Shown here piece after piece: positions 1 through 64,000 of a stretch of DNA of 64,000 nucleotides (position 1 is the first letter of the stretch; every line of letters starts with the position of its first letter). The notes under the pieces were generated by a model that saw nothing but the letters and a program-made list of their open reading frames with translations, was not told where the DNA came from and searched no databases. The position numbers and the translations under genes were made by a program. Source of the stretch: Leucoraja ocellata (Eukaryota); NCBI GenBank assembly GCA_036785375.1, contig JAWMAR010000001.1, forward strand, positions 23,126,001 to 23,190,000. The letters run 5' to 3'.

Positions 1-204
1 TTTGAACAGATTTCTAAATTTACATTTTATATAATTATGGCTATCGATTTAGAAGAGCTAAAACATGTTTCTAAAAGCCACTTTCTTCCTATATTTTATT
101 ATGCTGACAGATGGTGGCAAATAAATATCAATCATACTCTTTACTGAAGCAGCAACTTGTTAAATTAGGGGTAATGCAACTGGAAGCTTGACATTAAGGA
201 TTTA

Positions 205-670
205 GTCACAGATTCACCGACTTATACAGCATGGAAACAGACCTTTTGGCCCAAGTCATCCATGACGATCAAGCTGCCCATCTACACTAATCCCATCTGC
301 CTGTATTTAGCCTATATCCCTCCTGGCCTTTCCTAGCCAGGAACCTGTCCAAAAATCATTGTAGCATCATCATAGGCACTTGCCTCCACTTCCTCCTCTG
401 GCAGCCCATTCCCTACATCTACTATCTGTGTGAAAAATAAGTCCCTCAGATTTCCTTTGAATCTTTGTCCTCTAGCTATCAGCCCATGCTGCTCTGGGAA
501 ATAGAATGTGACTTTCTACCTTATCTATTCCCCTCATAATTTTAACCTCAGCCTCCTTCTCTCAGGAACAAATGTCCCAGTCTATCCAACCTCCCCTTAT
601 AACTAAAGACCACCAGTTCAGGAAATATTCATGTGAATCTTTTACACCTTCTCTGATTTAATTACATTTG
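205..670 (-). mobile_element. Degenerate CR1/HER1-type LINE 3' fragment
   Basis: acagcatggaaacag...ttggccc tail shared with other CR1/SINE tails in the window; boundaries approximate. Confidence 0.6.
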
Positions 671-1034
671 TCAATTTACTTTTATAAATACAAAAAGGCC
701 TCGTCCGTGGAAATAATAATTTCATCAGATATAGGAGCAGAATTAAGCCATTCGGCCCATCAAGTCTACTCCGCCATCCAATGTAATGGCAAAGTTACCA
801 AAAAAACAGAAGATCCCAGCACAAGATTGGCTGAACACAAGACGCCCATTAGATTAGGCTGAACATAAGATGCCCATTAAATGGGCTACATTGGTACATG
901 TGTCTCTGTGTTGCAATTTGATCCCAGCTAAAATTGCAAGTGTGTCGTTTAGTCACATCTCATGAGTTCAATGGTAAGTCACTAACAGAAGGAACAACTT
1001 CCACTATGCAACCTGAGCACCAAGTATTCCTTAG

Positions 1035-1823
1035 TCTTAAAGCCCTCCCTTTCTTCCTCGACCACAGAACCAACCAATTCCCATCTACTGATACTCTCCT
1101 CCGTCTACAACTTTTCGTTTGACACCTCCTATTTCCTCCAAATACAAGGTGTAGTTATGGTCAAGTGCATGGGCCCAAGCTATGCCTGCCTCTTTGTAGG
1201 GTACGTCGAACAATCATTGTTCGAGGCGTACCATGGCCCTATCCCCGAACTCTACCTCTGCTACATCGACGACTGCATTGGTGCTGCCTCCTACACCCAT
1301 ACACAACTCACTGACTTCATTCATTTCACCACTAACTTCCATCCAGCACTCAAATACAACTGGACCTTTACCAACATTTCCCTACCATTTCTAGACCTCA
1401 CCATCTCCATCGCAGGTGATTGACTACTGCCCGACATCTCCTATAAACCCACTGACTCCCATGGCTATCTGGACTACACTTCTTCCCACCCTGCTTCCTG
1501 CAAGGACTCCATCCCCTACTCCCAATTCCTCCATCTATGCCGCATCTGCACCCAGGATGAGGTGTTCCACACCAGGGCATCGGAGATGCACTCATTCTTC
1601 AGGGAACGGGGGTTCCCCTCTTCTACTATAGATGAGGCTCTCACCAGGGTCTCTTCAATACCCCATAACTCTGCTCTTACTCCCCATCCCCCCAACTCGT
1701 AACAAGAACAGAACCTCACCTTCCACCCTACCAGCCGTCACATACAACAAATATACCTCCGACATTTTCGCCACCTCCAACGGGATGCCACCACTGGCCA
1801 AATCTTCTCATCTCCTCCCCTGG
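1035..1823 (+). mobile_element. Penelope-like element RT fragment (frameshifted)
   Basis: MGPSYACLFVGYVEQ, YIDD, LPFLDL, KPTDSHGYLDYTSSHP and IPYSQF spread over frames. Confidence 0.85.
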
Positions 1824-3140
1824 CTGCATGACTATGAGCACAAATATTATTTAAACTATTTCTGCTCCAACAAGAATAATCCTAATTTCTTCAATCTTTT
1901 ATCCTTGGTATAAATCTAGTCAGTTGCTACGCCACTACATAATTTAGTATAGGCCACTGATTTTGTCTCTAAAATGAGATGCCACATAAACTCGATACAA
2001 TTCTTCAGCCGTGGCTTAACCAGTAATTTGCAAAACTGTTTGCATATTTTATGCTTTTGTACCCTACACCTCAATGTAAAAAGCCGAGTATCCAACCTGC
2101 TTTTGCATCCCAACCCACTCCTATGTGAACTCGTACCTCTTTAAAATTGTACTTTTTAGTTTGTTTTAGTTTTATATAAATTTATAGATAAAATTATATG
2201 GATTTATTTAATGAAAAAAAGGGACATTATTTTTTCAATAAAAATTCCATCTTTCTTGTTCAACTGAGAACACCTCTATTTCAGCAACATTCACAGCGGT
2301 TAAAGGAAAAAATATACTACTTAAATATTTTATACGTTCAATGTCCACTGATTGAAAGGGATTCTATCTCTCAAAACCATTAGCTAAAAACATCTCCTCA
2401 ATCTGCCATAGACATGCTATTCTACTGCTACAATAACATTCCAGAAATGTCTCCTACATCGACCCATATGAGGTTAAGTGTCTAATATCCAACAAGGATA
2501 ATAGTTTAACTCCAGATCCTGGATCATCTGATTAAAGGTTATGATGGAAATCCATATGTAGTATGGGCATTTGTAACTATTACTGGACACTAGCACTACA
2601 AAGGAACCAGTTTTTGATGTCAGATTTCATCTAATACAAATTGGAGCTGTATTTTGTACATAAGATTGACTTCTGATTTAGCATTTCTTGAGTTTTATAA
2701 TTAAAGTACCATTCTGAATTGGTATCCTCAGGCTTCCTGCATTGTAATCAGTGCTATAACAAAGGCCCAGCATTTCAGACCCTCTGGTGAAGCAGCTAAG
2801 TCTTGGTGTAGCTTTGCCAGATATCTACATCAAGCCTGTGGTCTCCTCATTGCATACTTTTGGACCCACAGTACACCCAATTTTAACGCCTGTGCAGATT
2901 CCCAGCTTCAACATTTTTGCTGTCCCTTTATAATCAGAGATGTAATAACAGATAAAATATACTTTAGGAGTAATGCCAACTGAGTTGGGAATTATTGCCG
3001 CAGCTTAGAATTATATTTTATAAAATAGCCAACCTCTATTGATCAAAAGCTCAATTTAAAGAACTAGTAGTTTCATTGACTCAGTCAGAGTCATGTTAAA
3101 TACAACACCGAAATTTCAAACTATTATACTTTTACAGCTG

Positions 3141-3146
3141 TTTATT
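3141..3146 (-). promoter_or_regulatory. Candidate polyadenylation signal AATAAA for the recombinase exon
   Basis: tttatt on the plus strand, ~135 nt after the TGA at 3281. Confidence 0.5.
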
Positions 3147-3150
3147 TCAG

Positions 3151-3152
<2 letters not shown>

Positions 3153-3197
<45 letters not shown>
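3153..3197. repeat. (TA)n microsatellite in the predicted 3' UTR
   Basis: About 20 TA units seen directly. Confidence 0.95.
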
Positions 3198-3199
<2 letters not shown>

Positions 3200-3280
3200 T
3201 CATTCATTTAAAACAGTACATTGCTAATTTAAAATATTTTTCTGTGCAGTTATTGAATTTCATTCATTGTGCCACTCAGT

Positions 3281-4618
3281 TCATGTGAGCGGTTCCTGCT
3301 TTATGACACAGTTCTGCAAGACGATCCGACTAGTTTTCCCAGAAGTAACGTTGGGATTCAAAGTCACTATGTTCCCTGTGGAAGCTGAAGTTCCTGGTTG
3401 TTGTTCATGTACTGCAGAACTTGGAGCTGTGTAAATGTAGTTGAATCCCGCATTGTCTAACACGTCGGACCAGGCCCGGTACTGAAATTCAGCAGCTCCC
3501 CAGTAGTTTCTAATGCTGGATTCTGAACGGTGTCCTGTAAGTGCCATGATCTCTCTTGCTCCGAGGCCTGCATCGCACAGGAGACGGACTGTCGTAGTTC
3601 TGAGTGAATGGTTGGTGTACCTCTGGGACAGTCTGGCAGCAATACTGATTCTAGGCATCATGCTTCCCAGATAATTAACCCCCATCGGCTCTCGCTTATA
3701 CCAGACAGGTTGTTCACGTAACTGTTCTGGTGTTAATTTTAGAGGATGAAGATAAAAGGCAGGAGGTTCAGGTGGCAGCTTAGATATATAAAGCTCAAGT
3801 GAGATGACCGGACAGTTTGCATCTCCTGGCATATCGTACATCCGCCCCAGTTTCAACGGGTCCTCGCGGCTCCTACGTTTTCCAGTGTACTTCTGCACTG
3901 CATAGCGTCTTCCATTGGGATCTCGCTTAATAACGAAAGCGTCCGGAGGGAGGTCCCGAAGGATTTCCCGTCCACGCTTGGCAAAGTGCAACTGCAGGTC
4001 AAACCAGACTTTATTCACGAGTGCAAGAGGTGTATGGAGTCCCAGAACCCCAGATGTTCTGATCTTTCGAAGGTCGTCTGCATTGATTGGGGGGTGATGA
4101 TTTGTCTCATCCTTCCCTTGGTTTCTTAGTATTTTAAGCACTCCCAGAAACACACTATTGGCACTGCTGAATTCCTTATCCTGCATCAGGCAGATCTGCT
4201 GGCTATGAGGAGGCATCTTAAGGTGCCTGTTTAAACCAGCTCGGATCGATTTATAACTGGAAATACTATAAGTGTTACCATCATGATTCCTCACAGTGCC
4301 GTAAAACTCTCTCAAAATACCATTAAGTTCTTCAACTGATATACTTTCAAATTTATCATCTTTTCCCTTTTCAATAAGCCACTGTTTTAGGATATTCACT
4401 GCCCAATCTGTCTGCTTGCGTGTGTTCTTCTCGTTGCGCTCCTCCTCGAGCCCAATAAGATCATCTTCTGTCACACTAACATGCCGTCTAGCGCCGTCTA
4501 AAAGCTCGTCACTGGCAACGTGTTCATCTGTCATTTGGTCCTCAAAACTGAGCAGAGTGTTGCCGTCGAAAATGCCAAAGGTGTAGAGTGGGGAGTGAGA
4601 CGCTGTTTTGTCGGACAG
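3281..4618 (-). CDS. Crypton-derived tyrosine recombinase (DUF3504-like), predicted alternative terminal exon of ATF7IP
   Basis: 445 open codons (417 from internal Met 4534). Motifs NTRKQTDWAV, YSISSYKSIRAGLNRHL, FAKRGRE, YTNHSLRTT, LTGHRSESSIRNY. Phase-0 acceptor ttactccgcaattcacag (AG at 4620-4619). Confidence 0.9.
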   Translation of the reverse strand: MSDKTASHSPLYTFGIFDGNTLLSFEDQMTDEHVASDELLDGARRHVSVTEDDLIGLEEERNEKNTRKQTDWAVNILKQWLIEKGKDDKFESISVEELNGILREFYGTVRNHDGNTYSISSYKSIRAGLNRHLKMPPHSQQICLMQDKEFSSANSVFLGVLKILRNQGKDETNHHPPINADDLRKIRTSGVLGLHTPLALVNKVWFDLQLHFAKRGREILRDLPPDAFVIKRDPNGRRYAVQKYTGKRRSREDPLKLGRMYDMPGDANCPVISLELYISKLPPEPPAFYLHPLKLTPEQLREQPVWYKREPMGVNYLGSMMPRISIAARLSQRYTNHSLRTTTVRLLCDAGLGAREIMALTGHRSESSIRNYWGAAEFQYRAWSDVLDNAGFNYIYTAPSSAVHEQQPGTSASTGNIVTLNPNVTSGKTSRIVLQNCVIKQEPLT

Positions 4619-5862
4619 CTGTGAATTGCGGAGTAATACGTAATTTTTTGATACAATGCTTTAAATTTTTTTATTAAATTAAAAACAAAGAAAAATTATC
4701 CAGCAGGTGACGTTCATTAGGCAAAAGTATCTCAATACTCAACAGCGCACACCCTATTAACCACTCACTTTCACACATTGCAAACCATGGCATTACATGT
4801 TGTCACAGAAATAGCCAAATTACGGTTTGGTTTGGGGAAAAACAAAACAAAAGAATGCTAAATCTCTTGCATAGCTAGATGATCTTTCAACTGCTGAGAA
4901 CCTATGAATTCAAATGGAGAATACATCCTATTCATGCATGTATTCTCTAGAAGAACTGGAAAAAACTTTATTGTTGCACTGAAGAGAATCTGTAATAGAA
5001 ATAGGAAAAGGCTTACAATTTCTGACAAACCTTGGCTGACTGAACCTCTGTGCCAGCGCTCTGATCGGCTTCAGCAGCGAGTTACCCAGATGCAGGACAA
5101 GGTTTTCATAAGAGGCAGAGCAGCAATGAGAATTACATCAGGATACTCCACCACACTGAAGCATTTGGAAAACTTTGTGCAGCCAACTTTTTGAAGAATG
5201 AATGAGGAATGCAGTCATATTCTGCTAATAGGCTCTGGTTTCATTTAGATAATCTTTCCAGTTTATTTAGAGAATGCACAAGACTTCCCCTCTCACTCTT
5301 TCTGTGTTATTTTTCAACCAAATGGGTTGCAGATCTGTCTTCTTTCTGACACGGGAAAGTTATAAATGCATAACATAATGCAGATAAGCCATCTGCCCTC
5401 CCCACAGTTTATTCTCTTTGGGTGCTTGTGGAAGTCTTCCACCATCTACCATCGTAAATCTTTATACTGAATGATTCATAATTTTAACATCCATTATACT
5501 AATGAACAAAAGTGGCATCTTTTTCTGATTAGATCCCCTGTGGATTTGACAAAAATGGAAATTTATCAAAGAAAGGCTATATTATAATCCACTGTTAGTG
5601 GAGAGGTTATCATGAAGAGCATGTCACTCCTTAAAGCTCTAGTGGCCCAGCATTGCAAGCAGATGCATGTCCAACCAACCTGAGAATGGAATGATATGAC
5701 GATTCTGATTGATCATATTCCTTTACAAACAACAACCAAATTCAACCCAAAAGGTATAATTCTACTATCTTTCTAGCCACATCTTTAGAGCTAGTCGGCA
5801 GTTGCCCATCAGTGGGCTATAATTGAAGTTATTAAGTGCCATGATAAATGTGCTGTACCCAC

Positions 5863-5954
5863 CTGGTTGCCACTAGGAGAAGTTTTCTTAATGGCTGGCG
5901 ATTCTCCAGGAACTGCTGTAGAAAGTCTCTGGGTGCCCTGACTGAGGCTACTTT
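5863..5954 (-). CDS. ATF7IP: ATF7IP 92-nt exon (ESSLSQGTQRLSTAVPGESPAIKKTSPSGNQ)
   Basis: Acceptor tttaccccattaacag, donor CAG|gtgggt, phase 1 to 0. The E...KK...Q pattern resembles the mammalian exon preceding the SIM exon. Confidence 0.8.
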
Positions 5955-6669
5955 CTGTTAATGGGGTAAATGCAATTCATTAATGTTTCAGCTTAACACA
6001 AGAATGTCAAGAGACAAGTTTTTTTAAGCGTTTCCTTTCAAAGGTTCTTTGTTATATATTGTTATACATCTTCTGCACACCTTCTAAGTTATGTACTTAC
6101 ATAAATATATATGCCGTTTCTAATTTGATCTACATCTGGATGCAGAAGCTATATAACTGGTACATCATGAAAGCATTGTTTCCTTTCTGATTTCCTGGCA
6201 ATGAACAGTACATTTTTAGCATTTTCTATTTTTTTGTTTAATTCCAAAGATCTCATGTACATTGTAACCCACTTTACTGACATTCTAATAATAGGTCGTT
6301 ATACAGCCAAAACTAATGCACCTCAATTGAAAAGTTCACATAAGCAAAGTTAAGTGTTAGCTATAATTGCTGTGTCTTCATCCTTTCATTCCCAAACTGT
6401 CAATTTTAAACGGCTAATGAGTTTCAAAACCAGTTCAGGCCATCAGTTTTGAATAAACCAGAATTCAATCCACTCAGTGGGAGTAGGAGGCAGAGGTGCA
6501 TAGAATCCATTTCATAAAAATAAAGGCAACACATTTAGACCGCATACAATTGTAACATCACTCAGACAAACTTCTACAAGTTTCTGATAGCTTATGCATC
6601 CAGGAATCATAAAGCTCGTAAGGTTGGCAATTGTTTTTATGCCAGTTCCTTGAAACAACTAGTTAATAG

Positions 6670-7025
6670 AACCATAGAGCTACAAGGAATGCTGAACGGA
6701 GACAGGTCCTTCAGTCCAGAGTCCATGCTGGCCATCAAGCACCTAATTACATTAATCCTATCTTTAAACATTTTATTCTCTCTACATTCCCTTTAGCTTC
6801 CTCCAGATTCTATCACTAATCTACACACACCAGACAAGCTAGAATGACCAATTAACCTACCAACCTGCACACTATTTTGTGATGTGTGAAAAGCCATTGC
6901 AACCAGAGGAAACACACACACTCACAGGGAGAATGTGCAAACAGCATACATATGGCACTAGAAGTCAGAATTGAAGCTTGGTTGCTGGATCTGTGATGCA
7001 GCAACTCAATTAGCTGACTACTCTC
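6670..7025 (-). mobile_element. Old V-SINE (HE1-like) copy
   Basis: V-domain-like cacagggagaatgtgcaaac plus CR1-like tail. Confidence 0.6.
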
Positions 7026-8681
7026 ACTTTCTAACTATTTCATGTAGCTCTGCAAATTTCTCCTTTTCATGTATACTACGTTTTAAAGTTGCTTCTATAA
7101 TTACCTTCCACTCTCCTTTCAGGCCACGCTTGCTGGAACATACATTTTTTCCCTAATTTCCCCTCTCTTGCCATTCTCAATTAGAACTCCAATTAACTTA
7201 AACTTGTGATCTCTAGTGACTATGACTTTGCACACCTGTGTAAGTCTCCCTTTAACTTTCCTTGCTCAAAGGAGAACAACCCTTAGAAATCAAGACTTCA
7301 CACCACCGAAGCTCTTCATTCCTAATAACACTCTTAGTCACAGTCATACAGCATGGAAACAGGCCCATCGGCCCAAATTGCACACCAACCAACATGTCCC
7401 GTCTACATTAGTCCCAGCTGCCTGCATTTGGCCCATATGCCTCTAAAACTATTTTACAAGTGTTGACATTTCTGCTAAGATGCTATTTCCGAATTGGACA
7501 CAATGCTCCAGTTGAGGTCTAAACTGTGACATACATGGTTTCGAGTAGCTCCGTTGCTTCTTAATTCTGCTTTCATATACCCAATATTTGTTCATTTCAT
7601 CACTCTGTCAAAGTCTTCCCAAAGTAATTTTCTATTCTCCTCACTGAGCTTATCACCGAATCAGCATTTAAATTAGACAGAGGCCATAAATTATTAGGAG
7701 CGGAAAATCTGGCGTACCATGGTATATTGTCCAACTATTCTATCAAAACCTCTTGTGTGTTCAAGTAACTTTTAACTCACTCTGCTCAAGGATTAAATGT
7801 CAACATCTCCACATCAGCATGACTATTAATTTCAAAGAGAAAAAATAATTCTGATAAGAATGGCAATTTTTTATGTAAGTAAAATAATTTGATTATATTT
7901 ATGTTTAAATGGGTTTTAATTAGCAAGTTAAAATGTATAATAGTGTTTTATTTTTAATAATATCTCAATATTAGAATTTGTAAAACCAAAGTTATTCACC
8001 AATATCAATTTCAGCTTCAGATTTGTTAGTTGATGAAGGAGTTGGTGGGGGAAAGAACAAATCAGTTGCCATCAATAAGGCATGATTTTGTTATGCTGGA
8101 CTTCTTTATTCTGGGTGGGATCCGTTTCCCCAGAGGAAGACTGGCCCTGAGGGCCTGTTGCAGGTAAAATGAAATGAGCTCCATGGGCAAGCAACTATAG
8201 ATCATCCTTTAAACCTATGTAAGAATTTCCGATATGTTGAATTACAATTTATCTTTTAAGGCAAAGTTATCCTTTTGTCTCAGATTAAATAATGCATCTC
8301 ATATTCCAAGCAATGCACTACCAATGTTCTAAAATGAACATGAATAAATATCAATCGACCGCTAAAACCAAATTTAATTTCCTCATTTTTGTTTCTTGTA
8401 ACTATTCTATAAACTGGTATTTAGACTTATTGTGGCTCTGTTAATGTCCTTAATTGGGACACAATTGTACATTAGCAATGACAGCATTATCATTTTTGAA
8501 ATAAGTCTGTGGGCTTCAATAATTTAATTATGGATCAAATGGCTTTTCATGAATTAAAAACATATATAAATGGAATGACAGTGCAGCTCAATAAAACACA
8601 GTAAATATGTTACTTAAATATATATACAAAACACATAGACGAACTAACAATATTTCAATCTTAACATGTGATTTATTTTAC

Positions 8682-9368
8682 CTGTTCTGGATGGTCCTAT
8701 ATTGGTGGCATCTGAGCTGGATGTTAATGGTTGACCTGATGACACAGAAACTAGTCCTTGGCCGTAAGTCTGTGATGGCCTTGGTGGTAATCCAGGCCTA
8801 GTAGTATTTGAAGGGCTAAAATGACCTGGAGAATTCAAAGATTGCTGTGACGTCCGGGAAATTTGTGAAACCGGTGAAAGAACAGTCTGGGAACTAATCA
8901 CAGGAGCAGTCTGATTGGAAATAGCATTACTTATCTGCATTGATCCCATAGTTGCAGGAGACTTCCTCTGCACTCCCGGGCTTGGCAAAGAAGTACTAGC
9001 ACCATTTGCTTTTGTTACATTCGGCATTTGTGGTGCAAGTGGTTTTGGGAGGATGTTAAGCGTAGGTTGGGATTGAACAGATAGAAACTCAAGTCCGGGT
9101 TGCTGGTTGGTCATCAAGTTGTTTGTTGAGGCCTGTAGAAGCTGAGGTTGGGAAGACATTGCCACCGGAACCGTAAGTAATACTGGCACTGACTGTAGAG
9201 ATACTGGAATAGGCTGGTTACTGCCAGAGGCTGGCACCGACTGATTGGTTCCTGCCACCGCTGCAGTTGCTGGGAGCACAGGAGTAACCACAGCACCAGA
9301 TGACCCTGTATTCTGAGGTTTCGTTTGTCCGCCAACTACCTGAGGTGGTGTGAGGTTTGTGACAATAC
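8682..9368 (-). CDS. ATF7IP: ATF7IP 687-nt S/T/P/Q-rich exon
   Basis: Contains PVSLQSVPVLLTVPVAMSSQPQLLQ and EFLSVQS, matching ATF7IP; acceptor ctattgttacag, donor ACAG|gtaaaa (phase 1 to 1). Confidence 0.93.
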
Positions 9369-10412
9369 CTGTAACAATAGAACAGCCTTCAATTAGAATC
9401 TATAAATATAGATATACTTCCCAGTCCAGTTTCTTCCAAAGGTTTCATTCATGCACCCTAATGGCCTTCGCCCATGGGACTGCACAAGTCTGGTGTGCAG
9501 GCAACAAGAATCAAGTGTTTTATTGTCATATATCCCAGATAGAACAATAAAATTCTTACTTGCAGCAGCACGACAGAATATGTAAACATAGTACTCCGCA
9601 AACAGTATAGTAAACGACTAAAAAGTGATGGCCTTCAGTATGACTGATCCTACGGAAAGCAAAACATCAGTGCCAATTCAGATCTATTATACAACCCTTT
9701 GGATCCCCATTGCACAGCAAAATGGGGCAGATTTAATGACATGGCAACACACCAAGACCCAACTCACGCTGGTGCTTTCACAGTAGACATTAAAGCAGGT
9801 CATTATTCTATGTCTTTAGAGCCAAAAACACAACAATAGCGGCACATAACTGGAATACAGTTAACAAGATGCCATTTTAAAAGTCATTTCTGACAGACAT
9901 CTATAAGTTCCCACAAATTAAATTTTTACAGGTTTGCACCATCTTATTCTCTTATTTGGATGGCAAAATAGAATGCAAATGTGTTAGTTGGAATAGAAAA
10001 TAATATAAATTACAAAACTTGCAATTATATCCCCAAATTAAGCATTAAATTTTTTTGCAATTTAAGGGCTTAAAATAATATTCTTCTGATTCACGAGACT
10101 GCAGTGAGTGGGCTCTTGTGAGATTCTTGGCAGTGGGCCCCTGTACGCTTTAGGTGGGGTGGGCCTTTGTGTGCTTCCAAGGGAGCACGATACACTGGGC
10201 CTCTGTGAGGTAGATGCTGAACCACTGGAATTTCCAAATAATTAGAAAGTGGACTATTAAAGAGTTTTACTGTAACTAACATACTTGGCAAGCATGGTAG
10301 GTCTTGTTGGGGTTAGATGAAAGGGGGAAATAGTGTAAATGATGTGCTCTTAGTACAGTCACAAGATACCACGGAACAGCACTGAATGTTGCAATAAATA
10401 GTTTACAAGTAC

Positions 10413-10501
10413 CTGTATTATTTGTGTTTGCAGACGGCTGGCCTGATACTGTGCTATCAGCTATATTTCTTCTTAAATCCAACATCTGCCTTACTGTTCC
10501 A
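10413..10501 (-). CDS. ATF7IP: ATF7IP 89-nt exon
   Basis: SGTVRQMLDLRRNIADSTVSGQPSANTNNT with the conserved GTVRQML motif; acceptor ctattttcag, donor G|gtactt. Confidence 0.93.
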
Positions 10502-10884
10502 CTGAAAATAGAAAATGGAAACCAAAATTGTATACTAGAACCAATAGTAAGAAATATCATTTCCTAAAATTGTTATCATTCTTGCTACTTAACTTGTTGA
10601 TTTTTTTAACGTGAAGTTTATGACACAAAGAAGCATGACTTCAGCTGAATGCAGAATAAAACAATGGACCTGGAAATACCCCTGAAATTGAAACCGAAAT
10701 CATTATAGATAAGGCGTAGGGAAGATTAGTTTGGGGGTGCGGATCAGAAGTTAATACATATTATGATTCAAAATTAACAAGAGAAATGCAATTTGAATTG
10801 AAATAATCTTAATGACAATTAGATATAGACTAAAGAACCAGAGAAGGGACATTTGATGCTCACCGAAGCTTGAGTGGATCATTA

Positions 10885-11152
10885 TTAGTTTAGAGATACA
10901 GCACGGAAACATGCCCTTCAGCCTTCCCGAATCCGCACTGACCAGCGATCACCGCACATTAGGGATAATTTGTTTACATTTATACCAAGCCAATGAACCT
11001 GCAAATCTTTGGAGTGTGGGAGGAAACCGAAGATCTCGGAGAACACCCATGCACGTTACGGGGTGAACATAGAGACTCTGTACAGACAGCACCCATAGTC
11101 AGGATCGAACCCGGGTCTCTGGCGCAGCTCTTTCGCTACACCGCTGTGCCGC
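10885..11152 (-). mobile_element. tRNA-derived V-SINE (HE1-like)
   Basis: B-box GGTTCGATCC on the minus strand (~11102-11111), V-domain, CR1-like tail ending in (CTAAA)-type repeats. Confidence 0.8.
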
Positions 11153-12067
11153 GGTTGGTAAATTATACATAAAGAATGCAAAATTATGAATCGCAAAGAG
11201 TTGAAAATTCTGATAGTGAAGCCAGGATCACTGGGTGGTTAGATCTCCTACAATAATCTATTATCTACAGGCAGCTAATATATATCGAGGAATTGAACAA
11301 AAAAATGAATATTTTGTATATATATTATATATAAATAAAACAAAATATTCAAAAAAAAGTTGTTCCTTTCATATATATATATATAATATATTGGAAAGGA
11401 ACAAAAAAATAATAATATATATAAAATATAATAGTTTAATGATATATAAGTTTATTTTATTTCTGAAAATCAGCACTGAAAAGTAAATTTAATAAAATAT
11501 GTCATTAAAAAACTTGCAATTTAACTTATGTTATAATAAAACCTCCAAGAAAAGGTGAATTTAATGCTTACTGCCAATTTCCTTGCCCATTCTCAACAGT
11601 TGAAAGCTGCTTCACCTATTCACAATACAGCTGCCAATATATTAGCCATTCAATCTCTGCCCTATGAATTTTTGTCTCAGACTGATTATAATTTATATTT
11701 CAATACTTCCTGCCTCTGACAAGATCATTGATGCATCTTTAAAACCTTCTCAAAACTCATTTTCTCAAGTCTTGCAAAATAAGTCTACGTGGTAGGATGT
11801 GGGATGCACTGCATGTATGGTTACTTAGCTCATGTGGGACAATTTATATTACAGAGACGCATGACAATAGGAGGCAGAAATATTCTGGTTCCACCTGTAT
11901 GAATGATCTTTCATTAAAAGCCACTTCGTCATCAGCAGTGTTTACCAGCGGTTGTCTCATTTGTCAGAATTTATTTTTCCTCCCTTTGTATATTGCACAA
12001 TTTGAATAAGTGATTACATAACTTTAAACAAAGTGACAGGCTGAATCAGATGAAAAAGGCGACTTAC

Positions 12068-12183
12068 CTACGACACTGCACGGTGCTAGAAACACTAACA
12101 GGGGGGTTGCAGGATTTGCTGGGAGAATTGGGTTGCGTAGTCTGGGCTCCAGATGATTGTTGAGGTATGGAGACGGAAATATT
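12068..12183 (-). CDS. ATF7IP: ATF7IP 116-nt exon
   Basis: NISVSIPQQSSGAQTTQPNSPSKSCNPPVSVSSTVQCR; acceptor ttctgttttttcag, donor AG|gtaagt; phase 0 to 2 links its neighbours. Confidence 0.85.
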
Positions 12184-14982
12184 CTGAAAAAACAGAAAAT
12201 AATAATAATGCAATTGCTATCATTATTATTTAATTTGCTCAAGACAAAAATATATCACAGCAGCTTATGGGACATCAAAAGACTCAATTAAAGCAAATGT
12301 ACTCTATTGGTCCTGAAACAGACTCTACCAACAGATGCTTTTAAAGAAAACCAATTTAGTACGTCGATCTTCAATAATCTGCCCTTTTCTGCGTCTGCTG
12401 TTCTGATCTTTAATAAACATAATAGAAACATCAATTCAGTACAGTGCAAGAGGCATCCATTCAAATTGAATCCGTATTGGCACATTGTGGTACCATTTAC
12501 TTAGTCATTCTTTTGTCATAACCAAGTTATTTTCTCTCTAATTTCAATTTAAGTTTCCTTAGAAAGACTTGATCGTCTGTGCTTTGACTGCATTTATTGA
12601 CGGAGATTCTGATCATAATCACCCTGCATAAATATCGAATCTTCTGCTCTTGGAATTTGTTCTCCTAGTTATCATCTTACACTGATGGGTACAGCTTCTA
12701 TTTACTTAATCTAAATCTGCTACATATTTTTGAAACTTCCATTATTTTATTATTCCCCCAATCATCAACAGCTGGCGGTGATTATTTGTGCATCTTTTAT
12801 CTATCAGCTTTATTTTAAATAATTTTCAAGGTTCAAGGTCAGTTTATTGTCACGTGTACCAATTAAGATAAGAGTGAAATTTGAGTTATCATACAACCAT
12901 ACTAAGTGAAAAGCAACAAGACACACAACCACACAAAAGTTAACATAAACATCCATCAGGCTAAACTGAGAAAAAAAACTTTTAGATGCCAGTGACAAAC
13001 TGCAATGAAAGCAAGCAATAAGTGTATCAATTCCATGTATAATGTTTTATTCTGCAGAATGTGATCTGATAGTACAGAGGGGAAGAAGCTTTTATTGGTC
13101 TCGATGCCTGGGCTTTCACGGTACTACATCTTCTTCCAAAAGATAGATAGAAAAGGGAACGGCCAATGTGCAGACGCCTGCCATATATTCGAACTCTTAA
13201 TTCTACAGTTAATGCAATTTGCACTTTGGCATAGCTTTGCACTGTTTCAGATTGCACTACTATCTTTGCATCAGTCCTTTAGTTTTCACTCGCAGTATTT
13301 ATTATTGTATTCTTGTCGCATTGTTTACAGCGATGTGCCGATTTTGTTCCCAGAGTCCAAGTCAACACAAATGAACCTTAACTGCAATTATGGATCACTC
13401 ACAAATATACTTTCTTATAATTAACATAATCTACTATGTGCTCAACTAGATTCAAACAGGAATCACTTGGAGAACTACAATTCTTCATCCCACCCCCCCC
13501 CCCCCCCCCCCCCCAAGCGTTTGCAAAGTGACATTTTTTCAGTATTTGATGTATAAATGATGTCCGCAGAGGAGGAGAATAATGAAGTGTGCACTTCTCT
13601 TCGGTCTCCACAATTATTTTCATTTCATCCATTAAAATATTGCAAAGCTTGAAATTAATGGACTGTAAAATAACAAGAAACCCATCTTCAAGTACACCGC
13701 AGTAATAACTCACAGGTGCCTGAAGATGGCACCAACAAGAGTAATGCCTCCAAAATCAACAGCACCACCTTGCGGAATTCAATATGACTACAGATGAGAA
13801 GTTCTGTCCAGTCAGGCACTGATTGTTACAATTCCAAGAAAGAGTAAATATCTCAACTACTGTTCATGGAAGGATTGCAGCAGGGAAGTTTTTACATCCA
13901 CATGGATAGGACAGGTTTGGAAGGATATGGACCAAACGCAGGCAGGTGCGACTGGTGTAGCTGGGACATGTTGGATGATGTGGGCAAATTGGGCCGAAGG
14001 GCCTGTTTCCACGCTGTATCACTATGACATAGTCTCTGCTGGCTTTGTAGAACAACTTGGACATTCTCATTCCTCTCCCTCCCCCAAATTCTCACTCCAT
14101 AATCCTGAAAGAATTGGTTAGCTTTAAAATTTCAATTTCTCGAGAAGTCAGAGTATTTTTTTAAGAATGTAAATTACATGGTAGACTCTGCAGTCACATA
14201 ACATTTATACATTTCAACTTCTTTTCCCTGGAGAAGTCATGTCTGCAAAACTGTAATGCCTACAAAATTAGTAACAGTCAAACATTTTCAAAACATTAAA
14301 AGTTCCAAAACAAAATCCTCTCATCATATAATTTTGTAACCTAGATGGTTTTGTAACCTATCATGGCAACCTAAATGTCATACTTTGATGGCAGCTGACT
14401 GGTGAAGTTTCAGAACCACATCCATTCAGTATGTCTTGTGTAAGAACAATTCACCCATATCTTTTACCATGTTGCAGCAATGACCAAATCTACTAAAATA
14501 TGAACTCATAAGAAACAGGCTCTGACATTCAACCAGTATAATGCATGCTCCATACAATCCTCTTATTTCCTTCACCTCTCATCAATACATCCTCTTCCTT
14601 CCTCCCTCATGTGGTAACCAGCTTCCCCTTACGTGTACTCTTGTAGGCTCCAAATAAAATGTTGTTTCGATGCCTTAGCAAAGCCCATCACAATGCCCAT
14701 TTTTCCACGTTTGTCCTATATTCTTCACATTTCCATCAACTACCCCAGATCCTGCCATTTACCACATACGCAACAATTTCCATATTTTTGGTAGGCATGA
14801 CGAAACCAAGAACCTTGGTGAAACTCACCAGGTTATATGCAAAATGTGCAAACACCACATGAACTGTAAAGATTATGATTGAACCCAGATTGTTGACACT
14901 GTGAGGCAGCAGTTCTACTAGCTGTAAGTAATGATGGATCAACTGTTATCAACTCATAACAAATTTGCTTAATTATGCTTTA

Positions 14983-16387
14983 AGGAGCTGTCCCACTGCA
15001 GCGACCCAATCCACGAGTTCAGAAGAGTTTGCCCTCGACTCATAGAAACATAGAAATTAGGTGCAGGAGTAGGCCATTCGGCCCTTCGAGCCTGCACCGC
15101 CATTCAATATGATCATGGCTGATCATCCAACTCAGTATCCCGTACCTGCCTTCTCTCCATACCCCCTGATCCCCTTAGCCACAAGGGCCACATCTAACTC
15201 CCTCTTAAATATAGCCAATGAACTGGCCTCAACTACCCTCTGTGGCAGAGAGTTCCAGAGATTCACCACTCTCTGTGTGAAAAAAGTTCTTCTCATCTCG
15301 GTTTTAAAGGATTTCCCCTTTATCCTTAAGCTGTGACCTGGACTTCCCTAACATCGGGAACAATCTTCCTGCATCTAGCCTGTCCAACCCCTTAAGAATT
15401 TTGTAAGTTTCTATAAGATCCCCTCTCAATCTTCTAAATTCTAGAGAGTATAAACCAAGTCTATCCAGTCTTTCTTCATAAGACAGTCCTGACATCCCAG
15501 GAATCAGTCTGGTGAACCGTCTCTGCACTCCCTCTATGGCAATAATGTCCTTCCTCAGATTTGGAGACCAAAACTGTACGCAATACTCCAGGTGTGGTCT
15601 CACCAAGACCCTGTACAACTGCAGTAGAACCTCTCTGCTCCTATACTCAAATCCTTTTGCAATGAAAGCTAACATACCATTCGCTTTCTTTACTGCCTGC
15701 TGCACCTGCATGCCTACCTTCAATGACTGGTGTACCATGACACCCAGGTCTCGCTGCACCTCCCCCTTTCCCAATCGGCCACCATTTAGATAATAGTCTG
15801 CTTTCCTGTTTTTGCCACCAAAATGGATAACCTCACATTTATCCACATTATACTGCATCTGCCAAACATTTGCCCACTCACCCAGCCTATCCAAGTCACC
15901 CTGCAGTCTCCTAGCATCCTCCTCACAGCTAACACTGCCCCCCAGCTTAGTGTCATCCGCAAACTTGGAGATATTGCCTTCAATTCCCTCATCCAGATCA
16001 TTAATATATATTGTAAATAGCTGGGGTCCCAGTACTGAGCCTTGGGGTACCCCACTAGTCACTGCCTGCCATTGTGAAAAGGACCCGTTTACTCCTACTC
16101 TTTGCTTCCTGTTTGCCAGCCAGTTCTCTATCCACATCAATACTGAACCCCCAATGCCTTGTGCTTTAAGTTTGTATACTAATCTCTTATGTGGGACCTT
16201 GTCGAAAGCCTTCTGGAAGTCCATGCTCGCAGCATGGTCGACACGATGTCCTAGGAGGTCTTTGTAACTCTCCTTCACGCTCGAGAGTAGTCCCCACGTA
16301 CTCGAGGCCTCAGCTAGGTCGCGGTGTATTTTTCAACATGCTGAAAAATGCCCACGAGTAAAAAAAGGTCGCCATGGAAAAAAATCT
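14983..16387. mobile_element. Harbinger-like MITE interrupted by the CR1 insertion
   Basis: Left end gagctgtcccact; central palindrome tttttcaacatgctgaaaaa also present in the 32717-33020 element; right TIR not seen. Confidence 0.65.
15041..16224 (-). mobile_element. 5'-truncated CR1-clade LINE with nearly intact RT C-terminal half
   Basis: DFQKAFDKVPH, GVPQGSVLGP, FADDTKL and LVRPHLEYCVQFWSP; 3' tail of (TTTCTATG)n repeats. Confidence 0.95.
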
Positions 16388-16799
16388 TTTGCATTCTGGT
16401 ATACAATTTGTACAGTAGTAGATGTTTCAGTTATTTTTAAATTAAAAAAAACATGGTTTGCTGAAAAAGTCATTTGAATTCTTACAAAACCTTTACATTT
16501 GGAATCTATGTGTACGTCTACTGCTATTCAGACTTTTCACAATAAATGCATGATTAATATTTCAATTAGCCTAATGCAAAAATACTCCATCTGAAATCTC
16601 TGCAATAACATAATTCGCTGTTATTCAATAAACATTTCCACATTTTGAAATGATAGAAACAATAATAAAACGTGCAAAAGCTGTGCAATCGGACCTTTTC
16701 AACAGATATAGAATCTCCACACCAAGCAATACTTCCTACAGCACTAAGTAATTCATTATGAATATTCATGCATATCAAGTGAAGGCAAACACTTTACCA

Positions 16800-16993
16800 T
16801 TTAAGAAGGAACTGCAGGAGCTGGAAAATCGAAGGTAGACAAAAATGCTGGAGAAACTCAGCAGGTGAGGCAGCATCTATGGAGCGAAGAAAATAGGCAA
16901 CGTTTTGGGTCGAAACTCAAAATGTTGCCTATTTCCTTCGCTCCATAGATGCTGCCTCACCCGCTGAGTTTCTCCAGCATTTTTGTCTACCTT
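16800..16993. mobile_element. Penelope-derived fold-back insertion
   Basis: ~80-bp inverted arms; direct repeat caaacactttacca at 16786-16799 and 16994-17007. Confidence 0.8.
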
Positions 16994-17984
16994 CAAACAC
17001 TTTACCAGCTGCAAAACAACTTCAGTCCTGGTAGACCTCTCATAAGCTCATGATTAACATAATTAAGTCTAGAGATTTTAGTGAATCATGATAAAAAAAG
17101 ACACATTTCTATCTTAGCACTGAAGTGTTAATATGCAACTTTATCAACAATTATAATTGGCAGATTTCACAGCAGCAATTATAAATTAACTTCTTCACAA
17201 TCTCTAATATGTAACTATAACTGTCAGATTCCACAAAGCTGCAATTAGGTATTAACTTCTTCACCATCTCCAATGAAAATTATCCACAAAATATTCTTTT
17301 ATTGAGTGATTTTGCTCACTCGTAGGTTTCCTATGCATCGGTAATGAATGGCAAAAACTCTGTGTGGAAGTGCACATTTTCATGAAGTTTGAAAAGTGGA
17401 GCAGAGGTAGAAAGATACATTATTAACAAAAATGCGTCACAGAAGAATTATTCTGATACCCGACTTCAATCAAATGTTATCTCTTTGTGGTCCTGGATAG
17501 AGCCAGTTTAAACTACACAACTTCCAACCATCCCCCCTTCCAAAAAATTAATCCTTGACCAGCCAAAGGAATGTCAGTAGATTATTTTATTGGGACAATT
17601 ACCATTAGTAACACATTGGGGTTTTTTTTTAAACCATATATTGTTTTATTCGTGTGGTCAAAGTCATAGGATCGACTTTTACTGTTTTATTTGTGATAGC
17701 CTTTATATGTGTACGATAATGGCGAACAATCCCCAAACTCAATTTAAACGAGTAATTTGCTAAAATAACCCTTATAAATTTCCCTTGCATAATGACACTC
17801 GTTAAAATAACACATTTTGAAAGTAATTAACTCCCATAAGATTATTGTTCAAAAATCCTCTACTGAGGAGAGTGAACAAATTCAAATTGTCTTGCCATCT
17901 GCGGTGCTTGCTCAGCCATTATAAATAGGGCAGGATGTGCAACAAATGGCCATAAATTGATAACCAGGATTGTGCCACTCTGTA

Positions 17985-18116
17985 TTTAAGAGGGAACTGC
18001 AGATGCCGGAGAATCGAAGGTTACACAAAAAAGCTGGAGAAACTCAGCGGGTGCAGCAGCATCTATGGAGCGAAGGAAATAGGCAACGTTTCGGGCCGAA
18101 ACCCTTATGTGTAACC
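17985..18116. mobile_element. Penelope-derived short insertion
   Basis: Same core sequence; 15-bp direct repeat ttgtgccactctgta at 17970-17984 and 18117-18131. Confidence 0.8.
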
Positions 18117-19128
18117 TTGTGCCACTCTGTAGCTGTGTTGCAACCGATGACAGTGTTTTTCTCCTGAATGCCTGCTCCTTCATGTGCAAACTTTACTTTT
18201 AATTCCAAGACTATTAATGGCAACTTAGACCTCTGACATTTTTGAAGAAGTTTATCTCTCTATGCATTTTGTGATGACATCTTTATTATTCAAATTTATT
18301 TATTATTGCCACTTGGACATTGATAAATGGATAGAACTTCCACAATATTGGAATCAGCAAAGAACTACTGAACATGGTTTCTAAAATGGTTAATAATGGA
18401 TCTCAAGTAATTTATAGGTTACATTCCGTACTGGAACTACCAGCTTCAACCTACTGTTTTGTTTTAACCCCATATGTTATTTCCAAGTCATGTTTATAAC
18501 ATAGAAGTTTGTCATGTGGCCCTTCATGTTTGATCCAACATTTAATATCATAGCAGATCACTTAGCTCAATACCCTGTCCCACTTTCTCCCCTTCTCGTA
18601 TTCACACCACCCACAAACTTGAAATTATTGAATCTAACTTATTTTCTCATGTACTATAACTTGGAATACATTGACTTACTTAACATTCCTTAGCAGACAT
18701 GCACAGCAAGAGAAGGCACAAAGTTAAGGGAAACATTCTTCTCATTGGAAGTGTTTTAATGGCAACTTAAAATAATAAGGTCGATCCTATCTCTGTAATT
18801 AGGAAACTTGATTTGTTTGTATATATCAGATATTTAAAGTTCAGTTGATATCCGTGTGCACATGCAAATATGGATGTTTCAAGCAATAATTGTATTAAAT
18901 GGTACTGTTCGTCAGAGTTAATATCACAATATTTTGTAAAAAATGGATATGGTACAATATGGAAGAGATATGGTACAAAAGACAGATGGTCTAAAGATTA
19001 CTACAATTTACTCTTCACTGTGTGCAAAAGTGTGCTCTCTCAATTGTATATTATTTCTTATCTTAATGATCCAAGCACCTTATTTCCCTCTCCCCAAGGT
19101 TACTAACGTAGACATATTTGGTACTTAC

Positions 19129-19209
19129 CTCTTGTGCCTTTTTCAGGATGGAATCATTTCGAGCTTGATTTGCTGACCCCAGCCTTTTCTCTATCTGCAT
19201 TAGCTTTGC
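19129..19209 (-). CDS. ATF7IP: ATF7IP 81-nt exon
   Basis: AKLMQIEKRLGSANQARNDSILKKAQE, similar to mammalian AKIARLTKRF...LKKRHE; acceptor tttgctgcag, donor GAG|gtaagt. Confidence 0.9.
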
Positions 19210-19456
19210 CTGCAGCAAATACAAGAGCACAATTATTTAAAAGAATAAATCCAAAAATTTAGTCCAGATGCATATCCACCCAGGCCTGATCTTCAAATAC
19301 AATTCTTGGCTGACTGAACATTAAAGTTACAAAACTGTAAACATTTACTCTTTAAAACCAAACAGAGAAAACGGAAAAAGGACAAGATAGTTGGCGTCAG
19401 AAATAAAGGGTGTCAAGTGCAACCAGGTTTGTCCAAACAGATTACTTGTTCATTTA

Positions 19457-19643
19457 GGTTACACAAAAAAGCTGGAGAAACTCAGCGGGTGCAGCAGCAT
19501 CTATGGAGCGAAGGAAATAGGCAAAGTTTCGGCCCGAAACGTTGCCTATTTCCTTCGCTCCATAGATGCTGCTGCACCCGCTGAGTTTCTCCAGCTTTTT
19601 TGTGTAACCTTCGATTCTCCAGCATCTGCAGTTCCCTCTTAAA
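19457..19643. mobile_element. Penelope-derived fold-back insertion
   Basis: Near-perfect ~155-bp palindrome; direct repeat tacttgttcattta at 19443-19456 and 19644-19657. Confidence 0.85.
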
Positions 19644-20726
19644 TACTTGTTCATTTATTTCACTGCTGTCAGTGGTATGTGCAAATGAAATACTGGAGAA
19701 AAAAACCAGAAAGATGCATATTTACAATGCGAGAAGCTTCTGTCACGTTTTACTTCAGGACTCAAATCAGCCAATTAGTCTGATGGCGGTCTTCATCCAG
19801 TTAATTTACGCTGATCTAAAGATGCTCATATCACAGCAAACGAATGGAAACCAACATCAGAATTTTAATGTGGATATTTTTAGACATGCTTATTATCTTG
19901 GTTTTCAAGATATTAATAAAAAGATTCTATTCGCAGGCTCTGAGGCAAGTTCTGTGCAACAGCTTCAAAGGAGGTCAGCAAACTCAAAGCACAATGATGA
20001 ATTCTATGAACAAATGAATGAAGACAGGGAAATGCAGCAAAAGGTTAAATTGCTCTTGCATCTTCTTGGTAGCCAAACATATTTGCAACACATCCCCCCC
20101 AATTGCGATGTGAGCTGTAAATCTTTTGCATCTGTCTACTGTGATGAATATTTATAACTGGAGACTGAGCTATATTGGATGTCAGTTTATTATTGTCATG
20201 TGTACCATGATATAGTGAAATACGGTGTGCTATCTGGTCAAATCATACTATACATGAGTAAAATCAAGCAATATACAAGTCCATACGATAGTGCAAAGAT
20301 AAAAATACCAGAATGCAAATTAAAGTGGTACAGCATTACTGCCGTAGAGAAAGTGCAGAGAGAAGAGACGCAATGAGGTAGGTTGGAAAATTGAGACTTT
20401 AACCTCGCTTATGAGAGGATTAGTCAGTAGTCCGAGTACCATGGGAAAGAGATGGTATCAGATTCTGATGGAAGTGCTTTCAAACTTTTGTGTCTTCCAC
20501 CCGATAAGGGAGGGGACATGGAGGAATGACTGGGATCATGGATAACATGGAAGGAAAGGTTGTTGCCTTAACCTTCACATCAGTGTTCTCCCCCATTACA
20601 GTCAGACTGAAGAAGAGCTCCATTCCCAAAATGTCATCTATCCTCCACAGATGTTGATGACCCGCTGAGAAACACCAGCACTTTGTGGTCTATACAAGAT
20701 TCCAGCATCTGTAGTTCTCCACTACT

Positions 20727-21555
20727 TCACAAAGGACAAAGGACATATATTGTCACATACATCAATTGGTGCAGTGAAATTTGAGTTACCATGCAGCACA
20801 CAAATAAGATAAGCACAACACTATAGAATTTAACGTAAGACATAAAAATACCCCCCCACAGCGGGATCAATGTTTCCCACTGTGAGGGAAGGCAACAAAG
20901 TTCAGTCCTCTTCCTCTTGTTCACCTGTGGTCGGGGCCTTTAAGGCCTCCGCATTTGCCGCAACGGCGGCCTGATGTTTCAGGCCCTCTTGCTGGGATGA
21001 TGAAACTTCGACGTCGGAACGGAGAACACGCTCAGCAGCTTGGAGTTTCCGAAACGGCCGCTTCCTACCCGAGACCGCGGCTTCCGAAGACAACAGGCCG
21101 AGCTGGGTGGAGCTCCAACACTGGCGATCCTCAGCGAAAGATCCCAGGTCTTCACGATGTTAAAGTCAGAGCCGCCTGCGGCTGGAAGCGTCGCAAACCA
21201 CAGCTCCACGATGTTCAAGTTGGCAGTCCCAACACGGCAATCCCGGTAAGGCATCGCCCGCTCCGCGATGGCACTTCAGTGCTGCGTCGCTGCTGAAGCA
21301 CTGGCAGGACTTCGGCAGGAAAGGCCGCGCCAATCCAGTTGGTAAGCCGCGAGGAGGGGGGCGGAGGTGCGACTCGGAGAAAAGACGCATCCTCGACCAA
21401 GTAGTGACTGAGAAAAAACGGTTTCCCCCTCCCCCCCAACATAAAAAAGATTAAAAGACCTCCAAAACAAAACTTTTAGACAAACTAAAAATAGCAAAAA
21501 GGATGAAAGGACAGCAGCTGGCGAGGCTGCCCCACTCGATGGCCCCACCACTCGA
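20727..21555 (-). mobile_element. Non-autonomous CpG-rich retroelement with LINE-like 3' tail
   Basis: Tail gtgacaat...(cctttgt)n; GC-rich body; layout similar to 62745-63446. Confidence 0.6.
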
Positions 21556-22135
21556 CACCATACAGAGTTGAAAATATAATGGTGATCCTTCATGAAGTCC
21601 TGAAATTCCCTATCCAAAGGCACTGTGTGAGTACCTTCACCTGAAGTATTGCTGCGGTTCAAGGCAGTGGCTCATCAACTTCTCAAGGTCAATAAATGAT
21701 GGTCTTGTCAGTGATGCCCAGATTTGAAAAAATGAATTAAAAAATTGCTCTTTCAAAACGTTAATGGACACACAGCCATAAAATCAAATAATTAGATTTC
21801 TAAGTAATAGGACAAAGGCACACCATTTAATTTTCACTTGAACATTAGTGTTTTCAACTATTTATACTGGTATAGAGGGACTCCAACTGCAAGTGAACCT
21901 GTTTTTAAGTGGAACCCAGAACCCAATTCCCTAACGTTGCTCCTGACAGCTAATATGAGATAGTTCATTTGAGGGAGTTCAGAAACACTGGGGTGTTCCA
22001 CAACAACCATTTCAAAAGATTACCATTCCGAGAAACAAGGCATTAAGGAATAGAGTGCCTCTAGTCATCTTTACTTGATTTTCCAAATTACTTCCACATT
22101 TTATGCTGGAAGTGGCCATAGCTGCTCAAACTTAC

Positions 22136-22273
22136 CTGTAAGCCATTGATTAAAGATTCATGCCTTGTGTTGCATTCTATCTTTTCTACTCTGTTTTTCA
22201 GCTCTGCCAGTTTCTTGTCGAAAACACCACTTTGCATGGAGCTTATCCGCTCTTCAATAATTTGCTGAACGAT
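22136..22273 (-). CDS. ATF7IP: ATF7IP 138-nt exon (coiled-coil SETDB1-binding domain)
   Basis: IVQQIIEERISSMQSGVFDKKLAELKNRVEKIECNTRHESLINGLQ; acceptor tttttgcacag, donor CAG|gtaagt. Confidence 0.95.
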
Positions 22274-22974
22274 CTGTGCAAAAATAAGAAAAAAAAGATT
22301 TGCTTACCATTAATAAAAATAATGCTCCCATTCCCATTAATCAGCTTCAACTGGAAATGTTAGTTCAGTGTTTACAGTTGTAATTCACCATTGTGATTTC
22401 TGAAAAAGAGCACAGATGGTGTCATTCTACATACAGCACACTTTCTGATGTATTGTACAGGAACTTGGACCACATTACTCAGAGGATGCTTGTTGTAGCA
22501 CATGCACAGACCAACATGGTCATCATTTAGACACTGCAGATCTCCCATGTGAGAGTTAAGTAAACGTAAGGCTGTTAGATAGATTTTTGGATGGTTAATA
22601 ACACAGCATTGAGGCTGGTGTGTGGTATATCTGTGTGGGGGGTGGGAGTAGTGGCGGTGCATGGACAAAGTGTAAATTCAGTCTCAACACTGAATGGCTG
22701 AGCACCTTAAAAGGGTGACCTTCGCCTAGTTGATAAGAATGTGCATTTATTTTCCAGACCTGGTTCAGGAAATAACTGAATCTCTGGAATTGCGAATATC
22801 TAATTAGAGATCTGCCAACCATGAATCTAATAGCAATATCAGATTGGCATGACCAAAAAAAGACCTGTAGAGAAAATGAGATTCTAAGAAAATGAAAAGA
22901 AATGCACCCAGGAAGGCTTGGATGGAGTCTGTCCATTTCAGTCCAAGAATTAAAATGTGAAACTTATCAATTGT

Positions 22975-23445
22975 CATTAAGCTGGAAAGAGTGCAGAGAA
23001 GATTTACAAGGGTGTTACTAGAGAGGCTGACCTGTAGGGAGAGGTTAGGCAGACTAAGACTATATTCCTTGGAGTGCAGAATACTGAGGGATGTTGTTGT
23101 AGAGATGTATAAAATCATAAGGGGAATAGATAGGGTGAATGCACAGCCTTTTACCCAGGGCAGAGAAATCAAAAACTAGAGGGTATAGATTTAAGGTGAG
23201 TGGGGCAAGATTTAATAAGAACCTGAGCGGCAATTTTATCACTCAGGTGATATGGAATGAACTGTCAGAGGAGGTAGTTGGGATAAGTACTGTGACACTA
23301 GGACATGTACATGGGTTGGAAAGGTTTAGAAGTAGAAGGGCCAAACACAAAGCAAATGGGACTAGCCTAGATGGGGCACCTTGTTTGACATGAATGAGTT
23401 AGAACGAGAGGCCTGTTTCCATGCTGTACGACTTAACTATTCTAA
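22975..23445 (+). mobile_element. CR1 LINE 3' fragment
   Basis: LERVQRRFTR, LYSLE, YKIIRGIDRV and TRGYRFKV motifs. Confidence 0.85.
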
Positions 23446-23569
23446 ATCAAGTAACAGGAAAGACTTTCATCTGTGCAAAAACAAAAATGGCAAATGCAGC
23501 AGAGGAAGTAGTGGAGACCAAGCTATTACAGAAATTGGAGGAGACAACATTGGCTTCTGCATGAGATCA

Positions 23570-24195
23570 AGCTGTTGAAGGAAGATAATTCACTGAACAC
23601 TTGCATGCTGTCAATCAATGCCTGCAGTAAGGCTTCATAGAAACTGGAGGAACAGGGCCTCATATTCCACTTAGATAGTTTACAACCTAACAGTATGAAC
23701 AGTGAATTCTCCAACTTCAAGTAATACCCCCCGCCCCGTTTCTTTCCCGTGTCATTGATCGCCACCTCAGTGTGCGCACATTCTTTTCCTAACTCCCACC
23801 CACTCTCCTCGAGTTACCCTGCTTCTTCCCCTCCATCCTATACATTTCATCTATCTCCAAGTCCACCACTTCCCGTTTTCTATCGCTCCCACTCTCGTCA
23901 TTCCCATCCCAGATCCCCTTCATCCCACACCCCTCTCCAACTTTAAATTTTACTCCTCCTCCTGTCCTCGTCTTAACCAACATATTTTCTCTCCTTTTGA
24001 CCAGTCATTTATTCCAGCCATCTGTCAATCAAACTCCCCATACCTATATGCACCGAGCACTTGACAGGCTGTGTCCTGCCCTCACCTCTTTTGCACCTTT
24101 TATATTCTATTCCAATTAATCTGAAAAGGTCCAGAAGAGTCTTTTCCCTCCCCAAATGCTGCCTGACTTACTGAGTACCTCCAGCACTTCCTCCA
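23570..24195 (+). mobile_element. Penelope 3' end (GIY-YIG tail plus pyrimidine-rich UTR), degenerate
   Basis: LEEQGLIFHLDSLQPNSMNSEFSNFK* followed by a C/T-rich tract and atgctgcctgacttactgag. Confidence 0.7.
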
Positions 24196-24288
24196 AAGCA
24201 GAGTTTGTATTGAACAATGACATGGTGTAAAGAATGAGCCATTGTTTGCCAATTATGTGGTATAGATACAATAGTATTGGTCATATAC

Positions 24289-24434
24289 CTTCTCCAGTGT
24301 CTCGCGAATCTCGCCTCGAGCAGTGATCTTCACTTTTAAGGCTGCTTCATATTCATCTCCAGAATATCGACACCGCTTCGATATACTACTGTCCATGTCT
24401 TCAGACCGGGACCTTTTTCGTGGCACTACTACAT
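24289..24434 (-). CDS. ATF7IP: ATF7IP 146-nt exon (basic NLS-like region, start of SETDB1-binding domain 1)
   Basis: RKRSRSEDMDSSISKRCRYSGDEYEAALKVKITARGEIRETLEK; acceptor tcattgcag, donor AAG|gtatat (phase 0). Confidence 0.95.
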
Positions 24435-25835
24435 CTGCAATGACGGACAAGGAGTTTTCTATTTTAAGTAACACCATTCAGTCTATCAAAATTATATTTT
24501 ATTTGTAAGCCATAAACAACACGTGGACATTTTTCACAATCAGTGATCAGATAGTTGTGGTCAATACAGTGAAGAATAAAAGGAATATCACTCACAATAT
24601 TACTCTTTTCTAGATCTGCGATTATGGTAAAATTGGTAGGAAAGGCTGGCAAGTCACATGACCAATCTGCAGAACTGTACACTGCATATATTGTCACTGT
24701 TCTACTTTTCTCTTCTGATTCTGCAACCAACTATTTTATTTTCTAATGTAAAAACCCACTTAATTTGCAACTGTAACAGCCCTCCAAGAATTCAGTGCAG
24801 CACTTTTTGGGAACAAATTGAGTTTACTCACTTTGTGATATTTTCTAATCATTGCCTCTTATTTCAGCACATATCCCTTCCATTTCATGCGAGAGATCAT
24901 TAATAGAAAACTTGTATTTCATGGAAGTACTTTCAGAAGTACTAGAACTTAAGCTCAAATCATCAGCAAGCTGGCAGAGGAAAAATGATAGCTTCCCAAA
25001 AAGTTTGTTAAATGAACGAAGCTAGGGAAGTCACAGATAAAAGCCATAGATGGGTGGCACAAGATGCACTTGTGCTTCATCACTTAAGCAGCTTTTGCTT
25101 TTGGTAATCATTAAATAAAGAGAACAGCAAATGGAAGTTTTGACCTTGTATGGCGAGGGATACTATGCAGAAACTAATCATGGCAGAAGGTATTTATGGA
25201 CAGGGTATCACTAAATATACGCCGGTTGCTAAGAGTTGTTCCATACAACAATACTGTCATGTTACACCCTAATGAGCAACAAATTAAAAAAAATAGTAAT
25301 GTCCGCCTTTTCACCACCATCCTGACCCATAGTTCCTACAGAAACATGGTGCTTTTAACGGAAAGCATTGACCACCATTTGTTTTTTATTTGACTATTCA
25401 GCACAAGATCTGAAAAAAAAATTGTCCTCGCGATATGAAGAGTCCACAATTGCCTAATACTGTAGCTCACCCTGTACTGTACTTTTCCTCTAATTGTGAC
25501 ATTTCTAGGCTACCAAATGTGTGCTACACTTGTCAAAATCGCAGTAACTTTCATTTCAGCAAAAGGCAGATGTGGAGTAGAATTAGTGCTACTGACTACA
25601 GCAACAATACTTATGACCAAATGGGAACTTTAATGAAAAGATTGTTTTGTACATGCTTCAAATGGGCTACAGTTACAGAGCACAGCAGGCTGAACTGTTG
25701 TCCAATGGACTACCTGAAGTTATGATTAAGGATACTTTAATGAGGGTAAAATCTGGAAAATGCAATATAATTGTGAAACCAAAGATATGATGTTATCTTC
25801 AATAATCAAATTCATTGAATTTAAAAAGCACTTAC

Positions 25836-25889
25836 TTGGTTCTTGCTGCTTTTGTATCGTGTCAACTGCTTCCTCTTTGTGGGCTATAT
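25836..25889 (-). CDS. ATF7IP: ATF7IP 54-nt coding exon (DIAHKEEAVDTIQKQQEP)
   Basis: Acceptor ttttgcttcgtag, donor A|gtaagt, phase 1 to 1, open. Sits where mammalian ATF7IP has a short acidic exon. Confidence 0.75.
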
Positions 25890-26783
25890 CTACGAAGCAA
25901 AATGTTAAAGCACCAAATGAGCCAGGGATTAATTATGTGCCACAAGCATTTAATTGAAATATTGCTGTTTTCACCCTCATGGTTCAAATTAGCCATTACT
26001 GGGAGTTTGGACGTTCTCCTTGTAAACTGCGTGGGTTTTCTCCAGATGCACCCACATTCCAATAACAAACTCAAATGGTCTTAAACAACTCACTTTGTTG
26101 GCTCCGATACCATCAATTAATATCAGAACCAAATAGCCTTCAACTTTAATTAACCTGTAACTTATTTTCCATTGCCTATCCCAGCTACACAGAAGAATTG
26201 AAGGTCTGTCTTCAGCTATCTGGGTTACACTCTAGGGGGCCAAAGGAACCTCATTGACCAAACCCTCCCTAAATAACAGCTCTCTGGCCAAGTTTTTGAC
26301 CTACTCACCAAATCCTCTGGTTAAAATCCATTTTTTCAAAATCTGATTACATTCTTTTGAAGCACCTTCAGATTTCCTTACAATATTTAAAAGGTTTATA
26401 CAAATGCTTTCACAACACCTTCACAATTATTTAATTTCTCAGTCCATTTTTTTAATCCTCACTTATGCTACAGGGTTTTTTTCATTTCCATGTCCATTAT
26501 CAATATAGTCATAATTTGGTATTACGTGAAAAAATGTTGAACCCTTCAAAAGGAAGACTATACATATTATACAGAATGTTTACACACTGGGCAAGTAGCA
26601 AGTTCTTTTTGTTGAACTTCAGCAACAAGCTCGAAGGCAAGAGTGTATAACAATCTCTGTCCTAACAATCTATACCATCACGATACAAAACCCTGAATTT
26701 CCCACGTTTATATCATTACAGACAAATTATGATGAGTCACACCCATTAGGAGAAAGAACAAAAATCATACTTCAAAAACTATA

Positions 26784-27237
26784 CAGGTCGATCACTGATT
26801 TTCTGGAAACTGGTGGTCCGGCAATTGGTGGTCCACCCCAGAAGTACCACCGAAAATGTGGCTCCTAAGCCGGGTGAGCTGATCGATCTCGACCTCATCG
26901 GGACTGCCACATCGTTCAGTGGGTCAAAGTTGCCAGTGTTCTGGAACGCCAGCCAGGTTAGAGCAGGCAGATCCACCCCCATAGCCGACTTCCACAGCTG
27001 GTCGGCTGGTTGTATTTGTCCCCTGCAGCCAGGGCTCTGGAACTGCAGCCTGGCTGGAGCCGGAAAATCCATTCCCCTAAGTGAGGCTGCAGGCCGATAT
27101 CTGCACCCCTTCGCAGCCTAGATGGACCATTCCGGTTCCGTTGGACTCCTTTCAGGGGACCTCTTTTGGTTCAGCAAAACAGATAATCCAGAAAGGCTCT
27201 GGAACCAAGGGTGCCGGAAAAGTCAGTGGTCGACCTG
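26784..27237. mobile_element. Tc1/mariner (pogo/Tigger-like) MITE
   Basis: TIRs CAGGTCGATCACTGATTTTC / GAAAAGTCAGTGGTCGACCTG with TA on both sides. Confidence 0.85.
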
Positions 27238-27265
27238 TATACTCATTGAGCAAGTGGCAAGTAGT

Positions 27266-27487
27266 AAAGGTGTCCAACTTGACAATTTTTTTGTCGACTG
27301 CCGGCATCATTGACTGGAAAATTTGCGGCGTGATGCAGCTGTGACGACGTATGATGCGCGGTGTTTTTTTAAGTGTCGCAACATTTTTTTTTGTGCCGCT
27401 GGATTTTGAAATGGTCAAAATCTTTTGAAGACACTGATATGACACCGGCAGTTGCCGAAAAAAAATCGGCAAGTGGGACAGACACTA
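27266..27487. mobile_element. Harbinger-like MITE, degenerate
   Basis: Ends ggtgtccaactt...aagtgggacagacac resemble the GGGCCTGTCCCACT family; internal imperfect palindrome. Confidence 0.55.
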
Positions 27488-27583
27488 GATGAAAGTGTAA
27501 CTAAGCCTCTTAAAACTTCAAACTGTACCCAAAATTTATTGAGCAAGACTGCACAAGATAATAATGACAATAATAAGTCATAC

Positions 27584-28673
27584 CTGGAGGACTATCATTT
27601 TTTGGTACCAGCTCTTCACTTTCTCTTTGCATCTCAATTACTGGCTCATCCTCATCTGATAAGACAAGAAATGCCTCTTCCGGCAAGCTGCCATTACATT
27701 CCTCTTTTGTTGGAGAACTACTGAGAAAAGTGTCCATTTGTTCTTCTTGCACTGGAATGTCCTTTGGTGTTGGGGATTCCACTTCAGGAACAACTTCTCG
27801 CTTGTTGGATAATTCGCTTTCCTTCTCTGGGGCCAATTTCTCCAAAATAGGAATTATTTCTTCAATTTCCAGTATGCAATTCCCAAATGATCTGCACTCA
27901 CCTGCTGTGTCTTTTACTGCATTTTCATTTTCGGTCTCTGCACACTCCATCTTAGAGCTTTCACCATCATTTTTCTCCTGCACTGATTCTATGCTACTTG
28001 ATATTGCCTCTTCACTAATATCCATTGAACTTTCATGGTCTTCCTTTTCTCTCACAGAGGAAGAAGGAGACTTTAACTTAAGGCTATTTTCATCTGGTAC
28101 ATCATCGTGATCCCTGTTTTTGTCCACAGAAGGTGGTTTCCCTTCTTCTAAAAGGCTCTGGGGTTCAGTACATGATTTAACTGCAATTAGAGAATCCTCC
28201 TTCAACACAACAATCTCTGAATTCACTGCAACATCTCCTGTGCTCTCATTATCCATCAAATTTTGGTTTTCTGCATTCTCAGTAGACGTTTGTTCATCTT
28301 CAGCAGCCGGGGGGGTTGAGTCATTTTTTTCATCTTGGGGTCTCAAATCCTTATCATCATTTGGACATTTTTCAGCAGGACTCGGTTCAGGTGTCTCATC
28401 AATGGAGTTGCCCTGTAGTTCTTCTGGACCCAGCCTCACATCATTAATGCTATCAATGTCTGTATCATCCATGCAGTTGGTATTTAGAGATATTTTGCCG
28501 TCAGAATCTCCATTTTCATGTCTACCATTACACAATTTAGTTTTGTTTTCGTCATTTGATTTTAAAAGCTCCTCTTTGCTTTTATAGACGACTTCTAACT
28601 GCTGACGGTCACTTGTGCGCATGGTTTTTCTGGCCTTAAAAACTTTTCTTGGAAGCTCTTCACTGGTATCCAT
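27584..28673 (-). CDS. ATF7IP: ATF7IP first coding exon (acidic N-terminal region); exon starts at 28683 with 10 nt of 5' UTR
   Basis: MDTSEELPRKVFKARKTMRTSDRQQLE, EEIIPILEKLAP and LPEEAFLVLSDE match remembered vertebrate ATF7IP motifs. Acceptor ttccttcttctcag; donor CCAG|gtatga (phase 1). Confidence 0.96.
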
Positions 28674-31669
28674 CTCAGAATGCCTGAGAAGAAGGAAAGA
28701 AGAAACTGTCAGTAGTGACTTGTTGACTCAACCAGCCTTACTATAAAGTCAGTGACTGCTGAGTATTTGGTTAAAAAATGCTGCAAAATGGCTGTTCATC
28801 CCAATGTAAAAAGTAAAAATAGGCAATGATTTTAAATGGATTTTTAAATGTTTGTAGTTTCTTTGCATGCTGTACGGACAATTTAAAAAAAAAAAAAATC
28901 ACTGATCAATTTCACCATTTTGCAACAAGCAAAATTCCAAAAGGGGTTTTAATTTGAGTGATTTCTCAAAGAGGTATATCTTCGTTAGGAAAATACCGAC
29001 TCCTCAGTTTAAATGCTATGATTTAGGATCAAATAATTAGTTGTAACAAATAAATGTCTAGATTTCTTCCCTTAATCCCCACAACTCACTTAACAATTTC
29101 AGATTGATAAATTCACAAATTGCTCAACATTGAATTTGATTGCTGGTCACTCCAAGACCTCATGCCTGAACTGCCCTGGATTAAATATTTATTCTATTCC
29201 TACTATAAACTTTGTACACTTAAACTGCTCAACATCCTACAAACAACTTAATCCGTCCTCTAGTCTCTCATGAGAAAAAAAACAGATGGATGGAATTCCA
29301 TCCACTTTATTTCTCACGGGTATAATGCATTCAGTGTTCCGTTTTGGATCAATTTTTTCCTAACAGCTGAAACAGTCAAATAAATTGCTAATAAACTTTA
29401 AATAAAATAAATTTGAATAACTGAGCAAAATAATGTACAACGGATGGAGCTGCTTTAGAGTTCAGCAGAGGCCTTTCTTGACTGAAATCCCATTTAACAC
29501 ATGGAGCCTCACTTATGTTATACTAAAATTGTTGCTTTCTGGGTATATTATTACCTCGCTGAGAGAGTGTAGATAAGGGATTGTGGTAGGAGAGTGAATA
29601 TTTGATTTCAACATTAAAGTGATCCCAAAATTCAGTTGAGCCACATAAGCTGCAATTCGGGGATGAAAAGAAAATTCACAATAGGTCTAAGCTATTAAAA
29701 GGAAACTGGAATAAATGCTGTGAAAACTACAACCAAATTCTATTTTGAAAATCAGGTCATTTTCCCTTTACAAGTGTGCACAAACCCTGTAGTCCTTACA
29801 TTCTTTTAAGATCCACTCCTCATTATGACAGCAGAGGGCACTCTTGCTCCCCCTTAAATAAACAGTTGTTTAGCAAAGAGAATGCAAGCAAGAGTGTGGA
29901 GCTAATTTCATTTTTCAAAATAGCTGGGGACATTTTAGGTAGGCAACAATCATGTTTCAATGCACATATTTGACTTGTTTAATTCAATAAACAAATCACC
30001 TCCTTGCAACAACAGCTAGCACACATATACTTTAAAAATGTAACATTACTTGTCGCTTCGAACTGCTTATTTCAAATAAACTCATCCCTACACTTGGTAG
30101 AATCAATTCTACTAAGAGAACTCATTCAATCAGCATGTTAAAACCTTTTAAAAGGTGCATTTTCATCCATTGAAAGCCATATTATAAAATGTGCTTGTGT
30201 ATTCTATTTGGTAGACTACAATCGCAAATCTTTCTTGGTAATGAGTGGTGCAACATTGCAGGACTTGCAACAGCTCTTTCAGGACGAGTGCCATAGCATT
30301 AGTGACTGCCACCTTCTTGAAACCTTAAATATTGAACTAATGCTGTATCAATAGAAGTATTGTCTTGTTAAGTAGATAATATGGACACTCATTTGCATTT
30401 GCTTGGTACTTGAGCAAACAGAATACAAACTCCATTTTGTCCTTGCAGAGATCCAATGACATCCTCCATCAGTCATTTCCATAACATTAACATTCCTTTC
30501 ATTCAGGTCTTGTTGCACTGAAAACAAATATTATCTTAGCTTTGAACTAGTTGCCACATGTATTCTGTCATCCTGACCTTGTGATTAGTAGTGGGAATGG
30601 AAACATTTAGCAGTGATCGTCCACTTTGCCCATAAGCACAGGTGTGGCCTTGCCACAGTAGACAAGATCTATCGTCTGGCCTGTTTACAGTAATAATGCA
30701 GCAATCAACAGCAATAAATGCAATTTACCTTGTGGCCCAACAGCAATATCAGGGGCACTGGAAATGTAATGCGTTTTCATGTAAATTAATTGTAGAGAAT
30801 TTTAATCGACAGAGATGGGTGGGAGAATTTCCACTTGGCTGGGATTTAAATTTATGTTGTTGGATCAAATTTACATATCATTTTATTTTTTCAGTTTTAG
30901 ATTACAAAATTCAGACAAAATAAGATTCTCCATTCACTGGTTACCGATCAAATGCTCAAAGTAAAATGTTAATGCAACGCATTTGAATCAGTTATTTTTT
31001 AAAACCTGCGTCACTCAGTAAATAACGAATCAGGAAACGTAATTAAAGTGGAACGATAGTTTTGAAGAAAACCCCCACCTGTTTGCAGAAGTGAAATAAC
31101 TCCAGGGACATTGGCTGCATGTAATCATGCTGCTAATCTCCCGCAAGATTTATCAAATGATCACATTGTTAGGCAATATCCTGTTTTCGCAGTTTGTAAC
31201 ATTGTTCCGCCTATTCAATATTAATGAAAAATGCAACCAACATTTGATTCCAATCCAATCTGATTTGCCCATCCCATAAAGCACCGTGAGTGCTCCACTT
31301 TCAGACCTGCAGCTGCACTGAAACATGGTTCAATGGATAAACAATTACTGTCCCAATCCTTTGTTGCATTTGATAATAAACTGTTAATTATTCAAAAAAG
31401 TGACACAAAAAGCTGGAGTAACTCAGCGGGTCAGGCAGCATCTTTGGAGAAAAGGAATAGGTGACGTTTCGGGTCGAGACTCTTCTTCAGACAACTTGTC
31501 CAATGTAACCAAACACGGCTTTATTTTTAAGCTTGGAAAATTCTGGTATGTCAAGAATTCCTGATTGTGTACATAATCTTTCAAATAAACCTGCAAAAAT
31601 AATTGTCATGAATTATTTTTATTAATTTCTGCAATACAGAAAACAAGTGTAAAAATATACTGGACATAC

Positions 31670-32040
31670 CCATGAGGCAGCCCTTGCAGCCATTTTGTAA
31701 CCCAGTCTCAGCAACGGCAGAAAAAAATACTTCACCTTCCTTGAAGTCAGAGCACTGGGAGGGGAGTGGGGGATGGGCGAGGGGGGGGAAGGGTGAAATA
31801 GCTTCAGCCCGATAGGCTTGTATAATCAGATCCAGAACTACCAATAAAGAGCTGCTCAGAGCAGCTGAGCAATCAGCAGCCAGCACTGTAAATTCCACCC
31901 GGCAACAGATGGGGGGAGGGGGGGGGGGCAAAGGAGGTGATTGTATGGCAATAATTGAAAGGAGTGGGGAAAAGCAGATAGCTGAAAAGTAAAGGCAATT
32001 ATCAGAAGACAATGAGCTTCTGTAAATTATGCAAATTGAC
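31670..32040 (-). promoter_or_regulatory. Candidate alternative promoter / first exon of ATF7IP
   Basis: Non-repetitive segment with donor TGG|gtatgt at 31670/31669, YY1-like AAAATGGC, RFX-like GTTGCTGAGAC, G/C tracts and octamer ATGCAAAT (32029-32036). Confidence 0.5.
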
Positions 32041-32716
32041 TCCTTTAAATATACACAAATGAGGATGATAAAAAAAACACCTTCCTGTCCTCTTAAAAGG
32101 TTTACATGAATGCGCTTTTGTCCACTGCAGTAGAAAATGCTTCATTAATCAATTATCTTTATGCAGGGAAGAACTGCATATCTATGCATGGGTACTCGTA
32201 CTGTATGTGATAACTCTCACACTATCTTAAAATCTTCCCACAAGTAACAGCTTTAGGGTCTTTAAACGTGACACAAGGCAGACCGTATTTGCAGAGGCTG
32301 CAGCTGATATCGCATCAGGGTTACACAGTATCATCGTGATTATACAGCTGAATGAATGCAGGATGCAATTCAAAACACATCTGCCTCAAATACACAGCCT
32401 CTTCTCATTGCCACCCACAGATACCGTAAAGATTATGGTTCTATATTCGTGCATGGGGCTGGAAAGAGAAAAAGAGGGTGGCATCATATAACAAATTAAA
32501 TTATAATATAGCAACCACCCGTAACCCTCCTTCAAAATAAAAGACGGTCAAAATCAGAACAATTTTTAAAAGGCATTCACTCTTTATTTGGGTGCTTCAA
32601 GTCACTCAATATGCAGCTATCAAAAGGTCATAAGCATTCTTCTGCACATAAAGACAAAGTTAATGCATTGGTCAGTCCCCACATTAAAAATTCCTGAAAA
32701 AAGGTTACTAAATTAA

Positions 32717-33020
32717 AGGGCCTGGCCCACTAAACGAGTTTACCCAGAGCTCTCTCGAGTTTAAAAAATCAAACACGTGGCAAGTACGTAGAATGTACGT
32801 AGCGGGTACGTCGGAGCTCGGGACGTCTCTTAGCGGCTCGTAACGCTAACGGCAGGTAGTCGGGAAACGCGGTAAACACATGATCATTTTTCAACATGTT
32901 GAAAAATGCCCACGAGAGCCCCGAGTACCTACGAACGGCTATTACCGTAATTCTCCCGAGTTCAAATCTGGGGAAACTCGGGACAACTCTTGAATTACTT
33001 CGTACAGTGGGACAGGCCCA
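32717..33020. mobile_element. PIF/Harbinger-like MITE
   Basis: TIRs GGGCCTGGCCCACT / AGTGGGACAGGCCC, TAA on both sides, central palindrome tttttcaacatgttgaaaaa. Confidence 0.85.
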
Positions 33021-33137
33021 TAAGTGAGTGTGCTTGTTATAAATCTCGTGACATTTGTTTTTTTTTGCAGTATCAAGGAAAGGCAGGCTGTTCTGAAAAC
33101 ATAAGCCAATATTTATGGAAACTATCTAATTAACTAG

Positions 33138-33270
33138 TAGATACAAGATGCTGGAATAACTCAGCGGGATAGGCAACATCCCTGGAGAAAAGGAACAGGT
33201 AGCATTTCGGGTCAAGACCCTTCTTCAGACTATCTTCGTTGTAAACTAGCATCTGCAGTTCCTTCTTACC
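33138..33270. mobile_element. Penelope-derived short insertion with hammerhead core
   Basis: Direct repeat aattaactag at 33128-33137 and 33271-33280; minus-strand CTGAAGAAGGGTCTTGACCCGAAA. Confidence 0.75.
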
Positions 33271-33499
33271 AATTAACTAGATACGCAAAAGTATTAAAAT
33301 ATCAGGCAGCCAAAAAACAAAATCAAATAGCTCTCTCTGACTTTTTTATAATTTCTGGACGAAGTGCACTGAAATTCACGATTAAAATTAGTTTGTCTTA
33401 AATATCAAGGTGCAATCACACTAAGCTCACAGAGTAAACAGTAAATGTATTGTTGATACATACAACAAATACAATGACGAATGCAAAAGAGCAGAAGGG

Positions 33500-34620
33500 G
33501 GCAAAGGCTGCAGTGCAAATTAAAGATTAAAGTCCAGTAACAAATGAGATAGTTAGGAAAAAGAGAACATGGCAGCACCTCTGGAAAAAGGGTGTGAAAG
33601 GTGATTGGTTCACAAGTCTGAGCGCAGTGGGGAATAACCAATTTTTAAGACCGGACCTCCAAATTTTCAATGTCCCGTATCTTCTCCCGGAGGCAGAAAA
33701 GAAAATGGAATGGCCAAGTGGCCGACATATTTGTCGATACTTCCAGCCTTCCTGATGCAGCACACCCTGAAGATGGATTAGGTAGAAGGGAGTGACGAGC
33801 CTGTGATGGCCTGGACTGTGTTCACCACTCTCTTCAGGTTCAGGTGGTCAAGAGCAGACCAGGCTGTGATGTATCCTGTCAGAATACTTTTTATAGCGCA
33901 GCTATAGAAGTTTGAGAGAATCCTCATAGACGTGCTGAATTGTTTCAGACGCCCAAGAAAGTAAACATGCTGAGGCACTTTCTAAATCTAGAAAAGTCCA
34001 AGTTCCTATGCATCCTTTGCCCCTTAACACAGACGCAATGATCTAGAAAATTGCCCAAATCTATAGCAGCTTTGTAGACGATATCCGCTTCCTTAGGTCG
34101 GCATCCAATTCTTTTGTCTTGCTGACGATATTAAGGGCTAGGTCGTTGTCATGACATCATTCTGAACGCATCCATGCTACCATGATACAAGGCTACCGAT
34201 TAATCCAGCTGACAACAGCGGCATCATCAGCAAACTTAAAAATCAAGTTGGCTTTATACTTGGCCACACTGTCATGGATGTCGAAGGGAGTAGAGCAAGG
34301 GGCCAAGCACAATCTTGAGGGAGACCAGTGTTGAGGATCAGGATGGAGGAAATGTTATGGCTAGTTCTAATCAACAGAGGTCCGGCTGGTCAGAAAAAAC
34401 AAAATCAATTGCTGATCGTGGCTCCAAGGCTTTGGTCCAGATGTTTAAGGAGGATGTTATTCCGTGTTGTGGTGTTGAAGTTCAAGCTGTATTCAATGAA
34501 TAGCATCCTGACATGGTGTTTGTATTGTCCAGGTGATCCAGGGGTGAATGTAGAGCAAGAGTGATGACTGGCTCAGATGTAGGCTATTACAATTCATTCA
34601 AAGCAATTCATGTTGATGCT
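33500..34620 (-). mobile_element. Rex1/Babar-type LINE RT fragment, degenerate
   Basis: KFADDAAVV, YFLGRLKQF and SILTGYITAW motifs. Confidence 0.75.
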
Positions 34621-34709
34621 AAAAGTACTGAGTAGTAATTATTGAGAGTTTGTGAACTTGGAATATTGGAGTTTCCTTGAAGCAGATGGGGTCAGCAGAC
34701 AGTTTAAAA

Positions 34710-35165
34710 GTAAAGATACACAAAAATGTTGGAGAAACTCAGCGGGTGCAGCAGCATCTATGAAGCGGAGGAAATAGGCAACGTTTCGGGCCAAAACCCT
34801 TCTTCAGACTGATGGGGGGTGGCGGGGAGAAGAAAGGAAAAAGGAGGAGGAGCCCGAGGGCTGAGGGATGGGAGGAGACAGCCCGAAGACTGGGGAAGGG
34901 GAGGAGACAGCAAGGGCTAACAAAATTGGGAGAATTCAATGTTCATGCCCGCAGGATGCAGACTCCCAAGTGGAATATGAGGTGCTGTTCCTACAATTTC
35001 CTGTGTTGCTCGCTCTGGCCATGGAGGGGACCCAGGACAGAGAGGTCGGATGGGGAATGGGAGGGGGAGTTGAAGTGCTGAACCACCGGGAGGTCAGCTT
35101 GGTTATTGCGGACCGAGCGGAGGTGTTCGGCGAAGCGATCGCCCAGCCTCCGCATGGTCTCACCG
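34710..35165 (-). mobile_element. Penelope 3' end: GIY-YIG endonuclease tail plus terminal repeat with hammerhead core
   Basis: GETMRRLGDRFAEHLRSV...PVVQHFNSPSH followed by CTGAAGAAGGGTTTTGGCCCGAAAC. Confidence 0.85.
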
Positions 35166-36109
35166 TGAAGCAAAGTTGAAGATATTGGCCAAGATTGTGG
35201 CCAGTTGATCGGCACACAATTTCAGAAATGTCCAGTTACTCCATCCAGACCAGCCTCCTTCCAAGAGTTTACCCTCACAAAAGCAGATATGCCACCAAGA
35301 TATATGGGACTGAGTCAGCAGATGACGAGGGTACACATTTAAGTGGAGCTTTGATTGCCAGTTCATCGAGTAGAGATGCATCTTTGTCAAACTGACCCGA
35401 CTTTGGCTTGTAGCACATGATAGTGTTCAGTCCCAGTCAGAATCACTTGGCATCCACTAGATTAAGTAGAGCTTCCAGCTTATTTTGGAAGTCTCTCTTG
35501 GCACTCTGACAGCCTTGTGCATCTATTCACAAATTGATGATAAATAACAACTACTTATGCACCTATTTAGGTTAATATGCAGAGCTATCAAGGCCTCACT
35601 AGGCCTCGACCTGGCTCCATTAGTTATTTATAATCCTCCTTCATAACCATTCAGGTGGTGACATAACATAAGATTAATCAATTTAAATGTGAACCCATTC
35701 ATAGGTACACTAAGAGAAGCTGCAGAGTGTATTCATCAGTTGTGATTTAAGGTTGGTGGGTCCTCAAATGCAGACTACGTTTCAATGCAGCTAACCTGTT
35801 TCAGTGCACAAACAGGCAACAAGCCAAAAAGGCATAGAAAATGATTTGTTTACCGCAAATTAGAAAGCTTCAACCCGACACCAGCTAATGATACAAAATC
35901 AGTAACTGAAATCTGTGGAGAATGAATTTCTTAATCAAGTAATGAGATGATCAAGTAAAGACTTTTAAGCCATCTAACTGCATTAGCGATTTAAGATTGC
36001 CTGATGGGCCCAACCGACTCAGCAAGTGGAAGCATGGGGTAGACTTCCTTTGTGCAAGAAAACTTGGATACTGGGAAGGACTTCAGGTAAGACGGAAGTG
36101 TCAATGTCC

Positions 36110-37835
36110 TTCCCCCTTCCCTAGCATCCTTCTGGTCAATGTTCAGTCACTGGAGAGAACAAGGTAGAAGACCTGAGAGCAAGACTGCTGTATCGGATTC
36201 ATACGCGGGACTGCTGTGTACTGTTTCGCAGAGAAATAGCTCACCCCCAACTCTACAGACACTCCGGATTTTCTTATCCACCACATGGGCTGGATGACGG
36301 CATCTTTTGAAGGAAGAGGCGATGGCGTATGCTTCATAATAAATCCGTCACTGTGTTCGGAAATGGCAGTCATAACCCATTCCTGTTCCCTTGCCCTGGA
36401 ACAACTGATTGTAACGACTATTCTACCTATCGAGTTCTCATCAGTCATACCAACTGACAGTTTACATCCCGTCTCATCAGACATCACGCTAGCACTTGAG
36501 GAATTGAGTGCCATGATCAACAAGCATTAAATGGTGTATCCAGGTGCCTTTCAAGTCATCACTGGGAGGCTACAACCAGGCTACCTGCCAAACCAACAAC
36601 ACCAGCAGACCCAACACACTGCTATACCACTATCAGAAACGTCTATCGCTCCATTCATTGCCTTCACTGAGGAAAATCTCAAGACCTGTTCATGCTTCTT
36701 CCTGTCCAGACAGTGATTGAAGAGCGTGGCATGGGGCTAAGAGGACGAAGAAGTGCTTGTCAGGGGAGACAGAGAAATAGTTGGGGACTGCTTTGAGTCT
36801 GTAGATTGGGCCACATTCAAGGATTCATCAACGGACCTGAATGAAGATGTCACAATTGTCACCCAACATCATAAATAAAATTTTCGACAAATTTGTACCC
36901 ACAAAAATAATCCCAGTCACCCCAACCAGAAGCCAATCAGGAAACTCAATCTGCTGAGGGCTAGACTTGTGGCATTTAAGGCTGGTGATCCATTTTCAGG
37001 CAAATCCAGGTATGACTTCCTGAAAGTCACCAAGGGACTATTTCATGCTAAGCTGGAGACAGATGAACGCTGGCAGCAGACAAGGATTTTATGCCATCGC
37101 CTCACACAAGGCAAAACCACACTGCAGAAGCGACAGTGACACATCACTTCCAGAAAAGTTCAACACCTTCATGCATGCTTTGAAAGGGAGAGAAAATTAC
37201 ACACCTACACAAGTCCCCGTAGCCATTAACGACCATGAGATCAATGTCAGGGCATCATACAAGGAAGTAATAAATCAATTAAAAGTATCCAGCCCAATGT
37301 GCCGAGTACTAAAAATGGGTGCAGATCAACTGACTGGGGTTTTCAATGACATCTTTGACCTCTCGTTTCCATGGTCCGAGCTTCCTACTGCTTCAAAAGG
37401 TTATTCAGCGGACCGGTGCCCAAAAGCAGCGACCTAACCCAATGAACACCATCCAGTAGCACTTACAGCAATCGTAATGAAATGCTTTGAGATGTTGCTC
37501 AAAACACTTGCCTTAGAAATGGACTGGATCCACTTCAATTTGTCAATTGCCACAACAGGTCAGCAGTTGCTACCTCATGGCTCTCCATTCTGCAATGGAA
37601 CATCTAGGTAACAGAAACACATTATTCAGCCTGTTGATCATCGAACACAGCTTGGTGTTCAATAATATCATCCTCTTAGAATTCATCACCAAGCTCCCAG
37701 ACCTGTGCCTCCCTGTACAACTGGATCTTTGACTTCCTCACTGGCAGACCTCTGTGTAGATTGGTAACATTTCCTCCTCCCTGACCATCACCACTGCTGT
37801 ACGTCAAGGCTGCATGCTTAGTTCCGTGCTCAACT
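36110..37835 (+). mobile_element. Rex1/Babar-type LINE (APE endonuclease to RT), heavily decayed
   Basis: RGDGVCFIIN, LKMGADQLTGVFNDIFDLS, PVALTAIVMKCFE and a QG motif near 37805. Confidence 0.8.
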
Positions 37836-38235
37836 CTCAAGTCACTTATGTCAACCAAGCTTTCAGCTCCTTTGACCTAACACACCAGGAAGGCAAGAAC
37901 ATGCACATCCAGCACACATGGGTTGAACATGTACGCAGTTATCAAGCTTTCCTTCTGGCTGGAAAGGGAGAAGTGTGGCTGCAACTCCAGCAGCAGCAAC
38001 ATAGTTTCATTCCCCTTCTTCCAGATGTCCTGGAGCAGCTTGCTTGAAGTATCCATTGTCTGGGAAGCTCTGAGGTGGTAGACATCCATAGCCTCAAATT
38101 TGCAACTTTCGAGTAGAACCTTCTTGACGAAAAGTTCCATGGGGAAGAGGTTTCCTTTCACTGAGATCCCTCATTGTCACTCTGACCATGTTGCGAACCC
38201 CTCGTCTCCTGAAGTGAGACTGCAGTCATCCTGAA
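37836..38235 (-). mobile_element. Tx1/L1-type ORF1 (ZCCHC3-like) fragment
   Basis: LFVKKVLLESCKF and ITAYMFNPCVLDVHVLAFL resemble remembered fish Tx1 ORF1 sequences; not database-checked. Confidence 0.5.
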
Positions 38236-40059
38236 GGAGCAGGTTATAACATTTTTTTTTGTGCTGGAAGGGGGTTAGATTGGCTCCCCCAATTAGCATA
38301 GATCCAACTCTGCTTCATCAGATTAAGCTCTCATCGGGCAGCCCCTTGCCCACAAGACGACATCGTCGTCTTCCTTCTCCTTCTGAAAGATGCGTGTCTG
38401 CAGAAATCCAACACGCACAGAGTCATGACGTGGCTAGGGGAGTGTGGGTCTTTGATGATATTAGTTTCTCGAGGCCATGCTCTCTATAGATTCCTTCTCT
38501 AAATGGTGGGGCGGTCAGTATCCATGTTGGACCGGGCAATAGCCACCACTTTCTGCAGCAACCGTGCTATGGTACAAGCAGTATGTTCTCCACTATGGTA
38601 CAACCAGTATGTTGACATTCAATAGCGTATCCAGCAACATGCCGAATCGCTTCAAACTTTTAACGAGCTTCCTTCATGATTACATCAACATGCGAGGTCC
38701 AAGACAGATCAGATTTATTTTCCCCAGAAACCTGAAGCTGTTGACTCTCTCTACCACTGCCCTACCAATCTAACATCTCCTCCTCCCTGACCATCAACAC
38801 AGGTGTACGTCAGGGCTGCTCTACTCTCCAAATGCCATTTATATCAACACGGCCTCCAGTTCCTTCGTCCTAACACACAAAGGAGGCGAGAACATGCACA
38901 TCCAGCACATGCAGGTTGAACATCTAGTTATCAAGCTTTCCTTCTGGCTGGGAAGGGTAAAGAGTGGCTACAACATCAACAGCAGCACTGGAGCTTCATT
39001 CCCCTTTTCCCAGACGTCTGGAGTAGCTTGCTTGAAGCTGGCTTTCCCTTCCTGACGCCAGCTAATCAGGTCCTTGGACTTGGTAACATTGAGAGCAAGA
39101 TTTTCTGTAATTTTATCAGATCGTATCGAATTGATAAGGTCTGTTTCCAAATTAATTTGGATAAACTATGTTTATTTTGAATGATTTTCAGATTGTGGGC
39201 ATCGATGCCTAGGCCATCTTTTATTGACTGTTCCTAATTGCACTTGAGGTGGTGTGAACAGACTTCCTGAATCGCCCAACCATTTGGTGAAGGTGCTCCC
39301 ACAACGCAGCCGGGGAGGGAGTTCCAAGATTTAGACTCCACAGATGGACGGGCAATAGATTTTGATGCCAGTATGTAGGGAAACTTGAAGGTTGATAAAG
39401 TGTTTTGTCACTCCTGTCCTTATTCTTCTTGTCAGTGATGTCAGTAAAACAACTTTACAATTTTAGGGTGATTTGTCCATGTCAACAGCATACTCACAAA
39501 TAAAAATATTTCCCTTGCCATACGAGACCAAGCCTAGTCTGCAGTTTCAAAGTAGAAGCTGAATATTCATGAAAAATTAAACCAAATTGGAATCATCTGA
39601 AGGATTTCACAATCTACTTTTCATAATGGCTTTCGTGTTTGCAATATAATACAAAGACATTCAATATCTTCATGCAGATAAGCCATTGAGTGTTGTTTTA
39701 AAATTACAGGGAAATTCACCTTGAAGGATTAACTTATGAGAACAATTTGGCTGTAGATGGAAACACAGGAAGATGAGAAACTGAAATCCTTTGGTTACAT
39801 AACCATGCACTTCTTTCATATTAATCTCGTGTATCCAACTCCTTGCATTACTTCTGCATTGTGGCAATACCAACCACAAATGAAAATAAATCCAACACAG
39901 AAATCTAAACATTTCTTTTGTTCTGCAGCTTCATGAGCCCAAATGGAGCCGTTCCATGGAGTTTCTCTCATACAGTATTTTCGATCACAAGAATGCATAT
40001 CTCTGCATTTTTCTGCATTGTATATATTATGGATATGTCCCCTCAAATCAATGCTACAT

Positions 40060-40885
40060 TGCAGGCGTGGATGCTAAAACTGCTGACCTTATGTACGAAG
40101 AACTTTTCGATGAAGATCCATTCGCAGACAAAACAGCTGAGATTGGGAAACAGCTCACAGATGGATTCAATGAGGCAAAATGCAGACAATGGTAGGACCT
40201 AATAGAAACACTTACGACATAGCAGCAGGAAGGCATGGGGACATTGAGATGTCTCGGTAATGACCCCACCCACAGTAAACCACCTGGAAATATGACTGCT
40301 AACCAGGTTGCTCACCAGTTGTTGCCAAACAGCTAGAGTAGTGGTAAGAAACCTCCACCCCCAAAGGTTGTTGATGGCAACAACCGAAACGACGAATGGT
40401 ACATCCAACCTTTCACCATGGATGAACTCAACAAAGCCCTGAATGTGATGAAACCTAACAAAGCAGCTGGCTTAGACAACATCAGAACTGAGATGTTGCA
40501 ACATCTGGGTCCCAGAGCACCAGAATGGCTGCTGGAAATGTTTAACATCTGCATAGCAACCAACTCCATTCCACGAGTCTGGTGGAAATCCATGGTTGTT
40601 TACCAAAATCAGGCAAAGATGCCAATCTTCCCAGCAGCTACCGGCATATACCCCTGCTGTGCCACCCATACAAACTGATGGAAACATGCATACTGAACTG
40701 CATCACGCTGGATGTAGACGATGTCTTGATACCTGAACTGGGTGGGCTCCGCCACGGAAAGTCAACAACAGGACCACTGCTGAACCTCACTCAACACATT
40801 GAAGATGGCTTTGACTGAAAGCTGATCAAAGGTGCAGTATTTGTAAACTTGTCCGCAGCATATGACACTGTAAACCACCTACTGA
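40060..40885 (+). mobile_element. Vingi/Ingi-clade LINE RT fragment
   Basis: KAAGLDNI, SYRHIPLLCHPYKL, GKSTTGPLLNLTQHIEDGF and GAVFVNLSAAYDTVNH. Confidence 0.75.
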
Positions 40886-41157
40886 CTTGCGGCGGAGAAG
40901 CATGCACTGCGGACGATCTCCGCAGAGGCACAGAAGTGGCACTGGCTGTGGCAAAGTGATGGCAGAATGTCGTCTGACACACGAGCGAACAAAATGCTAC
41001 ATTGTACATGTTAATGGTGTAAAAAAGATATCTGATGGCATTAATTACTGCAGTTCCAGGACGACAATCAGTCGTGTTCTCGGTCTGATTCGATGAATGT
41101 ATTCTGACCAAAGAACTACAAAGCGAACTGCAACTCAAATTTTCCTTTCTCAAATAG

Positions 41158-41742
41158 GGAGGGCGGAGGACAACAGCACAGTCAAAAAAGACATACTGTG
41201 CTGTTTGCTGGTCTGCTCCACACACGCAGGCTGCTGGTGAATGCAGCCCCCAGCGATGCATGTTGGCATTGAACAGGCCGACCTCTGTACGGAGCCAGTT
41301 CAGGGCGACCTACTCTTTGCGGGGTAGGTCCGAGCCGGGTGGGGCTGTGGTATTCGGTGCAACAGTGAATTGAGGAGGTCGCGATGTCTGTTCCCAGCTG
41401 GTTCTCCATGCTCCTAGTGTGTAGAAAACGGAGCCACAGAGGGTCGCTGCGTGACGGGAGAAGGGGCGATGATGACAGGCGTTGAGGTCCCAGTTGCTGC
41501 GAGTCCTGGGAGATGGTGCAAAGGATGTTTGGCGTCTGATGGGCCTTGAACACCAGCCTGAGTGAAGTACTCTCTGCGAAGCTTGGCGGGTGTGATACCT
41601 GCGAGCACCGTCGGCGTCGGCAGCCGGTGATGATCCGCATGTTGCCGTTGAGGATGGTGTCCAGCTTGCTAGTATGAGCACTGGGGCACCATGCTGGAGT
41701 GGTGTACTCAGCCACACTGTACACGAGTGCAAGATATAGCAT
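41158..41742 (-). mobile_element. Vingi/Ingi-clade LINE C-terminal fragment
   Basis: ALVYSVAEY, MRIITGC, LAGITPAKLRRE and C-terminal zinc motif CVCGADQQTAQYVFFDC. Confidence 0.75.
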
Positions 41743-41759
41743 ATAGTATATAGCATCTC

Positions 41760-42200
41760 AAATCATCAGGGGAACCTGCAGTCTTCCAAATTCATTGACA
41801 GAAACATGAGCTAACATTAAGAGTTCTTTCTCAGAATAACAACCCAGGACTGAGGCTCTCATTATGCTCAGCGATCGATGAGAGGGACATATGCTTGCAG
41901 GCTCTCAAAACAGCCATAATAAATTCTGGCATGGCAAGAGATTATCAGGAGCCAAGAGGAAATGCCTCAAGCTTATTCGCAAAGCTTCCTTAGAAAAAAT
42001 ATTGCATCCTTAATGACTCATGGAAATCCTCATCCAAAAACCAAGACAGAGGTGCATCATGGTAACTGAAAATCTAGTCTCTATATCAAAAGTACAAGGA
42101 TTAGTGGAAGCTGCAAAAGAGTACACCATCTCCTCTACCATCCCTTCACTACAAACATCTCCTGTAGCACTCAAAACAAGTTTGGCAGGTTGGTATTCCT
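41760..42200 (+). mobile_element. RTE-clade LINE 3' fragment, decayed
   Basis: Remnants of GKR...GG...KRFKD.LKASL-type C-terminus; weak. Confidence 0.45.
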
Positions 42201-43473
42201 GTTACTTTTAAGATGTATCCAGGATTTACTGAAACATGGTGGTGCTAGAACTTTCAGATAAAAACTCATACCATACACCAATAATTGGGAAAAATATGAT
42301 TTTGTTTTATTACTCGCTCTCTTAAAATAATTATTCAAAACAGTTGATCCAAAAGATGGCATTATTGTTGTTTAACACCTTTTAGAAGGAACCCATTTCC
42401 TCACCTAATTGAATTTTGAACTGCATGCTCCTTTACTGTTTTATTTGTTTTTTTGACCTCGATATTGAAGGTTATGGTACAAAGCACAGAGGGCATCAGG
42501 TAGCTTATCTACAGTCAATATTGAAAACAACGACTATAGAACGGTTACAAAATGCATTCAAGTCTTATTAAACTACATGTTCAATTTAATTAGTTCAACA
42601 CGCAACCAGTTAGTATTCAAGTGCTACACGTTAATGTCATAAGGTCCATTATCTAATAAATCAACAAAAAGCAAACATGAAGGCCAGCCAACCCCTGATG
42701 CATATCACTTTAGTGTAACAGCTTTTTCATTACAACTAATTTATTCTGTGAAAATCTATCTTCATGCCACTTTTTAAGCAAAACATGTAACTTAATTACT
42801 GATCTACTTTTAACAAGCAGAAGGCCTGCTTCTACACAAACCACAGGACACACTGTCCACTTTGAGTCTTCTTAATGCAAACATTTAAATCTTATAGAAA
42901 GAGAAATTTAAAGAAGTTGTACCATTATAACTTTGTTGATTTTTGTTTTTAAACAAGTATTTATAGCAAAATAATGTGTGTTGAAGCATTCACTTCGGTG
43001 TCAAATAATTGCAATAGTATTCAGATCATCAGGTAAAATAAAGCATATTTACAAACAAAATACAAACAACCCACAATCTCAGGATCAATTTAGTGGATTA
43101 CAACAATTGATTAGTAAGGGTGTCAGAAGTTATGGGGCAAAAGCAGGAGAATGGGGTTGAGGGAAAAATAGATCAGCCATGATTGAATGGCGGAGTAGAC
43201 CTGATAGGCCAGATGACCATATTCTGCTCCCAGAATTTATGGACTAACGACACAGAGCCATCAAGTTCTCCGTTGCATTGTTGAATTTCAGTGACATTTC
43301 ATTGGAATAACAATTAGCTCAAAACTACTTTAAAAATCACTTGCGTGTGTGTTTGATACAGTGTATGTCTGGCTGCAATGGCATGTGCTGTTAACCGTAC
43401 AGTGTAGTCAAATTGCAGGATAATGCCATTTCAGTTAAACATTAAAAGGTACCATATCGCATGCACGTATGTA

Positions 43474-45085
43474 CAGTGGCTTGCAAAAGTATTCATACCC
43501 CTTGAACTTTTCCACATTTTGTAACGCTACAACCACAAATGTAAATGTATTTTATTGGGATTTTATGTGATAGACCAACACAAAGTGGCGCATAATTGTG
43601 AAGTGGAAGGAAAATGATACTTGGTTTTCAATTCTTTTTACAAATAAAAAACTGAAAAGTGTGGCGTGCAAAAGTATTCAGCCCCCTTTACTCTGAGACC
43701 CCTAAATAAAATCCAGTGCAACCAATTACCTTCAGAAGTCACCTAATTAGTAAATAGAGTCCACTTGTGTGTAATCTAATCTCTGTATAAATACAGCTGT
43801 TCTGTGAAGGCCTCAGAGGGTTGTTAGAGAACATTAGTGAACAAACAGCATCATGAAGCCCAAGGAACACACCAGACAGGTCAGGGATAAAGTTGTGGAA
43901 AAGTTTAAAGCAGGGTTAGGTTATAAAAAAAAAACCCCAAGCTTTGAACATCTCACGGAGCACTGTTCAATCCATCATCCGAAAATGGAAAGAGTATGGC
44001 ACAACTGCAAACCTACCAAGACATGGCCGTCCACCTAAACTGACAGGCTGGGCAAGGACAGCATTGATCAGAGAAGCAGCCAAGAGGCCCATAGTAACTT
44101 TGGAGGAGCTGCAGAGATCCACAGCTCAGGTGGGAGAATCTGTCCACAGGACAACTATTAGTTGTGCACTCCACAAATCGGGCCTTTATGGAAGAGTGGC
44201 AAGAAGAAAGCCATTGCTGAAAAAAAAAAGCCATAAGAAGTCCCGTTTGCAGTTTGCCACAAGCCATGTGGGGGACACAGCAAACATGTGGAGGAAGGTG
44301 CTCTGGTCAGATGAGACCAAAATTGAAGTTTTTGGCCTAAATGCTATGTGTGGCAGAAAACTAACACTGCACATCACCCTGAACATACCATCCCCACTGT
44401 GAAACATGGTGGTGGCAGCATCATGCTGTGGGGATGCTTTTCTTCAGCAAGGACAGGGAAGCTGGTCAGAGTTGATGGGAAGATGGATGGAGCCAAATAC
44501 AGGGCAATCTTGGAAGAATACCTGTTAGTCTGCAAAAAACTTGAGACTGGGGTGGAGGTTCACCTTCCAGCAGGACAACGACCCTAAACATACAGCCAGA
44601 GTTACAATGGAATGGTTTAGAACAAAGCATATTCATGTGTTAGAATGGCCCAGTCAAAGTCCAGACCTAAATCCAATTGAGAATCTCTGGCAAGAGTTGA
44701 AAATTGCTGTTCACAGATGCTCTCCATCCAATCTGACTGAGCTTGAGCTATTTTGCAAAGAAGAATGGGCAAAATGCCAGTCTCTAGATGTGCAAAGCTG
44801 GTAGAGACATACCCTAACACCCTTGCAGCAGTAATTGCAGCGAAAGGTGGTTCTACAAAGTATTGACTCAGGGGGGCTGAATAATTTTGCACGCCACACT
44901 TTCCAGTTTTTTTATTTGTAAAAATATTTGAAAACCATGTATCATTTTCCTTCCACTTCACAATTATGCACCACTTTGTGTTGGTCTATCACATAAAATC
45001 CCAATAAAATACATTTACGTTTGTGGTTGTAACGTGACAAAATGTGGAAAAGTTCAAGGGGTATGAAAACTTTTGCAAGCCACTG
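43474..45085 (+). mobile_element. Full-length Tc1 transposon (IR/DR type) with frameshifted DD34E transposase
   Basis: ~210-bp TIRs starting CAGTGGCTTGCAAAAGT, TA flanks; [15 protein letters not shown] and [11 protein letters not shown] motifs; paired-like HTH with GRPPKL. Confidence 0.96.
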
Positions 45086-45574
45086 TATATGAGGTTTATT
45101 GGCTTTACAAGTAAAACAATAAAGAGTAAAAGATACTCTCAATAATCCTTGTCTGCATTTTAGTCCTTAATAATATGGCCTTCCCAACTATCATAGTAGT
45201 ACAACTGGCATAACAGCACATTAAAGACAAGGGCTGGCCAGATATGATGTGTAAGGGTGAAACGGGCTGCAACTACAACTTAAATAATGGAAACTGAAAT
45301 CAATGTAATTATGATGATTAAAGCAATGTTTGCCCTGGGAAAGAGCACAAGTGATTATTTTCTACAATTCTACCAATTGCATTTTACCAACTTATTTTCT
45401 TGTAGCCCCAACATTTTATTATTGTCACATGCACCAAGATACAATTGAAACTTTTGATTTGCAAGCTGTCCCGGTTTACACAAGTACATAGACCCACAAC
45501 CAGATAGATTGGAATTAATTCTTAGCATAGAGGTCCATGCTAGAATCTTATAACACCAGCTAAGAAGCTGATTT

Positions 45575-46240
45575 TAAATCCGGTAGCTTTCGTGCTTATG
45601 TATCTTCTGCCCAAACAGGAGATGCGAAGATAGAATAACCTAGGTGTGAATGATCCTTGATTATGCAGGCTACTTTTCAGAGGCAGCATTGTATCATTGG
45701 AATCAATTAAGCCAAAGGTTAAAGACTAGTTTGCATGGTGGACTGCATTCACAATTCTGTAATTTCTTGCTGTTTAGGGCAGAGAAGTTGCCATACCAAG
45801 CTGTGATGCATCTACTTAGGATGTTTTCTATGGTGCATATGTAGAAATTGGTAAGAGTTAAATGAGTCATGTTAAATCTTCTTAGCCTTCTGAGGAAGTA
45901 GTAGGAGGCATGGGTGGTTTCTTGGCCGCACATCAATGTGGTTGGATCAGGCCAAATTGTGAATGATATTTACACCTGGAAACTTGAAGCTCTCAACAAT
46001 CTCTACTTCGGCACCATTGATACAGGCTGTAGTGTATACACCACTCAGCTTCCTGAAGTCGATAACTAGTTCCTTTTTTCTGACCTTGAGAGAGACAGAG
46101 GTGTCATGACATCGTGTTACTCTGCTTCCTGTCTCCTTCCTGTATTTCATCTCAATATTTTTTGAGATCCGGTCCATTGCAGTAATGTCATTGTAAATGG
46201 AGTTAAGAGTATAATTTGGCTGCAGAGTTGTGAATGCAGA
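45575..46240 (-). mobile_element. Rex1/Babar-type LINE 3' fragment
   Basis: KELVIDFRK, ESFKFPGVNI, YFLRRLRRF and CITAWYGN motifs. Confidence 0.8.
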
Positions 46241-46244
46241 GTAG

Positions 46245-47392
46245 GTGCCCCTCATAAGATTTGAAACAAAGACCCATCAGTTATTTATTTGCCTCTGTAC
46301 TCCACAGTTTGAGATTTGTAATAGAAAAAAATTAGTTAAAGTGAACATGGTCAGATTTCATTCCAGGTTATTTTTATACATTTTGGTTTCACCATGTCAA
46401 AATTACAGCTGTGTTTATACATAGTCTCCCCATTTCAGGACATCATGTTTGCGACACATGGCTTCACAGGTGTTTGCAATTGCTCAGGTGTGTTTAATTG
46501 CCTCTTTAATGCAGGTATAAGAGAGCTCTCAGCGCCTAGTCTTTCCTCCAGTCTTTCCTTTACCGTTGGAAACTTTTAATGCAGTTTATCAAAATGAGGA
46601 CCAAAGTTGTACCAAATTAAGTTAAATAAGCCTTTATGAGACTGAGAAACAAGAATAAAACTGTTGAGACATCAGCCAAACCTCAGGCTTATCAAAATTA
46701 ACTGTTTGGAACATCATTAAGAAGAAAGAGAACACTGGTGAGCTTACTAATCGCAAAGGGACTGGCAGGCCAAGGAAGACCTCCACAGCTGATGACAGAA
46801 GAATTTCTCTCTATAATAAAGAAAAATCCCCAAACACCTGACAGACAGATCAGAAACACTCTTCGGGAGTCAGGTATCAATTTGTCACTGACTACTGTCC
46901 ACAGAAGAAATACAGAGGCTACACTGCAAGATGAATCTACTGGTTAGCCACAAAAATAGGATGGCCAGGTTAGTTTGCCAAGAAGTACTTAAAGGAGCAA
47001 CTACAGTTCTGGACAAAGATCTTGTGGATGGATGAGGTGAAGATTAACATATTGCCAGTGATGGCAAGAGCAAAGTATGGAGCAGATAAGGAGATGCCCA
47101 AGATCCAAAGCATATCACCTCATCTGTAAAACACGGTGGTGGGGGTGTTATAGCCTGGGCATGTATGGCTGCTGAAGGTACTGGTTCACCTATCTTCATT
47201 GATGATATAACTGCTGATGGTAGTAGCATAATGAATCCTGATGTCCATAAACACATCCTATCAGCTCAAGTTCAAACAAATGCCTCAAAACTCATTAGCC
47301 GGCAGTTCTTTCTACAGCAAGACAATGGTCCCAAACATACTGCTAAAACAACAAAGGAATTTTTCCAAAGCTGAAAAATGGTCAATCCTTGC
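46245..47392 (+). mobile_element. Second Tc1 family element, decayed and 3'-truncated
   Basis: GRPRKT, VKHGGGGV.AW and LQQDNGPKHTAK; left terminus matches the fragment at 57342-57506. Confidence 0.8.
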
Positions 47393-50300
47393 AGGGTGTT
47401 GCGAATTATCGCCGATCATTTTTTTTTGTCACCTATCCTCATCGATTATGGTCTATGTGTCAGGAAGTTAAGGATCTAGCTGCTGACTCCTAGGACCAGG
47501 AATTGGGAGACGAGTTTGGCTGGCATTATGGTATTGAAGGCAGAAATGTAGTCAATAAACGCAGAACTGTAGTCTGACACAACTGTTATTGTTATCTGGA
47601 TGTTCCAGGGATGAATGTAGAGACAAGGAGATGCATCTGTCGTGTACTTGTCGCAGTAGTAGGTGAATTGCAATGGATCATGGCTGTCTGGGAGGTTGTT
47701 GATGACTTTTATTCCCTCAAATTCCCATCAAATCACCATTGATTTTAATACTTACTACATGAATGGATAGTTTGCCAATTAATCCACCAATGTATCTTTG
47801 TGATGTTGACCATTCAGCAGAAACTGGATCCAGTCACAGGATTACGTGCAAATTCCACACAGAACGCCCACGATCAAGATCAGCCAGGTCCATCCAAGTT
47901 GTAAAGCAGCAGTGCTATTCTCCCCTCCCCACCCCATGCCCATGAGGTGTGACGATCAGTGGGCATCAATATTTGGGCTCATTGCCTTTGACTGTCAAAA
48001 GAAGATTTTCTGAAACCAAAGACAAAATCATCCGCGAATTGCAAGATTGGAGAGTATCAAAATTCTGTCAACCTGGGCAGGTCTTTGGTTTCTCACTGCA
48101 GCAGCAAATGCAGAGATGTTTAAACAAAGGAAAAGAGCAAGGCAATTGGAGGCATGTGAAAAGCTTACCTTCCAACCCAAATTAAATTTAGAATAATATT
48201 AAACAGCATAAGAAAGGCAAATAATTAAGGACATCAAGTGGAAATGTTATGATTTGTAAAGTCAATACCCAATCAAGTTTGCTGAAGAATATGTCAGCGA
48301 AATAAAATATGATAGAAGGCAAGGTGAATTAGGAAAAAACAAATAGAAAAGCAGAAGGGAAACAGTCTTCCACGATCAGCAAGATACAGGTTCTGCACTC
48401 ATTTCTTCTTACATTGCAAGTATTGAGAATAGGAAACAAGGCCGAATCAAAATGAATGCTACCTGTTGTATGGTGCTCACTTAAGGAACAGAACTATTTA
48501 AACTGTTTCATTTGTTATATTTGGATTTTCATTTGGTACAGGCTCTTAAGACTGTATTTTCATCAAAAAATGTTGCTGCATATCTTTGATGAATACTGCC
48601 AAAATTTTGGGCAATAAATCCAGAAGCTCATAAATAATGATCACAAGCGTGACTTTCCAATCTTCAGTGAAGGATCCTTGAACCTCTCCAGCACATCAGC
48701 AGTGATCTACTTGCATGTTTAAATTTTTTTTTTAGGTTATCCAATATAAATATCAGCCCCATTCCACCCCACCCCTAAGAAATAAAACAAATTGGGAGAT
48801 TCTGTACAAACCTAATACAGATGCAGGAAGCATAAAAACAATTTAGTATTTTGTTGAGAGCTGTACAAGTCAGCACTAATAATGGCAGTTAATGAGAAAC
48901 ACAGCTGTGAAGAGAAATCAGGAACAAAATATGATAGAGGATGGTTTAATCCCAAAAAGCAAATTTTGCAGATGAATTTCAAATAAAAGCAGAAAAGACC
49001 AGAAATACTCAGGTCTGGCAGCATCTGTGGAGAGAAAAACAGAGTTAATGTTTCAAGTTAATACCCTTTCAACATTCTATTTCTCTCCACAGACACTGTC
49101 TGTCTTGCTGTGTATTTCCAGCACTGTTCAGTTTAATAGTCCAAGGGTTGTAGATGTGTTTTATCCACCCCAAAAGAATGATTGGTGTTTAATTCAAAAC
49201 CATAAATTCTGTTTGAAATAGTATATGCGGCCAAGTTTACTGGAGCACGAAAGCATGATTTTATCGTTCTGTGCGTTTAGTACTTGGTGCTCACTGGAAG
49301 AACAGAAATGGTGCCATTTTTGTGATGACCATGTTCCTACAGTATAATCATGCTGAAAATTAAGGGATACTGGTGCAGTGAATGTAACCGTCCATTTAGT
49401 GTGCAATTTGAAGCTACCTTATGTTTCTTGCTCTTTTGCTAATGGGATAAAGTGGAAAAAGGGCACGTTTCAGGTTACAAAATCTGATTCACTTAAATGG
49501 CAAATTCACACACAAAATAGAAAGGTGCCCAAGTGAAATTCATATGCCCTCTATCCGACGCTAGAATTTTCTTCCTCCTTTCCAGATATGCATTTATTAT
49601 TCCTCGATAAGTCTAGACAAAAGTCAGCAGAATGTTTGATAAAATCTTACCAAAGCAGGTTAAGTTCCAGGCCAATGAGCGTAACTATTTTTCTGTAGAA
49701 TTCATGTCCACAGAGATGAAGATAAATACATTGGCTGAAATTATATTAAGTCAGAATAGATCAGGAATTAAACATGTGACATCCTTGATTTTGCCATTTA
49801 ACCAATGCTTCATAATTAAATTAGTGTAACAGCATCCAGAAAGTGGATTTTATAGATATGTTTACACTTTAAAATATGGGCATGCAGATGCATTCCATGT
49901 GTCAAGGTGCCAGGCCACTTTCATGAAAGATCAGAATGGAGATATTTATTTTATAGTGTACTGGCACATGCTGAGATATACTCCATTATGATAAAAGGCT
50001 TAGAATGTAGAAAAGTACAGCACAAGAATAGGCCTTTTGGCTCATAAAGTGCTAACCATGTCAAACACGATCTCGCTGAACTAATTGCATCTGACTGTAA
50101 GTGATTCATATCACTCCCTGCATATCCATGCAACTACAAAAAAATCATCTCAAATGCCTCTTTCATATCTGCCTCCTCCACCACCCTGGCAGCACTTTCC
50201 AGGCACCCATCACCCTCCCTGTAAAGATCTGCGCTGCACATCTCCTTTAAAGTTTGCTCCTTTCACATTAAAGTTATACGCTTTAGACTTTGTGCATGGT

Positions 50301-51587
50301 GGTTCAAAAAATAATTAAATGTATCCAATGAAATACTCTTGCTTTTGCTGCTAATGACGTTCATCACCCCATCAACCACACACACCTGATCAAGAAATAT
50401 ATTTTAAACTAGTCTTATGACATGGATGCAACATTCTGTTGCAATGACACAAAATCATTGATTTTATTTAATGATGATCTCAAAATGTTTTCCCCAATTT
50501 GGACAAGGAGCCATTTTGAATGACAATACAAGTCATTTGAAAAGGAAAGAAAATACAGGAGTCTCAACTTGGACCCAATATTTGCATGTGTTAATTTTTC
50601 CATCAATTCAGTAAAACATCTGATTAAAGTAATTTTAATGTCTGTAGGATTCTTACATACACTGCGAGATTCAAGTATGGAGAGGAGTTCAATTGTTTGC
50701 TTGTCCCACAACAGACTCAAATTATTATTTAAAAAACAATGCCTTTTTTGCTTTTTCCTTTCACATCTTTGTAAAATACCGTTTTGATTTCAGATAGCAA
50801 ATGCGTCAAAGTGGAATGGACATCCGAGTTCAGTTTGGATACAACACAAGTCAGAAGGTGGTCTACGATTCATTCCACCAGTGGCTCCTACAAAGTAATT
50901 TCAGATTACTGATCAGTAAAGTTTCCATTGCAGATCACCCATACCTGCATGTTAAAAACCAAACTTCATCCACCAAGAAGATTTTGAATTTCATTTTCCT
51001 TATATATCATATGCTTCCTTCCAACAATAATAACTGGGTACATACATTGACACTACCAATCCAGTTGCTGAAAAAAAGTCCTCAAGAGTTCACATGCAAA
51101 AGAGCACAAAAAAACAATTGCGCTCAAGATATTGCAATTGAAACTTTCCCAGCCTTTCGCAAGTTAAGAATAACTTCAGAGCACATCTTATTCAATTGAA
51201 TATGATGGTTCTGCACTGGCTCAGCAAATAAATGCAATGTATAAAGTACTCAGCCATACAGTCCATGATTTCATCTTTGATATCAATGGTGATAATGTTG
51301 ACCTCACATTTTTTGCAAACTGGCAAATGTCATTTAGAATTGCTACTTCTGAACACCACCCAGTAATCCATGCTGAAAAGTGAATTCGTGGGACAAGAAC
51401 AGGAAGAGGCTCAGAAATGATGCTCTTATCTGGGTTCACTCAAATGCCAGTTGAACGGGGGCATGAAAAAGGGCACATGTATGCATAATTTGAGCAGCTC
51501 CTTTGTGTCATCCTGAGAGAAAAACATGACACGCTTATGCAATAGCAAATTTTGTTTGCTAACATAAACATAGAAATACTACCGTAC

Positions 51588-51636
51588 CTTTTGGTTTATT
51601 TCAAGCAGACCATTCAGTGTTACACTTTGGTCCGTC
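51588..51636 (-). other. Candidate 49-nt 5' UTR exon
   Basis: Acceptor ttatttcctaatttctttcag and donor AAG|gtacgg in unique sequence. Confidence 0.3.
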
Positions 51637-53348
51637 CTGAAAGAAATTAGGAAATAACTTTAGACTCTAACAAAGCATTTTAATAAGCAATGTTCAACAG
51701 AGAATAAACATGCAACAGACACATCTTATTAACACAGCAGTGTCAAGAATATAGTTGAATTTTATTCAACCCACTAACTGTTATTACAGAGTGTTGAGAA
51801 TATAAAGTTTCACCAAGTAAACTGACGGGGATTCCAAAAACAAACAGCAAAATACAGAAGGATGCTAGAAGTTTAAAATTAAAACAAAAAATACTGAAAG
51901 TAAGTCAGGCAGCACGTGCGGAGAGGGAAACAAGAGTTAATGTTTTAGATCCTGAACTGTATTTCCCTTTCTCCACAAATGTAGCCAGACCTGCTGAGTA
52001 ACTCCAGTGTTTATGTTTTCACTTGTAAATTCATAAAATCTAGCCTTTCAAATTGTGTTGCTCAATATTGCGCAACAACTATACATAACTTAAATTATTA
52101 GTGACTGTTTTGTCCTGTCTGTTGTGAAGAATTTTCAGTTGTAAACTTTCATCATAGCAAGTGAATTTAATTATTTAACTACAAATCACCTGTAAAGTAT
52201 TTGGACAAAAATTTGGACAGTAAGAATGTGAGTTTACACGATTTGTCTAAACTTTGATAGATTAGAGCAATTAATGATGTATCGTTGTTACAAATCTCAG
52301 GATTAATTTTAGAGATTTCACTGTATTGATCATACCTGTAAGAACACTCTCTCCACTCCCGAGTACCTTCAGGGTATTTTAAAGAATTAAGTAAGACAAT
52401 GGTTAAATGTCTTTTACACGTCTCAGATGCGTGTCTATAATGCTTGATATCTAATCATACTGTAGAAGTAGAACGCATGTAGTTTGCTTCAGAGTCAGGA
52501 ACCACCCCCGCCCCCCCCCCCCCCCCCCCGAAAAAAGGCCTTACGGTTTTTCTACTGCTAATTGTTAACCACCAGGGTATCACCTGGCAGTATATATTTC
52601 CCAATGTGGGTATCTTGGATGTCACCAGTGGTTCCAACAGCTGCCAATATTGACTTGAATTAACAGAAACCACATGGTCTTATACTTGAATCCTTGGAAA
52701 TATAACCCAGCAAATTAGTCAACGGAGTCAGAAATAGATCAAAATTGGAGAGCACATGCAGCAAAAAAAAAAATCCAATTTAGTTGAATGACTCATTTTA
52801 TATGAGCAAAATGCATTCAATACACTTTAATACACCCATCGCCATGGATCGATTTGACTTTACATACAAGTTGAAATAATTGTTTTAAGAGTGAGGTTCT
52901 TGCCCAACTGAGATTACATAGCCTCAAGTTTCACTCCAGAGCACATAAATCAGGTGTTTGTAAGCTCAGTGGTAGGAGCAGAATTAGGTAATTTGCTCCA
53001 TCAAGTCTGCTCCGCGATTCAATCATCTCGCCCTCCGAACCCCATTCTCCTGCCTTCTCCCGATAACTCCCGACTCCTGAACATGTTATATAAGCACTGT
53101 AATACACAAACTGCCCTTTTTTAAAAATAATTCAATGGACATTGTACAAGTTGAAAGATTACAATTTTCCCCAGAGTCCCCACGATAATCTGAATAAACA
53201 CTTAAAGCTGTGAAACAATTAACGTAATTATTTTCTGTGGCCACAAATATTACAATGAAGGAAAGTCGGCTGAAATACCAATCTTTCAAAATTTCAAGGA
53301 CTGAACAAAAGATATGTTGCAAAATAAAGTTTCCCACATTTATCAATA

Positions 53349-53948
53349 AGTGAGTTCGGTATTCCGACTGCGCATGCCCAGGTCATAGGTCACTCATCAT
53401 ACTCATTGTCGTTAGCGGATCTGCTGTGCGTTATCAGACCTTCGTTTCATTCGTATTTTCCAGCTTTGATTTTTCTAGGTAAGAAAATACTACTTTCAAC
53501 CTAGTTGTATTTATTGTTCCTTTGTATAAAGCTACGATGATTTTGTCGTTTAATGCTTCGGTGAGTGCTTTATGCTTCGTGCTGCTCCGTGGGGTCGGTG
53601 TCGGGTCTCCGGCGCTGCAGGCGCTGTTGAGTTGCTGCTGGGTCGTCCACGTCCCCTCCCGGGCGTCCTGTCCCTGTCTGGATGTGTCGAGGTTCGATCC
53701 TGGCTGCGGATGAGGTGCAGGTCTGTGTGCGTGCTCCTCCCACTCGCATCTGCCCCTCTCTCTCGTTGTTACACCCCACTCTCCCGCTATCTGGCACCCC
53801 CGTTCCTCAGATTAAATATATTTTTACACATTAATTATGAATAAAAATAAGAACTTATACACAGTTTCTTCAGCTAGCGCTTCGTTCACTTTTTCTTTAT
53901 GGCATATGACCTTCGATTCCTCGCGTTTTTCAGAATACCGAACTCGCT
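53349..53948. mobile_element. Putative non-autonomous DNA element with 19-bp imperfect TIRs
   Basis: AGTGAGTTCGGTATTCCGA (53349-53367) versus TCAGAATACCGAACTCGCT (53930-53948); CpG-rich interior. Confidence 0.55.
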
Positions 53949-53984
53949 AACTGGTTGGTCCCAACCCAATTGCTTCACATTATC

Positions 53985-55365
53985 ACTGACTCCAACTTAA
54001 TTTACAAATTCGCAGACGACACCACCATAGTGGGCCGGATATCAGATAATGATGAGACGGAGTACAAGAAGAAATTTAAGAAACTCGTAACCTGGTGCCA
54101 AGACGAGAACATTTCCCTCAATGTCAGCAAGACAAAGAAGTTTGTGATCGACTTCAGGAAGTGAAGTGGTACACATACCGGTCGGTATACATCGATGGTG
54201 CCAAAGTAGACATGGTTAATATCTTCAAGTTCTTAGGATTAAATATCACCAGCAACTTGTCCTGGACCAGGCATACTGAAGCAATGGCCAAAAATGCACA
54301 CCAACACCTCTTCTTCGTAAGAAGGCTTAGGAGGTTCGACACACTCCCAACAACTCTCACCTATCCGAGTTGATGATGGTCCAATTCTACACGCCCATCG
54401 TAGTAGAGTCTGTTCTCACCTTCTCCATCATGGTCTGGTTCGGCTCAGCCACCAAGCACGACACCTGAAGGTTATTGGCTGCAACCTTCCCTTCACTGAA
54501 AGGGCCAGGAAGGGAGCGGGCAAGATCATCTCTGACCCCTCTCACCTTGGCCATAAGCTCCTTGAATCACTTCCCTCTGGAAGGCGACTTCGGACTGTCA
54601 AAGCTGCCTCAGCCAGACATAAAAACAGTTTTTATCCACGAGAAGTTGCTTTACTCAACAGCCAAAAATCTGTAGCCTCCCTTTGATCTGGTATTTTGTT
54701 GCTTCACATGCTTGATCAATGGTGTTTTATCATTAATGTTTTATTATTAATGTTTAGTGTTTTCTGAGTCATTCGTTACTGTCACTGTATGTCATGTTGT
54801 TACTTGTGGGTGGAGTACCAAGGCAAATTCCTTGTATGTGAACACTTGGCCAATAAACGTACTTACTATGTCTTCAGATGGGCTGCAGAAAGCATTTTAT
54901 GGCAATGCGTCACAGCATGGTTTGAGACGAGGTCCATCCAAGATCGCAAAAAATTGCAGAGAATTGTAGACACAGCTCAGACCATCATGCAAACCAACCT
55001 CCATCGACACGTGACACAACCTCGGCAAGGTCACCAGTAAAATTGGTGTCTCCCTCTTCTCCCCTTCCAGGCAAGAGGTACAGAAGTAAGAAAGTGCATA
55101 CCTCCATATTCAGGGACAGGTCCTTCCCAGCTGTTAACAGACAATTGAACCATTCTATTACCAACTGGAAAGCGGTCCTAACCTACCATCTACCTCATTG
55201 GAGACCCTTAGACTATCTTTAATCGGACTTTATCTTGCACCAAACTTTATTGTGTATCTGTAAACTGTGGACGGCTTGATTGCAATCATGTATAGTCTTC
55301 TGCTGACTGGATAGTATGCAACAAAGAGCTTTTCACTGTACCTCAGTGCACGTGACAATAAACAA
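53985..55365 (+). mobile_element. Rex1/Babar-type LINE 3' portion(s), composite
   Basis: KFADDTTIVGRI, LNVSKTKKFVIDFRK, FKFLGLNI; a second related 3' end appears inserted at ~54365-54870. Confidence 0.8.
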
Positions 55366-56399
55366 ATTGATTGATTGATACTTCATTATCATGTGACATT
55401 TCAGTGAAAATTCTGTTTTGCAGACCATACACATGGTATGCAGAGTCACCACGCATAGGGTATTGACAAAGTTACAAAGTATTCATTACATTTCATTATT
55501 CAGTCCTCAATGGCCTCTTTGTTCTCAGCAGCTCTCACGTGCTGGTCCCACTTTGTTCTTAGTGGCACATCCTCGACAGACCTCTGGCACCCATTGCAGA
55601 CCCATGCAACCTCCGGTATCCACCGCAGCCCCGTCCGACCTCTGGCAGTCACCGCGAGCCCGTCCTCAGCTGCCCGCCATCCAGTCCTCTCTTGGATAGC
55701 TTAGTGGCGCTCACAGGGAGCTTTCGATGGCCTTCCTCACAGCCCCAGCGGCCCTCCTCACTCCTCGTCAGCCCACCTCACTCTTGGCGGTTGAGAGGGT
55801 CTCTCGTCACTCTCACGGGTCCTAACAATGATTATTCCTTGGCGAGCTGGGTCTACCAGGCGGGTCCGACGTCTGCACCAGGAACATTCCCGGACGGGCT
55901 ACTCGCCGGGAACTAATCTAATTTATTTTACGTCCTCAACAGACTCGGGAGAAAGATCACTATCCCGATCAGAGATGGTCTTTTTTCAATGCCTGCTTTT
56001 CAGAACGACCATTTCTTACATACATCAATATCAGCCAATCCAATGCATATGCAAATCAGAATCCTATTGTTACTTTAGCCAGTTTAGAAAAACATACCGA
56101 TTCATCTCCCTATTTAAATATTCCAATGACCTGTACAGCACACTTTAAAATACTAATGCGGGTTCTGGCAAGTCTATACGAGAGGATTATTCAACCACAA
56201 TGCTGACTGTATCCAGCTAGAACACTGTCAATGCGTGAGAAACGTCCAGATATTTAATCTGCTCAAATCTGCTTGCTTGACAGGACCATTGGCTCAATTA
56301 GCACAATAGTAAAGAACAGCAGGTTCAGCAGAACAATATGAATGGTAATTGAGAGTGATGCATTCAGGGAGTGATGCCTTGATATTCGGGAATTCGAAA

Positions 56400-57160
56400 T
56401 TCTGATATCCATAACATGCACATGTTCTTCAATGTCAACATGGCCATCTATGGCCCTGATTTGGGGGCACAGATGGCCTTGACAGCAGTGAAGAACATGT
56501 GCACATCATGGATATCAGAGTTGCTAATCTCATACACCATCTGTTCGTCTTCCTCCACCATCTGTTCTCTAGATCTTTGGATTTTCACCATCTTCCGATG
56601 TCTGCAGATCTGTTTTATTCACCGTGAGGCACAGTACCTTCAACTTTAGCAATTTATTACATATGCAGTTATTTAGCTCCTGGAACCTCTGGTTATTTTC
56701 AAACAAAACCAGTTATTTCACAGGTGTCGATCATGGTTGCCCTCTGGGAAGTGCGTTGGTTGTGGATACTGTGCGGTTCCTATTGGCTCGGGGGCGTTTT
56801 TTCTCCATTTTTCTCATGGCAGCATTTTGGAGATATGTTGATGGAGATGACAGAAGAGATGAGGGAGTGATCAGTCCACCTGTCATTGTACAAGTGATGC
56901 AGAGACCCTTATGGTCCTTTACTCAATGATGCAAGCTAACAAGTGCCAGTGTCAGGACAAAGCTATTATCAAGAGATAATATCCTCATCTTTCTAATGAA
57001 ATAAGGCAGTGGTTGTGACAATATTGTGCTCCAAACATTTTGCTGATCAGAAAATTGCATCTTCATGCTGAAGTTATCCAGGAAGATCAGTTTGTCTCCC
57101 TTTAGCTTAAGGGCCAGACTTCCTCCTTCGTCTGTGTAGGAAGTTGTCATCCAGCTAATT
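56400..57160 (-). mobile_element. RTE-like LINE 5' fragment, decayed
   Basis: cttcccagagggcaaccatgatcgacacctg-type remnant; weak. Confidence 0.4.
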
Positions 57161-57341
57161 TCATTGTTCGTATCACTTTGTTTTCAACCTGTCCACAACC
57201 AAAAATTGACCTTTCCTGGGTCATCGATGCCGGTTCTGATCTGTTCTCTACATTTTCTTGCTGATGTCAAATGCAAGGCCTGTTAATTACTATGCCTCAA
57301 TTGAATAAGTCAATTGTGACCTGGAGTTGTCTCCAAATGTA

Positions 57342-57506
57342 CAGTGCCCTTCATAATGTTTGGGAGAAAGGCCCATCATTTACTTATTTGCCTCTGGACT
57401 CCACAATGTTTAGATTTGTAATAGGAAAAATCACACGCGGTTAAAGTGCACATTGTCAGATTTTAATAAAGGCCATGTTTATACATTTTGGTTTCACCAT
57501 GTAGAA
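57342..57506 (+). mobile_element. Tc1 left-terminus fragment (same family as 46245-47392)
   Basis: TA+CAGTGCCCTTCATAATGTTTGGG...; aligns by eye with 46245-46400. Confidence 0.7.
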
Positions 57507-60500
57507 GTTGGCGGACTCTTGCTGGGGACCAACTTTGGGCGCTCCAACCACAGGAGCCTGCAGGACTTAACATGGTGATGCCTGTCGGGAATCGACCTCG
57601 GAAGCTCCAACCATGGGAGCCTGCGAAGCTCCACCATCGTGAGCTCATCATCCTTGGTTAGGGTCCGACCGGGAGCTCCAGGCCGCAGGAGCTTTGACCA
57701 CCCCGATCATGGGAGCTTCAACCGCCCCGACTTGGGGGCTTCGTTCGCCAGTTGTGGGAGCTTCAATCGCCCCTACTGCGATGGTTCAACTGCCCCGATC
57801 GCGGAAGAATGAAGAGGGAAGATTAGACTTTATTGCCTTCTATCAGTGAAGAATGTAGAATCTGCTGTGGTGGATGTTTATGTTAACTTTTATGTAGTTG
57901 TGTGTCTTGTTGCTTTTTTTTTTAGTATGACTGTATGGTAAATCGCATATCACTGTACCTCAATTGGTACACGTGACAATAAAATACCTTGAACATTCTC
58001 TGGAGCCACATTTCGGCGAAGGTGATGAAATACACCACTATCTTCAGTGTTTCAGCACAACATTTGGTTGACTGAGAGAAAGGTCCTTAAAAACAAAAAT
58101 CAAGACTTCAATCATGGCACAAAAATAATTTGACTACGTATCAGTGCTCCTTGCCCTCTAATGTACCTCAGAGACTTGAACTACCTACAGCATGTAATTC
58201 AAAGCACTGTCATAGTCTCCACAGAAACATATCCTTCAAATTCACTGGAAGGTTGTGGAAAATATCATCCAAGGTCAAATTCCCGGCCTTGAGCATAATC
58301 ACACTCAGTTGGCTCTATCGAGCAAACTATGCAGTTTGTGTCCTTGACATCACAAAACAAATATATTATTCCCAACTCTGGCACAGAAAAGAGATTACCA
58401 AGCACTCGGAATAAATTCAAGGATATTTTCAAACCCTCCTTGCAAATAAAAAGCATCAATCTATGACTCATGAGAAGACTTCTTGATCTAGAACTGTTCA
58501 AAGAGATAAGGAGCATTTGGAGTGGCACCGAGTACCCCGAATGACCAATATGTAGGCCATACTCAGAAATACCATGTAAATGACGGAAAGTATACTACTT
58601 TACAAACTATCCACTTGCCCATCTTGCAACCCTTGCTTCCTCCGTGAAAGAGTTAGTTGTTCACACATGGTACTCCTCAAATAACTCAGAACCCATGGAA
58701 CTGGAATAGAAGTCTTCCTCAATATCAAAGGATATTCTAAGGAAGAGGAGCATGTTAAATGCTCTATAGTCTATAACAATACTCTCCAAAGACAGTATGG
58801 GGATGGTTGGATAATCACTCAATTCCCTGAGTAACCAAAAATCTATTGACCCATCTTCAATGACAATTACTTTTCATTTAAGACTGGAAGGAAATTTAAA
58901 TTAAAGTCTCTTGTTAAAAATGACCCAAAAGGAACACAATTAATGCTCATTGCATGTCCAAATTTTCTGCTTCAGACATAACTGGAGGAGAACCTATGAA
59001 CCAGCAGTTTTTAGCCACCCGACTTCTCGAGCCTCCTCACCATTGAATGAAATCATGGTTCACCTAACTGCATAGTACACTACACTACACAATTCAATTT
59101 ACAGCAAGAACCTTTCATTGCCTTGCTTTTCAAGTACCTACCTGCACCTTAAAAATGTTCTGACTGTGCACTGTCATGAGGAAGATAGTTAAAAAAAACC
59201 TCACAACTATTGAGATAATTTAGCCTTATCCATGTCATATAACAGGTTTCCTCACATGAAGAAAAAATTACTCACTACATCCATCTTATCAAAACTTCTT
59301 AGGATCTTTTATGTCCCCATTACTCTTCCAAACTCAACTGATGACAAACCTAGCCTGTCCAACCTTTCCTCATCGGACAATACATATCTGGAGAACATGG
59401 ATAGGTGACATTTCAGGATCCTTATTCAGACTGAGCAAAGATCACGGAGGGGGAGCAGTGAGGGAGAGTTTCACAGAACACCCATCAGAGAACTTCTTCA
59501 ATGCCTCTCATAACTTTATATGCTTCTATCTGATCTTTATTTTGTCAAAATTGGATATATTTCTATTAGTTGCTAATAATTCTACATTTCATTTTACGTA
59601 TACTTTGTACCATCCTTTGCCAAAATGTGAATACCTGTTTGGTTTTGAGATTTAACTTATCAAAGATTTTTTCCCCTCCTAATTACTTTGGATGGGAGCC
59701 TTGGAATAACACTTCTGCGTTGAAACATTATTAACTTCCCTATTAAAAGGTATAGGTATAAATACCACTTAAAAAAAAATGCACAGCAATAAATTTGTGC
59801 AAGATAATTGCTTTACCTCAGTAACTTGAATGCCAAAGTTGAATTTTTTTTAGTACCTACGAAGATAATTACAGAATCATCTATCACCAAAAGTTCATTT
59901 TAAGAGCATTGCAAATTCTGCTGTGCCGTATCGGAACAACATGCACTTTTATACAACAATAGTAATTCCTCCTTACTTGCTCATAGCCTTGACTCATTTT
60001 AGCACTAAGTACTAAGCAAAAGGGTAGGACAAATACAAGAGATGCTAATCATCATCCGATTGTTGAGTAGTACGTAAATGATCATGCACCCACAGACATT
60101 GCTCAATTCCGCAGCATGTGCTGCAACTCCAGTTGCCATTTTTCACGCCCAGCTCAGCTGCACTTCTGCTGCCCCAGGCATTAGTTCCTTTCGTTTCCAG
60201 GAGACGGCCGACAGTTGCTGAGCAACCAGACTAATAATTAACTCAATGTAGGCTAAAACACTTGGGCAGAATGCCAGTATTAAACAGAATAAATTCAGTT
60301 TTCCAAATCCATTGGCAGAATAAGCGAACCAGTGTTAGCATCCTGTCCCAAGCCAAGATCTCCACTGTTGAGGTTGTAATTCACTCCCGTGAGAAAACCA
60401 TGTAGTTCACATGCCTGATACCAGGCAACCAAATCAGACATGTATTTGGACCACATTTAATTTCCTGTTGTGGTTGAGCTCAGAGAGATCTTCTCAGAGC

Positions 60501-60799
60501 CTCTAAGAAAATGTAACCACTTCCGATTTGTGAGAGTCACTGATAAATAACTCAGAATGGTGAACAAGCATGGCATGGAGAACTTAAGAGTCCATTTCTT
60601 GGAAACTCGCAAAGGGCAAATGTAAATGATGAAGTGTACCCATTCTCAAACTGTCCACATGCGTACACATGTCGTGACAGTCAACAAGAGGTCAGCCACC
60701 TCAGTAGGTGCGATTCTCAACCCTGAGGGACAGCCTAAGAAGTGAACAAGGGACACAGGATTCAGAAGCAAAATATGAGGAAGCAGTAAGTGCAAAATA

Positions 60800-61535
60800 T
60801 CTTTGAAGAAGCCTGGTGGAATATATGCCCCAATTAGCATTAATTGCACCGATGAGGAAATGTTTGAGAACATCAAGTTTGTTGGTGTTAAAATTACCAA
60901 TGATCTGTCATGGACCATCCATATTAATGCAACAGTCAAGAAGGCACAGCAATGCCTCTACTTCTGTAGGTGATTGAGGAAATACGACTTGCCTCCAATG
61001 ACTGTTACAAAATTCTACAGATCCACCGTAGAAAGCATACTGTAAGGTCGCATCACAACTGGGTTTGGGAACAGCTCAGCCCAAGAAATTAACAGGAAGA
61101 TATTGCAGAGTTGTAGGTGTAGCCTAGTGCATCACAGTGTAGAATCCCCATGATCTACGCCATCTGTACTACACAATGCTTCGAACAGTCTTGCCCAACC
61201 CCTATCGTTCCTTCTTCGCTAAAGGTATAGAAGCTTCAAAGCACATCCCACCAAACTCAGAAACAGCTTCTTCATCTGTGTCATCAGCTTCCATAAGCTA
61301 GAGTACTGTCTGATTCACCTCTACTCCATAGTAGACATTGGACTTTGTCTAAGAAACTGTTGCGCCACAATGCCAAGAACTATATTCTGTACTTTGTATC
61401 TTCCCCTTTGCATTGCCTATTGTGCTTGAGTTTGACTTGATTGTACTCATGTATTGTATTCTCTGATCTATTTGGAAAGCATGCAAAACTATGTTTTTCA
61501 CTGTACCTCAGTACATGTGACGATAATAAATCTAA
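60800..61535 (+). mobile_element. Rex1/Babar-type LINE 3' fragment
   Basis: KFVGVKITNDLSWTIHI and FYRSTVESIL; tail cactgtacctcagtacatgtgacgataataaa. Confidence 0.75.
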
Positions 61536-62744
61536 ATCCAAGCCTTGATGGGAAGATGGAAGGTTGATTTTATAGAAATAACACTTAATATAGACTCCAA
61601 GTTGATTCGCCAGGTAGTCTGCAAATGTGACAATTTGAACAGGGAAAGTAGGAGCACAGTAGGCCATCTGACCCTTGTAGTAATAGCCGATCATCGCCGT
61701 AGCACCACATCACTGAACTATCCCCATATCCCTTCATATCAAGAAATTAAAGTTTTGAATGAACTCAATGATTTAAGTTTCCAAATCCTTAAGGGCAGAA
61801 AATCCCAAAGATTCACCAGCCACTGCTTAAACAAAAATCATCCTCATCTCAGTCCTATTTTAAGACTGCAACCTCTATGTTCAAGATTCCTCAATCATGT
61901 GAAACATCATCCCCATATTCACCCTATTAGTTGTGATCATCATGGAATAGACCATCCTAAAATAGTCGTCTTTGCTACCATACAACAATCCCAATAAAGG
62001 GAACAAGAAAATATACTTCTGGAATACCAGACAAGTTTGATGTCTTTTTGCTAATTTATCTAATTTTAATATTCAGGACCAGGAAAATATCTCCTCACTG
62101 GTTATATTATAAATCTGAGTAACTATTACTTGGTTCCACACACCAAATACTTGAAATATCACGAGTTACAGCCTCCACTGCCCATTGCTGTTTGACCGTA
62201 AACTGTTCTGCCAAAATCAAAGTTCCAATCATCTTCAAAACAAGAATAGATTTAACTCTGCTTTTATGAGGAACACAGCAAACCATGTGCTTCATATACC
62301 ATGACAGGTGAGCAGCATTTTACCACCCCTCATCGTCAGACCAAGTATTATAAATTCCTAAATTAAAAATAAATGACAACACTCCGATATCTAGAGACGC
62401 AAGAGGCTGCAGATGTTGAAACCTTGAGCAAAAAAAACAAAATGCTGGATGAGCTAAGCAGGCCAGGAATGGAAAAGGACAGCTGATGTTTCAGGTCGTG
62501 ACAACGATGACTCACAGATGCTGCCTGGAAGGCCAGGCACTTTTTTTTTTGTTCAACAGATCTCTTGCTCATTCAAATAGTGATTAGGATTGTAGCTCAG
62601 CTGAGTGGACAAAGTCAATTACAGTCCTTCCAAACAAGTCTAGTCAGAAATTTTCAAATTAGTATTGATTTTGCTTGATAAACAAATACATGGTTATGCA
62701 GAAGCACAAATTAAATTCATTTAAAATCCAACGAGTTGTATTAA

Positions 62745-63446
62745 GTCAAAGTCAAAGTATTCTTTATTGTCATTCGGACCTTTCTGTCTGAACGAAAATA
62801 CCAAAAACACACAATAAACACAAATTTATCATCCACCACAGTGAGTTAACCAGGCACCTCTTCACTGTGATGGAAGGCAAAAGTCTTAAAGTTTTTGTCT
62901 CGTCCCTCCTTGTTCTCCCTCTGCGCTGAGGCGATCCAGGCCAGGTGATGGTAAGTAAGTCAGTCCCGCGGCTCAACCGTGCTCCGTGAACGGGCTGGTT
63001 CAAACCCCGCGGCCCGGGGTGGTCGAAGCTGCCGCCCTCCAGTCCAGTGGACGAAGCTGTTGTTGCGGGAGCTCCAGAAAAACAGGTCACCAACCTGTGA
63101 CCTGCAAGCTCCCGACGATGTCGTCCACTGTGCCCGCGGCTGAGCCTCCGAAGTCGGGTCCGCCACCGGAACGCTGCCACAGCGCCAAGTCGGTCCGCCG
63201 CCGGAACGCCACCACAGCTCTGAGGCCGCCAGTTCCGCCATTAGGCCTCAGCGCAGACGGAGAATACGACAAAAAAAGTCGCATCCCCCTCGAAAGAAGA
63301 CTAAAGCCATGTTTCTCCCACTCCCCCACACATACACAACCAAATAAAACTAAATGCAACTAACTTTAACTAAAACAGAAAAGAAGAAAACAAACAAAAA
63401 AGACGGACTGCAGGCGAGCCGCTGCTGCCAGGCAGTGCCGCCACTT
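62745..63446 (-). mobile_element. Non-autonomous CpG-rich retroelement
   Basis: 3' tail gacaataaa...(tttgac)n; GC-rich body. Confidence 0.6.
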
Positions 63447-63774
63447 ACGGATATTGAAGTTGAATTAAGAAATTCCAGCATAGGACACAATGCGATTCGA
63501 AGTAATATCTGTCCAGGATTTTGGGGCGGATGTAATTTTTTCCTGATCTTCTTCCTTAACAAAGCCAGACTGTTTTGCCTATATCTTCTACATCCTACTA
63601 CATTTTGATTGGTCTGCACTATGTTAAGCAAACTACTTTGTTCCCCAGTAGTCTTGATGATGTGAAGGAAACAGTGATGGAAGTTACGGAATCTTCTGAA
63701 ATCCTCACTGCTGACAAATGTAGTGTTAAGGATGGCACCATTGGAAGTGAAAAAGATTAATCTTATATATTAAC

Positions 63775-63872
63775 AGTAGGCAAAAATGCTGGAGAAACTC
63801 AGCGGGTGAGGCAGCATCAAAGGAGCGAAGGAATAGGTGACGTTTCAGGTCGAGACCCTTCCTCAGACTGTC
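63775..63872 (-). mobile_element. Penelope terminal-repeat fragment with hammerhead core
   Basis: CTGAGGAAGGGTCTCGACCTGAAACGTC on the minus strand. Confidence 0.7.
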
Positions 63873-64000
63873 AGATATCTACATCTCAGACAGAAGTTCA
63901 ATTGGAGATCTAAAATCTAATTCAGCGATTAATTTCTGTAGAATATTTAATATTGGTCACTTTTTTTTTAAACCGATGAAGAGCGAGTGCCAATGCTGTG

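Follow-up and report, generated by a model that had tools for sequence, protein, structure and literature searches.

Recombinase exon at the ATF7IP locus

The window, i.e., the whole stretch of 64,000 nucleotides of Leucoraja ocellata DNA that was analysed, contained on its minus strand a stop-to-stop ORF of 459 codons (3281 - 4660). Within this ORF, a Crypton-derived tyrosine recombinase exon of 445 codons plus stop (3281 - 4618) was recognized as a predicted alternative last coding exon of ATF7IP, based on the ORF itself, Pfam matches, tblastn, a phase-0 splice acceptor (4619 - 4640), and its presence in single copy. Searches by tblastn with four chondrichthyan orthologue proteins retrieved ATF7IP exons over 28682 - 5860 and ended in the recombinase ORF, which was matched with 87 - 91% identity. 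These exons, all located on the minus strand, comprised a first large coding exon (27588 - 28682, approximate; ORF and tblastn), three exons encoding the start of the SETDB1-binding domain ATF7IP_BD, which is retained in the fusion (24429 - 24277, 22276 - 22127, and 19227 - 19129, approximate), an upstream exon (8682 - 9372, 5' end approximate; tblastn) that was joined to the 5954 exon in five reads of run X12, and the last shared ATF7IP exon (5863 - 5954). The phase-0 donor of the latter is compatible with either the recombinase exon or the canonical exon encoding the SUMO-binding motif (SIM). This canonical SIM exon lies about 14 kb beyond the 5863 donor (L010:1709 downward) and is followed by the canonical FNIII exon (L011:6963-6547), both outside the window. 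The recombinase ORF is hence intronic, on the same strand as ATF7IP and between its central exons and its SIM/FNIII exons, and the recombinase exon fits in phase as the last exon of ATF7IP, replacing the SIM and the FNIII domain.

The Q|LS junction at the recombinase acceptor was identical in the gene models of chimaera, sharks, a ray, the tailed frog, turtles, and birds. Bird models displayed extra acceptors differing by one residue, and a single duck species had as many as three alternative acceptors; these one-residue variants presumably derive from RNA-seq introns. The Met codon at 4534, from which residues are numbered here, is probably not the start, and the reading frame most likely opens at the splice acceptor (4619/4618). 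A stand-alone gene starting from Met 4534 is disfavoured, as the 28 codons before this Met are conserved and are joined to ATF7IP in the orthologue models.

At the DNA level, the recombinase exon had one match in the genome, i.e., it is single-copy, and at the protein level nine matches were retrieved, the other eight being paralogues with 26 - 40% identity. Within 2000 - 6000, the search for terminal repeats flanking the ORF yielded a TA run and otherwise nothing beyond short or chance-like repeats; Crypton termini can be as short as 4 - 6 bp (PMC3212892). An AATAAA hexamer on the minus strand (3146 - 3141), past the TA run and about 135 bases after the stop codon, may serve the recombinase isoform as polyadenylation signal. 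Ordinary repeats were present in introns as well, namely a reverse transcriptase fragment (RVT_1; 15304 - 16332, minus strand; Pfam E 5e-23) and a Tc1/mariner transposase fragment (43920 - 44402, plus strand; Pfam E 1e-21). A broken frame with a YIDD-like stretch (986 - 1800, plus strand) resembled a retroelement reverse transcriptase fragment, its part 986 - 1420 being without a Pfam match.

Orthologues of the recombinase exon

The window protein was 87% identical to the chimaera protein, the nearest non-orthologues being 42 - 48% identical, and most of the best 120 of 123 long matches were named ATF7IP isoforms with DUF3504, originating from sharks, a ray, birds, turtles, and Ascaphus. In a quick tree of 36 chosen rows, the window protein grouped with chimaera, frog, turtle, and bird copies in an eight-row clade (SH-aLRT 100), and the recombinase tree followed the host groups. 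A search for amphibian, squamate, and lungfish orthologues with the Ascaphus protein as query retrieved none among 111 matches, in which 90% clustering may hide members. No squamate, salamander, caecilian, lungfish, or mammal orthologue occurred among the named matches either, Ascaphus being the sole amphibian. This distribution suggests repeated loss of the exon, which clustering and annotation gaps could also explain.

Recombinase fold and catalytic residues

The recombinase ORF matched DUF3504 (Pfam, E 3.6e-13) and, at 24.2 bits and thus under the curated cut-off of 27.1, Phage_integrase (E 3.2e-5). Six-frame scanning of the window gave a single occurrence of the pattern HxxR-x(20-25)-[HW]-x8-Y. 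An AlphaFold2 model of the recombinase domain, based on a 116-row alignment (mean pLDDT 83.8), displayed a fold that is predicted to be complete to the C-terminal helix. Comparison of this model with Cre, as the original prediction had proposed, gave a Z score of 19.9 with 298 aligned residues at 3.5 Å over residues 25 - 362, covering the core-binding and catalytic domains of a full recombinase fold. The top match of the model in Foldseek was QRICH1 (Zincore-DNA structure, PDB 9HJT), followed by Cre entries.

Profile comparison with Cre by hhalign was weak overall (probability 27%, E 6.7e-4), and paired the residues that had been predicted to form a Cre-like R, HxxR, H/W, Y arrangement with the catalytic residues of Cre. 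All residues named in that prediction (R187, K215, K219, H309, R312, H335, and Y344) were found at those numbers counting from Met 4534. In an alignment of the window protein with 78 orthologous proteins (one per taxon, isoform duplicates dropped; bird-heavy), R187 (3974 - 3976, minus strand as for all residues below; Arg I, Cre R173) and E190 (3965 - 3967; Glu/Asp I, Cre E176) were each present in 79/79 rows. The same holds for H309 (3608 - 3610) and R312 (3599 - 3601) of the HxxR motif (3599 - 3610; His II and Arg II, Cre H289 and R292). H335 (3530 - 3532; His/Trp III, Cre W315) was found in 74/79 rows, the other five being frameshifted (four) or partial (one), and Y344 (3503 - 3505), at the position of the nucleophile (Cre Y324), in 71/79 rows. 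The spacing H309-R312-H335-Y344 (3, 23, 9) equals that of H289-R292-W315-Y324 in Cre (Table 1 of PMC2943603). Because of the Pfam matches, the unique pattern, the Cre-equal spacing, and the fold match, this active-site arrangement is not ascribed to chance.

Across seven deep lineages, 222 of the 326 core sites were invariant; given this proportion, the chance that five chosen sites are all invariant is about 0.15. On a tree of 70 taxa constructed from the host (ATF7IP) part, and with truncated rows disregarded beyond their frameshift, the seven catalytic columns (R187, E190, 221, H309, R312, H335, and Y344) underwent 0, 0, 4, 0, 0, 0, and 1 changes, respectively, two frameshift events being uncounted. 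Seven random core sites had five or fewer changes with p 0.32, and five random sites had at most one change with p 0.12. By this measure, conservation of the catalytic sites does not exceed that found elsewhere in the domain. Variation among orthologues, which the original prediction had put forward as evidence against an intact site, was found for the lysine and the tyrosine, and not for R187, E190, H309, and R312.

Catalytic lysine

The original prediction had proposed K215 (3890 - 3892) or K219 (3878 - 3880) as the catalytic lysine. Neither is the homologous residue, as Cre K201 aligned with the lysine of the family motif (S/T)-K-(N/T), corresponding to column 221, and alignment to both relatives and Cre placed an arginine in the window at this general-acid position (R221; 3872 - 3874). 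The R-H-R-H-Y set was intact in 81 of 105 non-orthologous relatives, and column 221 was Lys in all 81. Among the orthologues, position 221 was Lys in 67, Arg in 11, and Pro in one of the 79 rows, with Arg in all five chondrichthyans, five turtles, and the hoatzin, and Pro in Ascaphus; on the 70-taxon tree, this position changed four times. K215 was rejected as the catalytic lysine, since it is Lys in five orthologue rows and Arg in 74, despite its Cre-like distance of 28 from the Arg. K219, aligned to Cre R199, is an orthologue-specific lysine (77/79 rows); column 219 was gapped in 67 of the 81 intact relatives, the nearest relatives aligning without a gap. Since the loop 219 - 221 had a pLDDT below 50 in the AlphaFold2 model, K219 is treated as a possible stand-in that may substitute for the missing lysine. 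In Cre, replacement of this Lys by Arg causes an approximately 100-fold loss, with about 1% of the activity left and no recombination in vitro, and Arg occurs naturally at the lysine position in 3.8% of tyrosine recombinases (PMC2943603). Close to this loop, Q214 (3893 - 3895), located in a hairpin strand, was Leu in three related runs, which probably reflects a recent change in the L. ocellata lineage.

Natural loss of the catalytic tyrosine

All seven catalytic positions were present in most birds, and Y344 with the C-terminal helix was kept in chondrichthyans, the frog, turtles, the crocodile, and most birds. The eight rows without Y344 carried Cys (two) or Leu (one), were frameshifted (four), or were partial (one); the Leu stems from a sturgeon row that its source marks as unverified, the partial row stems from a coelacanth model, and neither was counted as a loss. 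In Cre, no substitution of the catalytic Tyr works (PMC2943603).

Two bird groups lacked the tyrosine. Columba, Patagioenas, and Caloenas had a Tyr-to-Cys substitution in common, the exon being otherwise full length, and Gallus, Tympanuchus, and Cyrtonyx had a frameshift near residue 325 in common, which removed H335 and Y344. The recombinase cores (residues 36 - 322) differed nonetheless by 2 - 4/287 among the pigeons versus 20 - 32/~370 in host exon 2, and by 2 - 4/287 among the galliforms versus 36 - 61/~358 in host exon 2 (Fisher p 1e-4 to 1e-10, four pairs tested), host exon 2 serving as a rough rate control that is not neutral. The ratio between core and exon 2 in fowl (0.07 - 0.09) equalled that of tyrosine-bearing birds (0.03 - 0.08), and was 0.08 - 0.18 in pigeons. 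Judged from these comparisons, catalysis looks dispensable in some lineages. One further row (P0009, Logan) also carried Tyr-to-Cys and clustered with a Pogoniulus protein retaining Tyr.

The stems on which the tyrosine was lost carried extra core changes (Gallus-Anas 14/287, hoatzin 12, and Columba 6, versus 2 - 5 for ordinary bird pairs). In the mousebird Colius (P0216; 24/287) and in Porphyrio (P0215; 13/287), the Tyr was kept and the residues beside H335 were altered. The extra changes on stems with a loss of Tyr or H335 fit a partial loss of function there, and some function may weaken once the C-terminal part goes. A faster change of the recombinase core (12 - 24/287) was seen in Colius and Porphyrio, as well as in Pelodiscus (P0193) and Opisthocomus (P0224). 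The first three were also altered just after H335 and the hoatzin had a frameshift of its own, and the exon seems to be decaying repeatedly across lineages.

Related DUF3504 proteins

The paralogues in the genome (L002-L009) comprised a KCTD1-like gene (two exons, 39 - 40% identity) and two KIAA1958-like genes (26 - 30% identity). The assembly contained two copies of each (C144 and C3200; twice on C166), which may be haplotype or assembly duplicates, and all were without an intact HxxR...H...Y. The predicted contrast with degenerate, domesticated DUF3504 domains was thus recovered, R-H-R-H-Y being present in the recombinase exon and the genome paralogues losing the motif at or before HxxR. The QRICH1 match ended before HxxR too. 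The galliform truncation falls approximately where the matches to the KCTD1-like paralogue (327) and QRICH1 (326) end, and fowl appear, from these alignments, to have converged on about the same truncation point.

An ATF7IP isoform of Cololabis (P0232) ended in a Crypton recombinase joined after the SIM. It belonged to a teleost Crypton clade, was not orthologous to the exon described here, and had a degenerate HxxR; either ATF7IP captured a second element independently, or the gene model is a fusion with an element next to it. Long percomorph proteins (P0225, P0227-P0230, and P0233-P0237) combined a DUF3504 recombinase with PF05699 and PF21549, some of them with PF00856 and PF02892 in addition, which we take to be a hAT dimerisation domain, a PR/SET domain, a SET domain, and a BED finger, respectively. 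Among the rows listed, the Tyr position in these fusions was mostly His or Gln, or unaligned.

Selection and transcripts

Compared with run X10, the exon displayed seven nonsynonymous and nine synonymous differences (dN/dS ~0.23; Fisher p 0.003; covering 38 of the 40 places listed for X10). Together with the 222 invariant sites, this dN/dS ratio indicates purifying selection. The junction 5863-4618 was found in no read or contig of the four runs covering 3200 - 6100. In run X12 (polyA reads, ~6% of the run), all five reads fell on the shared exon, the recombinase exon being without any. The main contig of run X1 (depth 81) had the 5863 donor spliced to the canonical exon; the X1 contigs over the recombinase exon (depth 5 - 7) extended into the intron and might stem from pre-mRNA or DNA, and run X5 is probably DNA. 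The fusion isoform is at most minor in the sampled runs.

Possible functions of the recombinase isoform

Gene models of the fusion contained ATF7IP_BD and DUF3504 and were without fn3_4, the skipped exons encoding the FNIII domain and the SIM VIDLT. The C-terminal IKQE (3293 - 3304) corresponds to psi-K-x-E, which we take to be the SUMO-acceptor consensus, and is hence a putative SUMO acceptor; psi-K-x-E was present within the last eight residues in 105/108 orthologue protein records. VIDLT matches the SIM peptide of MCAF1 (bioRxiv 10.64898/2026.08.30.748146; PMC3728336). The FNIII domain of canonical ATF7IP binds ZMYM2, MBD1, and MGA and is part of its route to chromatin, and the SETDB1-binding region of ATF7IP is required for SETDB1 function (PMC7706265).

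These data are consistent with a scenario in which a CryptonA transposon would have inserted into an ATF7IP intron before the jawed vertebrates split, and would have been domesticated as an alternative last exon. Splicing of the 5863 donor to the 4618 acceptor would yield an ATF7IP isoform that retains the SETDB1-binding domain, loses the SIM and the FNIII hub for ZMYM2, MBD1, and MGA, and gains a two-domain recombinase clamp with a SUMO-consensus tail. Its selected role would be to grip DNA or a DNA-bound complex, thereby targeting H3K9 methylation by SETDB1. The phosphate-contacting Arg and His residues would be kept for DNA binding or for the fold, strand cleavage being weak or dispensable. 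We infer that the isoform is translated in this species, binds DNA, targets SETDB1, and is SUMOylated. Based on sequence and predicted structure, the recombinase exon probably equips a SETDB1 cofactor with such a DNA-gripping module, comparable to QRICH1 and KCTD1. Against this reading stands the retention of Y344 and the C-terminal helix in 71/79 rows, as the other domesticated DUF3504 genes lost them. Also against it are the full set of catalytic positions in most birds, the extra core changes on the stems with a loss of Tyr or H335, the natural Arg of some other recombinases, the possible stand-in K219, and the 5863-4618 junction, which was found in no read or contig.

The retention of Y344 in turn speaks for a domain that is still an enzyme, its cleavage and religation (by nicking, relaxation, or site-specific recombination close to SETDB1 chromatin) being under selection in most lineages. 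Sharks would then be slow with Arg221 or use K219, and pigeons and fowl would have lost the activity and kept binding only. All five hallmark residues and E190 align with Cre, the predicted fold extends in full to the C-terminal helix, R187, E190, H309, R312, and H335 are free of substitutions on the tree of 70 taxa (truncated rows being disregarded beyond the frameshift), Tyr and K219 occur in 71/79 and 77/79 rows, the stems with Tyr loss carry extra changes, and an Arg at the lysine position is natural in 3.8% of recombinases (PMC2943603). However, the catalytic positions are no more conserved than the rest (p 0.32 and 0.12), 12/79 rows have Arg or Pro in place of the homologous Lys, which is present in 81/81 intact relatives, the core was conserved after the Tyr loss in two bird groups, and no target site was found. 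As to the predicted competence of the enzyme, the R-H-R-H-Y set and the full predicted fold thus stand, whereas the Arg at the lysine position and the loss of Tyr in some orthologues weigh against it. The corrected lysine and the conservation of the core after the loss of Tyr make a working host recombinase less likely, and from the sequence comparisons we regard selected catalysis as unlikely, albeit with a real chance of being correct. Retained cleavage would be likelier in birds with Lys221 than in the L. ocellata protein. In its full form, non-mammalian jawed vertebrates would possess an active host tyrosine recombinase or topoisomerase-like enzyme on ATF7IP that cuts and rejoins defined sites and marks them with H3K9me3, which, from the sequences compared, is rather doubtful. 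Equally tentative is the assignment, within that form, of the general acid to K219 or Arg221 in sharks and to Lys221 in birds. Site-specific excision or rearrangement of host DNA by this protein as a programmed, developmentally timed process, at which the original prediction had hinted, draws on the retained motif and the complete fold only and found no further backing. The exon is present in one copy, neither convincing terminal repeats, nor a target, nor evidence of rearrangement was found, the Lys is variable, the Tyr was lost in pigeons and fowl, and the ORF was lost in mammals (PMC3212892), making this possibility very improbable.

The exon might, in contrast, serve chiefly in protein interaction or as a switch that truncates ATF7IP to a form without SIM and FNIII, or encode a decoy by which Crypton recombinase assemblies were once poisoned, with DNA targeting and catalysis of secondary importance. 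SIM and FNIII are both lost when the exon is used, the SUMO-consensus tail is widespread among the orthologue records, the isoform was minor or absent in two RNA-like runs, and protein-protein interaction is one option named for DUF3504 by Kojima & Jurka (PMC3212892). Mere truncation would nevertheless not keep 222/326 sites invariant, phosphate-contacting Arg and His included, and, among the best candidates, the genome held no intact mobile Crypton for a decoy to oppose; this explanation is considered improbable. A recently inserted and still mobile Crypton in the intron would account for the intact, intron-free ORF with its in-frame Met 4534. Yet, the element is single-copy at both the protein and DNA level and lacks convincing termini, it occupies the same intron from chimaera to birds (gene models; PMC9004415), and its tree follows the host groups; a recent mobile copy is effectively refuted by this orthology. 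The preferred reading therefore remains that of a DNA-gripping module.

Relation to known systems

The locus, the idea of an intact site, the suggested splicing of the fusion, and the idea of retained activity have been published before. Kojima & Jurka (2011; PMC3212892) described a Crypton in an ATF7IP intron, with an intact ORF in zebra finch, a similar intact ORF in chimaera, frameshifts in chicken and turkey, and a relic in mammals, and considered that it is possibly translated as part of ATF7IP and possibly retains activity in some birds. Frith (2022; PMC9004415) dated this Crypton to the gnathostome ancestor, and an intact ORF is also known in alligator (PMC3212892; PMC9004415). The exon described here lies at the same locus and differs only in species. 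New are the correction of the lysine and the conservation of the domain after the loss of the tyrosine. The lysine, the Tyr-to-Cys substitution of pigeons, the conservation after the Tyr loss, and the swap of SIM/FNIII appear to be absent from the text of PMC3212892 and PMC9004415, figure alignments apart. No functional study of the ATF7IP recombinase isoform was found in the literature searched, most subscription journals being outside the search.

Like Cre and the tyrosine recombinase family, the exon encodes a two-domain fold with the R-E-H-R-H/W-Y positions and their spacing; unlike Cre, with which it has 11 - 14% identity, the window protein has an Arg at the K201 position, is fused to a chromatin cofactor, and has no known site. 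The exon resembles KCTD1 (long isoform), KIAA1958, QRICH1, and ZMYM2/3/4 in being a single-copy, conserved Crypton domain on a host transcription regulator. Those domesticated DUF3504 genes are without the second Arg and the Tyr according to PMC3212892, whereas the ATF7IP exon keeps both, except in fowl, hoatzin, and pigeons. QRICH1 is part of a DNA-bound complex (PDB 9HJT), and further context for DUF3504 and the long KCTD1 isoform is given in PMC13465315 and bioRxiv 10.1101/2024.06.14.599007. Mobile CryptonA elements and the fungal Glomhoppers (PMC13465315) similarly encode a DUF3504-type recombinase with R-H-R-H-Y, but are multi-copy, whereas the ATF7IP exon is one fixed host exon.

The ATF7IP exon is a published example of a domesticated tyrosine recombinase of vertebrates in which the greater part of the active site is retained. 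Natural controls are available, namely a full site in most birds, Arg at the lysine position in sharks and turtles, Cys at the tyrosine position in pigeons, and a truncation in fowl. Should the domain still cut DNA, eukaryotes would have an endogenous host recombinase linked to heterochromatin and, were the recombinase fully active, a tyrosine-chemistry counterpart of RAG that has been present since the gnathostome ancestor and was lost in mammals, fowl, and pigeons. If it only binds, a silencing cofactor would carry its own transposon-derived DNA clamp, replacing the FNIII hub that recruits ZMYM2, which is itself Crypton-derived.
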